Assembly (NCBI GenBank): GCA_046292385.1
Contig: JBKBRF010000016.1
Coordinates: 66,941 to 130,940 of the forward strand
Direction: 5' to 3'
Source of the DNA: Armatimonadota bacterium
Lineage (GTDB): Bacteria; Armatimonadota; SYMT01
DNA length: 64,000 nucleotides
The position numbers were made by a program, and so were the translations under genes. A model generated the notes under the pieces. The model searched no databases. It saw only the letters and a list, made by a program, of their open reading frames with translations, and was not told the DNA's origin. Below are positions 1 to 64,000 of the stretch, in pieces (the first letter of the stretch is position 1; each line of letters begins with the position of its first letter).

Positions 1-1052
1 GCCTTGGAGAGGACCGCCTGGTGCATCCACGCGCGGTAGTCGAGCTGACTTTCGGTGTAGCGCGCAATCGACGCCATGGTGGAGACCGCCTGCACCGGGT
101 AGTCCCCCATCGCCGTCTCGCCCGAGAGCATCACCGCGCTGGTGCCGTCGACGATGGCGTTCGCCACGTCGGAGACCTCCGCGCGGGTGGGACGCGGACT
201 CTTAGTCATCGACTCGAGCATCTGCGTGGCGGTGATCACCGGCTTGCCGCACTGGTACGTGCGGCGGATCAGCTCCTTCTGGATCATCGGGACCTGGAAG
301 AGCGGCATCTCGACCCCCAGGTCGCCGCGCGCCACCATGATCCCGTCTGCCGCGTGGACGATCTCATCGAATGCCTCCACCGCCTCCGGCTTCTCCACCT
401 TGGCGATGATCCGCGCGGGCGCCCCCGCCCTTTCGATGGCGGCGCGGACCGGCTCGAGGTCCTCCGCGCGCCGGACGAATGAGACGGCGACCCAGTCGAC
501 CCCCAGCTGCAGGCCGAAGTCGAGGTCGCGGAAGTCCTTCTCCGTGAGCGCCGGGATCTCGAACGGCACCGCGGGCGCCGCAATCCCCTTGCGGGAGCGG
601 AGCAGGCCTCCCTGGCGCACCACGCAGAAGACCTCGTCCCCGCGGCGCTCCGTCACCTGCATCTCGATCTGGCCGTCGTCCAGGAAGACCTGGTGCGACG
701 GCTGGAGCGCCGCGACCAGCTCCGGGATCGGCAGCGGGATCCGCGTGGGCGCTTCCGGCGAGTACCGCTCCGGCGAGAAGCTGACCGTGTGGTCCGGAAA
801 CAGCTCCATCCCCTCCGGCGGCAGCTCGCCGATCCGCAGCTTGGGGCCGGAGAGATCCTGGAGGATGGAGAGCGGTCGCCCGATCTGCTCCTCCACGGAG
901 CGCACCGCCCGGAACCGCTCCGCGTGCCAGGGGTGGACCCCATGAGAGAAGTTCAGCCGGACGACGTCGAGCCCCGCCAGGGCCATGTCTCGGATCACTT
1001 CCGCGCGCTCGGACGCGGGTCCCAGGGTAGCAACGATCTTGGTGCGCTTCAT
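1..1052 (-). CDS. pyk: Pyruvate kinase (3' end runs off the window)
   Basis: Not in the ORF track. Manual minus-strand translation gives [14 protein letters not shown]...[43 protein letters not shown]. Confidence 0.96.
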
Positions 1053-1300
1053 CCACTCCGCCTCGGCGCCCCGTGGGACGCAGGTGCCTGCAGACACGGG
1101 ACATCCGCCCGTGCCGTCTAACTGATTAGAGCCTATCCCAACCAGGCGGCGTGAAGGCGTAGCAAAGCCGGTCGGCAAAGACTGGAGGGGATGGTGGAGG
1201 TGGAGATTTGGACGGCTCAAACCACGGTGCTCTCGGAACACCGCGGCCGGCACGTCTCGCTATCAGAGGTCGAGGAGACAGTGGATCCTGATGCGACGGC

Positions 1301-1516
1301 TCAAGCGGCGATAGCGATCCGTCCCGCCTCCGTCGTAGGCTCGGGCACCGGTTCGCCGGCTTCTTTCAACCCCTCGATGTGGAATTCGACGGCTTCCCGG
1401 ATCAGCTGCTCGACCTCCCGGCGCGTTTCCGCGACTGCGACGCAGCCGGGCAGGTCCGGGATATACGCACCCCAACCCGTGGAGCCACGCTCGTAGATCA
1501 CCGTGTACTCGCTCAT
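1301..1516 (-). CDS. hicB: HicB-family antitoxin (short form, no DNA-binding domain)
   Basis: YTVIYE...AYIPDLPGCVAVAET...IREAVEFHIEGL motif. Start overlaps the hicA stop (TAATG). Confidence 0.9.
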   Translation of the reverse strand: MSEYTVIYERGSTGWGAYIPDLPGCVAVAETRREVEQLIREAVEFHIEGLKEAGEPVPEPTTEAGRIAIAA

Positions 1517-1707
1517 TACTGCTCCTCTAACTGCGCCTGTCGCCAGATCGAAGCCAGGGTTTTGGGTGGAACATCCGCACCCGGTTTACCTGACACCGTG
1601 ACCGTTCCGGACTTCTCGGGGTGTTTGAACTGGCGGTGGCTGCCCCTCATCCGTACCTGCTCCCAGCCGTCGGCTTTCAGGCGATCCAGCACATCCCGTA
1701 CTTTCAT
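1516..1707 (-). CDS. hicA: HicA-family mRNA interferase toxin
   Basis: MKVRDVLDRLKADGW...RGSHRQFKHP...VTV with the catalytic GSH His. Confidence 0.9.
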   Translation of the reverse strand: MKVRDVLDRLKADGWEQVRMRGSHRQFKHPEKSGTVTVSGKPGADVPPKTLASIWRQAQLEEQ

Positions 1708-1831
1708 TGTTTCCACCGGTTCAGAGGCCCACGGAAGCAACCCCCGTTGGCGGTTTGCCGCTGCGACGGGTATTCCTTCATCCTACTATCATGCCGGTAA
1801 CGTTCTCGCGGCGCAGGACCCTGAAACAGAA

Positions 1832-1861
1832 CGCGCCAGGCATTTAGAAATGCCTGGCGCG
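1832..1861 (-). terminator. Hairpin terminator downstream of tRNA-Asn
   Basis: cgcgccaggcattt-ag-aaatgcctggcgcg, followed by ttctgtttc on the minus strand. Confidence 0.7.
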
Positions 1862-1866
1862 CCGGA

Positions 1867-1938
1867 CTCCCCCGGGTGGATTCGAACCACCAACCCTCTG
1901 ATTAACAGTCAGATGCTCTGCCGTTGAGCTACAGGGGA
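1867..1938 (-). tRNA. tRNA-Asn(GTT), CCA not encoded
   Basis: TCCCCTG acceptor stem, anticodon arm TCTGA-CTGTTAA-TCAGA, T-arm GGTTCGAATCC. Confidence 0.96.
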
Positions 1939-2067
1939 TCGCTCGTTCAACCGCGGGGTAGTGTAACAGAAGCCCCTGGACCCGTCAATAGCTCCGGCGC
2001 GCCGATTTCCGCCGGCCGCCAGGCGGCCGGTGCAGAGCATCCCAGGCAGGCGCGGCGTGGGTGGCGG

Positions 2068-2196
2068 TTAGAAGACGCGGACACCGAGGTAGAGGAGCAG
2101 CACGATGATGGCGACGATGATCAGCCCCGCGATGGCGATCCCGTAGGCAATGCCGCGGCCCGGCATCTGGTCTTCCGGCGGACGAATCTGGCTCAT
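2068..2196 (-). CDS. 42-aa single-pass membrane protein
   Basis: MSQIRPPEDQMPGRGIAYGIAIAGLIIVAIIVLLLYLGVRVF, with a GGAGGAG RBS. Too short for the ORF track. Confidence 0.65.
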   Translation of the reverse strand: MSQIRPPEDQMPGRGIAYGIAIAGLIIVAIIVLLLYLGVRVF

Positions 2197-2356
2197 CTCT
2201 GCTCCTCCCGACTTCTCGGCTCTGGGTCCTTCCCTCGCGGGACCCCTCAGCCCCGTTCTCCCCGCCCCGCCCCATCTCCAACCCCGCCGCGGAGTGATCC
2301 TCCGCCGGTGACGGGTAGACGACTATGGGGCGATCCGATGGCGAGGAGGTGTGGGG

Positions 2357-2626
2357 ATGGAGACGAGAGACGACCGCGAGCCCCTGGGTGAGCGCGTGCT
2401 GACGCCGACCGAAGAAGAGACCGACCGGGAGGAGCGGGACGATGCCGCTTCCCCGCAGCGCGCTACCGGAACCCTGGGCCACGACACGGTAGGCGTGACG
2501 CCGACCGGAGACCTGGGCCCGGGCTCGGCTTCCGGAGACCTGACGGGCGGTACTCCGGTCGGCATCGAGAACACCGACTCGACCGCCGGGGCGGAGTCGG
2601 TACGAGGCGCCGCGGGCCGGGAGTAG
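2357..2626 (+). CDS. Small acidic, Gly/Thr-rich hypothetical protein
   Basis: GAGGAGGT RBS before the ATG at 2357, with high-GC3 codon usage. Confidence 0.6.
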   Translation: METRDDREPLGERVLTPTEEETDREERDDAASPQRATGTLGHDTVGVTPTGDLGPGSASGDLTGGTPVGIENTDSTAGAESVRGAAGRE

Positions 2627-2641
2627 GCGCGCCGGGTCAGG

Positions 2642-3406
2642 CTAGACGGCGTGGCGGCCGCCGTCGACCATCAGGTTGGTCCCGGTGATGTAGGAGGCAT
2701 CTCCGGAGGCCAGGAACGCGATCGCGGCGGCGATCTCGGCAGGATCCGCCGGCCGCCCGAGCAGGCCGGTGGGGCTGTTGTATAACTCCGACGGGTCGGA
2801 ACCTGCACGCTCCGCGCGGCGAGTGTGGAACTCCGTCACGGTGAACCCCGGACAGACACTATTGACGCGCAGGCCATGCGGCGCCAGCTCGATCGCCAGG
2901 CTGCGGGCCAGGCTCACGAGAGCCGCCTTGGTGGCGTCGTAGATCGGCATCTCGGCGCGGCCGACCACCGCGTGCACGGAGGAAACCAGGACGAAGGCAC
3001 CCCGGTCGCCAGCGGTCAGCATCGCGCGCGCCGCTTCTGCGCAGGTGAGGGCGGTGCCGCGCAGGTTGACATCCAGCAGCTCCCGCCAGTCCGCCTCGGA
3101 GGCGTTCAGCACCGAGCCGAACGCGCGGGCGCCGGCATTCGCCACCACCACGTCGAGGCGGCCCCACCGGTCATAAGCGGCCCGGACGGCACTCCGGCAA
3201 ACCGCCTCGTCGGCAACGGTGCCGGGGACCGGCTCCACCTCCGCGCCGCCTGCTCTTAGCTCGGCTTCCGCCGCGGAGAGGTCGGCGGCGTCCCGGTCGA
3301 CCAGGACCAACCGCGCCCCCTCCGCAGCCAGCCGGCGGGCCGTGGCCCGGCCGATTCCGGCGCCTCCCCCGGTGATGATCGCGACCTGGTCCCGGAACCG
3401 CTGCAT
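2642..3406 (-). CDS. SDR-family NAD(P)-dependent oxidoreductase
   Basis: TGGGAGIG, NAG, YDATK catalytic YxxxK, VNSVCPG, VDGG. Confidence 0.93.
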   Translation of the reverse strand: MQRFRDQVAIITGGGAGIGRATARRLAAEGARLVLVDRDAADLSAAEAELRAGGAEVEPVPGTVADEAVCRSAVRAAYDRWGRLDVVVANAGARAFGSVLNASEADWRELLDVNLRGTALTCAEAARAMLTAGDRGAFVLVSSVHAVVGRAEMPIYDATKAALVSLARSLAIELAPHGLRVNSVCPGFTVTEFHTRRAERAGSDPSELYNSPTGLLGRPADPAEIAAAIAFLASGDASYITGTNLMVDGGRHAV

Positions 3407-3597
3407 AGGTACCTCAACGGACGCATCCCTGTCTCCCTCCCGTTCGAGCGCCCTCCGCTCGGGCACCTTCCTGCCCGCCGGAAAGGTATGGGGGCGCTGT
3501 GGGGAGAACTTAGCGGCACGCTCGGCCGAAGAGAGCCTCGCTCTCCTGCCGAGAATGAGGGTGAGGCCCCTGCATTCGGCACCGAGGAGGTCACACG

Positions 3598-4848
3598 TTG
3601 CCGGTCCGACACCCGATCGCTCCCCTGCTGCTCGCCGCCGCGCTGGTGCCCGCCGCGCTGGGGCCGGCTCCCGGCTCCGCGCAGAGCGAGAGACCTGCCC
3701 GGTATATCGTGGAGCTGCATTCCGGGCCGGACGGAGCCACGGAGGGCGCCCTCGCTCCGGCGCGGGTCCGGGCGACTCCGGTGCAGGTCTACTCGCGGAC
3801 CCTCCGCGGCTTCGCGGCCGATCTCCTGCCGCAGCAGGTGGCGGCGCTGCAGCGCGATCCTTCCGTCCGCCGCGTCTGGCGCGACCAGCCGGTCAGTTTG
3901 AGTCCCGCGCCCCGCCAGTTGCTCTCCGCCGCCGGGAAAAGGAAGACGAAAGCCAAAGGCCAGAAGGTCCCGACCGGCGTGCGCCGGATCGGAGGCCTGA
4001 AGAGCGCGACCGCCGCCATCGACGGCATCGACTCGCCGCTGGACGTCGACGTGGCGGTGATCGACACGGGCGTCGACCTCGACCATCCGGACCTCAACGT
4101 GGTCGGCGGCTTCAGTGTCTTCTCCGGCGACGCCGACGATCCGGAGGGGCACGGGACGCACGTGGCCGGCACCATTGGCGCCCGCGATAACCGGCTGGGG
4201 GTGGTCGGAGTTGCCCCGGGAGCGCGCATCTGGTCGGTGCGGGTCCTGAACCAGCAGGGGCAGGGCTCCTGGTCCGGCGTGATCGCCGGGCTGGAGTGGG
4301 TGGCTGCGCACGCCGATACGATCGAGGTCGCGAACCTGAGCCTGGGCGGCCCGATGAGCGACGATACACCGCTGCGAGTGGCAGTCGACGCGCTCGTCGC
4401 TGCCGGCGTCACGGTGGTCGCCGCCGCCGGAAACGCCGGGCAAGACGTGTCGACGTGGGTGCCGGCGAAGTTCGAGAGCGTGCTGTGCGTCTCTGCCCTG
4501 GCGGACAAGAACGGCAAGGCCGGCAAGAGCGCCGGGGTGTTCAAGTTCGGCAGCCGGGAGCGGGACGAGCGCTTCGCGTCGTTCAGCAATTGGGGCAGCG
4601 AGGTCGACCTGATCGCGCCGGGCGTCAAGATCCTCTCCACCTACAAGCACGGCCAGTACGCCTGGATCTCCGGCACCAGTCAGGCCGCGCCCCACGCGGC
4701 CGGCGCCGCCGCGCTCTACCTGGCGCGGCACCCGGGGGCCACCCCGGCCGAGGTCCGCGAGGCATTGGTGAACAGGGCTGTCGTCTTTTCCCGCCGGAAC
4801 GATCCGGACGGCGTCTACGAGCCGTGCCTGGACGTCGCCGCACTTTAG
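3598..4848 (+). CDS. Secreted S8 (subtilisin-like) serine peptidase with I9-like propeptide
   Basis: Signal peptide. Catalytic triad motifs VIDTG, HGTHVAG, SGTSQAAPH. GAGGAGG RBS before TTG. Confidence 0.93.
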   Translation: MPVRHPIAPLLLAAALVPAALGPAPGSAQSERPARYIVELHSGPDGATEGALAPARVRATPVQVYSRTLRGFAADLLPQQVAALQRDPSVRRVWRDQPVSLSPAPRQLLSAAGKRKTKAKGQKVPTGVRRIGGLKSATAAIDGIDSPLDVDVAVIDTGVDLDHPDLNVVGGFSVFSGDADDPEGHGTHVAGTIGARDNRLGVVGVAPGARIWSVRVLNQQGQGSWSGVIAGLEWVAAHADTIEVANLSLGGPMSDDTPLRVAVDALVAAGVTVVAAAGNAGQDVSTWVPAKFESVLCVSALADKNGKAGKSAGVFKFGSRERDERFASFSNWGSEVDLIAPGVKILSTYKHGQYAWISGTSQAAPHAAGAAALYLARHPGATPAEVREALVNRAVVFSRRNDPDGVYEPCLDVAAL

Positions 4849-4874
4849 TGGTGTGTCCAGCTACTTCTGATCTG

Positions 4875-5030
4875 TGGGAGTGGGAGCAAGGGAGAGTGGG
4901 GGCGTGGGCGACCGGCTCCCGTTTGTTTTCAGGTTGCAGGTTAACAGGTTGCAGGTTCCGAACCCCGCCTCCCGTGTTCCCAACCTACAACTTGCCAACT
5001 TGCAAACCTGCAACAGACGTCCCCCTCCAT
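4875..5030. repeat. Composite short-period inverted repeat: GGGAGAGT-type arm outside (GCAGGTT)n ... (AACCTGC)n arms
   Basis: caggttgcaggttaacaggttgcaggtt at 4930-4957 versus caacctacaacttgccaacttgcaaacctgcaac at 4981-5014. gcaagggagagtggg at 4886-4900. Confidence 0.8.
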
Positions 5031-5327
5031 CCCGGACTGACGGAGTACTAGCCTGCCGTCCGGAGGCCATGGAGCAAGTAGGAGTAAAGCCCGGGGCTCG
5101 CTAACTGTGTGAGGGAGCGCCTCTTGCTTCCTCCCCGGCCGGACTGCTCGTCCGGTCCGGAAGTCGGCCGGCTCACAGGCGAGCTCGTCCCCACGCTCGC
5201 TTTGCCGTTCTCCCAAGCTGCTCCGCGGCGGATCCGTCGGACTTGCGAGTCCGGCCGGACCCGCGTACTAAAGCTCGCCGGCGAATGACCGGCACCCGTC
5301 CCAGGGAAAGGATTGGAGACACCGTTC

Positions 5328-6320
5328 ATGTTCCGAAAGCTACTGCTGGCAGTGCCGCTGCTTGCCGGCCTGCTCCTCACCGCTGCCCCGGTGGAAGCAC
5401 GCCCCAGCCGGTCGAGCCTCACGATTCAGTCGACTCCGGCGAAGGCCTCCGTGCTCCTGGACGGAGCTCCGGCTGGTAGGACCCCCCTGACGCTTAAAAA
5501 TGTGCCGCCGGGGGAGCACACTCTGGTGTTCTCCAAGCCGGGCTACGAGACCGTCACGAAAGAAATCGTCTACGAGGGCGGAAAGTCGAAGGTCAGGGTC
5601 AGGCTGAAGAAGACCCCCAAGCTCTCCGACGAGGAGCGCGCCGCGCGAGCCGGCATCCTCCGCCGCGAGATCGGCAACGTGCGAGAGCTGCGGTCCATCC
5701 TCGGCGCCGCGCTGTACGGTACCAGCCTCTCCGGGCAGGCGCTGCAAGATCCGTTTACCGGCTACTACGTCAGCATCTCGACCGGGTTCGACGGCCAGAA
5801 CCGCCCGACGTTGACGATCGCGTTCTACCTGAATAAGCAGTTGACGCAGTCTGCCGGCTCGATGACGGTGGCGCTCAGCGCCTTCGCGTCCGAGGCGGAC
5901 TATCAGTTCACCGCCGGGAGACTGGCCGGCGCCTCCGGGCATCTGAGCGCCGCCCCCGCGGGCCTGACCGGATACCTGATCGACGGCAGCGGCACGATGT
6001 CGGACGGCTCCGAGTGGACCGCGCTCCTGCAGGTCACGTTGGGCGACGAAGGCGTTTCGATCACCGGGACGGCGTCGGTCACGCCGGACGGCGGCACCCC
6101 CAGCGAGTGGGCGCTGACGGTGGAGCCGGTGGCCTCCGTTGCCACGATCACGACCCCCGAGGGTTTCACGATCGTCTTCAACTCGCAGGACGGTGTCTCC
6201 AGCGGGACCCTCTCCCAGCCGGAGAGCGGAGTGGTGCTGGCGACCTTCTACCTGGATAAGAATGGCGACCTCGTCGTCGTGTTCTCGGACGGGCGGCGAC
6301 AGGTGATCGACCTGTCGTAA
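5328..6320 (+). CDS. Secreted PEGA-domain protein
   Basis: Signal peptide, then LTIQSTPAKASVLLDG...GRTPLTLKNVPPGEHTLVFSKPGYE (PEGA), then a beta-rich C-terminus. Confidence 0.8.
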   Translation: MFRKLLLAVPLLAGLLLTAAPVEARPSRSSLTIQSTPAKASVLLDGAPAGRTPLTLKNVPPGEHTLVFSKPGYETVTKEIVYEGGKSKVRVRLKKTPKLSDEERAARAGILRREIGNVRELRSILGAALYGTSLSGQALQDPFTGYYVSISTGFDGQNRPTLTIAFYLNKQLTQSAGSMTVALSAFASEADYQFTAGRLAGASGHLSAAPAGLTGYLIDGSGTMSDGSEWTALLQVTLGDEGVSITGTASVTPDGGTPSEWALTVEPVASVATITTPEGFTIVFNSQDGVSSGTLSQPESGVVLATFYLDKNGDLVVVFSDGRRQVIDLS

Positions 6321-6333
6321 CCCCGGTTCCGCA

Positions 6334-6373
6334 GACGCGGAGCCGCGTCCAGGTCGGGACTCGGCTCCGCGTC
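6334..6373. terminator. GC-rich hairpin after the PEGA gene
   Basis: gacgcggagccg...cggctccgcgtc, a 12-bp stem 13 nt after the stop. No U-tract. Confidence 0.5.
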
Positions 6374-6528
6374 ACGCACGCCTCGGCTGTGCAGGTATTC
6401 CCTGGAAAGCTGCACAGTCGAGGCGTTCTGATCCCGGCCGGGTGGTGCCTCCCCGGGCGGTTGGGAACTCAGACCGGCCGCTGCAGCGGATAGGCCATGT
6501 GGCCCGTACCCGCCCTGGAGGAGGCTCC

Positions 6529-6978
6529 ATGATCCGAAACCTGAGCGTGCTCACTCTCTCCCTAGCCGTCTGTCTCCCCGCTACGGCGGCGCCCTCGACG
6601 GTCAAGGTCGACGCGCGGGGGCGGTTGGTGATCCCCGCGGCGGTCGTAAAGAAGCTCGGCGTGGCTCCCGCAAAAGACGGCCTGGTGGAGCTGCAGTTCG
6701 CCGACGTGCAGCCAAAGGAACCGGAGGAGCCGAAGGGGACCGGAGGGGAGCACTCGCATCCGCTGCCGAAGCCCCGCCCGCCGCAGACGTGGGTCCACCT
6801 GCAGCGGGACGGCTCGGTGCTCCTCGCGCGGACCCGGGTGAGCACTTACCAGCTTTACGTGCCGGGGAAGCCCGGGACCACCTACGTCTTGACCGGCGAG
6901 AAGAACCGGATTATCCTCCGCAGCCCTGCACCTAAGGCCGCTCCCGCCCGCGGCTCAAGCAAGCCCGGCCGGAGATAG
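6529..6978 (+). CDS. Exported hypothetical protein with AbrB/MraZ-like segments
   Basis: GGAGGAGG RBS, signal peptide, TVKVDARGRLVIPAAVVKKLGV. Confidence 0.65.
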   Translation: MIRNLSVLTLSLAVCLPATAAPSTVKVDARGRLVIPAAVVKKLGVAPAKDGLVELQFADVQPKEPEEPKGTGGEHSHPLPKPRPPQTWVHLQRDGSVLLARTRVSTYQLYVPGKPGTTYVLTGEKNRIILRSPAPKAAPARGSSKPGRR

Positions 6979-6987
6979 ACTTAGCCT

Positions 6988-8073
6988 ATGGCAGGCAGCA
7001 CTTTCGGCACCGCGTTCCGCGTGAGCACCTGGGGCGAGTCGCACGGCCCCGCCGTCGGGTGCGTCGTGGACGGGTGCCCGCCCGGTATCCCCCTCCCCCT
7101 GGAGCTGATCCAGGCGGACCTCGACCGCCGGCGTCCGGGTCAGAGTCACATCACCACCCAACGCCGCGAGGGCGACGAAGTGGAGATCCTCTCCGGCGTC
7201 TTCGAGGGGGTGACCACCGGCACCCCGATCGGGATGCTGGTGCGGAACGCGGACCAGCGCTCCAAAGACTACAGCGAGCTGAAGGAGCTGTATCGCCCCA
7301 GCCACGCGGACTACACCTACGCGGCGAAGTACGGGGTGCGCGACTACCGGGGCGGCGGCCGGGCTTCCTATCGCGAGGCGGTGGGACGAGTGGCGGCCGG
7401 CGCCGTGGCGCGGCAGCTCCTCTCCCACCGGTGCGGCGCGGAGATCATCGGCTACGTGCTGCAGGTTGCGGAGATCCGGGGGGAGGTAGACCCTTCGGCG
7501 GTGACCCGGCCGGACGTGGAGGCGAGTATCGTCCGGTGCCCGGACGCAGCCGCGGCGGAGCGGATGATCTCGGCCATCGACGCGGCCCGGCGGGACGGCG
7601 ACTCGCTGGGCGGGATCGTGGAGGTGGTGGCGCGCGGCGTCCCCGCGGGGCTGGGAGAGCCGGTCTTCGACAAGCTGACCGCCGACTTCGCCAAGGCGCT
7701 CATGTCGATCCCCGCCGCCCGCGGGTTCGAGGTCGGCGAGGGCTTCGGAAGCATTCACTTCCGCGGGTCCAGCCACAATGACCCGTTCGTCTCCCGCGAG
7801 GGTCGCGTGCGGACGGAGACGAACCGCTCCGGCGGCATCCAGGGAGGGATCTCCAACGGAGAGGAGATCCTGCTGCGGGTCGCCTTCAAGCCGACCGCCA
7901 CGATCATGCGGGAGCAGCGGACCGTCTCCACGTCCGGCGAGGAAGTCACCTTCCAGGCACGGGGGCGGCACGATCCGTGTGTCCTCCCGCGCGCCGTGGC
8001 CGCGGTCGAGGCGATGGTGGCGCTGGTCCTGGCCGACCACCTGCTCCGCCAGGAAGCGAACGTCCGCCGTTAA
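6988..8073 (+). CDS. aroC: Chorismate synthase
   Basis: [36 protein letters not shown] signatures. Confidence 0.98.
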
Positions 8074-8139
8074 AGCACCGATTCGGTCCCCTGCCGCGTC
8101 TTATCGGTAGGGGGCGTAAAGTGGGCTACGGAGGGAACG

Positions 8140-8799
8140 ATGATACGCGGGTACCCGGCTCTGCGAAGCTCACCGGCGCGGCGCGGCTTCACGCTGGTCG
8201 AGCTGCTGGTGGTGATCGCGATCATCGCCATCCTCGCGGCGATTCTCTTCCCGGTGTTCGCCCAGGCGCGAGAGAAGGCGCGGCAAACGAGCTGCGCCAA
8301 CAACCTGCGCCAGATCGGCATGGCGAGTGCCCTCTACCGGAGCGATTACGACGAGTGCTACGTTCCGACCGAGGCGGGCGGGCTGCCGTGGCTGAGCGTG
8401 ATCCCGGGCACCGACGGGCTGCTGAACCCCTACGTGCGGATGAGCACGCCGCTCCAGTGTCCCTCCCGGCGGGCGCCGAAGGCGCGCTATGCCCTGAACG
8501 TCTGGAAGGGCGTTCACTTCGACCGCCGCGAGACCTCTCCCCAGGGGCAGCCGGATAGCGCCGTGCCGCGCCCTTCCACGACGCTGCTCGCCTGGGAGCA
8601 CCAGGTCGACGCGATCGACTGCCTGACCGGCCAGGACGGCGGCGACCCGCTCCACCCCGCGCCCACGGCGGGCGACACGCACTGGGACACCGCCCACAGC
8701 GGCGGCTTCAACGCGCTCTGGTGCGACGGGCACGTCAAGCGCATGCGCTACACGCAGCTCCTGCGGACGTTCTTCACCATCGAAGAAGATCCGGAATGA
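8140..8799 (+). CDS. Prepilin-type N-terminal cleavage / DUF1559 protein with C-terminal H-X9-DG motif
   Basis: [37 protein letters not shown] and [15 protein letters not shown]. Confidence 0.92.
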
Positions 8800-8940
8800 G
8801 CGACTGAGTGGGCGCGAAGGAGAGTGAGTGGATCGGGCTGGCAGTTTTTCAGGTCGGGAAGTCCCGGAGCCTGCATACCGGGAGGCACCGGCCAACCTGC
8901 AGCAGGCCGCACCCATTCGCCCACTCTCCCTTGCCTCCCC
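8797..8940. repeat. Composite short-period inverted repeat (octamer arms around degenerate GCAGGTT arms)
   Basis: cccactctcccttgc at 8920-8934 is the exact reverse complement of 4886-4900. A purine-rich arm lies at 8797-8832. Confidence 0.6.
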
Positions 8941-9133
8941 CGCGCCTGCGATTCCCGCCTCCGAGCGAATACCCGCTCCCGTGTGGGGGCGACCGGGGGG
9001 AGGTGCGTGCATTTCGGAGACGCAACTTTCCCTGTCGGCGGGGGAACACACTCACGTTCCGGCCGGTTCCGCTCGTCTTGATCTCTGTAGGGAACGAACG
9101 AGCGCCGCCGCGAACGGCGGAAGGAGAGCGCGA

Positions 9134-10375
9134 ATGGCGCGAGTGAGCGTGTGGGTGCGAGTGGCAGGCCTGGTCGCCGGAGCGGGGCTCCTCGCGGCGG
9201 GCGCGGCGCGGGCGGAGGACTGGCCGCACTGGCGCGGTCCGCGCCGCGACGGGATCTCCCGGGAAGCGGGCCTGGTGAAGAGCTGGCCGGCCTCCGGCCC
9301 GAAGATCGCCTGGGAGAAGGATCTTACCGGAGGATGGTCGACCCCGAGCGTGGTCGGCGGCAAGCTGTACGTCACCACGGAGGACAACAAAGAGGAGATC
9401 GTCCTCTGTCTCGACGCCGCCACCGGCAAGCCGGTCTGGGAATATCGCTATCCCTGCGATTACGACCAGCATCCCTCGCTCGACCAGCGCTTCAAGAGCG
9501 GTCCGCGCTCCTCCCCCACCGTCGATGACGGCCACATCTACACCCTCGGCACCACCGGGCTCCTCCACTGCCTGGACGCTGCCAGCGGCAAGCCGGTGTG
9601 GAAGACCGACCTGCTGGCAATGGCAAAGACGGAAGCGCCGATCGCCGGCTACTGCAGCTCGCCGATGATCGAGGGCGACACCCTCTACGTAAACCCCGGC
9701 GGCGCCGGGACTTCGGTTGCCGCGCTGAACAAGAAGGACGGCCGCGTGCTCTGGCAGACCGGCGACGACGCGATGGGCTACGCCACGCCGGTCCTGCTGG
9801 AGAGCCAGGGAGTGCGGCAGGTCCTCTACTTCACCGGCGGCGGCCTCGTCTCCGTTTCGCCCACCGATGGGAAGCCGCTCTGGCGGTTCGACTGGAAGAC
9901 GCCGTTCGATCTGAACGTCGCTACGCCGATCCACCACAACGGGGAGGTCTTCATCTCCACCAACTATGGGCGCGGCTGCGCGCTGCTGCGGCTCAAGGGC
10001 GCGGCCCAGCCGGAAGAGGTCTACCGCAGCGCCAACATGCAGAACCACTTCGCCACGTCCGTGCTCTGGGACGGCCACCTCTACGGCCTGAGCAACGACC
10101 GCCTCCGCTGCGTGGAGTGGGCGACCGGCGAGGTGAAGTGGGACCAGCGCGGCATCGGCCGGGGCAGCGTGATGATCGCGGACGGCCAGCTCATCATCCT
10201 GGGCGAGCGCGGCGAGCTGATCCTGGCGGAGCTCTCCCCCATCGCCTTCACCGAGAAGGCTCGCTGGAGGGCACTCAACGCCCCCTGCTGGTCGCCGCCC
10301 TCCCTGGCGAACGGCCTCCTTTACATCCGCAATGAGGACAAGTTGATCGCCGTCGACATGCGCGCCGGACAGTAG
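9134..10375 (+). CDS. PQQ-like beta-propeller (BamB-like) secreted protein
   Basis: AAGGAG RBS, signal peptide, DWPHWRGPRRDG, repeated CLDAATGKPVW-type blades. Confidence 0.9.
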   Translation: MARVSVWVRVAGLVAGAGLLAAGAARAEDWPHWRGPRRDGISREAGLVKSWPASGPKIAWEKDLTGGWSTPSVVGGKLYVTTEDNKEEIVLCLDAATGKPVWEYRYPCDYDQHPSLDQRFKSGPRSSPTVDDGHIYTLGTTGLLHCLDAASGKPVWKTDLLAMAKTEAPIAGYCSSPMIEGDTLYVNPGGAGTSVAALNKKDGRVLWQTGDDAMGYATPVLLESQGVRQVLYFTGGGLVSVSPTDGKPLWRFDWKTPFDLNVATPIHHNGEVFISTNYGRGCALLRLKGAAQPEEVYRSANMQNHFATSVLWDGHLYGLSNDRLRCVEWATGEVKWDQRGIGRGSVMIADGQLIILGERGELILAELSPIAFTEKARWRALNAPCWSPPSLANGLLYIRNEDKLIAVDMRAGQ

Positions 10376-10865
10376 GTTGCAGGTTGGCAGGTTGCAAGTT
10401 CCAGGTATGCCGACCGCTTGCTGTGCTACGCGCCGTGAGAATCTAGTCGGGACGCGCAGCTTCTGCGCGGGGAGTGCTCCTAAGGAGCCCGGAAGCGCTG
10501 CCGGAGGCAGGGCGGGAGGGCTTCACTTGTGACCACCCCTCGGGAGGGGTGGTCGCTTGAGCCGCCCGGAGCGGCCCGTGAACCGTCGTCTCGCTGGAGA
10601 CGCCCCTTTCGGACGCGGAACGCAGCGCGCCGGGGAGCACGCCCGCAGCGCCCGCTAGCGCAGGCGAAGCCGGAGCGTGAAAGGGCCGTGGAGGGCCCCC
10701 CACGTGGGAGGGCCGCTCCGGGTGGGGAGGGCGCGGGGTGGACGCCCGGAGCGATGACGGTCTCGCCCAGAGAATCTTTCTCCCGCCGCAGTGAGTTTGG
10801 TTCCGGCATCGGCCGCGCTCTGGTTCTCACCTGCAACCTGTCAACCTGCAAACCTTCAAACTACA
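10374..10865. repeat. (GCAGGTT)n/(AACCTGC)n arms enclosing a ~430-bp hairpin-rich non-coding core
   Basis: Arms at 10374-10400 and 10829-10865 abut the stops of two convergent genes. Many internal hairpins. Confidence 0.75.
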
Positions 10866-10867
10866 GC

Positions 10868-12781
10868 CTATCGTTCCCAGCCCGGGAGCAGATAGAGCTG
10901 CAGGCTGCGGACGGTGCGGCGGTCGTTCCCCACGTGGAAGTTGAACCGGTAGCTGTCCAGGCGGATCTCCGGGCCGGAGAGGGTATAGCTCCCGCCGCCG
11001 AACCGGTTGAGGTTGAAGAGGTTCGGGGGCCCTTCGCGGTCGCGGCGAAACATCGTGGTGACGTTGCCCTTCTCGTCCTGGGCGCACTGGGCGAGCATCG
11101 CCTCCTGCTTCAGCGAGAAGCCGCCCCAGTGCGGCGGCAGGCCCTGCACCGGGGGGATGTTGACGAAGTCCTCCGGAAAACCGGGGTTCTCCAGCGGCAG
11201 GGCGAGCGCCCGGGTGGCGAAGCGGCGCTGGGACGGGGTCATGGCGGCGACGGGGAGTGTCTGTCCCGCCGCGACTGCCTCCCGCTGCGACGGGGAAAGG
11301 CTCCCCCACAGGCGCAGCGCGTCCCGGAAGCCGAAGAGCTCGCCGGAGCCGTAGGGGGCGGGGACGCCTGCGTCTTGCAGGTACCAGCCCCAGTAGTCGC
11401 TCATCCCGCGGAGCTGCCGGTCGGTGAGCGCCAGCGCCAGCCGGGAGAGTTGGTCCAGGGAGAGCTGCGTCTGGCCGGCCAGCTGCTTGCGGAACGGCCG
11501 CAGCACCCGCTCCGGGACCTCCATGCTCCGGTCGAGCAGCGGATCGCGGGCGCGGAGGAGCAGCAGAGTGCCGTCCTTCTGCCAGGTGTAATCGAGCTCC
11601 TTCGCCAGGTGATTCAGCACCTCGCGAACGGTGTGCTCCTGCTGCAAGAAGGCCGGCTCCAGGCGGGCGCGGACGAAGCTGTCCGCCGCCACTTGCAGCC
11701 CGGTCGCCTGGTGAAGCTGGCGCGCGAGCTCGGAGAGGCGGACCATTCCCCCCGGCCAGCGGCCCAGCACCTGCGCCGTCAGGCCAATCTTCGAGATCGC
11801 CGGCATCGCGGCCGGGTCAGGCAGATCCAGCTTGATCTTCTGGTCCAACACCGGGTCCGGTGCGGGATCCGGGGTGAACGGCAGCACCGGATCCGGCTGC
11901 GGCACCCGGACACCCCAGTTCACCATCGAAGAGCCGGCGGGCTGGCCGTTGACGCCGTTCACCAGGGTCAGGTAGCCGAACACCCGCACCGACCGCGCCG
12001 CCCGCGGCGACTCCCAGGTCGCGTCGCTCTCCTCGATCTGGAAGGAGCAGTCGACGTGCAGCGGGCTGGTATGCGGCCCGGCGCGCAGGGCCTCGGCTGC
12101 TGCGGCCAGCATCGACTGCGGTAAGTCGCCGTGGGTGGTGGAGAGCCGGACGTAGCCGAGGGAGCCGAGCAGGCTCCGCTGCGCGGGGTTGAGCCCGCGG
12201 TAGATCCCAATGATCACCGGCACCGCGCGGCTGTGACGGTTCAGGTCCCGGAGCGCGTCCAGCTCTTCGGAAAGCTCCCGCCGCCGCTCCGGCGCCAGTG
12301 CCTCGTCTTTCAGCGCCTCTTCCAGCTCTCGAAAGCGCCGGTTCCGGTCCGCCTCCGGAAGCGCTGCCACTTGCTGGAGGCGAGACATCCAGACGTCGCA
12401 GGCCCGCAGCAGCCGCGTGGTGAGGGTCCGCTCCCGGCGCGTGACCGCGGGGTCCTGCGCGGCAAGGAACCCGCTTTCGGAGCGGAGCCACCGCAGCTCC
12501 AGCGCCTCTTCCAACGTGCGGAGCACCTCCGCCGCCGGGCGGTCGCGGAGGAAGAGGGTGACCTTGTCGTCCCGCACGTCCGACCCCGCGCGCAGCGGGA
12601 CGCCCAGGCGCCGGGAGAGTCCGGACAGCACCTCGGAAAGCGGGCGGTCCTGCTCCGTCACGGTGAGGCTGCGCTGCAGCCGCGGTTCCGCGGCCAGTAC
12701 GTCCCGTTCGGGCGCCGCCGCGGCGGCAACCGCCAGCGCCAGCAGAAAGGTGCAGGGAAACCAGGCGGTCCGGGGTCTCAT
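10868..12781 (-). CDS. Large secreted hypothetical protein with two STN/secretin-N0-like segments
   Basis: Signal peptide. LTVTEQDRPLSEVLSGLSRRLGVPL...KVTLFLRDRPAAEVL, and a second similar segment LSELARQLHQATGLQVAAD...VREVLNHLAKELDYTW. Confidence 0.7.
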   Translation of the reverse strand: MRPRTAWFPCTFLLALAVAAAAAPERDVLAAEPRLQRSLTVTEQDRPLSEVLSGLSRRLGVPLRAGSDVRDDKVTLFLRDRPAAEVLRTLEEALELRWLRSESGFLAAQDPAVTRRERTLTTRLLRACDVWMSRLQQVAALPEADRNRRFRELEEALKDEALAPERRRELSEELDALRDLNRHSRAVPVIIGIYRGLNPAQRSLLGSLGYVRLSTTHGDLPQSMLAAAAEALRAGPHTSPLHVDCSFQIEESDATWESPRAARSVRVFGYLTLVNGVNGQPAGSSMVNWGVRVPQPDPVLPFTPDPAPDPVLDQKIKLDLPDPAAMPAISKIGLTAQVLGRWPGGMVRLSELARQLHQATGLQVAADSFVRARLEPAFLQQEHTVREVLNHLAKELDYTWQKDGTLLLLRARDPLLDRSMEVPERVLRPFRKQLAGQTQLSLDQLSRLALALTDRQLRGMSDYWGWYLQDAGVPAPYGSGELFGFRDALRLWGSLSPSQREAVAAGQTLPVAAMTPSQRRFATRALALPLENPGFPEDFVNIPPVQGLPPHWGGFSLKQEAMLAQCAQDEKGNVTTMFRRDREGPPNLFNLNRFGGGSYTLSGPEIRLDSYRFNFHVGNDRRTVRSLQLYLLPGWER

Positions 12782-12836
12782 CGCTCGTCCTCCGCACCGT
12801 TCGACGCGGAGGATGAGGAGAGAGTTACGCGTCGAC

Positions 12837-14171
12837 CTACACCAGCTCCGGGAGGGGCTGGTGGCCGACGACTAGCCGCTGCGGACGCTCCGTGAGGTCC
12901 ATGATCTCGGTCGCTTCCACGTTGATGCCGAGGGTGTGGTAGAGCGTGGCGAAGACGTCCCGGTAGTGGACCGGCCGCTCGTCCGCGTACTCGCCGAAGC
13001 GGTTGGTGCTGCCGATCACCTGGCCGGTGCGCATTCCGCCGCCCGCCAGGAGACAGAAGCCGACCTGCGGCCAGTGGTCGCGCCCGCCGTCTTTGTTGAA
13101 GCGGGGCGTGCGGCCGAAGTCGCCCCACACCACCACGCTCACGTGCTTGTCCAGGCCGCGGTCGTGGAGATCCGAGACGAGCGCGCTGAGCGCCTGGTCG
13201 AGCCGCTCCGACTGCGGCCCCGGCTTCGGGTCCCAGAAGCCGTGATAGTCCCATCCGCCGAAGCCGAGGGTGACGCAGCGGACCCCCGCCTCCACCAGCC
13301 GGCGGGCGGCGAGGAACTGGTCGTTCCAGTCCGGCGCGGCGTCGGTGATCGGCTGCGGCGAGCCCTTCCCGTAGCGCTCCCGGACCTTGGGATCTTCCAG
13401 CGTCACGTCGAGCGCCTTCACGAGCTTGTCCGAGGTGAGCAGGTCGAACGCCCGCGCGCTCACGCCGTCGAGCTGGTCCAGCACTCCGGAGCCGTCCACG
13501 ACCCGGCGGTAGCGGTCGACGCTCTCCAGCAGCTTGCGGCGGTGCTGCAGGCGCGAGAGGGAGATGTCCTTCAGCGTCATGTCGGCCATCGTCTCGCTGG
13601 CGGGACGGACCGAGGAGTGCGCCAGGCCGAGGAAGCCGGGGTGGCCGGGGTTGGAATACGGCATGTGCGCCGTCTTCGGGATCAGCTCCACGAACGGCGG
13701 GATACCGGAGGCCTTGGGGCCGTAGAGCCTGGAGAGCACCGACCCGAGCGCCGGGTGGAAATTGTCCCGGTTCTCCGCGATCGGGTAGCCGGTGAGGCAG
13801 AGGTTGGAGGCGTGCTCGTCCTTCGCGCCGACCAGCGAGCGGATGAGGGCGAACTTGTCCATCATCTTCGCGATCCGCGGCATGTGCTCCGAGATCTGAA
13901 TCCCGGAGACGTTCGTCTCGATCGGCTTGTACGGCCCGCGGATCTCTTCCGGAGCGTCCGGCTTCAGGTCGACCATGTCGAGGTGCGGCGGTCCCCCGGG
14001 CAGGTAGACCATGATGATGGCGCGGTCCGAGCTCCGGACGCCGGACTTCTCCTCCGCCGCCAGGATCTGCGGCAGGGAGAGCCCACCCATCGCCAACCCG
14101 CCGATCTTCAAGAAGCTCCGACGGCTCAGGCCGTCACAGAACCGCTGCCGCTCGCCCAGGATCGTGAGCAT
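12837..14171 (-). CDS. DUF1501 family protein (Tat-type signal)
   Basis: SRRSFL, GGPPHLDMVDLKPDAP, ARRLVEAGV, GDFGRTP, GGRDHWP. Confidence 0.92.
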   Translation of the reverse strand: MLTILGERQRFCDGLSRRSFLKIGGLAMGGLSLPQILAAEEKSGVRSSDRAIIMVYLPGGPPHLDMVDLKPDAPEEIRGPYKPIETNVSGIQISEHMPRIAKMMDKFALIRSLVGAKDEHASNLCLTGYPIAENRDNFHPALGSVLSRLYGPKASGIPPFVELIPKTAHMPYSNPGHPGFLGLAHSSVRPASETMADMTLKDISLSRLQHRRKLLESVDRYRRVVDGSGVLDQLDGVSARAFDLLTSDKLVKALDVTLEDPKVRERYGKGSPQPITDAAPDWNDQFLAARRLVEAGVRCVTLGFGGWDYHGFWDPKPGPQSERLDQALSALVSDLHDRGLDKHVSVVVWGDFGRTPRFNKDGGRDHWPQVGFCLLAGGGMRTGQVIGSTNRFGEYADERPVHYRDVFATLYHTLGINVEATEIMDLTERPQRLVVGHQPLPELV

Positions 14172-14264
14172 CGTCTCTTGCCTCGCTAACCGCTCCCACC
14201 TTACAAGCAGGTGCGACACCGCCCGCCGCTGAGGGTTACCACTCCACTTGAGGCAATTCTGTGA

Positions 14265-14874
14265 AACCACGGAACGAGTCCGAACGAACGCGAAGGCGCG
14301 AAGTTCACGCGAAGGACGCGAAGTATCTGAAGAGAACAGTTGTGAACTGTCTGCGATTCCTTTCCAAGCAGCCGGAGGTATTGATGGAGCACTCTGAACC
14401 CATTCGAAAGCGTACCGTTACCTTCGAGCCGGTTTCGCAGCGAGTGATCGGCGCCGCGATCGCCGTGCTGAAGGCGGTGGGGCCAGGATTCCGGGAGGAG
14501 GTCTACGAGAACGCTCTCTGCATCGAGCTTGAGAGCCGAGGGATCCCCTACGAGCGCCAGGTCCAGGTCCCCGTCTTCTATCGGCGTCGAAATGTCGGCA
14601 CGCACATTCTCGACTTGCTCGTCGATAAGACGGTTGTGATTGAGCTGAAAGCAGTCTCCTCGCTCGCAAACCTACACGCAGCACAGGCGGTGTCGTATCT
14701 TCGTGCAGCCAACCTGCGAGTGGGTCTCGTACTGAACTTCGGCGAGACGCCGCTCGGCATCCGGCGCGTGGTTAACCGGTACGAGCCTACTTCTTGAGAC
14801 TGGCCCCACCTGTCCCCCTTCGCGTCCTTCCAGTACTTCGCGCCTTCGCGTTCGTTCGGACTCCTCCCGCGGTT
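14265..14874. mobile_element. Inverted-repeat-bounded cassette carrying a GxxExxY gene
   Basis: Perfect 29-bp IR at 14276-14304 / 14835-14863, plus a 13-bp inner IR at 14311-14323 / 14818-14830. Mobility is inferred. Confidence 0.6.
14384..14797 (+). CDS. GxxExxY protein (PD-(D/E)xK nuclease-like)
   Basis: GPGFREEVYENAL, ILDLLVDKTVVIELK, QAVSYL, GLVLNFG. GGAGGT RBS. Lower GC than the neighbouring genes. Confidence 0.93.
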   Translation: MEHSEPIRKRTVTFEPVSQRVIGAAIAVLKAVGPGFREEVYENALCIELESRGIPYERQVQVPVFYRRRNVGTHILDLLVDKTVVIELKAVSSLANLHAAQAVSYLRAANLRVGLVLNFGETPLGIRRVVNRYEPTS

Positions 14875-14944
14875 CGTGCCGAACGGTTGAGAGATCGTGC
14901 GTGCGGAGGAACCGGACCTGGCTCGGCCGAACCACCATCCGGCC

Positions 14945-16483
14945 ATGTCGCTGCTCGAGCTGAAGAACATTGAAAAGGCGTTCGGCGCCAACCGCGTGCT
15001 CCAGGGGGTTAGCCTGGAGCTCGACTCCGGTGAGGTCCACGCCCTGGTCGGTGCTAACGGCGCCGGCAAGTCTACCCTGATCAAGATCCTCTCCGGCGCG
15101 TACACGCGCGACTCCGGCGAGATCCTGATCGACGGCCGCCCCGTACAGATCCGCAATCCGCAGGAGGGGCTGGCGCACGGCATCGGAGTGATCTACCAGG
15201 AGTTCAACCTGGTGCCGGAGCTCTCCGTGGCGGAGAACGTGCTGCTGGGTCAGGAGCCGGTCCGCCGCCTGGCGGGGCTCCCCCTCCTCTCCCGCGGGGG
15301 CATGCTGGCGGAGGCCCGCGCCCACCTGGAGGAGCTGCGGCTGCCGCTGGAGGTCGATCGCCCCGTCAAGGAGCTGACCACCGGCGAGAAGCAGCTCGTG
15401 GAGATCGCCAAGGCGCTCTACCGCAAGGCGCGGGTGCTGGTGCTGGATGAGCCGACCGCCGCCCTCTCCCGCGGCGAGGCGGAGCAGCTCTTCCGCATCA
15501 TGGAGAGCCTGCAGCAGCGCGGCATCGGGATGATCTACATCTCCCACCACCTGGAAGAGGTGTTCCGGATGGGCGACCGCATCACCGTGCTGCGGGACGG
15601 CCGCAACATCGCCACCTGGACCCGCGGCAGCGTGACCGAGCGCGACCTGGTACAGGCGATGGTCGGCCGCGAGGTTGAAGAGGGCGAGCGCGCCGCGGCG
15701 CAGCTCGGCGACACGGTGCTGGAGACGGAGCGGCTCACCGGCGACGTCTTCCGCGACGTTTCCCTGCAGGTCCGCCGCGGCGAGGTGCTGAGCCTCACCG
15801 GAGCGGCCGGCGCGGGGCAGACGGAGCTGCTCTGGGCGCTCTACGGGGCGGCGCCGGTGCGGGAGGGCACGCTCCGCCTGCGGGGAGAGCCGGTGCGCTG
15901 GCGCTCGCTGCGGCAGGCGCGGAGCGCGGGGGTGGCGCTGGCGCCGGGCGACCGCAAGGCCTACGGCATCGTCCCCGGCCAGACGATCCGCACCAACCTC
16001 ACCTTCGCGGACCTCGGCCGCTGGACCCGCGCCGGCGTGCTGCAGCGGGGAGCGCTCCAGCGCGCGTCGGAAGAGCTGATCCGGCGGTACGGCGTGCGCT
16101 GCACCGGGCCGGAGCAGGAGATCCAGAACCTCTCCGGCGGCAACCAGCAGAAGGTAGTGGTGAGCCGGGTCGCGGAGCGCGGCGCCGACCTCTACCTCTT
16201 CGACGAGCCGACCCGGGGCGTCGATGTTGGGGCACGGGAAGAGATTTACGCCATGATTCACTCGCTCGCCGCGGGAGGCGCCGGGGTGATCGTGGCGACG
16301 CCGGACATCCAGGAAGCGCTGCGGCTGGGCGACCGGGTCGGCGTGCTGCGGCAGGGCCGCCTGGTCTATGAAGAGCCGCGGGAGCGTGCCGCCGAGCCGG
16401 AGATCCTGGCGGCGATCCTGGGCGCGGAGAGCGGAGGAGTGGAGCGAGTGGAGACGGTAGAAGGAGAAGCGACCGGTGCCTGA
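14945..16483 (+). CDS. Sugar ABC transporter ATP-binding protein (RbsA-like)
   Basis: GANGAGKST, LDEPT, second domain LSGGNQQK, DEPTRGVDVGA. Confidence 0.95.
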   Translation: MSLLELKNIEKAFGANRVLQGVSLELDSGEVHALVGANGAGKSTLIKILSGAYTRDSGEILIDGRPVQIRNPQEGLAHGIGVIYQEFNLVPELSVAENVLLGQEPVRRLAGLPLLSRGGMLAEARAHLEELRLPLEVDRPVKELTTGEKQLVEIAKALYRKARVLVLDEPTAALSRGEAEQLFRIMESLQQRGIGMIYISHHLEEVFRMGDRITVLRDGRNIATWTRGSVTERDLVQAMVGREVEEGERAAAQLGDTVLETERLTGDVFRDVSLQVRRGEVLSLTGAAGAGQTELLWALYGAAPVREGTLRLRGEPVRWRSLRQARSAGVALAPGDRKAYGIVPGQTIRTNLTFADLGRWTRAGVLQRGALQRASEELIRRYGVRCTGPEQEIQNLSGGNQQKVVVSRVAERGADLYLFDEPTRGVDVGAREEIYAMIHSLAAGGAGVIVATPDIQEALRLGDRVGVLRQGRLVYEEPRERAAEPEILAAILGAESGGVERVETVEGEATGA

Positions 16484-17456
16484 TCTCTCCCCCGCCGTGC
16501 GCAAGGCTGCGCCGGCTGGCTGGCTGACGCGGGTGCGCCCCTTCATCGGGGTGATCGCGCTGGTGGTCCTCTGCATCGTCTTCGGGCTCCGGGAGCCGCG
16601 GTTCCTCAGCGCCGCCAACCTTTTCCACGTGCTCAACACGATGGCGATCGTCGGCATCCTCGCCATCGGGCAGGCGTTCCCGCTCATCGGCGGCGGGTTC
16701 GATCTCTCCCAGGGAGCGGTCGCCAGCCTCACCGGTGCCGTCACCGCCAGCCTGATGAGCCAGTACGGCGTGCCGATGACGGTCGCCATTCCCGCCGGCC
16801 TCACCCTCGGCCTCCTACTTGGGCTCGTCAACGGCCTGCTGGTGGCGCGCGTGGGGATCAACCCGTTCGTCGCCACGCTCGGCACGCAGATCGCCTTCTT
16901 CGGGCTGACCAATGTCTACGCGGATAACCAGCCGATAGGCATCGGTCCGTCGGCGGAGACGTTCCGGCAGCTCTCCTTCGGCACGCTCGGCCCGTTCACC
17001 TGGGCTTCCCTGCTCTTCCTGGTGCTGGTGGCCCTGCTGGCATTCGTGCTGCGGATGCTTCCGTTCGGGCAGCACGTCTATACTCTGGGCGGGAACGAGG
17101 AGGCGAGCCGCCTGGCGGGGCTCAACACCGCCCGGATCAAGATCGCCACCTACGTGCTCTCCAGCCTCTTCGCCACGATCGGCGGGTTCGTCATCATCGC
17201 CCGCGCGGGCCAGGCGAGCCCGGCGGCCGGCACCGGCTACGAGCTGCAGAGCCTGGCAAGCTGTATCGTAGGCGGCATCGCGCTCGGCGGCGGCCTCGGC
17301 AGCGCCTGGAACGTGCTGCTCGGGGTGCTGACGCTGGGCGTGGTCGAGGTTGGCCTTCAGATGGCGGTCAACGCCCCCAACTGGCGCCCGGTCATCCAGG
17401 GCGGGATCATTCTTCTGGCGGTCGCGGTCGACGCGCGCGCCCGCCTGCGGCGATAG
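16476..17456 (+). CDS. Sugar ABC transporter permease (RbsC-like)
   Basis: GGFDLSQG, PFVATLG, GGNEEASRLAG, multiple TM helices. Confidence 0.95.
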   Translation: MPDLSPAVRKAAPAGWLTRVRPFIGVIALVVLCIVFGLREPRFLSAANLFHVLNTMAIVGILAIGQAFPLIGGGFDLSQGAVASLTGAVTASLMSQYGVPMTVAIPAGLTLGLLLGLVNGLLVARVGINPFVATLGTQIAFFGLTNVYADNQPIGIGPSAETFRQLSFGTLGPFTWASLLFLVLVALLAFVLRMLPFGQHVYTLGGNEEASRLAGLNTARIKIATYVLSSLFATIGGFVIIARAGQASPAAGTGYELQSLASCIVGGIALGGGLGSAWNVLLGVLTLGVVEVGLQMAVNAPNWRPVIQGGIILLAVAVDARARLRR

Positions 17457-17493
17457 GGCGGTAGCTTCCCGACGCGCCGTGCGGCGCACGGAA

Positions 17494-17647
17494 GCGTATT
17501 CCGTATTGCGTATTCCGTAGCGGGCGGCTGAAACGGTTTTCCGGTGGGTCGTGCCGGGCGGATGGCTGTGGGAGCATATCGCCCGGCACGACGTAACGGG
17601 AGACCGCATCGGCGGTTCGCTACGCAATACTCGATACGCACTACGGA
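17494..17647. repeat. ~150-bp palindromic element, (SCGTATT)n-GTAGCG family, copy 1
   Basis: gcgtattccgtattgcgtattccgtagcg ... gtcgtgccgggcg ... cgcccggcacgac ... cgctacgcaatactcgatacgcactacgga. Confidence 0.9.
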
Positions 17648-17787
17648 CTGCCCCGACAACAACCAGGTTGCTCCCCGGGAGGAGCAGCTTTCAGCCTCGC
17701 TGAACGCGACCATGACGGGACCCCGGCGGTTGGCGCGGGTCCGGTCTTTCTTCACGAGCAGTAACGACCACGGAACGGTCCACTCAT

Positions 17788-18795
17788 ATGCAAAGAACAC
17801 ACACTCGCGCGGCGCTCGCCGCCCTCTTCGTGGCCTGCGGCCTCGGCCTGAGTGCCTGCAACGGCAACTCCGCCGAGGGCGGCCCCGGCAACGCTGCTAA
17901 CGGCACCCCCGCCTCGGCCGGCGGCAACGGCAAGAGCTACAAGCTCGCCGCGACGGTTCCTACCTTCAACCACCCGTTCTTCGTCTCCATGAAGCGGGGT
18001 CTCGAGGACGAGGCGCAGAAGGCCGGCTCCGAGATCAGCGTGAACGACGGCAAGAACGACGCCCAGGCGCAGATCTCGCAGATGGAGACGTTCGCGGTGC
18101 AGCAGGTAGACGGGATCATTCTCTGCCCCACTGAGACCGACTCCTTGCCGCCGGGCGTGCAGCACGCCAACCAGAAGAACATTCCGGTTATCACAGTGAA
18201 CCGCCGCGTTTCCGCGGGTGACGTGGTGACTTACGTCGGCGCGGACGACGTCGAAGGCGGCCGGCTCCAGGGCCGCGCCGTGATCGACGCGCTGCCGAAG
18301 GGTGGCAAGATCCTGCTCCTGCAGGGCGTCATCGGCTCCTCCCCGCAGCGCGACCGCGAGGCGGGCCTGCTGGAAGTGCTGAAGGGCCGGCCGGAGTACG
18401 AGATCGTCTCCCGCGCGCCGTATGACTTCGACCGCACCAAGGGCGTTTCCGTGATGGAGACGGCGCTGAACCAGTTCCCGAAGGGCGCCATCGACTGCGT
18501 GGTGGCCCAGTCCGACGACGGCGCGCTGGCGGCCGCCGACGTGGCGGGCCAGCGGGGCCGCACGGAGCTGAAGATCATCGGCTTCAACGGCGAGTCGGCG
18601 GCATTCGATGCGATCACGGCCGGGAAGATCTACGCGACGGTGCTCCAGGATGCGGAGACCCAGGGACGCGAGGCGGTGAAGGCGACCCTGGCCCACCTGA
18701 ACGGCGAGCAGGTGAAGAAGGAGATCATCACTCCGCTCTACCTGATCAAGAAGGACAACATCGGCGAGCACAAGCCGGCGTGGCAGAGTAACTAA
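17788..18795 (+). CDS. Sugar ABC transporter substrate-binding lipoprotein (RbsB-like)
   Basis: Lipobox LSAC, NHPFF, YVGADDVEGG, IIGFNG, ATVLQ. Confidence 0.93.
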   Translation: MQRTHTRAALAALFVACGLGLSACNGNSAEGGPGNAANGTPASAGGNGKSYKLAATVPTFNHPFFVSMKRGLEDEAQKAGSEISVNDGKNDAQAQISQMETFAVQQVDGIILCPTETDSLPPGVQHANQKNIPVITVNRRVSAGDVVTYVGADDVEGGRLQGRAVIDALPKGGKILLLQGVIGSSPQRDREAGLLEVLKGRPEYEIVSRAPYDFDRTKGVSVMETALNQFPKGAIDCVVAQSDDGALAAADVAGQRGRTELKIIGFNGESAAFDAITAGKIYATVLQDAETQGREAVKATLAHLNGEQVKKEIITPLYLIKKDNIGEHKPAWQSN

Positions 18796-18877
18796 GCGGG
18801 TGAACGCGAGAGGGTGAGAGTGGGAGACCCCACGCCCGCTCGCCTCCCTCATTCACCAGCGGAATGGCGCCCCTTCT

Positions 18878-20173
18878 CTATCCGGAGAGGGGGCGCTTCT
18901 CCGTACCAGGCCCCTGCAGGTCTGCCGTGATCGGCAGCGACTCGGCCCGCTCCGGCGGTGCGGAAGCGGGCCGGGGCAGGTCGGCCGTCGTCTCCGGCGC
19001 CGCCGCCGACGGAAGCGGAAGGTCTTTGAGGCTCGCGGTGACGGACTCGATGACCGTAATGGCGAGCTCAACCGTGCGCGTTACCTCGGCGCGCTCGAAG
19101 TAGCGCCGGCCCAGAAGGCTCCGAAGCAGCGGCAGAATGGAGCGCAGCCGCGGGTCAGGATCCTGTTCCACAAATCCGAGCAGCAGCTCCAGCGAACGCA
19201 GACGAACTTCGGTCGGAGAGCTCTCGATCAGATCTGCTAATCCCGGTAGGGCGTCGGCGCCGATCTTCCGGAGCAGCTCCCCAGCTCGCCAGACCGCTTC
19301 CGGGCTGCCCCCAGCAAAGATCTGGGCGAGCGCGGGCGCAGCACCCGGTCCGAGCTCGGCCAGAGCGGTCCCAGCATTCACTCGCACCTGGCTGTCCGGG
19401 TCCTCCAGCGCGCGGCAGAGGGCCGGGGCGGCGCGGGGGCTTCCGAGGCGGCCGAGGGCGACCGCCGCGTGGCGGCGGACTCCGGCATCCGGATCGCGCA
19501 GGGCGCGGCCCAGCACCGGGAGGGCGGTCGCCTCGCCGATCTCCCCCAGCGCCTTCGCCGCCTCCCGCCGCAGCTCCGCCGCCCCGTGCTCCAGCGTGCG
19601 GGCGAGCCGCGGCACCGCGCGGGGATCGCCGATCTTTCCGAGTGCCGCGATCGTCTCCACGCGCAGGTCGACCGGCTGCTGCTCCATCGCGTCGATCAGC
19701 GGGTCGAGCGCCGCCGGCCCGAGCCGGCCGAGCGCGCGCACCACCTCCCGGCGCAGCAGCGGGTCCGGATCGTCCAGCCGCGCCGCGAGCGCCGGGACCG
19801 CGGACGGCTCCCCGATGGCGCCTAGCGCCGTCACGGCGGACCAGCGCGTGCCCGGGTCCGGACCACCGAGAGCGGCGCAGAGCCCCGGCACAGCGTCCGG
19901 ATGCCGGATGGCGCCGAGAGCCCGCGCGGCCGCCTGCTGCAGGAACCGATCGCCCGCCGCGAGCGCGCCGAGGAGCGCGGGTACGGCGCGTGCGTCGGCG
20001 ATCTCCCCGAGGATCTGGGCGGCGTGTCGGCGGCGCTCCACGGCCCCCTCCGCCACCGCCGCGCAGAGTGGCTCCACCGCCTCCGCCCCGAGCCCCCGCA
20101 GTAGCTCCGTCGCGGCCAGCCGCCGCTCGTAGTCGAGGCAGCCGAGTGCCTCCAGCGCGTCGTCCAGCGTCAC
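18878..20173 (-). CDS. HEAT (PBS-lyase-like) repeat protein 4 of array, triple-LPxP tail
   Basis: Repeated A..ALG.IG...AVPAL...L.DPD units. Confidence 0.9.
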   Translation of the reverse strand: MTLDDALEALGCLDYERRLAATELLRGLGAEAVEPLCAAVAEGAVERRRHAAQILGEIADARAVPALLGALAAGDRFLQQAAARALGAIRHPDAVPGLCAALGGPDPGTRWSAVTALGAIGEPSAVPALAARLDDPDPLLRREVVRALGRLGPAALDPLIDAMEQQPVDLRVETIAALGKIGDPRAVPRLARTLEHGAAELRREAAKALGEIGEATALPVLGRALRDPDAGVRRHAAVALGRLGSPRAAPALCRALEDPDSQVRVNAGTALAELGPGAAPALAQIFAGGSPEAVWRAGELLRKIGADALPGLADLIESSPTEVRLRSLELLLGFVEQDPDPRLRSILPLLRSLLGRRYFERAEVTRTVELAITVIESVTASLKDLPLPSAAAPETTADLPRPASAPPERAESLPITADLQGPGTEKRPLSG

Positions 20174-20192
20174 TCCCCTTCCTGCACGATCA

Positions 20193-21131
20193 TTACCCGC
20201 CCGTGCCGGGTCGATGCGTCTCTTCCGGCTCCGCCGCCGGGCGGGGCAGGGTTTCTCCCGAGGGACGGGGGCTCTCCGCCGGGAGCGGGAGCGCGGCGGG
20301 GTCGGTTACCGCGGATGAGGGCCGCGGAAGGGCATGGATCCCCTCGGTCCGCGTCTCGATCAGGCGGATCAGCTCGCGGCAGACACCGGGGAAGCGGTCC
20401 CACCCGGCGGAGCGCGCGAGGGCGAGCTCTCGCAGGCCGGGGATGAGCGCGCGCAGGGCCGGGTCCGGATCCCGCTCTGCGATGCTCCGGAGCGAGAGCA
20501 CCGCCGCGAGGGCGACGTCGCCCTGCCCCCGCCCGGCCGCCTCCATCAGCGCCGGGGCCGAGCGCGCATCTCCCACCTGGCCGAGGGCGGCGGCGGCGGC
20601 GTACCGGAGCTGGAAGTCGGGGTCGGTGAGCAGCGGCTGTAAGGCAGGCACCGCTGCCTCGCCGCCGGCATCCGCCAGGGCGTGGACCGCCTGCACGCGC
20701 ACCCACAGCAGGTCGCCGAGCAGCCGGGACAGCCGGGGCACGACCGAAGCGTCTCCCAGTTGCCCTACCGCGCGGGCTGCGGCAGCGCGGACGTGCGGAT
20801 AGGGGTCGTCCAGCGCCTTCAGGAGCTGCGGGAGGGTCTCCGCCGCTTTCAGCCGCGCCAACCCCTCCGCGCAGAGGGTCCGGGTCCACATCCGCTCCGA
20901 GTCGACGGCCAGGAGCGCCTGCGCCAGGGCGGTGGCAACCTCCTCCCCGCCCAGCTCGCAGAGGGCGTCCAGGGCCGCCCGCCGGACCCGCTCCTGGCTA
21001 TCCCGCAGGGCAGAGAGGAGCGGCGGCACGGCGGCCGGATCGCCCCGCTCCCCCAGCAGCCGGGCCACGGCGGCCCGCTGCCGGATGTCCCCCGTGCGGA
21101 GGTGTTGTACGGCGTTCGCCAGCTCGTCCAT
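20193..21131 (-). CDS. HEAT repeat protein 3 of array, triple-LPxP tail
   Basis: GDPAAVPPLLSALRD, VRAAAARAVGQLGD units. Confidence 0.9.
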   Translation of the reverse strand: MDELANAVQHLRTGDIRQRAAVARLLGERGDPAAVPPLLSALRDSQERVRRAALDALCELGGEEVATALAQALLAVDSERMWTRTLCAEGLARLKAAETLPQLLKALDDPYPHVRAAAARAVGQLGDASVVPRLSRLLGDLLWVRVQAVHALADAGGEAAVPALQPLLTDPDFQLRYAAAAALGQVGDARSAPALMEAAGRGQGDVALAAVLSLRSIAERDPDPALRALIPGLRELALARSAGWDRFPGVCRELIRLIETRTEGIHALPRPSSAVTDPAALPLPAESPRPSGETLPRPAAEPEETHRPGTGG

Positions 21132-21137
21132 CGGCTC

Positions 21138-21833
21138 TTACCCTCCGTCGCTCACCCGCGGCAGGTCGGAGCAGTCCCGCGGCGGGACGGCCGGAATCGG
21201 CAGCGCGTCTCCGGAGCGATCCGCGGCGGCGGGAACCGGCAGGTCGTGGAGCGACTGCGTGGCCCGCTCGATCGCCCGTGCCGCTTTCGCCATCTCCCGC
21301 CGCTCCGCCCGGCCGGTGAGCCAGTACTCCGCTCGTGCCGTCAGCGGTGGGAGCGCCAGCCGAAGGGCCAGGGTGGGCGCGGTGCGCGCCAGCTCCGCCA
21401 GACCCGCCGCCGCCTGGCAGCGCACCACCACGTCCCGGTCCTCGATCGCCCGGGCCAGTGCCCGGATGGCGACCGGCTCCGACAGCCTTCGCAGCGTCAG
21501 GACGGCGCGCCGGCGCACCTCCACCGAGCCGGTCTCCGCGGCCCGCGCCAGCACGCCGGTCGCGCCGAGTGCCAGCAGCGCCTCCGCGGAGCGCTCACGG
21601 ACCAGCGCGTGTCGGTCGTCCAGGGCCTCTTCCAGCGCCGGGACCGCCGCGGGATCTCCAATCTGGCCGAGCACCGTGGCGGCCCGCCAGCGAGCCCGGA
21701 CCGATCCGGTCCGCAGCAGCTCGCAAAGCCCCGGCACCGCCGCGCCGCCGCTCGCCGTCAGGAGCTCGGCCGCGCGGCTGGCGCGCCACCGGTAGTCGCC
21801 CGCAAGCTCCTGCAGCGCTTCGGAGACCGTCAT
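21138..21833 (-). CDS. HEAT repeat protein 2 of array, triple-LPxP tail
   Basis: AATVLGQIGDPAAVPALEEALDD. ATGA overlap with the upstream gene. Confidence 0.88.
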   Translation of the reverse strand: MTVSEALQELAGDYRWRASRAAELLTASGGAAVPGLCELLRTGSVRARWRAATVLGQIGDPAAVPALEEALDDRHALVRERSAEALLALGATGVLARAAETGSVEVRRRAVLTLRRLSEPVAIRALARAIEDRDVVVRCQAAAGLAELARTAPTLALRLALPPLTARAEYWLTGRAERREMAKAARAIERATQSLHDLPVPAAADRSGDALPIPAVPPRDCSDLPRVSDGG

Positions 21834-23230
21834 CCGCGTGCCCCGCCCTCTCCCGGGCCCGCCGGCCGGGGCAGTCCCTCGGCGAATGCGGGAGCTTCCG
21901 CCGGCCGGGGCAGCGTCTCCTCGCTACCCGCCAAGGCCTGCGATGGGATCGGCAGGTCCTTCAGGCCCGCGGTCCGCGCTTCGATCTCCCGCAGGACCGC
22001 CTGGTAGATCTCCCCACCCGGCTCCAGTCCCCAGCGCGTGCGACCGCAGAGCCGCCCCAGCGCAGGGACGGCGCTGCGCAGCCCCGGCGACGGGCAGTCT
22101 CCCGCGAGGCGCAGCAGCGCCGCGGCGGCCCGCTGGCGCGCCTCCGGCAGGTCGTGGGAAAGGGTCCGGACGATCCCCGGTATCCAGCGCGGCTCATCGT
22201 CTCCCAGCTCGACCACCGCCAGCGCGGCGGCACCGGGAGCCCCCGCCGCCGCGGCGAACGGCCGCAGCCACTCCAGCGCGCGCGCGTCCCCCAGCTTCCC
22301 CAGCGCCAGCGCCCCAGCCTCCTGCAGCCGGGTCTCGCTCTCCTGCAGCAGCCGGACCAGCGCGTCGAGAGCCCGCGGGTCGCCGATCTCCCCGAGGAGG
22401 CGGGCGATCTCGGCGCGCACCAGGTCGGGCCCGCCGCCGAGCGATCCGCAGAGGGCGGGCACCGCGGGCGAGCCGATGGCGACCAGCGCCCGTCCGGCGA
22501 GGGTGGAGGTCATTCCCGCCAGCAGCCCGCGCTCGTGAAGCTGTTCGATCAGCAGCGGCACCCCGCGCTCGCCGAAGGAAGCGAGCGCGCTCACTCGCGC
22601 TGCCAGCGGGTCCTCGCCCTCTTCCCAGGTGACCCGGCAGAGCACCGGGATCGACTCGACGTCTCCGAGCCGCGCCAGCGCCGTCAACGCCGCCTCGCGG
22701 TTGACGTAGGGACTGTTCCCGGAGGCCGCCTTGCGGAGCACCGGCACCGCCTCGGCGGCACCGAGCCGCCCGAGCGCCTCGATCACCTGGGAGCGGTCGT
22801 CGAACTCCCAGCCGCGCATCGCCTGGATCAGCGCGGGCACCGCCGCCGGATCCCCGATCTTCCCCAGTGCCTCCGCGGCGCGCGGGCGCGTGAAGCGGTC
22901 GCCCCGTTTGAGCGCCTGCAGCAGCGCGGGGACGGCCGACGGGTCGCCGAGCTCCCCCAGCGCCAGCGCCGCCTGTTCCCGCAGGGGCCCTTCCCGGTCG
23001 CGGAGCATCCGCGTGAGGGCGGGGACTGACGCGGGGTCGCGGAGCGCGGCGAGCGCGGCCGCCGCTCCCCAGCGCGTGCTCAGGCCGCCCTTCACCACTG
23101 CCTCGCAGAGCGCCGGCACCGCGGCGGGCCCGATCGAGATCAGCTTGCCGACCGCGCGGTCGCGCCGCCCCGATCCGGGAAAGGCGAGCTCCCCAATCCA
23201 CTTTTCCAGCTCGTCAGCCGCTGCCGTCAT
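21830..23230 (-). CDS. HEAT repeat protein 1 of array, triple-LPxP tail
   Basis: Start MTAAADELE with GGGAGG RBS. Many AAEALGKIGDPAAVPAL units. Confidence 0.9.
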   Translation of the reverse strand: MTAAADELEKWIGELAFPGSGRRDRAVGKLISIGPAAVPALCEAVVKGGLSTRWGAAAALAALRDPASVPALTRMLRDREGPLREQAALALGELGDPSAVPALLQALKRGDRFTRPRAAEALGKIGDPAAVPALIQAMRGWEFDDRSQVIEALGRLGAAEAVPVLRKAASGNSPYVNREAALTALARLGDVESIPVLCRVTWEEGEDPLAARVSALASFGERGVPLLIEQLHERGLLAGMTSTLAGRALVAIGSPAVPALCGSLGGGPDLVRAEIARLLGEIGDPRALDALVRLLQESETRLQEAGALALGKLGDARALEWLRPFAAAAGAPGAAALAVVELGDDEPRWIPGIVRTLSHDLPEARQRAAAALLRLAGDCPSPGLRSAVPALGRLCGRTRWGLEPGGEIYQAVLREIEARTAGLKDLPIPSQALAGSEETLPRPAEAPAFAEGLPRPAGPGEGGARG

Positions 23231-23359
23231 CACCCTCCCGTTCGCCGGCCGGCCGCCGGGTTCCCCTCTCAGAGGTTCTCTCAGAGGTGGGAACGACTTT
23301 CGCGCAGAATCGGTCCGGGAAAGCGGGTAATAGCTTCCGGTGGAGCTGGAGTACGGGAC

Positions 23360-23812
23360 GTGACGCTGACTTGTGGGATTCTGCCGGCCGTCGAAGATCC
23401 GGACGAGGCCGACCTGCTCCGGACGCTGAAGGCGGTGCTCACGACGGACCTGGACGAGGACTACCTGATCCTCCAGGCTTCCGAGGAGCCGTGCCGCTAC
23501 CTGCAGGCGCGCCGGGACTGGACCGACTCGTTCCTGGTGGAATACCGGGACGGCGCTGCCGGCCGGCATTTCCGCTACAACACCGCCAGCCCGGCGCTGA
23601 CGCAGTCGCTCTTCCTGAGCTACCTCCGCGGCGACGACCAGTGGCGCACCGCCGTGCTGTGGCGGGACATCTCCGACGCGTTCGAGGACCTCCGCAGCGA
23701 GCGCGCGAAGGAGTTTCGCGAGTCGATGCCGGAGCAGGCGTTCCGGCGTGACCCGCTGCCGCCCGAGTGGTACCGGGACATGGTCAATCGCGAGGCGTTC
23801 GATCCGGAGTGA
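23360..23812 (+). CDS. Hypothetical protein
   Basis: Open frame with coding-like composition (YLQA...FLVEYRDG...HFR...FLSYL...WR). Start uncertain. Confidence 0.7.
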   Translation: MTLTCGILPAVEDPDEADLLRTLKAVLTTDLDEDYLILQASEEPCRYLQARRDWTDSFLVEYRDGAAGRHFRYNTASPALTQSLFLSYLRGDDQWRTAVLWRDISDAFEDLRSERAKEFRESMPEQAFRRDPLPPEWYRDMVNREAFDPE

Positions 23813-23844
23813 CCGCCGCTCGGAAGCGGCCAGGAGATACCTCG

Positions 23845-24540
23845 ATGGACGATAACACGCCGCACCCCTTGAACGTGCCGGGCCCGTTCTACGTGGAGGA
23901 CGGATGCTGCGTGGCGTGTATGGTGCCTCACCTGATCGCCCCGGATCTGATGGGATTTGATGAGGAATCTTCTCATTGCTTCGTCCGACAGCAGCCCTCG
24001 AGCCCGGAGGCGGTGACGCGAGCGATCTTCGCGGTCCGGATCTCCGAAGTGGGGTGCCTCCGGTATGGCGGTACGGATCCCGACATCCTGCGGCGGTTCG
24101 CGGAGCTGGGCGAGGCGGGCGCCTGCGACCACGCGCCGCCGCCGGGCGCCGGCTTCGTGCTGCGCAATCACGTCTCGTTCGAGGCTCCGCCTGGAATGGA
24201 CCTGGAATCGCTTGCGGAAAGGCTGCGCGGCCGGCTCGCTGCCAACCTGAAGCGCTACTCCGGGTTCCAGTTGACTCCCGTCACGCAGGAGGGTCCGGAG
24301 CTGAGGTTCAGCGTGGCCTGGTTTCAGGGCCAGTTTCGTCCCTACTGGATTGGCCCCGGGGAGCTGGGCACCCATCGCACGCTCATTCGCCACTCACCGG
24401 CCGCTATGCCGGGCAGCGTGTCGATGACCCTGGAGCTGGACGAGTGGCTCAAGTCTGAACCTGCGTTCCGCGAGATACGGTGGTATACGGCCGACCAGTG
24501 GAAGCGCCAGAGCGACGACTGGCAGCCGCTTCCGTATTGA
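23845..24540 (+). CDS. Ferredoxin-like N-terminal domain protein
   Basis: AGGAG RBS. NVPGPFYVEDGCCVACMVP..APDL...C...QP...CLRYGG. Confidence 0.75.
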   Translation: MDDNTPHPLNVPGPFYVEDGCCVACMVPHLIAPDLMGFDEESSHCFVRQQPSSPEAVTRAIFAVRISEVGCLRYGGTDPDILRRFAELGEAGACDHAPPPGAGFVLRNHVSFEAPPGMDLESLAERLRGRLAANLKRYSGFQLTPVTQEGPELRFSVAWFQGQFRPYWIGPGELGTHRTLIRHSPAAMPGSVSMTLELDEWLKSEPAFREIRWYTADQWKRQSDDWQPLPY

Positions 24541-24717
24541 GAACACCCTCAATCGTGTTCGGCGCAGTCAGCCTGCGGTCGCAGCGGTTGCCGGACCTCG
24601 CCTCGGGGTGAGAAACTCTGGCGGTGCGGAAGCGTTAAGTGAGCAGCCGGCTTACTATCCACCCCGGCACGCCAGTACGGACTTGAAGCGCGCCCCGGCG
24701 CATGCTCTATTTCAACC

Positions 24718-25872
24718 ATGCTACGTACGACGGATTCCCCTGGCCAGGAGACGCGCTACGACGCGGAGACGGTGCGCAAGGTCACGGCGCTCGCCCAGCA
24801 GCTTCAGGATCGGCAGCAGGAGACGCTGACCGCTCGGCAGATCGAGGAGATCGGCGGAGAAGTGGGGCTGGCGCCGGGGTTCATCCGACAGGCGCTTGCA
24901 CGGCTGCGCCAGACCCCCGCGGATGAGCTGGAGCGACAGCGCCGGGCCGAGTTCAAGGAGCTGCTCGCCGCCTGGCTCTTCACAGCCTTCTGGGGCGCCG
25001 CCGCCTGGTTTCTCCGATTCGACACCGGCTGGGTAAACGGGTTCACCACCGTGGTGGCGCCGGCTCCCCTGGCGCTCCTGCTCGGGTTTCTCACCGGCAA
25101 AGACCGCGCCGGCGCCTGCGCCGGCCTGGCACTGATGGCGACACTGGCACCCACCTTCCATCACGAGTACCTGAGGATGAGTCATGAATTCAACGGCCTG
25201 GGGTACGTCGTCTTCGGAGGGCCGGTGGCGGCGATCCTGGGATGGCAGGGCGCCCGGCTCCGATCCCACTTCTTTCCTCGCAAAGACGCTCCCCGGACTC
25301 CGCTGGGTCGAGCGGAGCTACTGGACCTCCTCTTCTCACTCCAGTCCCAGCTTGAGGGGCAGCGGCAGCGTCGGGCATTTTTGAGTGTAGACGTGGTCGG
25401 CTCCACCGCGATGAAGCAGGACGCCACGGACCTGGCGGCGGAGCACTCCTTCAACCGGTACCGCGAGTGGGTGGAGGGCATCGTCAGCGGAGAAGGCGGC
25501 GAGGTCCAGAGCGCCGCCGGGGACGGGCTGATGGCGATGTTCCCGGATGAGGCGCGGGCGCTGCGGGCGGCGCGGCAACTGCAGGATGGCCTGGATCGCT
25601 TCAACACGGAGAGCAACCGGCTCCCGCGCCCTTTCCGGCTGCGGTGCGGCGTGAGCGCCGGTGAAGTACCGCTGGAGCCGGGCCGGCCCCTCGGGCACCT
25701 GCAGAGCGCCGTCATCGACCGGGCGGCGGTGCTCCAGAAGAGCGCCCGGCCGGGCGAAGTCGTGGTTGGCGGCGAGGCGGTGGCCGCAGCGCTCCTGGAG
25801 CTCGGTGCCGTCACCCCCGCTCCGGGCGCGACTCCTGAGTCGCCCGCGTTTGTCTGGCACCGCAGCGCGTAA
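24718..25872 (+). CDS. Membrane-bound class III nucleotide cyclase-like protein (non-canonical active site)
   Basis: About 4 TM helices, then FLSVDVVGST, AAGDGLMAMF, LRCGVSAG. Confidence 0.85.
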   Translation: MLRTTDSPGQETRYDAETVRKVTALAQQLQDRQQETLTARQIEEIGGEVGLAPGFIRQALARLRQTPADELERQRRAEFKELLAAWLFTAFWGAAAWFLRFDTGWVNGFTTVVAPAPLALLLGFLTGKDRAGACAGLALMATLAPTFHHEYLRMSHEFNGLGYVVFGGPVAAILGWQGARLRSHFFPRKDAPRTPLGRAELLDLLFSLQSQLEGQRQRRAFLSVDVVGSTAMKQDATDLAAEHSFNRYREWVEGIVSGEGGEVQSAAGDGLMAMFPDEARALRAARQLQDGLDRFNTESNRLPRPFRLRCGVSAGEVPLEPGRPLGHLQSAVIDRAAVLQKSARPGEVVVGGEAVAAALLELGAVTPAPGATPESPAFVWHRSA

Positions 25873-25914
25873 CAGGCAGGCAGGAAGGACGGGCGGTTTC
25901 AACCGCCCGGCAGC

Positions 25915-26424
25915 TTAAACATCCCGGAACGGCGGCGGGTACTCCAGCTCTCCCGCGATCCCGGCCAGGGTGCCCGGCTCCAGCTCCAGCGCCATGAGGG
26001 CTGGGCCGGAGTAGGCGCACCGGAGGGGCTCCGCCAGCCGGGCGGAAAAGCCGAAGCGGGGGTAGTACTCCGGATGGCCGAGGACCACCACGATCCGGTG
26101 GCCCTGCTCCCGGCAGCGGCGCAGCCCCTCCCGGATGAGACGGGAGCCGATCCCCTGCCGCTGATAGTCCGGCCGAACGGCCACGGGAGCGAGGGCCAGC
26201 GCCTCCACCGTGCCGGCAGGCGTGCGGATCGGGAGGCGGCTGAAGAGCAGGTGCCCGACGATCTCCCCCGCCGCTTCCGCCACGAGCGAGAGCCGGGTGT
26301 ACCCGCCCTCTCGGAGCGCGTCGACCAGTCGCCCCTCCGCCTCGCCGCCGAAGGCGAGCCGGTGCAGCTCCCGGATCTGCGACTTGTCCGCGGCGCTTTC
26401 TACTCGGATCTGTGATGGCGGCAC
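25915..26424 (-). CDS. GNAT N-acetyltransferase (YhbS-like)
   Basis: LAPVAVRPDYQRQGIGSRLI, VLGHPEYYPRFGF. Confidence 0.92.
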   Translation of the reverse strand: MPPSQIRVESAADKSQIRELHRLAFGGEAEGRLVDALREGGYTRLSLVAEAAGEIVGHLLFSRLPIRTPAGTVEALALAPVAVRPDYQRQGIGSRLIREGLRRCREQGHRIVVVLGHPEYYPRFGFSARLAEPLRCAYSGPALMALELEPGTLAGIAGELEYPPPFRDV

Positions 26425-26550
26425 GGTGTTCTGTGGGCGGGGATCGTAGGGCGTATTAAGAGCCGCGTTTCGATCGCGTCACGTAGCTCAGACTCTCGCC
26501 GGCGCACACGCTCGGCGGCGCCGGCGGCTTTTCCGCCGGCTGCGAGCGCG

Positions 26551-27789
26551 TCAGTGGTCGTGCGGATGCGGGTGGCGCTCGTAGTGCTGCCGCAGCAGGT
26601 CTTTCCCGTAGTCGTTGCCGTTGGGGGTGCGGACCACCGAATGGATATGCTCCCGGTTCGGCACCTTGGGCAGGTCGCGCAGCGCGATCGGCAGCTGGTG
26701 GTCGAACTCGATCAGGATCACCGGGCTCTGCACGCGGTAGTAGAAGACGCTGTCCGGGCCGGTCCCGCCGATCCAGGCGAACCAGGTGTCGCCGAGGTGC
26801 TTCCGGACCTCCGCCATCTTTACCTTCGCGTGACCCTCGGCCATGTTGCCCACGTGCTCTCCGATCAGCGCCAGCAGCCGCTCCTGCTGGCGGTCCGAGA
26901 GCTCCGACGCGCGGATGCCGGCGTAGTCGAGCACCACGTTGTCCTTCCACGCTTCCGAGACGTTGTTGTTGCCGGTCTTGGAGACGGAGAGGATCGCCTT
27001 CTTCCGCTGCGCTTCGTCGAGCGCGTTGATCAGGGCGAGGCCCTTCGCCTGCTCCGCCTGCAGCACCGCCGTGCCCTGGTACTTTCCGGAGCGGGCCACG
27101 GCCGGCTCGGAGCCGAAGAAGGCGGGCGTCATCACCACCTGGTCACCCAGGACGAAGTAGTTGATGTTCAGGTGGTGCCCGTCGAGCTGCCAGCCCCAGG
27201 GCTCCTTCTCCGACGGCGTGCCCATCACCGTGATCCAGTAGAGCCCCTCGCCGTACTCCTCCGGGTTGTTCGTCATCTCGCCGAGGGTGTGGTTCAGCCG
27301 CATCACGTCGCGCGTCTGGCGCAGCCCCTTGGCGCTGAGCGAGGCTCGCAGCAGACCCAGGGCCGCTTCGCGCTGCCGCCCGGACATCTCTTTGAAGCTG
27401 ACGCCCTGCCGCACGTAGAAGTGCTGGTTCATCCACTTCCGCCACTCCGGGTCGTCCACGGAGAAGGTGGTCCGCTCCCGCTGCTCCGGGGTGAGCGCGC
27501 CGAGGAACCCCTCCGCGGCGCGGCGGACCGGCGCGGTAGAGACGCCGGTCGAGCGGATCGGGAAGAGCCCGGGGAGCACCGTTCCGTCGGTGGTAATCCC
27601 CTTGAACGGCTCCGCGAGGCCGCGGGCTTCCGCTTCGCGAGACATCCGCAGGAAGCGGGCGTCACGATCCTCCGCGATCGGCTGCTGGGAGCGCGCGGCG
27701 CCGGCGTAGAGGCCGAGCCCCACCACCACCACGGCGCCCAGCCACAGCGCACGGGCGCGGCCCTGCAGAAAGCCAGTAAAACGGATCAT
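26551..27789 (-). CDS. DUF3500 family exported protein
   Basis: [57 protein letters not shown]. Confidence 0.85.
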
Positions 27790-27962
27790 GCCCCCTCCTC
27801 GTCCTGCGAGCGTCGCCACCCGGCGCGATGACTCTGCTCCATCTTAACGCGAGTGCCACGGAAATCTCATCGCCGCGCCTCCGCGGACGCGCCGCTGTCG
27901 GTCCGGCCAGGAGCGTGAAATGGGGTTCGGCGGAAATAAGCTCTTGTCTCGCGAAAATCGGG

Positions 27963-27993
27963 TTGACTCTCACGTTACGTGATCCCCGAAACT
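27963..27993 (+). promoter_or_regulatory. MerR-type promoter/operator (19-bp spacer containing a dyad)
   Basis: TTGACT-ctcacgttacgtgatcccc(19)-GAAACT, with dyad TCACGT-t-ACGTGA of the TipA/Mta type. Confidence 0.8.
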
Positions 27994-28039
27994 GACCTTC
28001 AGCCGCGGGGGCGTGAGGTCCGGAGTGGAGAGAAGACGG

Positions 28040-28903
28040 ATGGCATATACAGTCCGGCAGGTGGCGGCAATGTCGGGCGTCAGCGTGCGCACGCTTCATT
28101 TCTACGATGAAACGGGCCTGCTGAAGCCGGCCTACTGCGGCGACAACGGCTACCGCTACTACGAGGAGCCGCAGCTTCTGACTCTCCAGCAGATCCTCTT
28201 CTACCGGGAGCTGGGCTTCGAGCTGAAGCAGATCCGGGAAGTCCTGGAGCGGGACGACTTCGAAAAGATCAGTGCCCTCGAGTCGCACCGGAAGGTGCTT
28301 CAGCAGAGCCTCACGCGGACGCGCGAGCTGATCCAAACGATCGATCGGACCATCGATCACCTGAAAGGAGCCCACGTCATGAAGGTTGAGGAGCTATTCG
28401 CGGGGTTCAGCGTCGCCGCGGGGCAGGACCGCTTCGGCGAGCGCGTCCGTCTCGGGGAAGACGGGGAGCCGGTCGACTGCAAGGTGTCGGCGCAGGACAC
28501 CGACGGAGCGCTGTGCATTCTGGAGATGACCGCCTGCGGCGGTGGTCCTCCGCACCTGCACCACGAGCAGGATGAGTGGATCTACGTGCTCGAAGGGGTC
28601 TGTCGCTTCGAAGTCGGCGGCGAGCGTTGCTGCCTGACCGCCGGGGAGAGTATCTTCATCCCGCGCAACACGGCGCACGGCTGGGCCTCGGACGGCTGGA
28701 AGGCAGGGCAGCCGGCGCGGATCCTCAACGTCTATCAGCCAGCCGGCACGATCGAGGAGTTCTTCCGGGAAGTGGGCCGCTGCGAGGACCTCCCGACGCG
28801 AGACGACGTGCTGAACAACACCTACCGCGAGGAGCAGGTCAGCACGCTGATCCGCCTGTTCGAGACCCACGGAATGAAAGTGCTCCCCCCCACTCTCGAG
28901 TAG
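28040..28903 (+). CDS. MerR-family regulator (TipA/Mta-like N-terminus) fused to a cupin domain
   Basis: YTVRQVAAMSGVSVRTLHFYDETGLLKP...LQQILFYRELGF. Cupin GPPHLHHEQDEWIYVLEG...FIPRNTAH. Confidence 0.9.
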   Translation: MAYTVRQVAAMSGVSVRTLHFYDETGLLKPAYCGDNGYRYYEEPQLLTLQQILFYRELGFELKQIREVLERDDFEKISALESHRKVLQQSLTRTRELIQTIDRTIDHLKGAHVMKVEELFAGFSVAAGQDRFGERVRLGEDGEPVDCKVSAQDTDGALCILEMTACGGGPPHLHHEQDEWIYVLEGVCRFEVGGERCCLTAGESIFIPRNTAHGWASDGWKAGQPARILNVYQPAGTIEEFFREVGRCEDLPTRDDVLNNTYREEQVSTLIRLFETHGMKVLPPTLE

Positions 28904-28931
28904 GCGCGCCGCGCTCCGGCTCAAAAACGTG

Positions 28932-28961
28932 AAGAGGCCAGCCCGAAAGGGCTGGCCTCTT
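28932..28961 (-). terminator. Intrinsic terminator of tRNA-fMet (possibly bidirectional)
   Basis: aagaggccagccc-gaaa-gggctggcctctt, with a T-run following on the minus strand. Confidence 0.85.
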
Positions 28962-28964
28962 ACT

Positions 28965-29041
<77 letters not shown>

Positions 29042-29135
29042 TCGTCTTGCCAGCGTTCCTGCCGACGTCCATATCCTAGCAGTGCGCCCCGGCGAAGTCA
29101 AGCCTGTGCCGAAGAAAGATTTCGGGGCGGGGTTC

Positions 29136-29924
29136 TTACTCCAGCGTGTCGATGCCGCTGGGGCGCTCCCGCAGCAGCTCCCGGATGCGCCCGAGGGTTT
29201 CCGGGGGGCCGACCACCAGCGGGCGCAGGTTGAGCGGGTGGCGCAGGAAGGTGGCGAACTCCACCTCGCCTCCGTCCAGGTATTCCACCGCGCAGCCGGC
29301 CTCCAGCGCCACCCCGTAGGCGGCGCCGAGATCGTGCAGGCGGTCCCGCACGCTCACGTTGGCGCGCAGCATTCCGGCGGCGGCGTAGCAGTAGTGCGCC
29401 GCGAGCGAGCCGAAGTTCCGCTGGCGGCTGACGAAGCGGTCGAGATCGAGGATGAAGATCGCCTCGCTGCCGATCCCGATCACGTCTTCCTGCACCAGCG
29501 CCCCGGTGTCTCGCGCCTGCAGCCGCTCTCCGTTGCGGAAGGCGCCGGCGCCCCGCTCGAACCAGAAGGTCTCCTGCAGACACGGGAGGTGGAAGGCGCC
29601 GACCTGCGGCTCGCCGCCGACCGCCAGCCCGATGCTCACCCCCCAGATCGGCAGGCCGAAGACCATGTTGGTGGTGCCGTCGACCGGATCGACGATCCAG
29701 AGACGCTCCGCCGCGAGCGGGTCTCCCCCGCTCTCCTCGCCGTAGAAGGCGTCACCCGGGAAACGGGCAGAGATCTCTCGTCGGATCATCTCCTCCACCG
29801 CGCGGTCGACGTTGGTGACGATGCTCTGGTCGTCTTTCAGCTCCCGCTTCAGGCTGCGGGTGGCGGCCAGCGCCAGCGTTCCGGCGCGCTCCGCCAGGTC
29901 GCGCACGAATTCGGCATCGGTCAT
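29136..29924 (-). CDS. Inositol monophosphatase family protein
   Basis: VTNVDRAVE, GEE, WIVDPVDGTTN, HDLGAA. Confidence 0.93.
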   Translation of the reverse strand: MTDAEFVRDLAERAGTLALAATRSLKRELKDDQSIVTNVDRAVEEMIRREISARFPGDAFYGEESGGDPLAAERLWIVDPVDGTTNMVFGLPIWGVSIGLAVGGEPQVGAFHLPCLQETFWFERGAGAFRNGERLQARDTGALVQEDVIGIGSEAIFILDLDRFVSRQRNFGSLAAHYCYAAAGMLRANVSVRDRLHDLGAAYGVALEAGCAVEYLDGGEVEFATFLRHPLNLRPLVVGPPETLGRIRELLRERPSGIDTLE

Positions 29925-30034
29925 CAGTCGCCCTACTCCCGTTCTCCCACCGGCAACGACGAAACGCCGGGCGGCAGCCGCCCGGCGTCCGAGTTCATTC
30001 TATCCCGGCGTGAGCCGGGACCTGCGCCGCGCTC

Positions 30035-30232
30035 CTAGTCCGGGGCGATGGCGACCCAGCTCGACCCGTTCCAGATGTTCACCTGTCCGGTTGACGGATC
30101 GACCCACCCGTCGCCGACCGACGGGTTCTCCGGCTGGGTTCGGTTCCAGGCGAGAGCGGTCCCCTCCGGTCCCCCCTGGCACTGGTCCCATCGCCAGTTC
30201 GCTCCGCCCACCATCTGTGTGCGCTCAGCCAT
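30035..30232 (-). CDS. 65-aa Trp-rich small protein
   Basis: GGAGG RBS. PENPSVGDGWVDPSTGQVNIWNGSSWV. Confidence 0.65.
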   Translation of the reverse strand: MAERTQMVGGANWRWDQCQGGPEGTALAWNRTQPENPSVGDGWVDPSTGQVNIWNGSSWVAIAPD

Positions 30233-30334
30233 CTTTCCCCTCCACGACTATCTGATCGGACCGCCGGACGGTCCGGTTACTTCAGAACCATCGGCAAAAC
30301 TGAGGTTCCCGTTCGGAGCGGAGATTAACCCTTA

Positions 30335-30877
30335 TCATCTCGAGGTCGATCTCTGCTTCTGATGGAACGGCTCGAAGAGCTTGGTCACCGCCTGGTCGGC
30401 CTCCCGGCGGGTGAGCACGATCGAGCGCGGGTCCTGGCCCTGCCGGCCGCCGAGCAGCTGCCCTACCTGGCGGGTATGGACGAACGCCTTGCCCGTCTTC
30501 CCCAGCACGTTCACGATGATGTTGGCCTGCAGGTCGTCCGAGCTCAGCGACTTGCCGGTGTTGAGCAGCCGGGGATAGACGAAGAAGTCGACGCCCAGCT
30601 CGTCCCGCACCCGCGCCAGCTTGTCGGACGGCACCGGCTTGGAGAGATCGATGCCGGCGGCGCGGACGGCTCGGTCCACCCGTCTCGTCTCGATCACGTC
30701 GTAGCCGTGCTTCTCCAGGTTCGCCCGGATCGCCTCGGTGATCGGCGCCACGTTGCCCTTGGAGGCGTTTACTATCACCGTCGGCATTACCGCCACGGTT
30801 CGGTCAGCCGCGTAGACCGGCAGCGCCGCCGCGGCAAGCAGCCAGATCGAAACCAGAGCCTGTCGTCGCTTCATCAT
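30335..30877 (-). CDS. Exported hypothetical protein (alpha/beta, CsgG/TolB-N-like pattern)
   Basis: Signal peptide MMKRRQALVSIWLLAAAALPVYA, then TVAVMP...ITEAIRANLEKHGYDVIE. Confidence 0.7.
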   Translation of the reverse strand: MMKRRQALVSIWLLAAAALPVYAADRTVAVMPTVIVNASKGNVAPITEAIRANLEKHGYDVIETRRVDRAVRAAGIDLSKPVPSDKLARVRDELGVDFFVYPRLLNTGKSLSSDDLQANIIVNVLGKTGKAFVHTRQVGQLLGGRQGQDPRSIVLTRREADQAVTKLFEPFHQKQRSTSR

Positions 30878-31003
30878 CACTCCCTCGTCGTCTCTCCCGG
30901 TCCTCACCGCGACCCGTTTCTCCAGTGTCTCCGCGGTCGCGACCGGTTCGGTGCCGGAGCGCACCTTCCCAGGAGTGTACCCCGGTTGAGGATGTGAAAC
31001 GCC

Positions 31004-31540
31004 TCAGCCGGCTGCCACCGCGTGCCGCTCCCGCTCCAGCAGGCGGCGCTTGCGCTCCACGCCCCAGCGATATCCGGAGAGATCGCCGTCCTTCCGCACC
31101 ACGCGATGGCACGGCACCACCACCGCCACGGGGTTCGCGGCGCACGCCCGCGCCACCGCCCGCGCCGCCCGGGCCCGGCCGATGCGCCCGGCGATCTCCG
31201 CGTAGCTCGCCGTGGCGCCGGCCGGGATCTCCCGCAGCGCCGCCCAGACCGACTGCTGCAGCGGCGTGCCGCGCAGGTCGAGCTCCATACCGAGCGGGCC
31301 GGGGGGCGCTTCGATCCAGGCGAGCAGCTCCCGGAGGCGGGGAGCCAGCTCTTCGCCGGCCGCGCGCAGCTCCACGCCGGGGAAGCGGCGCTCCAGCTCG
31401 CTCCGCAGCGCGCCCGGATCGTCGCCGAGCTGGACCGCGTAGAGCCCGCGATCGCTCCACGCCGCCAGCACGACCCCGAGTGAGGACTCGCCGACCGCGA
31501 CGCGGAGGGTCGTGGCGAACCGGTGACTGGTGGTGCGCAT
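31004..31540 (-). CDS. ogt: Methylated-DNA-protein-cysteine S-methyltransferase (Ada C-terminal/Ogt type)
   Basis: GTPLQQSVW, IPAG...SY, ARAVARACAANP, VPCHRVV active site. Confidence 0.93.
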   Translation of the reverse strand: MRTTSHRFATTLRVAVGESSLGVVLAAWSDRGLYAVQLGDDPGALRSELERRFPGVELRAAGEELAPRLRELLAWIEAPPGPLGMELDLRGTPLQQSVWAALREIPAGATASYAEIAGRIGRARAARAVARACAANPVAVVVPCHRVVRKDGDLSGYRWGVERKRRLLERERHAVAAG

Positions 31541-31605
31541 CTGCATCTCCTTCCAAGTAGCAGCGCTCGATCGACTGCGCCTACCATAGCCGGTCTTCAC
31601 GGTGC

Positions 31606-31710
31606 GGACTCGCCGTTTTCGGACACCCATGTGAATCAGTCTTCGGGTGAGAGGGAGACGGAGCTCGGCGCAGAGCCGGGCTCGTTTGGGTGTCCGAAAA
31701 CGGCGAGTCC
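31606..31710. promoter_or_regulatory. Paired 24-bp operators (putative Ada boxes) of the divergent ogt and adaA-alkA promoters
   Basis: ggactcgccgttttcggacaccca (31606-31629) and its perfect reverse complement (31687-31710). Each lies 17 nt from a -10-like hexamer. Confidence 0.75.
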
Positions 31711-31739
31711 CGGCCGCCGTGTGTCGTTACAATACCGGC

Positions 31740-33206
31740 ATGCAGCACGAGAGCACCGCCCTCTACCAGGCCCTGGCCTCCCGCGATCCGCGCTTCGACG
31801 GCGTCTTTTTCGTCGGGGTGCTTTCGACCGGCATCTACTGCCGCCCGGTCTGCACCGCGCGCACGCCGCGGGCGGAGAGCTGCCGCTTCTTCACCAGCGC
31901 GCAGGCGGCGGAAAAGGAGTTCTTCCGCCCCTGTCTCCGCTGCCGCCCGGAGCTGGCCCCCGGCAGCGCGCCGGTCGACAGCGCGCACCGGATCGCCGCC
32001 GGGCTCGCGCACCGCCTGGGGGAGCCACTCCCGGAAGGAGAGGGCGGGCTGGAAGAGGTGGCCGCGCAGTTCGGGCTCAGCGCGCGGCAGGTCCGTCGGA
32101 TCATCCAGCGCGAGTTTGGCGTCTCCCCCATCGAGCTGCTGCAGAGCCGCCGGCTGCTGCTGGCGAAGCAGCTGCTCACGGAGACCGACCTGCCGGTGAC
32201 CGAGGTCGCCTTCGCCAGCGGGTTTGCCAGCGTCCGGCGCTTCAACGCGGCCTTTAGCGCCCGCTACCGGATGTCCCCCACTCGTCTCCGCCGGGAAGCG
32301 GCCGGCGCGGGCGCGCGCGAGTCGACGCAGGAGACGCTGACCCTGCGAATGGGCTATCGCCCGCCGTTCGATTGGGGCTCGCTGCTCCGCTTCCTCGACG
32401 CGCACGTCCTCCTCGGTGTCGAGGTCGTCGAGGGCGACAGCTACCTGCGGACGGTCCGCCTGGGGGCGCACCGGGGATGGGTCCGCGTGCGCAACGCGCC
32501 GGAGCGCCGCTCGCTGCAGGTAGAGCTGAGCGCCTCGCTCGTGCCGGCGATCCCCGCGCTGCTGGAGCGGCTGCGGCACCTCTTCGATCTCTGCGCCCGC
32601 CCGGACCTGATCCACGCGCACCTCGGCGGCGACCCGCGGCTCGCCGGCAGCCTCGACCGCCGTCCCGGCCTGCGCGTCCCCGGCGCCTTCGACGGCTTCG
32701 AGCTGGCGGCGCGCACCGTCCTGGGTCAACAGGTCTCCGTCCGCGCGGCGACCACCGTCGCGGGACGCTTCGCCGCCGCCTTCGGCGAGCCGGTCGAGAC
32801 GCCCCACCCCGCCCTCACCCGCCTGAGCCCCACGCCGGAGCGGCTCGCGCGGGCGACCGTCGACGAGATCGCCTCCCTCGGCATCATCCGGGCGCGCGCC
32901 ACCTCCATCCTCGCCCTCGCCGCCGAGGTGCAGGCGGGACGCCTGAGGCTCGATGCCGGCGCGCCGGTCGAGGCGACCGTCCGCCAGCTGAAGGCGCTCC
33001 CCGGCATCGGCGACTGGACCGCGCAGTACGTCGCCCTCCGCGCCCTGCGCTGGCCCGACGCCTTTCCCGGCAGCGACCTGGTGATCCGGCGCCAACTGGG
33101 GAACGTCACCGCCGCGCACGCGGAAGCCCTCTCGCAGCCCTGGAGCCCCTGGCGCGGCTACGCGGCGCTCCACCTGTGGGAGAGCTCAGCAGACCCTCGC
33201 GAGTAG
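31740..33206 (+). CDS. alkA: AdaA-AlkA fusion (Ada Zn-binding + AraC HTH + AlkA_N + HhH-GPD glycosylase)
   Basis: RDPRFDG, STGIYCRPVC, RPCLRCRP, GFASVRRFN, LGQQVS, LPGIGDWTA, DAFPGSDL. Confidence 0.94.
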   Translation: MQHESTALYQALASRDPRFDGVFFVGVLSTGIYCRPVCTARTPRAESCRFFTSAQAAEKEFFRPCLRCRPELAPGSAPVDSAHRIAAGLAHRLGEPLPEGEGGLEEVAAQFGLSARQVRRIIQREFGVSPIELLQSRRLLLAKQLLTETDLPVTEVAFASGFASVRRFNAAFSARYRMSPTRLRREAAGAGARESTQETLTLRMGYRPPFDWGSLLRFLDAHVLLGVEVVEGDSYLRTVRLGAHRGWVRVRNAPERRSLQVELSASLVPAIPALLERLRHLFDLCARPDLIHAHLGGDPRLAGSLDRRPGLRVPGAFDGFELAARTVLGQQVSVRAATTVAGRFAAAFGEPVETPHPALTRLSPTPERLARATVDEIASLGIIRARATSILALAAEVQAGRLRLDAGAPVEATVRQLKALPGIGDWTAQYVALRALRWPDAFPGSDLVIRRQLGNVTAAHAEALSQPWSPWRGYAALHLWESSADPRE

Positions 33207-33261
33207 GCTCCCCACGCGCCAGAGTGGCTGATGCGCACGCGAGAGGGTGCGTTCTGGCGCG

Positions 33262-33380
33262 CCCTATCCCCAACCCTCCCCCGCTCGGGGACAAGCCTTC
33301 CCTGAAGTAGAAGGGGGGGCAGGCCAGCTTACCACCGTTAGCTTCCCTCTCCTCGCAGGAGAGGGACCGAGGGTGAGGCC
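33262..33380. repeat. REP-like element, CCCTCACCC/CCCTCTCC...GGAGAGGG family, copy 1
   Basis: The reverse complement of 33311-33380 closely matches 63803-63872. Confidence 0.8.
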
Positions 33381-33431
33381 GCGTAAGTAGATCCTGGAAG
33401 CCGCGCACCTCCAGCCCCGGAGAGGTCCTCG

Positions 33432-33758
33432 ATGAGAGCCCGGATCATGTATGTCGAATACAAGGGTCACGAGATCGTTGGCCCCGGGTGCATCACTCGC
33501 ATTCAGTACTCCAAGAGCGGCAGCTCCATCTACTTCCGCGGAAAGCGCCTGCAGACCCTGAGCGGCACCGGCGTTCACAAGTCGAATTACATCGACGTGG
33601 AGACAGGAGAGGAGTACTGGGTCTCCGGCCCGCGGCGTGACGGCAAGGACCGCCTCTACGGGGGTGTGGTCGAGATCGATGACGACGTGCGGGAAGAGTA
33701 CTGGACCGAGATCCGCCGCCAGCCCGACAAGAAGCACCTGAAGCAGTACCGCGCGTGA
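33432..33758 (+). CDS. Conserved-looking hypothetical protein
   Basis: GAGG RBS. IMYVEYK, SKSGSSIY, NYIDVETGEEYWVSGPRRDGKDRLY, YWTEIR. Confidence 0.8.
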   Translation: MRARIMYVEYKGHEIVGPGCITRIQYSKSGSSIYFRGKRLQTLSGTGVHKSNYIDVETGEEYWVSGPRRDGKDRLYGGVVEIDDDVREEYWTEIRRQPDKKHLKQYRA

Positions 33759-33998
33759 GCGGTAGCTCGACACCAGCGAGCTCCCGATCGACCCTGCCTA
33801 CCGTCCGGTACGCCCTTCGAGGCCTCGCGATTTGGGGCGTCCGGAGGACGCTTGGCCGCAGGCCGTCCAGCGAGGTATTTTAATGCCTCGCGGGCCCACG
33901 ACCGAGAAGCCGCTCCACCGTCGGGATGGAGAGGGACCGACGGTGCGCCCGCGGAAACAATCCCGACTGCCCCCTTCGCACGTTCTCCTCACCCCGAT

Positions 33999-35147
33999 AT
34001 GAAGATCACCGCTATCGAGACCTTCCTCTACTCCACCGGCGCGGTGGTGCATGCCGGGCGGATTGCCTGGCTCTGGGTGCGGATCCATACCGACGAGGGG
34101 GTGGTCGGCCTGGGGGAGACGTTCCCGAGCGGGGAGTCGGAGCGGGCGGTGGTGGAGAAGCACCTCTCCCGCGTGCTGCTGGGGCAGGACCCGCGCGACA
34201 TCGAGCGGCTCTGGCAGGAGATGTTCCTGGCGGTCTCGTTCCCCGGCTGGGCGGGTGCGGAGATGCGGGCGATCTCGGCGGTCGACATCGCCCTCTGGGA
34301 CCTCGCCGGCAAGCTGCGAGGGGAGCCGGTCTGGCGGCTGCTCGGCGGGCGGTGCCGGGAGCGGATCCGGACCTACAACACCTGCTACGACCACGTCCAC
34401 GACTTCAACACAAACGCGGGAGAGCTGGCAAAGGAGCTGCTGGCGAGCGGCATCTCCGCGATGAAGATCTGGCCGTTCGACCGCGCCGCGCTGCGCAACC
34501 GGGGGCAGTATCTCACGCGGGACGACCTGGAAGAGGGGCTCGCGCCGGTGCGGCAGATCCACGACGCGGTGGGCGACCGGATGGAGATCGCGATGGAGTT
34601 CCACGGCTACTGGAATCTGCCGTCCGCCGTCAAGATCGCCCGCGCGCTGGAGCCCTACCACATCCTCTGGCTGGAGGAGATGCTGCCGCAGGACAACGCG
34701 GAGTCCTACCGTCGCCTCGCGGGGCTGGTCCGCCAGCCGCTCTGCCTTTCGGAGCGCCTGATGACGCGCTTCCAGTTCCGGGAGATCGTGGAGAACGGCG
34801 CCGCGCAGTTCATCATGCCGGACGTCGCCTGGTGCGGCGGCATCACGGAGATGCGGAAGATCGCCACGATGGCGGACACCTACTACCTCCCGATCTGCCC
34901 CCACAACTGCGGCGGCCCGATCCAGCACGCCGCCTCCATCCACCTCGCCGCGTACGTGCCGAACCTCTTCATCCTGGAGAGCGTGCGGCGCCACTACCTG
35001 CGGGAGTACCAGGGCCTCGTCACCACCACCATGCCGGCGGAAGACGGCTGGCTCCCCGTACCGGGAACTCCCGGCCTCGGCATGGAGCTCGACCCGAGCG
35101 TGTGGGAGCGAGACGACGTGGAGGTACGGCGGCTGGAAGCGCAGTAG
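33999..35147 (+). CDS. Mandelate racemase/muconate lactonizing enzyme family (sugar-acid dehydratase-like)
   Basis: MKITAIET, SAVDIALWDLAGK, AMKIW, WLEE, SER, GGITE, PHNC. Confidence 0.92.
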   Translation: MKITAIETFLYSTGAVVHAGRIAWLWVRIHTDEGVVGLGETFPSGESERAVVEKHLSRVLLGQDPRDIERLWQEMFLAVSFPGWAGAEMRAISAVDIALWDLAGKLRGEPVWRLLGGRCRERIRTYNTCYDHVHDFNTNAGELAKELLASGISAMKIWPFDRAALRNRGQYLTRDDLEEGLAPVRQIHDAVGDRMEIAMEFHGYWNLPSAVKIARALEPYHILWLEEMLPQDNAESYRRLAGLVRQPLCLSERLMTRFQFREIVENGAAQFIMPDVAWCGGITEMRKIATMADTYYLPICPHNCGGPIQHAASIHLAAYVPNLFILESVRRHYLREYQGLVTTTMPAEDGWLPVPGTPGLGMELDPSVWERDDVEVRRLEAQ

Positions 35148-35160
35148 CGCTTTCACGAGG

Positions 35161-35391
35161 GGATAGGGTTTAGGGTCTAGGGTGTCGGAGCCCGACCACG
35201 GCACCGTCGAACGCGGGTTGGGAGCGGGGCGAGTACGTGCCACTTCTGACCGGAAGGTTAGAAGGCGTCGCCTACACGTCCGAAACGAGCCCCGCACCGC
35301 TGGTATACGCTCTTGAAGCCACGCGGTCATCAGACCAACCCCACGGTTCCTGGCCCCCTTTTGCCTTTTGCCTTTAGACTTTTGCCTTTCC
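35161..35391. repeat. Heptamer tracts (TAGGGTY)n and (TTTTGCC)n around a folded intergenic core
   Basis: tagggtttagggtctagggtg at 35164-35184, cttttgccttttgcctttagacttttgcctttc at 35358-35390, internal hairpin ttctgacc-ggaa-ggttagaa. Confidence 0.6.
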
Positions 35392-35411
35392 CGTGGTATC
35401 CTGCCTCTGCG

Positions 35412-37178
35412 ATGAAGAGCTTACGAGAAGAGGTGGAATCGGCCGTTCGGCAGGGGCTGACGGCGCTGCTGGGTCCCGAGGGGGCCGAGCTGGACCCGGT
35501 CGTGCGGCCCACGCAGGACCCGCGCTTCGGCGACTTCCAGTCGAACGTGGCGATGGGGCTCGCGAAGCGCATGGGGAAGAAGCCGCGGGAGATCGCGGAG
35601 GAGCTGGTGCGCGCGCTCGACGTGGAGGCGCTCTGCGGCACTCCGGAGATCGCGGGCCCGGGGTTCATCAACTTCCGCGTCCGTCCGGAGTTCCTGGCCG
35701 CGCGCCTGCGGACGATCCAGGCCGATCCGCGTCTCGGCATTCCGCCGGTGGAGCAGCCGCAGCGGGCGATCGTCGACTTCTCCAGCCCGAACCTTGCCAA
35801 GGAGATGCACATCGGGCACCTCCGCACCACGGTGATCGGCGACACCATCGCGCGCCTGCTCGAGTTCCTGGGGCACGACGTCCTGCGGCTGAACCACGTC
35901 GGCGACTGGGGCACGCAGTTCGGCATGCTGCTGCAGTACGTGCGGGAGACGCATCCGGAGGTGCTGGAGAACCCGGAAGGGTTCCAGGTGGACGACCTGG
36001 AGGTCTTCTACCGGGCCGCCAAGGCGCGCTTCGACGCCGACCCCGCCTTCGCGGACGCCGCGCGCGGGGCCGTCGTGGAGCTGCAGTCCGGCGAGGCGGT
36101 GGCGCGGAAGCTGTGGCGGGCGTTCTGCGACGAGTCGCTGCGCCACGCCCACGAGATCTACGACCTCCTCGGCGTGCGGATCCTCGACCGCGGCGAGAGC
36201 TTCTACAACGACATGCTGCCGGAAGTGGTCCGGGAGCTGGAAGAGAAGGGCCTGGCCGAAGAGAACCAGGGCGCCGTCTGCGTCTTCCTGGAAGGCTGGA
36301 AGAACAAAGAAGGCGAGCCGCTCGGCACGATCATCCGGAAGAGCGACGGCGGCTACATGTATGCCACCACCGACCTCGCCGGCATCAAGCAGCGCGTCTC
36401 CGAGGAGCGGGCCGACCGCATCATCTACGTCACCGACGTCCGCCAGGGCGACCACTTCAAGCAGGTCTTCCAGATCGCCCGCCGCGCCGGCTGGGCGCCG
36501 GAGAGCGTGGCGCTGGAGCACGTCGGCTACGGCATGATCCTCGGCGCGGACCGCAAGCCGTTCAAGACCCGCAGCGGCGACACCGTGAAGCTGCGGGACG
36601 TGATCGAGGAAGCGATCCAGCGGGTCGCGGCGGTGATCGAGAACGACCCCGAGCGGCGGGAAGGCCTCTCGACCGAGCAGCGAGAGCTGATCTCGCGGGT
36701 GGTCGGCATCGGCGCCATCAAGTACGCCGACCTGAGCCACAACCCGTCGAACGATTACGTCTTCGACTGGGACGTGATGCTCGCGCTCGAGGGGAATGCG
36801 GGTCCCTACATGCAGTTCGCCTACGTGCGGATCCGCGGCATCGGCCGAAAGGCCGGGGTCGCGTTCGAAGAACTGCCGGCGGACGCGCCGGTGATCGTGG
36901 AGCACGAGACCGAGATCGAGCTGGCGAAGCGGCTGCTGGAGTTCTCCGGCGTGGTACGGCAGGCGGCCGAGGAGCTGAAGCCGATCCTGCTCACCGACTA
37001 CCTCTACTCCCTGAGCCGCGCCTTCAGCGCCTTCTACGATCGGGTCCACGGCGTCCGGGTGATCGACGCGGAGACGGAAGAGCTGCGCCTCAGCCGCCTC
37101 CGCCTCTGCGATCTCACCGCCCGCACGCTGCAGGCCGGTCTGGGACTGCTCGGGATCGGCGTGCTGGAGCAGATGTAG
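35412..37178 (+). CDS. argS: Arginine--tRNA ligase
   Basis: FGDFQSN, AGPGFINF, SSPNLAKEMHIGH, GDWGTQFG, FKTRSG, IKYADLS, PYMQFAYVR. Confidence 0.98.
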   Translation: MKSLREEVESAVRQGLTALLGPEGAELDPVVRPTQDPRFGDFQSNVAMGLAKRMGKKPREIAEELVRALDVEALCGTPEIAGPGFINFRVRPEFLAARLRTIQADPRLGIPPVEQPQRAIVDFSSPNLAKEMHIGHLRTTVIGDTIARLLEFLGHDVLRLNHVGDWGTQFGMLLQYVRETHPEVLENPEGFQVDDLEVFYRAAKARFDADPAFADAARGAVVELQSGEAVARKLWRAFCDESLRHAHEIYDLLGVRILDRGESFYNDMLPEVVRELEEKGLAEENQGAVCVFLEGWKNKEGEPLGTIIRKSDGGYMYATTDLAGIKQRVSEERADRIIYVTDVRQGDHFKQVFQIARRAGWAPESVALEHVGYGMILGADRKPFKTRSGDTVKLRDVIEEAIQRVAAVIENDPERREGLSTEQRELISRVVGIGAIKYADLSHNPSNDYVFDWDVMLALEGNAGPYMQFAYVRIRGIGRKAGVAFEELPADAPVIVEHETEIELAKRLLEFSGVVRQAAEELKPILLTDYLYSLSRAFSAFYDRVHGVRVIDAETEELRLSRLRLCDLTARTLQAGLGLLGIGVLEQM

Positions 37179-37185
37179 CTCCTCG

Positions 37186-37279
37186 GGTTTGCAGGTTGCA
37201 GGTTACAGGTTTGCAGGTTCTGCACCAGCGAAGGCGGTTCGGACAACTTGCAACCTGCTAGCTTGCCAACCTGCAACCT
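37186..37279. repeat. (GCAGGTT)n ... (AACCTGC)n inverted element
   Basis: ggtttgcaggttgcaggttacaggtttgcaggtt / caacttgcaacctgctagcttgccaacctgcaacct, 7 nt after the argS stop. Confidence 0.85.
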
Positions 37280-37299
37280 CCCACGACAGGAGGTTCCGG

Positions 37300-38139
37300 A
37301 TGCGGGATGAGCTGGAAGCCCTCGGCCGGGCGCTGCTCCAGGGGACCGTCGTCTCCGGCGCGCCTCCGCGGGCGGAGCTGCCGGAGCGGGTGGTGGTCGC
37401 CATTCCCGCGGGCGGGTTCGGCTACCGCATGCGCGCGGTGAACGACCAGGGCCCCGGCACGCAGAAGTCGCTCCTCCCCCTCCCCACCGGCGAGACGCTG
37501 ATCGGGCGGATCGTCCGCGAATACGCGGAGATCGGCGTGCGGCGGTTCGTCGCGCTGGTCAACTACGAAGGCCAGGCGGTGGAAGAACACCTGCGGGGCG
37601 GAGCGCCGTGGGGCGTGGAGGTCCGCTGCAGCTACGACCCGGAGCCGACCGGCAGCGGCCGCACCGGGGCGATGGTCCATGCCATGGACCAGGGACTGCT
37701 CCCCGAGGGCGCCGACGTGGTGGTGCACAACGCGGACTGCCACGTCTACGGCTACGACGGCAGCTTCCCGCGCGACCTGATCGCCACCCACGCGGAGGCG
37801 GTCCGCTCCCGGAACGCGATCGCTACGCTGGCGGCGGTCGACGGCTGGCGCTTCCCCTACACCGGGATGAGCCTCCGGGACGGCCAGGTGACCGACGTGG
37901 CGATGTACCCGTTCATCCCGATCCCCGCGCACACCGGCATCACCGTCGTCACCCCGGAAGCGCTCGCGGCGCTGCGGGAGCACCACACGCAGACCAAGCA
38001 GAACTTCGAGCGCGACATGTTCCCCCGCTGGGCCGCCGCCGGCCGCCTCGCGGCGATGGTCATCCGCCACGACCAGTGGGTCGCCGTCGACGACCGCAAG
38101 ACCTACCGGGAGTTCTCCAACGCCCTCTCCGGGACCTGA
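37300..38139 (+). CDS. Nucleotidyltransferase (NTP-sugar pyrophosphorylase-like)
   Basis: AGGAGG RBS. AIPAGGFGYRMR...QKSLL, VVHNAD, FERDMFP, WVAVD. Confidence 0.85.
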   Translation: MRDELEALGRALLQGTVVSGAPPRAELPERVVVAIPAGGFGYRMRAVNDQGPGTQKSLLPLPTGETLIGRIVREYAEIGVRRFVALVNYEGQAVEEHLRGGAPWGVEVRCSYDPEPTGSGRTGAMVHAMDQGLLPEGADVVVHNADCHVYGYDGSFPRDLIATHAEAVRSRNAIATLAAVDGWRFPYTGMSLRDGQVTDVAMYPFIPIPAHTGITVVTPEALAALREHHTQTKQNFERDMFPRWAAAGRLAAMVIRHDQWVAVDDRKTYREFSNALSGT

Positions 38140-38626
38140 TTCACCGCAGAGATTCTCCGGACCTGATTCACCACAGAGCTCACCGAGCGCACAGAGAGGA
38201 ACCGAACGGGGATTCACCGCAGAGAGCGCAGAGGACGCGGAGAGAACCCGGACCAGAACCGAACGGGACTTACCGCCAAGAACGCAAAGGACGCAGAGAG
38301 GGGAACAGGAGGCAACCCCGGGGACCGCTGTACGGGACTCGTGAGACGGACCAGGCTCACTCCTGGTTCCGGTTCTCTCCGAGCTCTCTGCGTCTCTGCG
38401 GTGAGTCCGGTTCGGATCGGGGCCGCAGCACGGAACTCGACAGGTGAGCCAGGCCGCAAACCCTCTCTGGTTCCCTCCTCTGCGTTCCCTCTGCGCTCTC
38501 CGCGTCCTCTGCGGTGAATTCCGGTTCGGACCGGGACCGCAGCGCGGGACTCGTGAAGAGAGGCAGGCCCAAAACTCCGTTCCCGTCTCTGTGCCCTCGG
38601 TGCGCTCTGTGGTGAATCAGGTTCGG
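38127..38626. repeat. Nested triple inverted-repeat element of the TCACCGCAGAG..CGCAGAG family, no internal gene
   Basis: Outer pair 38161-38197 / 38586-38622 matches 35 of 37 nt. Two further arm pairs lie inside. Confidence 0.88.
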
Positions 38627-38821
38627 GCACCTAAACCCAACACCCCTGCCTAAAACCTTCCCTCGTCGGCGGTGTCTCACGTCACCGTAGCCTCTTCGCA
38701 ACGGAAGGCCAACTACCCTGGCGAACAAGCGGGGGTACACTTCTCGTAAGTACCAAACGGCGCGGTGCGTGTCTGGCGGTCGTTCGCGCCGGGCGTGGGA
38801 TTGGTGAGGGACAGCATTTCT

Positions 38822-41683
38822 ATGCGGTGGACGGGACTGGTAACCGGTACGGTGGTGGTAGGCTGGTGCGCGGTCTCCGCGCTGGCGGCGGCGCAGAAGC
38901 CGGCGCCGCGGCGTCCGGCAAAGCCGGCGGTCAAGCCGCCGGTGAAGACGGCTCCGGCGAAGAAGCCTGCCCCGGCGGCGCCCGCCGCTCCCGCCGATCC
39001 GGCGGTCTCTCCGGAGGCGGCGGAGTTCTTCGAGAAGAAGATCCGGCCGGTGCTGGCGGAGCAGTGCTACTCCTGCCACGGCGCCAAGCTGCAGCAGGCG
39101 GGGCTCCGTCTCGATTCTCGCGCCGCCCTCCTGCGCGGAACCGACGCCGGGCATCCCTCGCTCGTGCCGGGCGAGCCGGATAAGAGCCCGCTGATCCAGG
39201 TGCTCCGCTTCGACGGCAAGGTGAAGATGCCGCCGCAGGGCAAGCTGGCCGATCCGGTGCTGGCCGACTTCACCGAGTGGGTGAAGATGGGGGCGCCCTG
39301 GCCGGGCGGGGGCGTCCAGGCGTCCGCGGCTCCGGACCCCGCGAAGCACTGGGCGTTCCAGCCGGTCCGCAAGCCGGCTCTCCCGACGGTGAAGAACACC
39401 GCGTGGGCCAAGACGCCGGTCGACACCTTCATCCTCTCCAAACTGGAAGCAAAGGGCCTCAAGCCGAGCCCGCCGACGGACCGCCGCACCCTGCTGCGCC
39501 GCGCCTCGTACGACCTGACCGGTCTTCCGCCCTCCGCGGAGGAGATCGAGGCGTTCGTGAACGATACCTCGCCCAACGCCTGGGAGAAGGCGGTGGACCG
39601 GCTCCTCGAGTCGCCGCACTACGGCGAGCGGTGGGCGCGGCACTGGATGGACGTCGCCCGCTACGCGGACACGAAGGGCTATGTCTTCCAGGAAGAGCGC
39701 CGCTACCCGTACGCCTACACCTACCGCGACTGGCTGATCGAGGCGTTCAACAAAGATCTGCCGTACGACCAGTTCCTGGTCCAGCAGATCGCGGCGGACC
39801 ACCTGGAGCTGGGCGACGACAAGCGCCCGCTGGCGGCGATGGGCTTCCTCACCCTGGGGCGCCGGTTCCTGAACAACCAGGCGGACATCATCGACGACCG
39901 GATGGACGTGGTCTTCCGCGGCGCCCAGGGGCTGACGGTTAGCTGCGCGCGCTGCCACGACCACAAGTTCGACCCGATCCCGATCAAGGACTACTACTCG
40001 CTCTACGGCGTTTTCGCCAGCTCCAGCGAGCCGCGCGACCTGCCGCTGATCTCCAAGCCGCAGCAGACGGCGGAGTACCTGGAGTTCGAGAAGCAGCTCC
40101 GGGAGCTCGAGGGCGCGGTCAACCAGTTCGTGGCGCAGGAGCGGGAGAAGGTGCTCGCCGATGCGCGAGCGAAGATCGCCGTCTCCATGCTCGCCGTGCG
40201 CGAGGTGGCCGCCGGAGCGGAAGCCCGCGCGGTCGCGGAAAAGCACGGGCTTCCGGCGGGCCTGGTGCAGCGGTGGCGCAACTTCCTGACCGCCACGTCT
40301 AAGACGCACCATCCGGTCTTTGCCGCGTGGCACGAGCTTTCGGCGATCCCGGATGCGGAATTCGCCGCCAAGGCTCCCGAGCTCGCCGCGAGATATGCCG
40401 CCAACGCGGACCCGCAGAAGCGGCTGAACAGCTTTGTCGCGAAGCTCTTCGAGGGCGCGCCGCCGGCCTCGCTGGCGGACGTGGCGGAGCGCTACGGCAA
40501 GCTGCTGGGCGGCGACTACGGCCAGCTCGGCGGCAGCGACGACGCCGCGCAGATCAAGCAGGCCCTCTACGCCATCGGCGCGCCGCTGGAGATCGACGGC
40601 GGGGAGGCCGAGCGGCTCTTCAACCGGGACCAGCGGAACCGGCTCCAGGAGCTGCGGCAGAAGGTCGACGCCTTCAAAGTCAACTCCCCGGCCGCGCCCC
40701 CGCGCGCGATGGTGCTGGTCGACAACCCGCAGCCGACCAATCCCCGCGTCTTCCTGCGGGGGAATCCGAACAACCCCGGTCCGGAAGTGCCGCGCCAGTT
40801 CCTGGCAGTGCTCTCCGGTCCGGAGCGGCAGCCGTTCCAGAAAGGCAGTGGCCGCCTGGAGCTGGCGCAGCAGATCGCCAGCGAGCAGAACCCGCTGACC
40901 GCGCGCGTGATGGTGAACCGGGTCTGGGGACTCCACTTCGGAACGCCGCTGGTGGACACTCCGAGCGACTTCGGCCTGCGGACCGAGCGTCCGATCCACG
41001 CGGGTCTGCTCGACTACCTGGCGTGGAAGTTCATGGAGAGCGGGTGGTCGCTGAAGACGCTGCACAAGGAGATCCTGCTCACCGCGGCCTATCGCCAGAG
41101 CAGCGCCTTCAACGCCGCGGCGGCGAAGGTCGATCCGGAGAACAGCCTCTACTGGCGGGCCAACCGGCAGCGGCTCGACTGGGAAGCGCTGCGCGACACG
41201 CTCCTCGCCGCGGCGGGTAAGCTCGACCTGACGGTCGGCGGCCCCTCGGTCGATATCCTGACGCCGCCCTTCGCGCCGCGGCGGACGGTCTACGGCTTCA
41301 TCGACCGCCAGAACCTGCCGGGGCTGTTCCGCGTCTTTGACCTGGCGAGCCCGGATACCCACAGCCCGGCCCGCTACGAGACGACGGTGCCGCAGCAGGC
41401 GCTGTTCCTGATGAACAGCCCGTTCATCGTGCAGCAGGCCAAGAACCTGGCGGCGCGGCCGGACGTGACGGCGGAGAAGACGCCGGAGGCGAGGATCCAG
41501 CGCCTCTACCGCGTGGTCTACGGGCGCGCCGCCGCCGCGGATGAGATCGCGCTCGGCCTGAAGTTCCTGAACGGCGCGGGAGTGACGCTGGCGGCGAGCC
41601 AGTCTACCGGCGAGAAGCTCTCCCCGTGGGAGCGGTACGCGCAAGCACTTTTGATGTCGAACGAGCTGGCATTCGTGGACTGA
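38822..41683 (+). CDS. PSD1 / planctomycete cytochrome c domain protein (DUF1549/DUF1553)
   Basis: FFEKKIRPVL..CYSCH, HWAFQP, YGERWARHWMDVARYADT, CARCHDHKFDP, TARVMVNRVW. Confidence 0.93.
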   Translation: MRWTGLVTGTVVVGWCAVSALAAAQKPAPRRPAKPAVKPPVKTAPAKKPAPAAPAAPADPAVSPEAAEFFEKKIRPVLAEQCYSCHGAKLQQAGLRLDSRAALLRGTDAGHPSLVPGEPDKSPLIQVLRFDGKVKMPPQGKLADPVLADFTEWVKMGAPWPGGGVQASAAPDPAKHWAFQPVRKPALPTVKNTAWAKTPVDTFILSKLEAKGLKPSPPTDRRTLLRRASYDLTGLPPSAEEIEAFVNDTSPNAWEKAVDRLLESPHYGERWARHWMDVARYADTKGYVFQEERRYPYAYTYRDWLIEAFNKDLPYDQFLVQQIAADHLELGDDKRPLAAMGFLTLGRRFLNNQADIIDDRMDVVFRGAQGLTVSCARCHDHKFDPIPIKDYYSLYGVFASSSEPRDLPLISKPQQTAEYLEFEKQLRELEGAVNQFVAQEREKVLADARAKIAVSMLAVREVAAGAEARAVAEKHGLPAGLVQRWRNFLTATSKTHHPVFAAWHELSAIPDAEFAAKAPELAARYAANADPQKRLNSFVAKLFEGAPPASLADVAERYGKLLGGDYGQLGGSDDAAQIKQALYAIGAPLEIDGGEAERLFNRDQRNRLQELRQKVDAFKVNSPAAPPRAMVLVDNPQPTNPRVFLRGNPNNPGPEVPRQFLAVLSGPERQPFQKGSGRLELAQQIASEQNPLTARVMVNRVWGLHFGTPLVDTPSDFGLRTERPIHAGLLDYLAWKFMESGWSLKTLHKEILLTAAYRQSSAFNAAAAKVDPENSLYWRANRQRLDWEALRDTLLAAAGKLDLTVGGPSVDILTPPFAPRRTVYGFIDRQNLPGLFRVFDLASPDTHSPARYETTVPQQALFLMNSPFIVQQAKNLAARPDVTAEKTPEARIQRLYRVVYGRAAAADEIALGLKFLNGAGVTLAASQSTGEKLSPWERYAQALLMSNELAFVD

Positions 41684-41691
41684 GAGCAACC

Positions 41692-43155
<1,464 letters not shown>

Positions 43156-43156
43156 A

Positions 43157-43350
43157 GTAGTCCGCATCGCGCAGTGCGTCGCGGAGTGCCTTCACCGCCT
43201 GGCGTGAGATCGTGCCGGGCGAGGCGCTGCTTTGCGGGCCGCCGAGGGGTTTAGAGCCTCTTCGGCGGCCCGTGGTCTTATTGCGCATCTCGTATCCCGT
43301 AGCGAGTCGCGGATCCCGCTCACCGGAACATCGTGCCGAACGTGAAGCTC
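43157..43350. repeat. Two degenerate half-copies of the (SCGTATT)n palindromic element
   Basis: gtagtccgcatcgcgcagtgcgtcgcg...tcgtgccgggcg and tattgcgcatctcgtatcccgtagcg...caccggaacatcgtgccg. Confidence 0.6.
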
Positions 43351-43430
43351 TCTCGCCGCGATCCATTCTCGCGGCTTCTCACCCGGCGGTGTGACTCCGC
43401 GGCGAGATCCCCACCAATGGGTGCGGAACC

Positions 43431-44369
43431 TCACTCCGCCTCGCCGACCGGCCGCGCGGTAAGCCGGATCTCGACCCGGACGGCTCGCTCACCGGGGAGC
43501 TGCACCTGCGAGATGCGAGTAATCCGGTCCGGCTGAAGCTGCGTGGTGTTCCGGAGGCGCTTGACGAGGCGGTCCGGCGCCCCGGCGCCTTCCTCAAGCG
43601 GGAGCTGGATGTCCCAATCGCTCTCGATATCGATGCGGCCGTCCTGGCGCAGGGTGGGAGTCAGCGTTACCTTGAGCCGGGAGGCTCCCTCCGGTCCCTC
43701 CACCTCCTCGTCCAGCACCAGTACCGTGCCACTCATGGTGCGGCCCTCGGTCGAGAACGACTTGCCTCCGATCACCGCCACTTCCGCCCGGACCTCCACC
43801 GCGGAAGTCTCCACGTCGAGCATCATCACGATCTCGGTGAGCTTCTCCAGGTCCTCCCGGGACGCCTTGACGAGCAGGCTGTTGTCCCGCGGGGAGGCGA
43901 CCACGGTCTCCACGCCCGGCGGCATCAGCGCCGCGTTTCCGGTGAGGAACTCCGCCACCTCCGCGGCCGGACGGAACCGGAGCCGGTACACCTGGAACAG
44001 AGTTTCGGCGGCTGGCGGCGCCGTCCGCTGCGCTGAGATGTGATACACCCCGCCCTGCACCGAGTAGGTGAGTCGCTGTTTGTCGCTGCTGGCGGCTTGC
44101 AGGAGCAGGCGCAGCGCATTCGGCAGCGGGGTGTCGGTCACCTGGAGCGACACCGGGTCGTTCCCGACTTCACCGGTGACGTTGTAGGAGAGCTTCGAGC
44201 CACTGAAGAGCAGGCCGAGCGCATCCCGGAGCGGCACCGTCTTGATGTCGAGCGTCACCCGCCGCACCGGCTGCTGCGCGGCGGCCTGCGCCGCCTGAGC
44301 TCGCGGCGCGGACAGCATTGGGATCACCATCAGGGACGCACTCAGTCCCAGGGCAGTCCAACGGATCAT
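43431..44369 (-). CDS. Exported protein with STN/secretin N-terminal-like domains and a short beta C-terminus
   Basis: GAGGAGG RBS, signal peptide. VTLDIKTVPLRDALGLL (N0/STN-like), VYRLRFRPAAEVAEFL...DNSLLVKA...IVMMLDV (Secretin_N-like). Confidence 0.8.
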   Translation of the reverse strand: MIRWTALGLSASLMVIPMLSAPRAQAAQAAAQQPVRRVTLDIKTVPLRDALGLLFSGSKLSYNVTGEVGNDPVSLQVTDTPLPNALRLLLQAASSDKQRLTYSVQGGVYHISAQRTAPPAAETLFQVYRLRFRPAAEVAEFLTGNAALMPPGVETVVASPRDNSLLVKASREDLEKLTEIVMMLDVETSAVEVRAEVAVIGGKSFSTEGRTMSGTVLVLDEEVEGPEGASRLKVTLTPTLRQDGRIDIESDWDIQLPLEEGAGAPDRLVKRLRNTTQLQPDRITRISQVQLPGERAVRVEIRLTARPVGEAE

Positions 44370-45184
44370 TGCGTCTCCTCCTCTCGCGTGCGAACCACCA
44401 CGACCGACGCGCGCGAGGCATCCTCGTCCGCGCGGATCGTTACGGAAATCGTCTCCCGGGCCGGCGGCGAGAGCGGCCCCTCCGCCTGGATCACCACGTG
44501 CTCCCCGGTCCCGCCGGGTGGCTCCGGCCAGGTCAGCTCCGGCGCCGGCCCGGGCGCGGGCTGCCGCTGCGGACGCTCGGTGACGCGCCGGGGCTCCGGG
44601 CGCGGCTCCCGCACCGCCACCTGCCGAGGCCGCCGGACTCGCGGTGACGGGCGGTGCTTCCTTCGGGGTGGGGCGGCTTCTATCGGCGTCGCCGCCACCA
44701 CCCGCTCCGGCTCGACCGGCACCTCCGGCGGCGCGACGTCCGGGTGCGGAACGGGGACCGCCGGCGTCTCGGCGGTCCGTTCCACCGCCGTCTGCCGGGT
44801 ATCGGTGCCGGTGCCCTTCGGCAGGGTCGCCAGGTAGGCGCCGGCGGCAGCCGCCACCGCGGTGGCAGCGACTGCCCAGCGGCGAGGCGCGGGCTGCAGC
44901 CGCGCCAGCACGGTCCAGGTGAAGGCCGCCTTCCGCCGCGGCGGCAGCGAGGCCGCGGCACGGCCGACCAGTCTCTCGCGCATCGCGTCCGCGCTCGGAG
45001 CCTCCCACGCGGGATCGGCGCGGCGGACAAGGTGCGAGACCTTCTCAAGCTCATCCACCGCCTGGCGGCAGACGCGGCAGCGTTCCAGGTGCCGCGTCAC
45101 CTCGCCGCTCCGGTGAGGCGGCAGCACCTCGTCCGCCAGCGCGAGCGCCTCCGGAAGCCACGAGCATTCCTCTCGGTCAGACAC
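44366..45184 (-). CDS. Zinc-finger (ZAS, HxxxCxxC) membrane anti-sigma factor
   Basis: HLERCRVC, one TM helix, Pro/Arg-rich C-terminus. GTG start overlaps the sigma stop. Confidence 0.8.
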   Translation of the reverse strand: MSDREECSWLPEALALADEVLPPHRSGEVTRHLERCRVCRQAVDELEKVSHLVRRADPAWEAPSADAMRERLVGRAAASLPPRRKAAFTWTVLARLQPAPRRWAVAATAVAAAAGAYLATLPKGTGTDTRQTAVERTAETPAVPVPHPDVAPPEVPVEPERVVAATPIEAAPPRRKHRPSPRVRRPRQVAVREPRPEPRRVTERPQRQPAPGPAPELTWPEPPGGTGEHVVIQAEGPLSPPARETISVTIRADEDASRASVVVVRTREEETQ

Positions 45185-45737
45185 GACAGTCCTCCTCTTC
45201 CAGCACCGGCCGGAGCCGCCTCCGCAGCGCGCAGCGGGCACGGTGGGCGATGACCCGCGCGTTCCCCTCCGAGCAGCCGAGGATCTCCCCGATCTCCCGG
45301 TGTGAGCGCCCCTCGTATTCCCGCAGGATCACTGCCAGCCGCTGTTCTTCCGGCAGCTCCAGCAGCGCCCGCCGCACCTGCTCTCGCAGGTTCGCCTCCA
45401 GCAGACCCCGCTCCGGCTCGCAGCCCGTCCCCGCCAGCTCGTCCCCCGCCTCCGCGCGCTCCTCGCCGCGCTGCTTCCGGCGTCGGAGATCGTCCAGGGC
45501 GGCGTGGCGCGCGATCGTGTAGATCCACGAGGCGAGCGCCCCGCCCCCGAAGCGGCTTCGGTACTGCCACACCCGCCAGAACACTTCCTGCGTGGTGTCT
45601 TCCGCGGCGGTGGCGTCCCCCATGAAGCGGCAGAGAAAGCGGAAGACGGCCGGCTGGTGACGCGTGAACAGGTCCCCCAGGGCCGCGGCGTCTCCTCCCT
45701 GGATCCGCCGCATCAGCTCGTCATCGGAGGCCGCCAT
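45177..45737 (-). CDS. ECF sigma-70 factor
   Basis: DDELMRR..GD, AEDTTQEVF, SWIYTIARH, LPEEQR.AVILR..EG.S..EI.EILG. Confidence 0.95.
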   Translation of the reverse strand: MAASDDELMRRIQGGDAAALGDLFTRHQPAVFRFLCRFMGDATAAEDTTQEVFWRVWQYRSRFGGGALASWIYTIARHAALDDLRRRKQRGEERAEAGDELAGTGCEPERGLLEANLREQVRRALLELPEEQRLAVILREYEGRSHREIGEILGCSEGNARVIAHRARCALRRRLRPVLEEEDCRV

Positions 45738-45810
45738 CCTGAAGAGAGAACTCGCGGGCGCGGCGAAACGTTACAGGGATCCGGTCGCCGGGTTGCCGTG
45801 CGAAAGGCTG

Positions 45811-45961
45811 GCGTATTGCGTATTCCGTATTGCGTAGCGGCGGGCCTCGACCGCTTTCCAGAGCGTCGTGCCGGGCGCGGCGCTGAAGGGGCTTCGCCCG
45901 GCACGACGTTCCGGTGAAGTGGGAGCAGCGCCTCGCTACGGAATACGCAATACGCGATACG
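45811..45961. repeat. ~150-bp palindromic element, (SCGTATT)n family, copy 2
   Basis: gcgtattgcgtattccgtattgcgtagcg ... cgtcgtgccgggcg ... cgcccggcacgacg ... cgctacggaatacgcaatacgcgatacg. Confidence 0.9.
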
Positions 45962-45984
45962 AGGCTGCTCGCCCGGCAACCAAC

Positions 45985-46944
45985 CTACCCGATGCGATCC
46001 AGCAATCGCTCGACGAAGGCGTCCGCGTCCACCTCGAGACAGACTTCGCTGTTTGGCGTGGGACGGGGTCCGAAGTTGCCCACGCGGAAATCGGCGACGG
46101 TCATGCCGCGGGTGAGCCGGCCCCGGGTCTCCACGTCGACCCGGAGCGGGACCGAGCGCAGCAGGTCGGGCCAGATCGCGGCGCCGACGGCGAGCGGATC
46201 GTGGAGGTAGCAGCCCCACTCCCCCGTCTCCCGGTGGTGGAAGCCGAAGGTGAACTCGCAGATCTCGCGGATGAAGCGGCTGCGCAGGGAGGGGGCAGAC
46301 GGCGGGCGGAGCTGGTCGCGGCGCAGGACGCAGCGGTGGGTGCAGTCGACCGGAACCCAGCGCAGCGGAATGCCGGAGTCGCAGACCGCCTGCGCCGACT
46401 CCGGATCGACCACCACGTTGTACTCCGCCCAGGGGGTGGTGTTTCCCGGCACCCGGAAGGCGCCGCCCATGATCACGACCTCGCGCAGCAGCCGGGCGGC
46501 CTGCCGGTCTCGGGACAGCGCGAGCGCGAGGTTCGTGAGCGGGCCGAGGGTGATGAGGGTCACCTCCCCCGGATGCTGTCTCGCCAGCCGGAGGATCGCC
46601 GCGGCGGCGTCCTCCCGTTCCACCGGGGCCGCCGCCGGATAGAGCGGCGCGCCCGCCTCGTCGAGCAGCTCCGAGACGCCGCCCAGGCCGTCCGGTCCGT
46701 GGACGTGCGCCGCCGGCTCGGTCGCCTCGGCGGCGCCGCGATAGATCGGCGGCAGCGGCCGGCCCGCCCACGCGATCGGGACGATGCGGCGGACGTTCTC
46801 CGTCACGAGATCGAGCCCGACGTTCCCGCCCACGGTGGTGACGGCGAGAACGTCGAGCTCGGGAGAAGCGCCCGCCAGGAGCAGCGCGAGGGCGTCGTCG
46901 ACGCCCGGGTCCGTATCGATGATCACAGGAGACGGACCGGGCAT
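45985..46944 (-). CDS. Nucleoside hydrolase (IUNH family)
   Basis: IIDTDPGVDD, VHGPDGLG, LGPLTN, MGGA, AEYN, LHDP. Confidence 0.95.
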   Translation of the reverse strand: MPGPSPVIIDTDPGVDDALALLLAGASPELDVLAVTTVGGNVGLDLVTENVRRIVPIAWAGRPLPPIYRGAAEATEPAAHVHGPDGLGGVSELLDEAGAPLYPAAAPVEREDAAAAILRLARQHPGEVTLITLGPLTNLALALSRDRQAARLLREVVIMGGAFRVPGNTTPWAEYNVVVDPESAQAVCDSGIPLRWVPVDCTHRCVLRRDQLRPPSAPSLRSRFIREICEFTFGFHHRETGEWGCYLHDPLAVGAAIWPDLLRSVPLRVDVETRGRLTRGMTVADFRVGNFGPRPTPNSEVCLEVDADAFVERLLDRIG

Positions 46945-46959
46945 CGGCGGGGGTCTCTA

Positions 46960-47667
46960 CTAGCGGAAGTCGAGGAAGCGGACGGCGGCGGGCAGGCCTT
47001 CCGTGCTGAGCGTTAGCTTCGCCTGGCCCGGCTCTTCCGCCTGCACGGTGATGATCGCCTCGCCGTCGCTGTCGGTGATCTCCGCGTCGTCGTCCAGCTC
47101 CAGGCCCTCCGCCTTGATGCTGATCCGGACGCCCGGAACCGGCTTGCGCTTGGAGTCGAGCACCGTCACCGTCAGGTCGTAGCTCGGCAGCTCCGGCTCC
47201 TCGCCGGCGGTGGCGGGCTTCGGCTCCGGGTCTTCCACCTTCTCCACCACCACGTCCATGAATGCCGGCCGCACCTTGCTGTTGCGGATCCCCAGGGTGA
47301 GCTCCTCGCTGGCGTCGATCGCCCGGCCGAGCTGGATGGTGCGGTACTTCACCGTGGCAAAGTAGAGTCCGTCCTTCGTCTTTTCCCCGCCGGGGAGCCG
47401 GGTCGTGTCCCAGTCGACCGAGTAGAGGCCGGTCGCCGGATCGCGCTGGGCCGTGAGCGTGAGCACCTTCTTCCCGTACTCGTCCTGGATCTCCATCTCC
47501 GGGCTGGTGAGGAAGCGCTCCTGTTCATCCAGGACGGTGCGGACCTGGAACTTCACGGTGCCCTGGAGCACCTGCTTGTCTTTGGGGGCGAGGATCGTTA
47601 ACTGCGCGGCGTAGGCCGGCGCCAGGGCGGCACACGCGAGCGCAGAGAAAAGGGCTAGTCGTTTCAC
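46960..47667 (-). CDS. Exported protein with Ig-like (Big/invasin-type) domains
   Basis: Signal peptide. YSVDWDTT...DGLY and LTVTVLDS...PVPGV.I...ITDSDGEA. Confidence 0.75.
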   Translation of the reverse strand: MKRLALFSALACAALAPAYAAQLTILAPKDKQVLQGTVKFQVRTVLDEQERFLTSPEMEIQDEYGKKVLTLTAQRDPATGLYSVDWDTTRLPGGEKTKDGLYFATVKYRTIQLGRAIDASEELTLGIRNSKVRPAFMDVVVEKVEDPEPKPATAGEEPELPSYDLTVTVLDSKRKPVPGVRISIKAEGLELDDDAEITDSDGEAIITVQAEEPGQAKLTLSTEGLPAAVRFLDFR

Positions 47668-47778
47668 GGGGAACTCCAGGCGCGCCCGGCGAGGGGCCGG
47701 AACCGGGCGGTAGGGCGTGCGCCGGCCTCACCCTTAGGACGGGACGATCCGGGCCGGAGTTCCTCCGATCTCGGCTAG

Positions 47779-47972
47779 CCCGGATTGTTCACGAGGGCCT
47801 GGAGAGGCTGATAGCCTGCGGAGTTGCACCCACGCCTCGGCCGGACTGAAGCGAGAACCGCGCAGGCTAGGAGGGAGGGCTCGGGCGGCCTGCGTAGGCC
47901 GGACGAGTGCTCCTGACGACGCATCCGCGGTCCGCAGCCAGTCCGGCACCGGGCAATCGTGAATAATTCGGA
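47779..47972. mobile_element. Putative ~194-bp MITE with 16-bp imperfect terminal inverted repeats
   Basis: CCCGGATTGTTCACGA ... TCGTGAATAATTCGGA (13/16, all transitions), flanked by CTAG and TTAA. Confidence 0.55.
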
Positions 47973-48899
47973 TTAAGCGGCGCGGACCTCAACTCGAAAA
48001 CGTGGGTCGGCTTCCAGCACCGGCAGGACCGCCATCACCGCCAGGTCTTTGCCCTTCGCTTCGAACATGATGTCGAAGTCGGTCGCGACGCCGCGCGTCT
48101 CGGCGAGGAACGACTCCAGCTCCGCCTCTTCGATCCAGTAGTGATGGGCGCCGCGCTTCTTCTCCGGATCCTGGGAGCTGAAGTGGATCTTGGGCGGGCC
48201 GTCTTCCGCGGTCCACGTGGCGAAGACGCGGCGCAGCAGGGCGGCCGGGGAGAGGTCGTCCCAGCCGTCCGGGTGGCAGGCGTGGTGCAGCGTGTCGACC
48301 ACCACCGGCAGCCCCACGCGCGCGGAGAGGTCGATCATCCTCCGGGCGCTGTAGAACCGCTCGTCATTCTCCAGCACCAGGTGCCGGCGGTGCTCCGGCG
48401 CCACCTCCGCCAGCGCGGCTTCCAGGCGCGCCTCCGCTTCCGGGAAGGTGGGCGTGGAGATCCCGCCGTGCAGGATGATCTTGTGCTCCGGACCCAGCTC
48501 CATCGCCTCCAGCACCCGGCCCATGTAGTGGACGTCCGCCAGGGCGGAGGCGACGACGGCGGGATTCGCCGAGTTGAGGATCGTGTAGTGACTGGCGTGG
48601 AAGGAGATCCGGTGCCCCCAGGCGCGGACCCGTTTCCCGATGGAGCGGAAGCGGTAGCCGTAGTCGTCCCACCAGCGGAGCTCGTTCACCGGGTGCGAGG
48701 CGAACGGGATGAAGTCGTTCCCCAGTCGGAAGAGCCGCAGGCCGCGCTGTTCGTTCAGCTCCAGGATCTGCTCCAGGCCGTCGAGGTTCGCGTGGATCAG
48801 CGCCCGCAGCCGCTCGGGCGTCGCATTTTTAAGGATCGTGCTGCGCTGGCATCTCAGCTCTTCCTGGCCTAAGCAGATACAGGCGTATCCCACTCGCAT
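47973..48899 (-). CDS. uvsE: UV DNA damage repair endonuclease
   Basis: MRVGYAC, LFRL...IPFASH, ISFH, IILHGG, LENDE, DTLHH, KIHFS, MFEAKGKD. Confidence 0.93.
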   Translation of the reverse strand: MRVGYACICLGQEELRCQRSTILKNATPERLRALIHANLDGLEQILELNEQRGLRLFRLGNDFIPFASHPVNELRWWDDYGYRFRSIGKRVRAWGHRISFHASHYTILNSANPAVVASALADVHYMGRVLEAMELGPEHKIILHGGISTPTFPEAEARLEAALAEVAPEHRRHLVLENDERFYSARRMIDLSARVGLPVVVDTLHHACHPDGWDDLSPAALLRRVFATWTAEDGPPKIHFSSQDPEKKRGAHHYWIEEAELESFLAETRGVATDFDIMFEAKGKDLAVMAVLPVLEADPRFRVEVRAA

Positions 48900-49059
48900 C
48901 GAGTGCTCCTCTCCGAACCGGCGCCGGCCGGCGTCGTCGGAGGGGTTATAACCGGGGCGCCGGGAGATCACGACACCGGTACTGCGACTTCGTTCGAAGC
49001 CAGCCGCGAGGCGTCGACGCTGCTACGATACTGGTAAGGTCCCCGCTCGCTTGCTCCAG

Positions 49060-52000
49060 ATGCCGCAGTCGAATCCCCTCACCGCTGTAGCCCGCCGCGA
49101 TCCCCTCACCGGCGCTCTCTCCCGGGAGCTGCTGGAGAGCGCCGCGTTCACGCTCCTCTCCGAAAGCCGCGATGCCGGGCAGCCGTGCGCCCTGCTGGTG
49201 CTCGACCTCGATCACTTCAAGTCGATCAACGACGCGTACGGCCACACCCGGGGAGACCAGGCGCTCGCCCACTTCACCACGGAGCTGCGTGCCACGCTGC
49301 GGGACGGCGACATGGTCTTCCGCTTCGGCGGCGACGAGTTCGTGGTGCTGCTGCGGCGCGCCGGCGCGGCACAGGCCGGGACGTTTGCGGAGCGCTTCCT
49401 CCGGACCCTCCGGCGGCACCCGGCGCCCGGCGACCCGCCGCTCCAGCTCAGCGCGAGCGTGGGCGTGGCCGTCTTCCCGGAGGACGCGCTCACCCCCGGC
49501 GCGCTCTTCGACACCGCGGACCAGCGGCACTTCGAAGCGAAGCGCGCCGGCCGCGCGCGCGTGGTGGCCGCCAGCGCGCCGGAAGCGAGCGCGGGCGCCG
49601 CGCTGGACGCCGGCCGCGTGCTGGAGCGGGAGACGGAGCTCGTGCAGCTTCACGCCTTCCTGGAGCGGCTCGGCCAGGTGCCTTCGGCAGTGCTGGAGGT
49701 GGCCGGGGCGCGGGGGAGCGGGCGCAGCCGCTTCTTGCAGGAAGCCCGGCGGTCGGCCCGTCTCCGGGGCTATGTGGCCGTGTCCCTCAAGGGGAGCCGC
49801 CCCCTCCGTGCCCGCACGTTCGGAGCGCTGCTGGAGGCCGAGGGTGTGCCGCGGGAGATCCCCGGCCCGTTCGAGGGCGTCCGCGCCGCTGCGGCCGCCT
49901 GGGAGGACTACGTGGAGCGAGGCGGACACAGCGGCCTCCTCTTTTTCATCGACAACCTTCCCCAGCTCGATCCCGGCTCGCTCCGGTTCCTCCAGCAGCT
50001 CGCCTCCGCCGCGCCGGTCGACCGGCTCGCGTTCATCGTCTCCACGGAGGCGCGCGGCCAGGCGAAGGGGCTGGAGGCGGGCGAGGTGGAGACCCTGGAG
50101 CTGCAGCCGCTTACCCGGGGCGGGGTGCACCTCTGGATCCGCAACAACATCCATTCCGAGGCGCCCGCGGCCTTCACCGAATGGCTGCACCGGGAGACGC
50201 ATGGGCTCCCCCGGCTGCTGCGAAAGGCGCTCTCCGGATTGGTGGCGGAGGGGCTGGTGCGCCGCGGGAGCGGAGACTGGCGCGTCTCCGCGCTGGTGCG
50301 CGAGCCGCTCTCCCACTGGCTGCCTTCGCCGCTGCACGTTTCCTACAGCCTTCCGGAGCTGGAGCCGGACCTGGTGGGCCGGTGGGAGGAGATCCGGTCG
50401 CTGAAGTCGCTGCTGCGCGACCACCCCCTCGTGACCGTGAGCGGGCTCGGCGGGATCGGCAAGACGCGCCTGGCGCTGCAAGCCGCCGCGGAGCTGGGAG
50501 AGGAGCTGCCGCACCGCGCCGCCTTCGTGCCGCTCGCCTCGGTTGAGACGGGGAGTCTCGTGCCGGAGGCGATTCTCCAGGCGCTCGGGCAGGCACCCTC
50601 GGCCGGCCGGGACAGCCGCCGGCGCACTTTCGACTACCTGCGAGAGCGCTCGATGGTGCTGGTGCTCGACAACATGGAGCACCTCCCCTCCGCGAGCGCG
50701 TTCGTCGCGGACCTGCTCCGGGAGGCGCCGTCTCTGCGCCTGCTGGTCACCAGCCGCGAGCGGCTGGGCCTCCCCAGCGAGGTGGTGCTGTCGCTCGTCG
50801 GCCTCGCTGCGGAAGAGTGCCGCGAGGGAGACGCGATCAGTCCCGCTGCACAGCTCTTCCTGAGCTGCGCCCGCCGGCACGACCCTTCCCTGGAGTACCG
50901 CGGCGAGACCCGCGCCGTGGTCGACCGCATCTGCGCCCGGGTGCAGGGGATGCCGCTCGCCCTGGAGCTGGCAGCCGCCTCCGTCTCCCTCTACTCGCTG
51001 CCGGAGATCGACGCGCAGATCGAGCGCAACCTCGACCTCCTGGCCGACGGCGCCTCTCCGCATCCGGACCGGCACCGCAGCGTCCAGGCGGTCTGCACCT
51101 CCCTCTGGGGCCAGTTCTCCGAGGCGGAGCAGCAGTCGCTGGAGCGGCTCTCGATCTTCCGGGGCGGCTTCACGCGGGACGCGGCCCGGGCGCTGGCGAG
51201 CGCGTCGCCATTTTTCCTCGACGCGCTCACGTTGAAGGGGGTGCTGAGCCGGCGCGCGGAGGGCCGGTACGGCATCCACGAGCTGCTGCGGCAGTTCGCC
51301 TACTCGGAGCTGCGGACGCGGGAGGGCGCGCGGGCCGACGCGCTGGAGCGCCACAGCCGCTACTACCTGGCGCAGGTCTCGGACCAGCATGAAGCGCTCT
51401 TCAGTCCCGAGCTGGACCCGGCGCTCGCCGCGCTGATGGACGAGATCGACAACATCCGCGCGGCGTGGTCGCACGCGACCGACACCGGCTCGTTCTCGCT
51501 CCTCTCCGCGGCGGGTCCCGCGCTCGCCCGCTTCTACCGCATCTCCGGGCTGCTCCGCGAGGGAGAGGACGTCTTCCGCCAGGCGCTGGAGCGGGTCCTG
51601 GCGCTCTCACCGGAGGAGCTGGAGCGGTGTGAGGTCGCGCGCCGGCTGCGAGCGGAGCTGGCACTGGAGCACGCCCAGGCCCTGCGGTTGATCGGACACC
51701 TGGAAGAGGCGCTGCACCGGGTTGAAGAAGCGTTCCGGTGGGCCGAGGAAGCTGGCCTGCCGGACGTAGCGACGAAGGCGCGGCTCCTCCGCGGCCAGAC
51801 GCTCGGCATCCAGGGCCACCACGAGGAGGCTTTCGCGGAGCTGGAGCGGACTGCCGAGGAGGCGCGAGAGCGCGATCTACCGTGGGAAGAGGGCGACTCC
51901 TTCACCGGCCGGGGAATCATCGCCGCCCGGCGGGGACGGTTCGACGAAGCCGGCGACTTCTTCCGCCGCGCGGAGGAGATCTACCGCATCCACGGCGCGC

Positions 52001-52917
52001 TCCGGGGGCTCGCGTCGGTGACCCAGAACCTGACGATGCTCTACGGCATGCAGGGCCGGCTGGAAGAGGCGCGGAGCTACGCCGAGGCGGCCCTGGAGTA
52101 CCAGCGCGTCAACGGGAAGAGCGCTGTCGTAGCGATGTCGCTCAACAACCTCGGAATCCTGTGCGAGATGGGAGCGGACTACCACCGGGCGCGCGAGAAT
52201 TACGAGGAGGGCCTGCGAACGGCGCGGGAGTTCGGCGACATCAACGCCGAGTCGACCGTTCTCGACAACCTGGGGGGACTCTGGGACCTGCTGGGCGACT
52301 ACGACCGCGCCGAGGCGAGCTGCTTCCACACGATCCGTCTCTGCGAGCGCTCCGGTGAGAAGCGCCTCGCCGCTAGCGCGCTCTGCACCCTCGGCCTGGT
52401 CTACTACCACCAGGGCAACTTCGAGGCGGGGATGGAGCGGATCGAGGAGTGCCGGGAGCTGCTGGGTGACGGGGGAGACCGCGCCAATCACGTGCAGGCG
52501 CTGATCACGCTGGGGCATCTAAAGGCCGCCGCGGGAGAGCTCGCCGCCGCCAGGGAGGCCTACGCGCAGGCGGTGAGCGACTGCCCACCCGGCGGGCCCG
52601 GCGGCCAGCGGAGCGAAGCCCTGACCGGGCTCGCCCGGGTTGCGCTCGCCGAAGGGGAAGTCGAGCAGGCGGCGGCACACTGCCGCGAGGCGCTGGGGGA
52701 CGATCCCGTCGCCGCCATCCTCGGCGCCCGCGAGCCGCTGCGGATCCTGCTGACCTCCGCCATCTGCTTCGCGGAAGCGGGAGCACCGGAGCAGGCTGCG
52801 GAGATCCGCGTCCTCGGCCGCCGCCTGCTCCTGGAGCGCGCCGACCGTCTCCCGAACGAGGAGATCCGGCGCGGTTACCTGGAGAACATCGAGGTCCACC
52901 GGGCGCTGCTGCGCTGA
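49060..52917 (+). CDS. Diguanylate cyclase fused to tandem STAND-type NTPase modules and TPRs
   Basis: DLDHFKSINDAYGH, RDGD..RFGGDEF. First module GARGSGRS/FFIDN/HGLP. Second module GLGGIGKT/LVLDN/VTSRE/GMPLALE. C-terminal TPRs. Confidence 0.9.
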   Translation: MPQSNPLTAVARRDPLTGALSRELLESAAFTLLSESRDAGQPCALLVLDLDHFKSINDAYGHTRGDQALAHFTTELRATLRDGDMVFRFGGDEFVVLLRRAGAAQAGTFAERFLRTLRRHPAPGDPPLQLSASVGVAVFPEDALTPGALFDTADQRHFEAKRAGRARVVAASAPEASAGAALDAGRVLERETELVQLHAFLERLGQVPSAVLEVAGARGSGRSRFLQEARRSARLRGYVAVSLKGSRPLRARTFGALLEAEGVPREIPGPFEGVRAAAAAWEDYVERGGHSGLLFFIDNLPQLDPGSLRFLQQLASAAPVDRLAFIVSTEARGQAKGLEAGEVETLELQPLTRGGVHLWIRNNIHSEAPAAFTEWLHRETHGLPRLLRKALSGLVAEGLVRRGSGDWRVSALVREPLSHWLPSPLHVSYSLPELEPDLVGRWEEIRSLKSLLRDHPLVTVSGLGGIGKTRLALQAAAELGEELPHRAAFVPLASVETGSLVPEAILQALGQAPSAGRDSRRRTFDYLRERSMVLVLDNMEHLPSASAFVADLLREAPSLRLLVTSRERLGLPSEVVLSLVGLAAEECREGDAISPAAQLFLSCARRHDPSLEYRGETRAVVDRICARVQGMPLALELAAASVSLYSLPEIDAQIERNLDLLADGASPHPDRHRSVQAVCTSLWGQFSEAEQQSLERLSIFRGGFTRDAARALASASPFFLDALTLKGVLSRRAEGRYGIHELLRQFAYSELRTREGARADALERHSRYYLAQVSDQHEALFSPELDPALAALMDEIDNIRAAWSHATDTGSFSLLSAAGPALARFYRISGLLREGEDVFRQALERVLALSPEELERCEVARRLRAELALEHAQALRLIGHLEEALHRVEEAFRWAEEAGLPDVATKARLLRGQTLGIQGHHEEAFAELERTAEEARERDLPWEEGDSFTGRGIIAARRGRFDEAGDFFRRAEEIYRIHGALRGLASVTQNLTMLYGMQGRLEEARSYAEAALEYQRVNGKSAVVAMSLNNLGILCEMGADYHRARENYEEGLRTAREFGDINAESTVLDNLGGLWDLLGDYDRAEASCFHTIRLCERSGEKRLAASALCTLGLVYYHQGNFEAGMERIEECRELLGDGGDRANHVQALITLGHLKAAAGELAAAREAYAQAVSDCPPGGPGGQRSEALTGLARVALAEGEVEQAAAHCREALGDDPVAAILGAREPLRILLTSAICFAEAGAPEQAAEIRVLGRRLLLERADRLPNEEIRRGYLENIEVHRALLR

Positions 52918-53037
52918 GCCCGCTGGGCGAGCCTCTCACCGGTACCGGGCGCAAACCGCGGGGGCAGGGACTCCACCCGCGGTCCGCGAACCCCTTGGGA
53001 AGGGGCGGCCCCTTCTCCCCGCCCCGGGAGCGCTCCG

Positions 53038-54528
53038 ATGCGATACGCCACCCCGTTCCGGATTGCCCTCTCGACGCTGCTGGTTGCCGCGCTCGGCGCC
53101 TGTGGAACCCGGTCCGGCGCGGTGCGGGCGGAAGGGAGCGCGCCGCCGCCCACACCACCCGCAACCGGCAGCGCCCCGGAGACTGAGACCACCGCCGTCA
53201 ACCCGGAGCCGAAAACCGCCGCTGCGAAGGCCAGGACGAGCCGGCCTGCCGCTGCCAGCGAGGGCCGGGCGGCGCCAGTGCAGCGGGCGGTCGCCGCGGG
53301 CCGCGCCGCGGCGCCGCCGGCGCCGCGAGCCGCGAGCGAGTGGGCGCAGTTCCGCGGTCCCGGCGGCGCGGGGATCAGTCCGGAAGCCGTGCCCACGTCC
53401 TGGAGCGCCAGCGAGGGAATCGTCTGGAAGACGGAGCTGCCGGGAGCGGGAACTTCCAGCCCGATCCTGCTCGGGAGCCGGGTGTTCCTGACCTGCTACA
53501 GCGGCTATTCCGGGCCCGGCCAGCCGGGCAGCTCTCCGGACCAGCTCCGCCGTCACGTGGTCTGCCTCGACCGCGCCACCGGCAAGCTGCTCTGGAACAG
53601 CGAAGTACCGGGAAAGACCGGAGAGGAGGCGAGCATCCGCGAGGATCACGGCTACGCTTCCAGCACCCCGGCGGCGGACGCGGAGCGAGTCTACGCGTTC
53701 TTCGGGCGCTCCGGCGTCTTCGCGATCGACCACCAGGGGAAGCAGCTCTGGCGGGCCGACGTGGGTGACCGCACCCACAACTGGGGCTCCGCCGCCTCGC
53801 CGGTGCTGCACGGTAACCTGGTGATCATCAATGCCAGCGTGGAGAGCGAGTCGCTGGTGGGCCTCGACCGCCGCACCGGTAAGGAGGTGTGGCGGACCGG
53901 CGGCATCAAGGAGTCGTGGAACACGCCGATCCTGGTCCGGAACCCCGCCGGGAAGACGGAGCTGGTGGTCGCCATCTTCCGAGCGGTCCAGGGCTTCGAT
54001 CCGGAGACCGGGGAGCGGCTCTGGAGCTGCGACACCGGCATCAACTGGTACATGGTGCCCAGCCTGGTCTCGCGCGACGGAGTGGTCTACTGCATCGGCG
54101 GGCGCGGCGGCGGCGGCTCCCTGGCGATCCGGACCGGCGGGCGCGGCGACGTGACCGGGAGCCACCGGCTCTGGAAGGGCGACGTCGGCTCCAACGTCCC
54201 CTCCCCCATCCTGCACGGCGATCACCTCTACTGGATGCGCGACAGCCCCGCCGTGGCGTTCTGCGCGGACGCGAAGACCGGGCGCATTCTGTATGAGGAG
54301 CGCGTCCCGGGCGCCGACCAGGTCTACGCCTCGCCGGTGCTGGCAGGTGGAAACCTCTACTACCTCTCGCGCGGCGGCCGGATGTTCATCGTGCCCGCGA
54401 AGCCCACCTTCGAAGTGCTGGCGACGAACGAACTGGGGGAGCGAGCCACCTACAACTCGACGCCCGCCGCAGCGGGAGGGCGGCTCTACCTCCGCTCCGA
54501 CCGGCACCTCTATTGCATCGGCCGGTAG
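53038..54528 (+). CDS. PQQ-like beta-propeller (BamB-like) lipoprotein
   Basis: Lipobox LGAC, Ala/Pro linker, WAQFRGP, repeated CLDRATGKLLW blades. Confidence 0.9.
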   Translation: MRYATPFRIALSTLLVAALGACGTRSGAVRAEGSAPPPTPPATGSAPETETTAVNPEPKTAAAKARTSRPAAASEGRAAPVQRAVAAGRAAAPPAPRAASEWAQFRGPGGAGISPEAVPTSWSASEGIVWKTELPGAGTSSPILLGSRVFLTCYSGYSGPGQPGSSPDQLRRHVVCLDRATGKLLWNSEVPGKTGEEASIREDHGYASSTPAADAERVYAFFGRSGVFAIDHQGKQLWRADVGDRTHNWGSAASPVLHGNLVIINASVESESLVGLDRRTGKEVWRTGGIKESWNTPILVRNPAGKTELVVAIFRAVQGFDPETGERLWSCDTGINWYMVPSLVSRDGVVYCIGGRGGGGSLAIRTGGRGDVTGSHRLWKGDVGSNVPSPILHGDHLYWMRDSPAVAFCADAKTGRILYEERVPGADQVYASPVLAGGNLYYLSRGGRMFIVPAKPTFEVLATNELGERATYNSTPAAAGGRLYLRSDRHLYCIGR

Positions 54529-54558
54529 GGGTGGAGGGCACGGCATGGCACCGTCTGT

Positions 54559-55968
54559 ATGAGTGAGCTGCTGAACTGGCGCCTGCTGCCGGACGGCGCG
54601 TCGATCCTGGTGGGGCTCAGCGGCGGCGCCGACTCGCTGGCGCTGCTGCACGCGCTCTGCGCCGGGCGCGAGGCGCACGGGTGGAGCGTCGCCGCGGTCC
54701 ACGTCCACCACGGCATGCGAGGCGAGGCGGCGGAGGCGGACGTCCGCTTCCTGGAGCAGCTCTGCGGCGACTGGAGCGTGCCGCTCACGGTGGTGCGGGT
54801 CGATGTTCCCGCGCTGGCGCGTGCCCGGCGGATCTCCGTGGAAGAGGCGGGACGCGACGCCCGGTACGCCGCGTTCGCCGAGGTCGCCGGGTCGCGGGGA
54901 GCGGAGCGGGTCGCCACCGCGCACCACGCGGACGACCAGGTCGAGACGGTGCTCATGAACCTCCTGCGCGGCACCGGGACTGATGGGCTCGCCGGCATCC
55001 CGGAGGAGCGCCCGCTCGCCCGCGGCAGTGCCGTCCGCGTGGTGCGCCCGCTGCTCGATCGTTCCCGCGCGGAGCTGGCCGCCTACTGCGAAGCGCACGG
55101 GCTGCAGCCGCGGCACGACGTGACGAACGACGACCTCTCCTACCGCCGCAACCGGCTGCGCGCCACGGTGCTCCCGCTGCTGGAGGCGGAGTCGCCTTCC
55201 CTGCGCTCCCACCTGCTCCAGCTCTCCCGCCAGGTACGGGAGGAGCAGTCGGCGCTGGAACGCCTCGCCGCGGAGCTGCGCTCCGCCTCCTCGGTGACGA
55301 CGACCGGGCCAGGACTCGTTCTGGACGCCGGCACTCTCGCCCAGGCGCCCCCGGCGCTGGCGCGGCGGGCGCTGCGGCAGCTGCTGGAGGAAGCGACTCC
55401 CGGCGTCGAGATCTCCGCCGCGCTGCTCCAGCGGTTGTGGGAATTGGTCGCCGCCGGCGAGCCGTCCGCCGTCGATCTGCCGGGCGCCCCGTGGCGAGCC
55501 CGGCGGGTGCGGGACCAGCTCCGGCTGGAGCCGGCCGAGCCCCGTCGGTCCCCCACTCCGGTGCTACCGCGGACGCTCTCCCTCTCCGGAGAAGTCGAGG
55601 CGCCGGAGCTGGGCATCGCGCTTCGCCTGGAGGTCGGGCACCCGCCGGACGACCCCCGCCGCCCGCCGCTGGAGGCGGTGCTCGATCTACAGGCGCTGCG
55701 TCCGCCGCTGTGCCTCCGCGCGCCGGAGCGCGGAGACCGCTTCCGCCCTCTCGGCGCGCCCGGAACGCGGCTCCTGAGCGACCTTTTCACCGACCGCAAG
55801 ATTCCCCGCGAGGAGCGCGCCGCCTGGCCCGTGCTGGCGGACGAAGAGGGGATCGTGTGGGTGGTCGGCCTCGCCATCGCCGACCGGTCGCGCGTGCGGC
55901 CGGAGACCCGGGAATGCCTGCGCGTTACCGCCCGTCGACTCCTCGGTAAGATGGAGCGTGTTGCATAG
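54559..55968 (+). CDS. tilS: tRNA(Ile)-lysidine synthetase
   Basis: GLSGGADS PP-loop, HVHHGMR, EEAGRDARY, TAHHADDQVET, RNRLR, TilS C-terminal domain. Confidence 0.96.
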   Translation: MSELLNWRLLPDGASILVGLSGGADSLALLHALCAGREAHGWSVAAVHVHHGMRGEAAEADVRFLEQLCGDWSVPLTVVRVDVPALARARRISVEEAGRDARYAAFAEVAGSRGAERVATAHHADDQVETVLMNLLRGTGTDGLAGIPEERPLARGSAVRVVRPLLDRSRAELAAYCEAHGLQPRHDVTNDDLSYRRNRLRATVLPLLEAESPSLRSHLLQLSRQVREEQSALERLAAELRSASSVTTTGPGLVLDAGTLAQAPPALARRALRQLLEEATPGVEISAALLQRLWELVAAGEPSAVDLPGAPWRARRVRDQLRLEPAEPRRSPTPVLPRTLSLSGEVEAPELGIALRLEVGHPPDDPRRPPLEAVLDLQALRPPLCLRAPERGDRFRPLGAPGTRLLSDLFTDRKIPREERAAWPVLADEEGIVWVVGLAIADRSRVRPETRECLRVTARRLLGKMERVA

Positions 55969-56120
55969 TATTGCGTATTCCGTATTGCGTAGCGGTAGGC
56001 CTCTCCGCTTCACCGTACGTCGTGCCGGGCGGGAGGTTGTCACAGGAGCGATTCGCCCGGCACGACGTTGTGAACAGCGGTGTACGCCCATCGCTACGGA
56101 ATACGCGATACGGAATACGG
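55968..56120. repeat. ~150-bp palindromic element, (SCGTATT)n family, copy 3
   Basis: gtattgcgtattccgtattgcgtagcg ... acgtcgtgccgggcg ... cgcccggcacgacgt ... cgctacggaatacgcgatacggaatacgg. Confidence 0.9.
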
Positions 56121-56155
56121 AACCCCCCGCCACCGCAGACCGGTCCGGCCCCGCG

Positions 56156-56164
56156 TGGTATAAT
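56156..56164 (+). promoter_or_regulatory. Extended -10 promoter
   Basis: TGgTATAAT about 42 nt upstream of the ATG at 56207. Confidence 0.65.
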
Positions 56165-56206
56165 GGGGCCTTCCAAAACGGAAGCAGCTTTCGGAGACAC
56201 GGCCAG

Positions 56207-56491
56207 ATGGACGAACAGCGAGCGATTCAGGAGTTTCTCGGCGATCGTCCGCGCTCGGACCAGCTTTCGGAGTGGCGGGAGACGCTGGAGCAGCGGCTGC
56301 AGGCATTAGAAGCCGATGCGAAGGAAGCGGGGCCCGGCGCCGGCGCGCTCCAGGCCAAGCTCGCCCAGCTGCGCAAGCAGGTCGTAGCGCTGCGCGAAGA
56401 GGAGGCGGTGACTCGCTACGTGGAAGATTCGGTGCGCGTCACCCTGGCGATGGGATCGGTGACGCCGGATCTGGAAGGCCTGGATGAGTGA
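56207..56491 (+). CDS. Hypothetical coiled-coil protein
   Basis: Heptad pattern LEQRLQALE...LAQLRKQVVALREEE. First gene after the promoter. Confidence 0.7.
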   Translation: MDEQRAIQEFLGDRPRSDQLSEWRETLEQRLQALEADAKEAGPGAGALQAKLAQLRKQVVALREEEAVTRYVEDSVRVTLAMGSVTPDLEGLDE

Positions 56492-56539
56492 GAGCCGGGA
56501 GGGATGACAGCGGGAAGACCGTTGGAGAGGAGCAGTACC

Positions 56540-56890
56540 ATGGATCTACGGAGTTGTGACCGCTCGGGCGTGCGCCTGTTCGCGATTAACCTGAGGCTGG
56601 CGGAGCTGAGCCAGGAGATGCACCGCACGAAGATGCGCGTGCTCTACCTGGAGTCGCAGCTCGAGGATGCGCGCCTGGCCCACATGATGGGAGAGAAAGC
56701 GGGCGATCCCGGTGAGATCGGCACGCAGCTGGCAGCCTCTCGCGGCACGCTGGAGACGCAGCAGGAGCTGGTCGACCAGGTGAAGGACAGCCAGTGGAAG
56801 GCGCGCGTCGCCTACACCATGGCGCGGGTGCAGCAGAACCGGAAGGATCGCCAGGAGCGCGAGGCGAGCGAGCGGAGAGACGCGGAGTAA
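56540..56890 (+). CDS. Hypothetical coiled-coil protein
   Basis: GAGGAG RBS. Helical, charged sequence ending 2 nt before mtaB. Confidence 0.7.
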   Translation: MDLRSCDRSGVRLFAINLRLAELSQEMHRTKMRVLYLESQLEDARLAHMMGEKAGDPGEIGTQLAASRGTLETQQELVDQVKDSQWKARVAYTMARVQQNRKDRQEREASERRDAE

Positions 56891-56892
56891 CC

Positions 56893-58290
56893 ATGCCGGA
56901 GACGCGGCGGCCCCGGGCCAGCCTCTACACCCTGGGGTGCAAGGTCAACCAGTACGAGACGCGGGAGACGGCGGCGGAGCTGCTCCGGATGGGTTACCGG
57001 ATCGTGCCGTTCGGGCAGCCCGCCGACGTCTGCGTGGTGAATACCTGCTCCGTGACGGACCAGGCCGACGTGAAGTCGCGCGCCGCCATCCGCCGCGCTC
57101 GGCGCGCCGGCGACGACCCGCTGGTGGTGGCCACCGGCTGTTATGCCGACGCCGCCCCGGACGAGGTGGCCGCGCTCCCGGGGGTGGAAGCGGTGGTCGC
57201 CAACCGGGACAAGCCGCGGCTGGCGGAGGTGGTGGACGACGTCCTCCGCCGCAGCGGCCGGCTCCTCTTCTCGCTTGCGGAGGAGGGCGCGCCGGCCGCG
57301 GAGAGCCCGGAGGGGCTGGTCCAGCTCATGGCCGCCGCCGAGGGGACGCTGGCGCGCACCCGCGCCGTCATCAAGATCCAGGACGGCTGCAACCACTTTT
57401 GCTCCTTCTGCATCATCCCGTTCACCCGCGGCCGCCTGCGGAGCCGCCCGCCCGCGGAGGTGCTGGCGGAGGCGCGGGAGCTGGCGCGGATGGGCTACCG
57501 GGAGCTGGTGCTCACCGGGATCTGCCTGGGAGACTTCGGAGACGAGCGCGGCTTCGAGCCCGGCGCGGCGCGCGGCGACCGCGACCCGCTGGCGCTGCTG
57601 CTGGAGGAGCTCGCGGCGATCCCCGGCGTCGAGCGGCTGCGAATGAGCTCGATCGATCCGGCGGATACGTCGGACGACCTCCTGCGCACCATGGCCCGCC
57701 TGCCGCAGGTCTGCCGGCATCTCCACCTCTCGCTCCAGGCCGGCGACGAAGAGGTCCTGCGCCGGATGCGCCGCCGCTACTCCGCGGCCGACTTCCGGGC
57801 GCTGGTCGACCGCATCTACACCTGGATGCCGGACGCGGGGCTCACCTGCGACGTGATTGTCGGATTCCCGGGCGAGACGGACGCGCAGTTCGAGGAGACG
57901 GCGCGGCTCTGCGAGTATGCGCGCTTCTGCAAGATCCACGCCTTCCCGTACAGCGTCCGCTCCGGCACGCTCGCCGCGCGGCTGGAGGACGACGTCCCGG
58001 CCGCGGAGAAGCAGCGACGAGTGCACGCCCTGATGTCTCTTTCGGACCGGCTGGGGCTGGAGTTCGCCGAGCGCTACGCGGGTGAGACGGTGGAGGTGCT
58101 GGTGGAGCAGCGCGACCGGCACTCCGGCCAGCTTTCCGGCCTGACCGGCAACTACCTGCGGGTCTCGTTCGACGGCGACGACTCGCTGCGGGGAAGCGTG
58201 GTGCCGGTGCGGGTCCGCAGCGTCGGCTCCGAGGGCGCCGCCGGGGTGCTGGCCGCGGAGGAGCCGGTCCTAGCAGGAGGAGCTGAATGA
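56893..58290 (+). CDS. mtaB: tRNA t6A37 methylthiotransferase
   Basis: YTLGCKVNQYET, VNTCSVT, KIQDGCNHFCSFC radical-SAM motif, IVGFPGET. Confidence 0.95.
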   Translation: MPETRRPRASLYTLGCKVNQYETRETAAELLRMGYRIVPFGQPADVCVVNTCSVTDQADVKSRAAIRRARRAGDDPLVVATGCYADAAPDEVAALPGVEAVVANRDKPRLAEVVDDVLRRSGRLLFSLAEEGAPAAESPEGLVQLMAAAEGTLARTRAVIKIQDGCNHFCSFCIIPFTRGRLRSRPPAEVLAEARELARMGYRELVLTGICLGDFGDERGFEPGAARGDRDPLALLLEELAAIPGVERLRMSSIDPADTSDDLLRTMARLPQVCRHLHLSLQAGDEEVLRRMRRRYSAADFRALVDRIYTWMPDAGLTCDVIVGFPGETDAQFEETARLCEYARFCKIHAFPYSVRSGTLAARLEDDVPAAEKQRRVHALMSLSDRLGLEFAERYAGETVEVLVEQRDRHSGQLSGLTGNYLRVSFDGDDSLRGSVVPVRVRSVGSEGAAGVLAAEEPVLAGGAE

Positions 58291-58628
58291 GCTGTCTGTT
58301 CTGCCGCCTGGCCGCCGGAGAGATCCCGGCCAACAAGGTTCTGGAAGACGACCACGTGGTGGCGTTCCACGACCTGCATCCCCACGCCCCGGTACACGTG
58401 CTGGTGATTCCGCGGCGGCACGTGGAGAACGTCGGCTCCGCGGCGCCCGGGGACGCCGAACTGCTGGGCCGCGTGCTGCTGGCGTGCCGGGAAGTGGCGG
58501 AAAAGCTGGGGGTCGCGGAGAGCGGATTCCGGGTGGTGCTGAACACCCACGCCGACGCGGGACAGTCGGTCGACCACCTTCACGCGCACGTGCTGGGGGG
58601 GCGACGGCTCGGCTGGCCTCCCGGCTAA
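58287..58628 (+). CDS. Histidine triad (HIT) nucleotide-binding protein
   Basis: CLFC, APVHVLVIP, AGQSVDHLHAHVLGG. Confidence 0.96.
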   Translation: MSCLFCRLAAGEIPANKVLEDDHVVAFHDLHPHAPVHVLVIPRRHVENVGSAAPGDAELLGRVLLACREVAEKLGVAESGFRVVLNTHADAGQSVDHLHAHVLGGRRLGWPPG

Positions 58629-58738
58629 ACGGGGGCCGAAAAGCCCGCAACCTTGACGCGGCGGAAACGCCTCACGTATAGTAGGAGCTGCGGCCTGAGA
58701 GGGTCGTAACAATTTCGAACGGGAAGGGGGGAGAGCAC

Positions 58739-58936
58739 TTGGCCCAGGTTCAAGTTAAGTCCAATGAGTCGCTGGATCAGGCGCTGAAGCGCTTCAAGAA
58801 GCAGCTGCAGCAGTCCGGCATTCTCAAGGAAGCCCGCGAGCACGAGCATTACGAGAAGCCGAGCGATAAGCGTCGCAAGCAGAAGGCGGCCGCGCGCCGC
58901 AAGATGGCGACCGATCGCCGCCGCGCAATGCGCTAG
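58739..58936 (+). CDS. rpsU: 30S ribosomal protein S21 (TTG start)
   Basis: ESLDQALKRFKK...GILKEAREHEHYEKPS. Confidence 0.97.
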   Translation: MAQVQVKSNESLDQALKRFKKQLQQSGILKEAREHEHYEKPSDKRRKQKAAARRKMATDRRRAMR

Positions 58937-59032
58937 GCTCCGGCCGGAAGACCCCTTCCTGGTAAGGTTTTGGGGTCCGGCCGTAAAGAGCCGGATCCCT
59001 CCCACCCCACTCCGCTCCCCGCGGAGCACCCG

Positions 59033-61303
59033 ATGTCCACCCGAGCCGCCAAGCGGAAGAGGAGCCGCGCCCAGGTTGTCTGGAAGCGGTGGGGCGACTG
59101 GCGAAAGATGGCGATTGCCCTGACCACGGGGCTGATCCTCGCCATCCTCCTCACGATTCACGTCCTCCCGGACAAGGTGCCGGTCCGCGCCGGAGAAGTG
59201 GCGCGCGCCGACGTCTTCGCGCCGCGCGACGTCAGCTACCTGGACAACAACCGCACGCAGCTCCTGCGGGCGCTGGTAGCCAACCAGGTGAAGCCGGTCC
59301 ACTCCACGGTGCTGGAGGCGGAGAACGACGCCCGCGAGACGGCGGAGCGGTTCTTCAGCACCGCGCTGAGCCTGCGGGGGACCGACGACGTCGCTCCGGA
59401 CGAGGCGCCGGCCGACGCCGCGGCCCGCGACGCGGGCCGCATCGCCGCGCTCCGGAAGCGCTTTCCGGACATCTCGCCCGAGGCCGCGAAGACGGCGCTG
59501 ACGCTCTCCGACCCGGTCTTCAACCAGGCCCGCTCCGAGACGTTCCAGCTCGTGGAGCGTGCGATGGGCGAGCCGATCCTCCCGGCGGAAGCGGACGAGG
59601 CGCGCAGCGCGGCGACGCAGCGAGCCGCTACGCTGCGCCTCCCCCGTCCGGCACGGCGGCTGGTGGGCGAAGCGGCGGCGCTGAGCATCGTTCCGAACCG
59701 CTTCTTCAACGAGTCCGAGACCGAGACGGCGCGCACCCGCGAGATGCAGCGCGTGCCGGACCAGTACGTCACCATCCGGCGGGGCGACCTGGTGCTGCGG
59801 CGCGGGGAGACGGTCACCCAGGAGCACATGGACCGCCTGCGGGCGCTCAACCTGGTGCGGAACCCGCTCGACTGGTTCACCTTCTCCAGCCTGCTGCTGC
59901 TGGCGTTCGGCCTGGTGGGACTCTTCTCGCTCTACCTCTACCAGTTCCACCCCAAGATCCTGCGGAGCTTCAGCAGCCTGCTCCTGATCTCCGTGGTCGT
60001 CTGCGGCTCCATGCTGCTCTTCCGCATCGGGAGCACGGCGGTCGGCTTCCGCGTCTCGGACGACCAGCTCGGCTTCCTGGGGATGGTCTGCTCCGCCCTC
60101 GGCGCGATGCTCCTCGCCGCGCTGCTCTGCCCGCAGATCGCGGTCTTCGTCGGCGTGGCGCTGGCGCTTCTCACTTCGGTGCAGGTGGGCGAAGAGCTGC
60201 GGTTCGTGATCCTCTCGATCGTGAGCAGCCTGGTAGGCGTGCAGGCGGTCACCACCATCCGCAACCGGGCGGGCATCATCCGGGCCGGCGTCACGCTCTC
60301 CGCGGTGAATATCGTCACCGCGTTCATCGCGCACGGCGCCACCCGCGCCAGCCTGCCGCAGTCCGGCGAGGAGATCTGGCAGATCACGCTCTGGGGCGTC
60401 GTCGGCGGCTTCTCCTCCATCTCCCTCTTCGTGCTCTTTGCGGCGTGGCTGGAGCGGCCGTTCCGGCTGACGACCCCGCTCACGCTGCTGGAGCTGTCCG
60501 ATCCCACCCACCCGCTGCTCCGCCGCCTCTCCATGGAGGCGCCCGGGACCTACCATCACAGCATCATCGTGGGGAACCTGGCGGAGGCCTCCGCGGAGGC
60601 GATCGGGGCGGACGCGCTCTTCTGCCGGGTGGCGTCGTACTACCACGACATCGGGAAGATCATCCGGCCGCACTTCTTCGTGGAGAACCAGTCCGCGGAG
60701 AACCGGCACAACACGATCAACCCCTCGCTCTCCTCGCTGGTGATCGCCTCTCACGTGAAGGACGGGGTGGAGCTGGCGGAGGAGTACCGCCTGCCGCCGC
60801 CGATCATCGCCATCATCCGGGAGCACCACGGGACCTGCCTGATCAAGTACTTCTACCACCAGGCGGTAACGGCCGCGGGCGAGGAAAATGCGTCCGCCCT
60901 GGAGTACCAGTTCCGGTATGAGGGTCCGCGTCCCCAGACCAAGGAGTCGGGTATTATCATGCTGGCCGACTCCGTGGAGGCGGCCTCGCGGACGCTGGAG
61001 AAGCCGACCCCCGGACGCATCCGGGACCTGATCGAGCGGATCGTGCGGGACCGGCTCTCGGACGGTCAGCTCGACGACTGCGAGCTGACGTTCAAGGACC
61101 TGGAGAAGGTGATCTCGTCGATGACGCGGTCGCTGACGAGCCTGCTGCACGCGCGGATCGAATACCCGAACACCGACAGCGCCGGCCTGAGGAGACTGGC
61201 AGCGGATGGAGCTGCTGATAAGCAACCAGTGGGACCCCAAAAGGCGCTTGCCGATACCCCGGAGACGGCTGCGGCAGCTTCTCGCGGCACTCCTGGATTC
61301 TGA
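59033..61303 (+). CDS. 7TM-HD phosphohydrolase (PgpH-like, putative c-di-AMP phosphodiesterase)
   Basis: Extracellular domain, 7 TM helices, APGTYHHS, YYHDIGK, FFVENQ, EHHGT, MLADSVEAA. Confidence 0.92.
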   Translation: MSTRAAKRKRSRAQVVWKRWGDWRKMAIALTTGLILAILLTIHVLPDKVPVRAGEVARADVFAPRDVSYLDNNRTQLLRALVANQVKPVHSTVLEAENDARETAERFFSTALSLRGTDDVAPDEAPADAAARDAGRIAALRKRFPDISPEAAKTALTLSDPVFNQARSETFQLVERAMGEPILPAEADEARSAATQRAATLRLPRPARRLVGEAAALSIVPNRFFNESETETARTREMQRVPDQYVTIRRGDLVLRRGETVTQEHMDRLRALNLVRNPLDWFTFSSLLLLAFGLVGLFSLYLYQFHPKILRSFSSLLLISVVVCGSMLLFRIGSTAVGFRVSDDQLGFLGMVCSALGAMLLAALLCPQIAVFVGVALALLTSVQVGEELRFVILSIVSSLVGVQAVTTIRNRAGIIRAGVTLSAVNIVTAFIAHGATRASLPQSGEEIWQITLWGVVGGFSSISLFVLFAAWLERPFRLTTPLTLLELSDPTHPLLRRLSMEAPGTYHHSIIVGNLAEASAEAIGADALFCRVASYYHDIGKIIRPHFFVENQSAENRHNTINPSLSSLVIASHVKDGVELAEEYRLPPPIIAIIREHHGTCLIKYFYHQAVTAAGEENASALEYQFRYEGPRPQTKESGIIMLADSVEAASRTLEKPTPGRIRDLIERIVRDRLSDGQLDDCELTFKDLEKVISSMTRSLTSLLHARIEYPNTDSAGLRRLAADGAADKQPVGPQKALADTPETAAAASRGTPGF

Positions 61304-61655
61304 GGCGGTCTCCCACGAGGTCGAGCTCTCCGTGGTCTTCTGCGACGACCCGTTCATCCACGACCTGAACCACCGCTACCGCGGCAAGGACAAGCCGACC
61401 GATGTCCTGAGTTTCACACAGGACCCCGAGTCCGGGCTCCTGGGCGACGTCGTCCTCTCCGTTCCCACAGCGGCGCGCCAGGCGGAGGCGCGCCGGCACC
61501 CGCTGGCGGAGGAGCTGGAGTGGCTCTTCCTGCACGGCTGCCTTCATCTCCTGGGGTACGACGATGAGACCGACGAAGGCGCCGAGGAGATGAACGTGCG
61601 CGCCCGGGCAGCGCTGGACCGCCTGGCGGAAGCAGCCCCGGTGGAGGCCGGCTAA
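61206..61655 (+). CDS. ybeY: rRNA maturation RNase YbeY
   Basis: LNHRYRGKDKPTDVLSF, LGDVVLS, HGCLHLLGYDD. Confidence 0.95.
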   Translation: MELLISNQWDPKRRLPIPRRRLRQLLAALLDSEAVSHEVELSVVFCDDPFIHDLNHRYRGKDKPTDVLSFTQDPESGLLGDVVLSVPTAARQAEARRHPLAEELEWLFLHGCLHLLGYDDETDEGAEEMNVRARAALDRLAEAAPVEAG

Positions 61656-61660
61656 CGGCA

Positions 61661-62407
61661 GTGGTGCGATCCAAGCGACCCTCCGAGAGTTTTCGGTACG
61701 CCCTGAACGGCGTGCTGCTCAGCTTCAAATCGCAGCGGCAGCTCCGCGCCCACTTCATCCTGGCGCTGCTGGCGCTCTTTGCCGGATTCGTCTGGCAGCT
61801 CTCCCGGACCGAGCTCGCCATCCTCACCTGCACCATCTTTCTGGTGATCATGGCGGAGCTCTTCAATACCGCGGTAGAGACGGTGGTCGACCTCGTGACT
61901 CCGGATTACCACCCGCTGGCGAAGATCGCCAAGGACGTTGCCGCCGGCGCGGTGCTGGTCGTCTCGATCAACGCGGTGCTCGTCGGGATGCTCCTCTTTC
62001 TCGATCCGGCGAAGCTCACCACGCAGCGCGCCGCCTCCCCTCCGGGAGACGAGACGCTGCGGGTGCTGATCATCGGCTTCCTGATGCTGCTGATCGCGCT
62101 GGTGGTCTGGAAGGTGCGCGGCGGGAAGGGTCGCTTCCTCCAGGGCGGCGTCGTGAGCGGCCACACCGCCATCGCCTTCTTCCTGGCCACCGTGATCTCG
62201 CTGGTCTCCCAGCACCCGCTCACGGTGGTGCTCGCCTTACTGCTGGCGGCGCTCGTCTCCCAGAGCCGGGTAGAGGCGCGCATTCATTCACTTCAAGAAG
62301 TGCTGTTCGGCGCGCTGTTGGGGACGGCGCTGCCGGTGCTGTTGTACCGGGTGGTTCCCCTGATCCTGCAGCAGCTCGCCCGCGGCCCGGCTGGGGCCGG
62401 GAGTTAA
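61661..62407 (+). CDS. dgkA: Diacylglycerol/undecaprenol kinase fused to a PAP2-like domain
   Basis: SFRYALNG, ELFNTAVETVVD, AKDVAAGAV. C-terminal SGH and SRVEARIHS. Confidence 0.9.
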   Translation: MVRSKRPSESFRYALNGVLLSFKSQRQLRAHFILALLALFAGFVWQLSRTELAILTCTIFLVIMAELFNTAVETVVDLVTPDYHPLAKIAKDVAAGAVLVVSINAVLVGMLLFLDPAKLTTQRAASPPGDETLRVLIIGFLMLLIALVVWKVRGGKGRFLQGGVVSGHTAIAFFLATVISLVSQHPLTVVLALLLAALVSQSRVEARIHSLQEVLFGALLGTALPVLLYRVVPLILQQLARGPAGAGS

Positions 62408-62410
62408 CGT

Positions 62411-63757
62411 ATGGACCCTGACCCATGGCTGGGGGGATCCCTGGCCCTTGCCCTGTTCCTGTTGGGAGTGAACGCCTGGCTCTCCGCGCTGGAGACGGCG
62501 GTCATCAACGCCCGCAGGTCGCGACTGGCGCAGGTCGGCCCGCCCGCGCGCGTTCAGCGGGCGGAGCGGCTCATCGAGTCGCCGGATGAGTTCCAGAGCA
62601 GCGCGCACCTGAGCAAGTCGCTCAACGAGTCGCTCATCTACGCCGCGGCGGTAGTGGTCGGGCTCTGTCTCACCGCCGACGAGCGAGCTCCAGTGGCGAT
62701 TGCCGAGCTGCTGGCGACCGCATGGCCGGTACTGCTGGTGGCGGCGGTCTGCGCCTACTTCTGCGTCACGCTGCTCGGCGAGGCGCTCCCGAAGAGCTGG
62801 GCCGCCCTCGCACCGGAGGGACTGCTGCTCCGCTCGCTCGGGTTCATCCAGGTCTTCACGCTGGCATTTACGCCGGTCCGCTGGGCCACCAGCCGGCTAG
62901 GACGGCTCGTGTGGCGCAGTGCCGGCGGCGACCCGGTCCTGACCTCCCGCGCGGCCCATTCCGAAGAGGAGATCAAGCTCCTGGTGGAGGGCTCCGCGGA
63001 GGAAGGGGTGCTCGAGGAAGACGAGAAGGAGATGATCCACTCGATCTTCGAGTTCACCGACACCGTCGCCCGCCAGGTGATGACGCCGCGGATCGACATC
63101 TACAGCGTGGAGGCCGACGCCACCATGGAAGAGGTGCTGCAAGAGGCGATGGAGAGCGGGCACTCCCGGCTGCCGGTCTACGAGGGGACGATGGACCAAA
63201 TCGTCGGCGTGATCCACGTCAAGGACCTCCTCCCGCAGCTCCTCGGAGGCCACAGCACGGCGGTAAGGCAGTTGATGCGCGAGCCCTACTTCGTGCCAGA
63301 AGGTAAGCCGATCGACGAGCTGCTCCAGGAGTTCCGCGCCGCGAAGAGCCAGCTCGCCATCGTGGTGGACGAGTTCGGCGGCACCAGCGGGCTGGTCACC
63401 ATCGAAGACGTGCTGGAGGAGATCGTCGGCGAGATCGAAGACGAGTACGACACCGAGACCGAGCCGACCGCCCAGCTCTCCGATACCGGCGAGGGCACCC
63501 TCGTCGACGCGCGGATGACGATCGACGACGTGAACGAGGAGCTGAACCTCTGCTTGCCGGAGGGCGACTACGACACATTCGGCGGCTTCGTCTTCAGCCT
63601 CTTCGGCCGCCCCGCGATCCCGGGCGAGAGCATCCGCTACGAGAACCTGGAGTTCGTGGTGGAGGCGGTGGAGCGCCTCCGCCTGCAGAAGATCCGGATC
63701 GTGCAGCTCGCACCGCAAGCGCAGGAGGCGGAGAACGGCGCCTCGGTGGAGGCGTGA
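62411..63757 (+). CDS. HlyC/CorC (CNNM-CBS-CorC) family protein
   Basis: SALETA, GEALPK, VMTPR, GHSRLPVY, VVDEFGGTSGLVTIEDVLEEIVGEI. Confidence 0.95.
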   Translation: MDPDPWLGGSLALALFLLGVNAWLSALETAVINARRSRLAQVGPPARVQRAERLIESPDEFQSSAHLSKSLNESLIYAAAVVVGLCLTADERAPVAIAELLATAWPVLLVAAVCAYFCVTLLGEALPKSWAALAPEGLLLRSLGFIQVFTLAFTPVRWATSRLGRLVWRSAGGDPVLTSRAAHSEEEIKLLVEGSAEEGVLEEDEKEMIHSIFEFTDTVARQVMTPRIDIYSVEADATMEEVLQEAMESGHSRLPVYEGTMDQIVGVIHVKDLLPQLLGGHSTAVRQLMREPYFVPEGKPIDELLQEFRAAKSQLAIVVDEFGGTSGLVTIEDVLEEIVGEIEDEYDTETEPTAQLSDTGEGTLVDARMTIDDVNEELNLCLPEGDYDTFGGFVFSLFGRPAIPGESIRYENLEFVVEAVERLRLQKIRIVQLAPQAQEAENGASVEA

Positions 63758-63802
63758 GATTGCGGGCTGATTGCCGGCGTGGGAGGCCTCGCTCTCGATC
63801 GG

Positions 63803-63885
63803 GGCCTCACCCTCGGTCCCTCTCCTGAGAGGAGAGGGAAGCTATGGGTGTGGAGCCGGCCTGCTCCCCCTTCCCTCTCAGAGGG
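63803..63885. repeat. REP-like element, CCCTCACCC/CCCTCTCC...GGAGAGGG family, copy 2
   Basis: ggcctcaccctcggtccctctcctgagaggagagggaagcta, an inverted copy of 33311-33380. Confidence 0.8.
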
Positions 63886-64000
63886 TGTACGGAACTCTAG
63901 AAAACAGTCGTTCTATTCTGTGACTAAGCTGAGGTACGCCGCAGTCGCTGCGAACGCGCTGGGCGCCCTCTGCCATGATGAACAAGACACGCAAACGCTA

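Follow-up and report, generated by a model that had tools for sequence, protein, structure and literature searches.

Within the 64,000-nucleotide stretch of Armatimonadota DNA analysed here (the window), four genes run in one direction on the minus strand. Gene A (P0001, 21830..23230) encodes a protein of 466 aa, and gene B (P0002, 21138..21833), whose start overlaps the gene A stop by 4 nt, encodes one of 231 aa. These are followed after 6 nt by gene C (P0003, 20193..21131; 312 aa) and after a further 19 nt by gene D (P0004, 18878..20173; 431 aa), which has a GTG start. The longest ORF for gene A begins at 23569; the start on record gives 466 aa, and a protein of exactly this sequence is a representative in the protein library that we searched. 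The ORF list, translations and Pfam matches agree with the original prediction that the locus carries four co-oriented, closely packed genes for HEAT-repeat proteins with gaps of -4, 6 and 19 nt.

All four products are HEAT-repeat proteins of the PBS-lyase type, a class with an alpha-solenoid fold of paired helices. HEAT_2 (PF13646) scores 152.5, 60.6, 127.8 and 174.7 bits for genes A to D (Pfam gathering score 27.7), and HEAT_PBS (PF03130) scores 33.8-127.6 bits (gathering score 20.9). The AF2 model of P0002 (mean pLDDT 94.0) is a helical solenoid of eleven helices spanning residues 3-197, with an N-terminus that begins inside a helix. Its best Foldseek matches in the PDB are artificial alphaRep HEAT proteins (E 2e-07, TM 0.54-0.57), and designed armadillo-peptide complexes are also among the matches. 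Inspection of the four sequences by eye revealed hydrophilic N-termini and, as had been claimed, neither a signal peptide nor a hydrophobic stretch that could span a membrane. Because nothing hydrophobic follows the C-terminal motifs described below, a sortase-type LPXTG signal or other C-terminal surface sorting signal was also rejected.

Each protein ends in the same tail module, which comprises a cap helix, a helix of the form RIE.xT..L and three Leu-Pro motifs in a 14-residue register. The sequence P.P.LR..LP.L precedes the IE..T helix in all four tails. On the minus strand, the end of this helix and the motifs LPIP, LPRP and LPRP of gene A occupy 21833..21994, and the motifs read LPVP, LPIP and LPRV in gene B (21141..21284), LPRP, LPLP and LPRP in gene C (20196..20357), and LPLP, LPRP and LPIT in gene D (18881..19042), just as first reported. 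No Pfam or NCBIfam model covers the module, in keeping with the earlier remark that it belongs to no named family. When searched alone at E<=10, the tails of A, B and D gave no Pfam-A or NCBIfam match, and the tail of C gave no Pfam-A match and a sole NCBIfam match, to TonB, at chance level (E 0.14).

Genes A to D are a small part of a large, expanded and undescribed family of HEAT proteins that share this fixed C-terminal module. The same genome holds 28 ORFs with the tail, mostly in tandem arrays, and therefore the proposed four-gene operon stands as a gene order but is not a self-contained unit, representing only 4 of the 28. A regular-expression search for three LP.[PVT] motifs spaced 6-18 residues apart yielded 51 matches among 73,223 six-frame ORFs of this genome; those in family members lie 0-26 residues from the ORF end, and the rest fall mid-ORF in unrelated frames. 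The tails are accordingly not a chance pattern. A library of 1.84 billion proteins contains 740 representatives of the family at E<=0.001. HEAT_2 is present in 136 of 150 family representatives, and the tail is also found on small zinc-ribbon-like proteins that have no HEAT body, as well as on a Spo0M-like protein and all three of its homologues found in metagenomes. The module is thus portable; the original prediction had recommended a search for carriers lacking HEAT repeats.

Conservation was assessed with 151 proteins, namely the four from the window and 147 that the library search had retrieved. Exactly three [LIVMF]P motifs are present in 114 of these, with four in 8, five in 1, two in 27 and one in 1. 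A spacing of exactly 14 residues separates motifs 1 and 2 in 98 of 123 proteins and motifs 2 and 3 in 99 of 123, or approximately 80% of cases. Both the count and the register are kept across hundreds of diverged proteins. Thus, the module is absent from the Pfam and NCBIfam models and its conservation extends well past the four paralogues, which were the two points on which the original prediction had staked its case. The most common second motifs are LPRP and LPLP, and the most common third motif is LPRV, so the last residue of a motif is not always Pro. A strict pattern for a Trp/Arg-rich C-terminal segment after the third motif is matched by 18 of the 151 proteins, and this segment could be a membrane-binding helix.

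Given a genomic G+C content of 69%, a composition that favours Pro, Ala and Arg, and the varied linkers between motifs in the paralogue alignment, the tail might be viewed as a proline-rich spacer or low-complexity remnant that is kept by descent and codon bias and has no specific ligand. We consider this very improbable. Among 26 paralogues that share only 28-38% identity with the first sequence, motifs 1 and 2 never vary in their Leu and first Pro. Two Pro residues are invariant across 150 proteins, and the spacing is constant to the degree just described. Moreover, the module is retained in different phyla and when attached to unrelated scaffolds.

A candidate partner is encoded outside the window, at the head of the largest tail array in the same genome. 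This gene (G000:C34:65759-67330; 523 aa) precedes eight tail-bearing HEAT genes of the same strand (C34:67455-77809). It resides on a different contig from the window array, which has no such neighbour, and for this reason was not visible in the window. [quoted passage not shown] The protein matches PF00012 with 83.6 bits (cut-off 20.6), the motifs IDLGTTN, DFGGGT and GGST are visible in its sequence, and its modelled NBD aligns with that of DnaK over 338 residues (Z 36.8, rmsd 2.4). The AF2 model (pLDDT 90.6) places an all-beta domain at residues ~378-523 after the NBD; the helical lid was not found in this model, in which the chain beyond residue 371 contains a single short helix (459-462). 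Canonical DnaK, HscA and HscC were rejected as identities given the missing lid and the low scores against NCBIfam models (112.9 bits for HscA, the best model, versus a cut-off of 620, and 74.2 bits for DnaK versus 648).

The C-terminal 153 aa of this protein, when searched alone, gave no Hsp70 substrate-binding domain by sequence. Its likeness to SBD-beta is suggested by a whole-chain structural alignment with a large rmsd: VIA-align superimposes model residues 1-519 on DnaK lacking SBD-alpha (Z 36.4, 446 residues aligned, rmsd 12.8), and also matches the lid-less Ssz1 over residues 1-518. Neither a J-domain gene nor a GrpE gene is conserved in the module formed by the HEAT and Hsp70-like genes, and so a canonical Hsp70 cycle is not assured. 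Specifically, a dedicated J-domain co-chaperone was not evident around 80 loci encoding relatives of the Hsp70-like protein, where only the HEAT partner family is conserved, and no DnaJ domain is present among 25 of the 26 Pfam families listed for the 150 tail-family representatives.

The association between Hsp70-like and tail genes recurs in other genomes of the phylum, including G005, G031 and G001 and, judging from match coordinates, G065, G156, G172, G163, G136 and G078. With the source genome counted, adjacency is seen in 10 of the 16 genomes carrying both genes; G002 and G003 have no tail gene beside the Hsp70-like gene. The original prediction also called for a search for a gene that co-occurs phylogenetically with the tail, and the close Hsp70-like gene, defined by an identity of 53% or more across the C-terminal 143 aa, emerged as such. 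Among 201 genomes, 16 hold both, 6 the tail only, 1 the Hsp70-like gene only and 178 neither, although the counts draw on some six families within a single phylum and lack independence. Tail-positive genomes without the close gene include G018 (98% complete, 4 tail matches), G066 (96%) and G129 (94%, 2 contigs). A more distant Hsp70-like clade (40-48% identity) is present in 10 of 10 genomes of one family (f7) and 6 of 8 of another (f27), and these genomes have no tail match.

Linkage of the tail family to this Hsp70-like clade extends across phyla, as revealed by the same sample of 80 loci, in which the downstream genes tested encode HEAT_2 proteins. LPx tails lie within 6 kb at all three Hsp70-like loci of Armatimonadales. 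In Gemmatimonadota, a gene whose tail has three LPR motifs lies immediately downstream at 18 of 22 loci, and three of the four misses have less than 1.4 kb of downstream DNA. The partners in G001 and Gemmatimonadota are full-length orthologues with 38% identity over 438 aa. In Acidobacteriota, a HEAT gene lies downstream at 14 of 21 loci, and its product closes with the same helix and three or four copies of (G)QLSL. The LPx loci group in one Hsp70-like clade (SH-aLRT 92) and the QLSL loci in another (99), and the tail-type labels require 6 changes on the Hsp70-like tree versus a shuffle mean of 19.3, with so few changes reached in 0 of 200 shuffles. Tail type therefore tracks the Hsp70-like tree and not the species tree.

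With this gene neighbourhood across several phyla in mind, we judge that the tail is most likely a handle for a lid-less Hsp70-type ATPase. The original prediction had envisioned a single common partner, such as a protease or ATPase, a compartment shell or a secretion component. The idea of one partner is retained and narrowed to the Hsp70-like candidate, although binding itself is something that we infer. Our favoured hypothesis, held with only moderate confidence, is that the whole family is engaged by a single dedicated, lid-less Hsp70-like ATPase through the shared tail, which would be the point of contact in preference to the HEAT body.

The alternative that the tail docks or targets its carriers to some other common partner (a protease, a secretion or membrane component, or a compartment), with the Hsp70-like gene being a general helper that travels with an ancestral member, must also be weighed. 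The absence of the close Hsp70-like gene from six tail-positive genomes, the location of most tail arrays (including that of the window) away from this gene, and the Trp/Arg-rich ends of some proteins would all suit such an arrangement, and two family members on contig C11 adjoin hslVU, though in convergent orientation. Nevertheless, we regard it as quite unlikely, as the HEAT partner is the one gene family conserved near the 80 Hsp70-like loci, the four proteins show no N-terminal signal peptide or hydrophobic stretch, and the shift in motif type with Hsp70-like clade is not predicted by a third-party receptor.

Another rival is that the ligand of the tail is a HEAT solenoid. The tail might strap down the solenoid of its own chain in cis, with an autoinhibitory or capping effect, or join those of paralogues in trans into head-to-tail assemblies. 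In this view the link to the Hsp70-like ATPase would be a functional one, for instance through release or remodelling of these contacts, and the ATPase would not be the primary receptor. A cis strap has precedent in the IBB segment of importin-alpha. HEAT and ARM folds bind extended peptides, as in the armadillo-peptide complexes retrieved by Foldseek, and a strict 14-residue register would suit a periodic surface such as that of a repeat protein. Furthermore, the monomer AF2 model gives the tail of P0002 pLDDT values of 69-79, not below 50. Docking of the tail on the HEAT body of the same protein may thus occur, and it fits these values at least as well as a free tail does. However, the Spo0M-like and zinc-ribbon-like carriers have no HEAT body, and so a cis contact cannot be general, and within the window the same tail is joined to bodies of very different length (231-466 aa). 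We therefore consider a HEAT-binding tail to be rather unlikely.

If the Hsp70-like ATPase is indeed the receptor, each Leu-Pro motif might occupy a peptide cleft in its beta domain, by analogy with LPRP and LPLP peptides in DnaK and LPPVK in HscA. The ATPase could then act on its partners in either of two ways. The variable HEAT bodies might be clients that are remodelled, as clathrin is by Hsc70, or they might be adaptors that bring other targets to the ATPase, following the logic of J-domain proteins without a J domain. A more elaborate proposal, which we offer tentatively, is a form of J-protein-independent Hsp70 targeting. In these Armatimonadales, about 30 HEAT adaptors, a few non-HEAT ones among them, would use a trivalent, substrate-mimicking tail to recruit one lid-less ATPase to some 30 targets or assemblies, and the ancestral one-to-one pair would survive in Gemmatimonadota (LPR) and Acidobacteriota (QLSL). 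Such a system would give bacteria an equivalent of the J-domain-protein network or of clathrin uncoating.

DnaK-derived paralogues whose substrate-binding parts are truncated are numerous in bacteria that have complex proteomes. One widespread clade of these DnaK derivates now gains a concrete and testable partner family, along with a candidate recognition motif of fixed number and register whose natural variants (LPRP-type and QLSL-type) change together with the ATPase clade. The tail module itself is newly defined relative to Pfam and NCBIfam. If binding does occur, a repeated tail, and not a J-domain protein, would direct an Hsp70 to native proteins, and there would be a reason why some Armatimonadota keep dozens of HEAT paralogues.

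Several known systems resemble parts of this arrangement. The PBS-lyase-type HEAT proteins CpcE/CpcF and NblB share repeat type PF03130, but their NCBIfam equivalogs were rejected as identities, since scores of 22-110 bits against cut-offs of 220-330 indicate likeness at the repeat level only (the best for genes A to D are 110.5 for NblB, cut-off 300, and 101.6 for CpcE, cut-off 330). Their models also do not match the C-terminal tail, and the phylum of the source organism is one that we take to be non-phototrophic. The armadillo-repeat exchange factors Fes1 and HspBP1 join a helical-repeat body that binds the Hsp70 NBD to a substrate-mimic segment, a likeness of architecture only: these proteins come from eukaryotes, the mimic segment lies at their N-terminus and does not consist of a triple motif, and no sequence relationship to the tail family was found. 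The candidate partner protein, with its NBD and lid-less beta domain, is itself one of the bacterial DnaK derivates in which substrate-binding parts are reduced or absent, and it resembles the lid-less Ssz1. What such paralogues do is described as an open question in a 2026 review (PMC13580251), whose section 6 and main-text wording mention neither a HEAT partner nor a recognition tail.

Proline-rich antimicrobial peptides such as pyrrhocoricin and ARV-1502 offer a parallel for the motifs. According to the portions of the report consulted, ARV-1502 occupies the DnaK substrate pocket via YLPRP, with Leu central, and its best-binding analogue has YLPLP (PMC8864165); LPRP and LPLP are likewise the second motifs seen most often here. 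Those are exogenous peptides acting on canonical DnaK, whereas endogenous tails would here engage a divergent, lid-less Hsp70. The Acidobacteriota tails, with (G)QLSL repeated three or four times, recall the Hsc70 site QLMLT at the C-terminus of the clathrin heavy chain. In the sections consulted, this site is a flexible segment on an alpha-solenoid protein, and the clathrin trimer presents three copies onto which Hsc70 clamps to remodel the assembly (PMC2830701). Clathrin and the HEAT proteins are not homologous, a single chain here carries all three motifs, an auxilin-like J protein was not found, and the HEAT proteins have no known assembly.

A further comparison is with HscA (Hsc66) and IscU, as covered in the parts of the source consulted (PMC8215388), where a specialised bacterial Hsp70 paralogue is encoded with its partner and binds only LPPVK, a short Leu-Pro motif within a native, folded protein. 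The present system differs in that the Hsp70-like protein scores far under the HscA cut-off and has no helical lid, the module has no HscB-like J protein, the motif occurs three times in a C-terminal tail instead of once in a loop, and there are about 28 candidate partners instead of one. What the two have in common is a specialised Hsp70 paralogue that is co-encoded and co-occurs with its partner, which in the present case is a candidate one.

Translation of the listed ORFs places four co-oriented HEAT-repeat genes on the reverse strand of the window, namely gene A (21830-23230, 466 aa), gene B (21138-21833, 231 aa), gene C (20193-21131, 312 aa) and gene D (18878-20173, 431 aa, with a GTG start). 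Their tight packing is as originally claimed, with a 4-nt overlap followed by gaps of 6 nt and 19 nt, and the tail sequences of the four proteins also read as they had been given. The frames are backed by a GC3-based gene call, and the 466-, 231- and 312-aa proteins occur unchanged in a public protein library. All four proteins match the Pfam models HEAT_2 and HEAT_PBS well over the gathering scores. Given that their scores against the NCBIfam models CpcE, CpcF and NblB are far under the cut-offs, an identity as phycobilin lyases was ruled out, and we regard them as PBS-type HEAT proteins. In the AF2 model of the gene B product (71 aligned sequences, pLDDT 94.0), residues 3-197 form a helical solenoid whose best PDB matches are the artificial alphaRep HEAT proteins.

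The array is flanked by a sugar ABC transporter on the opposite strand and by small unrelated ORFs, and a scan of 18600-23900 returned neither promoter-like nor terminator-like sites. Two genes on the forward strand lie upstream of the array. The product of 23845-24540 (231 aa) matches single-cluster ferredoxin weakly, and that of 24718-25872 (384 aa) has predicted membrane segments and no clear family; neither gene showed a link to the array in the other genomes examined. Among the sequencing runs listed, none was of RNA, and one soil run shared 0.05 of words.

The tail, a conserved C-terminal helix followed by three Leu-Pro (LPxP-type) motifs, is far more widespread than these four genes. 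With a profile built from the last 105 aa of the four proteins, a search of every six-frame ORF in the source genome (7.04 Mb, 69% G+C, 91 contigs) recovered 28 ORFs carrying the module at the extreme C-terminus, a count that was identical with a 26-sequence profile; a 29th, on contig C41, was recovered by regular expression only. Many of these ORFs lie in tandem arrays (eight genes each on contigs C34 and C3, four in the window, and two each on C11 and C28), and the others are single. A Pfam scan (E<=0.001) that took in 23 of the 24 non-window ORFs assigned HEAT_2 to 21, a Spo0M domain to one, and a weak zinc-ribbon match to one small protein. Across an alignment of 26 tails with 28-38% identity to the first sequence, motifs 1 and 2 never vary in their Leu or their first Pro.

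Two of the other arrays have features of their own. The eight tandem HEAT genes on C3 (G000:C3:113366-121353, reverse strand, extracted as locus L002, where G000 denotes the source genome) have near-uniform tails reading LPLP / LPRVGEAP / LPRV, seven of which carry one extra Arg before the stop while the eighth stops at LPRV; this array is younger and more homogeneous than that of the window. Separately, hslV and hslU (G000:C11:30768-32671) are convergent against the tail-bearing HEAT pair at C11:32708-34626, a neighbourhood that may be a coincidence.

Searched exhaustively by profile, a library of 1.84 billion representative proteins yielded 740 matches at E<=0.001, with 340 at E<=1e-10; a word-based search started from the tail of the gene C product (P0003) recovered the query alone. 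In a set of 151 proteins, exactly three [LIVMF]P motifs stand in register in 114, with four in 8, five in 1, two in 27 (some of which are fragments) and one in 1. Of the 123 proteins having three or more motifs, 98 keep a spacing of exactly 14 residues between motifs 1 and 2, and 99 do so between motifs 2 and 3. HEAT_2 is present in 136 members of a 150-protein set, which includes 147 new proteins of the 150 best library matches and excludes the gene D product (P0004). When the tails alone were compared with Pfam and NCBIfam at E<=10, there was no match save a chance-level TonB. With no tail model in these collections, and with motif count and spacing conserved beyond the four paralogues, the original prediction of a conserved tail without a named family holds on both points on which it could have failed.

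Some members extend further. Under a strict pattern, 18 of the 151 proteins have a Trp/Arg-rich segment beyond the third motif (e.g. '..WWQRLWRRLGR'), including P0038 (G000:C24:6391-7293), P0040, P0056, P0080, P0085, P0087, P0100, P0105 and others. This segment resembles a basic amphipathic helix, and it may contact membranes or nucleic acids.

The tail also occurs on proteins that lack HEAT repeats, as had been raised for checking. The clearest carrier is a 287-aa protein with a Spo0M domain (PF07070; G000:C2:157970-158833, equivalent to L007:5970-6833, reverse strand), which ends in the same helix and an FPIP/LPRP/LPRP tail. Three homologues from metagenomes (46-55% identity) all retain 'ALRP..DAL..LPIPS' together with one or more additional LP motifs, and a weaker relative with a tail match lies at G005:C19:61712-62521 in another Armatimonadota genome. 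Two small forward-strand proteins end in three LPxP-type motifs spaced as in the family tails: one of 145 aa with Cys pairs and the weak zinc-ribbon match (G000:C9:89225-89662, L008:6225-6662), and one of 171 aa, which is the ORF found by regular expression only (G000:C41:28383-28898).

Outside the window, the eight-gene tail-bearing HEAT array on C34 is directly preceded by a divergent Hsp70-like gene (G000:C34:65759-67330, equivalent to L001:5759-7330, forward strand) whose 523-aa product begins 'WAIDLGTTNT'. Pfam HSP70 matches this protein at 83.6 bits in the nucleotide-binding domain only, and the NCBIfam scores for HscA (112.9 bits) and DnaK (74.2) are both far under the cut-offs. [quoted passage not shown] By VIA-align, the model matches DnaK nucleotide-binding domains with Z 36.8 and, over residues 1-519, a DnaK construct without SBD-alpha (446 residues aligned) and the lid-less Ssz1. 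The beta domain as sole sequence query found no Hsp70, and therefore we consider its predicted identity as SBD-beta likely but not settled. The C-terminus of the protein ('..RLRVTY.IN.DRWLC.TVEDL....PVVRLR') is kept across phyla.

Across a sample of 201 Armatimonadota genomes, the tail (E<=1e-6) occurs in 22 and a close Hsp70-like relative, defined by at least 53% identity over the C-terminal 143 aa, in 17. Both are present in 16 genomes and neither in 178, with the Hsp70-like gene alone in one (G089) and the tail alone in six (G006, G018, G066, G129, G154 and G190; for G006 and G018 the search was repeated with the full profile). Among the 16 genomes having both, 10 have the two no more than approximately 2.5 kb apart on a single contig; G002 and G003 have other genes beside their Hsp70-like gene. 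The six genomes with the tail and no close Hsp70-like gene count against reading the tail as a handle for this ATPase. The tail might instead bind HEAT solenoids, either its own or that of a paralogue, and in the monomer model of the gene B product, where its pLDDT is 69-79, it may lie on its own HEAT body.

Hsp70-like proteins of a more distant clade (40-48% identity) are present in 10/10 genomes of family f7 and 6/8 of family f27, and in these genomes they were never found together with the tail. In Chthonomonas-type genomes (L028, L029, L030, L081 and L086), the gene after the distant relative encodes a TPR protein whose C-terminal part is a DUF4190 membrane segment, and a BadF/BcrA-like ATPase-looking gene lies next to the relative. 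The TPR/DUF4190 protein is a different partner for this sister clade. Because these relatives precede it and not a tail-bearing HEAT gene, the pairing is not general to the whole Hsp70-like family.

The case for a functional tie between the tail family and the close Hsp70-like clade extends beyond the phylum, as judged from 80 loci around Hsp70-like relatives. In 18 of 22 Gemmatimonadota loci, the gene immediately downstream and on the same strand encodes a protein of approximately 440-460 aa ending '..KLEARASLPRAA..(10)..TLPRAA..(10)..TLPRGS', and three of the four misses have too little downstream DNA. In 14 of 21 Acidobacteriota loci, the downstream gene ends in the same helix type, then three or four (G)QLSL motifs spaced 10-11 residues apart, which recall the QLMLT Hsc70 site of clathrin. 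The HEAT gene 3' of the Hsp70-like gene in L057-L078 and similar Acidobacteriota loci, in L062 (a Planctomycetota MAG) and in L101 (a Myxococcales MAG) ends 'RRAARQAIAEIQSRLPGASPGQLSLAGAEAGQLSLAQAEAGQLSLA'. No downstream tail gene was seen in 10 Chthonomonadales and six Cyanobacteria loci, and no third conserved gene family was found around the 80 loci.

The downstream genes that were tested encode HEAT_2 proteins. The one-to-one partner in the Armatimonadota genome G001 (L023:6414-7733) and that in a Gemmatimonadota locus (L036:11583-13004) are full-length orthologues with 38% identity over 438 aa, and they have in common an N-terminal domain of approximately 230 aa ('LFGPSQKEIW...TLDTYT...TRLRAP') that has no Pfam match and was not found in the source genome (tblastn, E<=1e-3).

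When 46 Hsp70-like proteins were placed in a tree, the loci with LPx tails formed one clade of Armatimonadales and Gemmatimonadota (SH-aLRT 92), the QLSL loci fell in another (99), and other Armatimonadota were placed elsewhere. Tail-type labels require 6 changes on this tree compared with 19.3 when shuffled, and none of 200 shuffles was as low, with the caveat that related genomes are not independent and thus the linkage and tree figures overstate the statistical weight. Regardless, the pair, the tail type and the clade co-vary across phyla, a pattern that would be difficult to account for if no functional tie existed, and we consider such a tie between the tail family and the Hsp70-like ATPase to be quite probable. 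The originally proposed common partner is thereby supported in part, having been sharpened by linkage and co-occurrence to an Hsp70-like candidate, with the binding itself being putative.

The substrate clefts of Hsp70 proteins accommodate short peptides in extended form with Leu or Pro at the centre. The three Leu-Pro motifs could be ligands for the cleft of the lid-less Hsp70-like ATPase, in which case the tail would be a handle shared by approximately 28 different bodies in the source genome, and the ATPase would either remodel the HEAT proteins or be carried by them to other targets. We lean only slightly towards this full statement, in which the tail is the contact with the ATPase. The module has no conserved J-domain or GrpE partner, and therefore the reaction cycle may differ from that of DnaK.

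Excerpts of published reports offer precedents for such recognition. ARV-1502 and pyrrhocoricin bind DnaK via YLPRP, with a YLPLP analogue as the best binder (PMC8864165), and LPPVK of IscU is described as the sole recognition motif of HscA (PMC8215388). The uncoating of vesicles involves Hsc70 clamping onto QLMLT at the C-terminus of clathrin, a solenoid protein (PMC2830701), and a flexible, substrate-mimicking segment of the armadillo-repeat protein Fes1 fills the Hsp70 pocket (PMC6615629).

PADLOC returned generic HEAT matches only, and none for the Hsp70-like or Spo0M-like proteins, which gives no support for a known defence system. In the available portions of their descriptions, NTP-dependent conflict systems join HSP70 with GTPases and tubulin and not with tail-bearing HEAT proteins (PMC7159879), and CoCoNuT systems looked unrelated. 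No description of the pair was found in the open-access literature, as represented by the accessible parts of sources including PMC3837014, PMC13580251 and PMC11019930. The bodies of the tail family are ordinary PBS-type HEAT repeats, and the Hsp70-like partner belongs among the 'DnaK derivates', whose functions are called an open question in the accessible section 6 of a 2026 review (PMC13580251). HscA-IscU and Hsc70-clathrin likewise already embody the principle that a dedicated Hsp70 reads a short motif in a native protein. As far as the open-access literature searched shows, four aspects are new: the tail module as such, the fixed arrangement of its three motifs at 14 residues, its pairing with a clade of lid-less Hsp70-like proteins in at least three phyla and in two versions of the motif, and its multiplication into dozens of paralogues in Armatimonadales.
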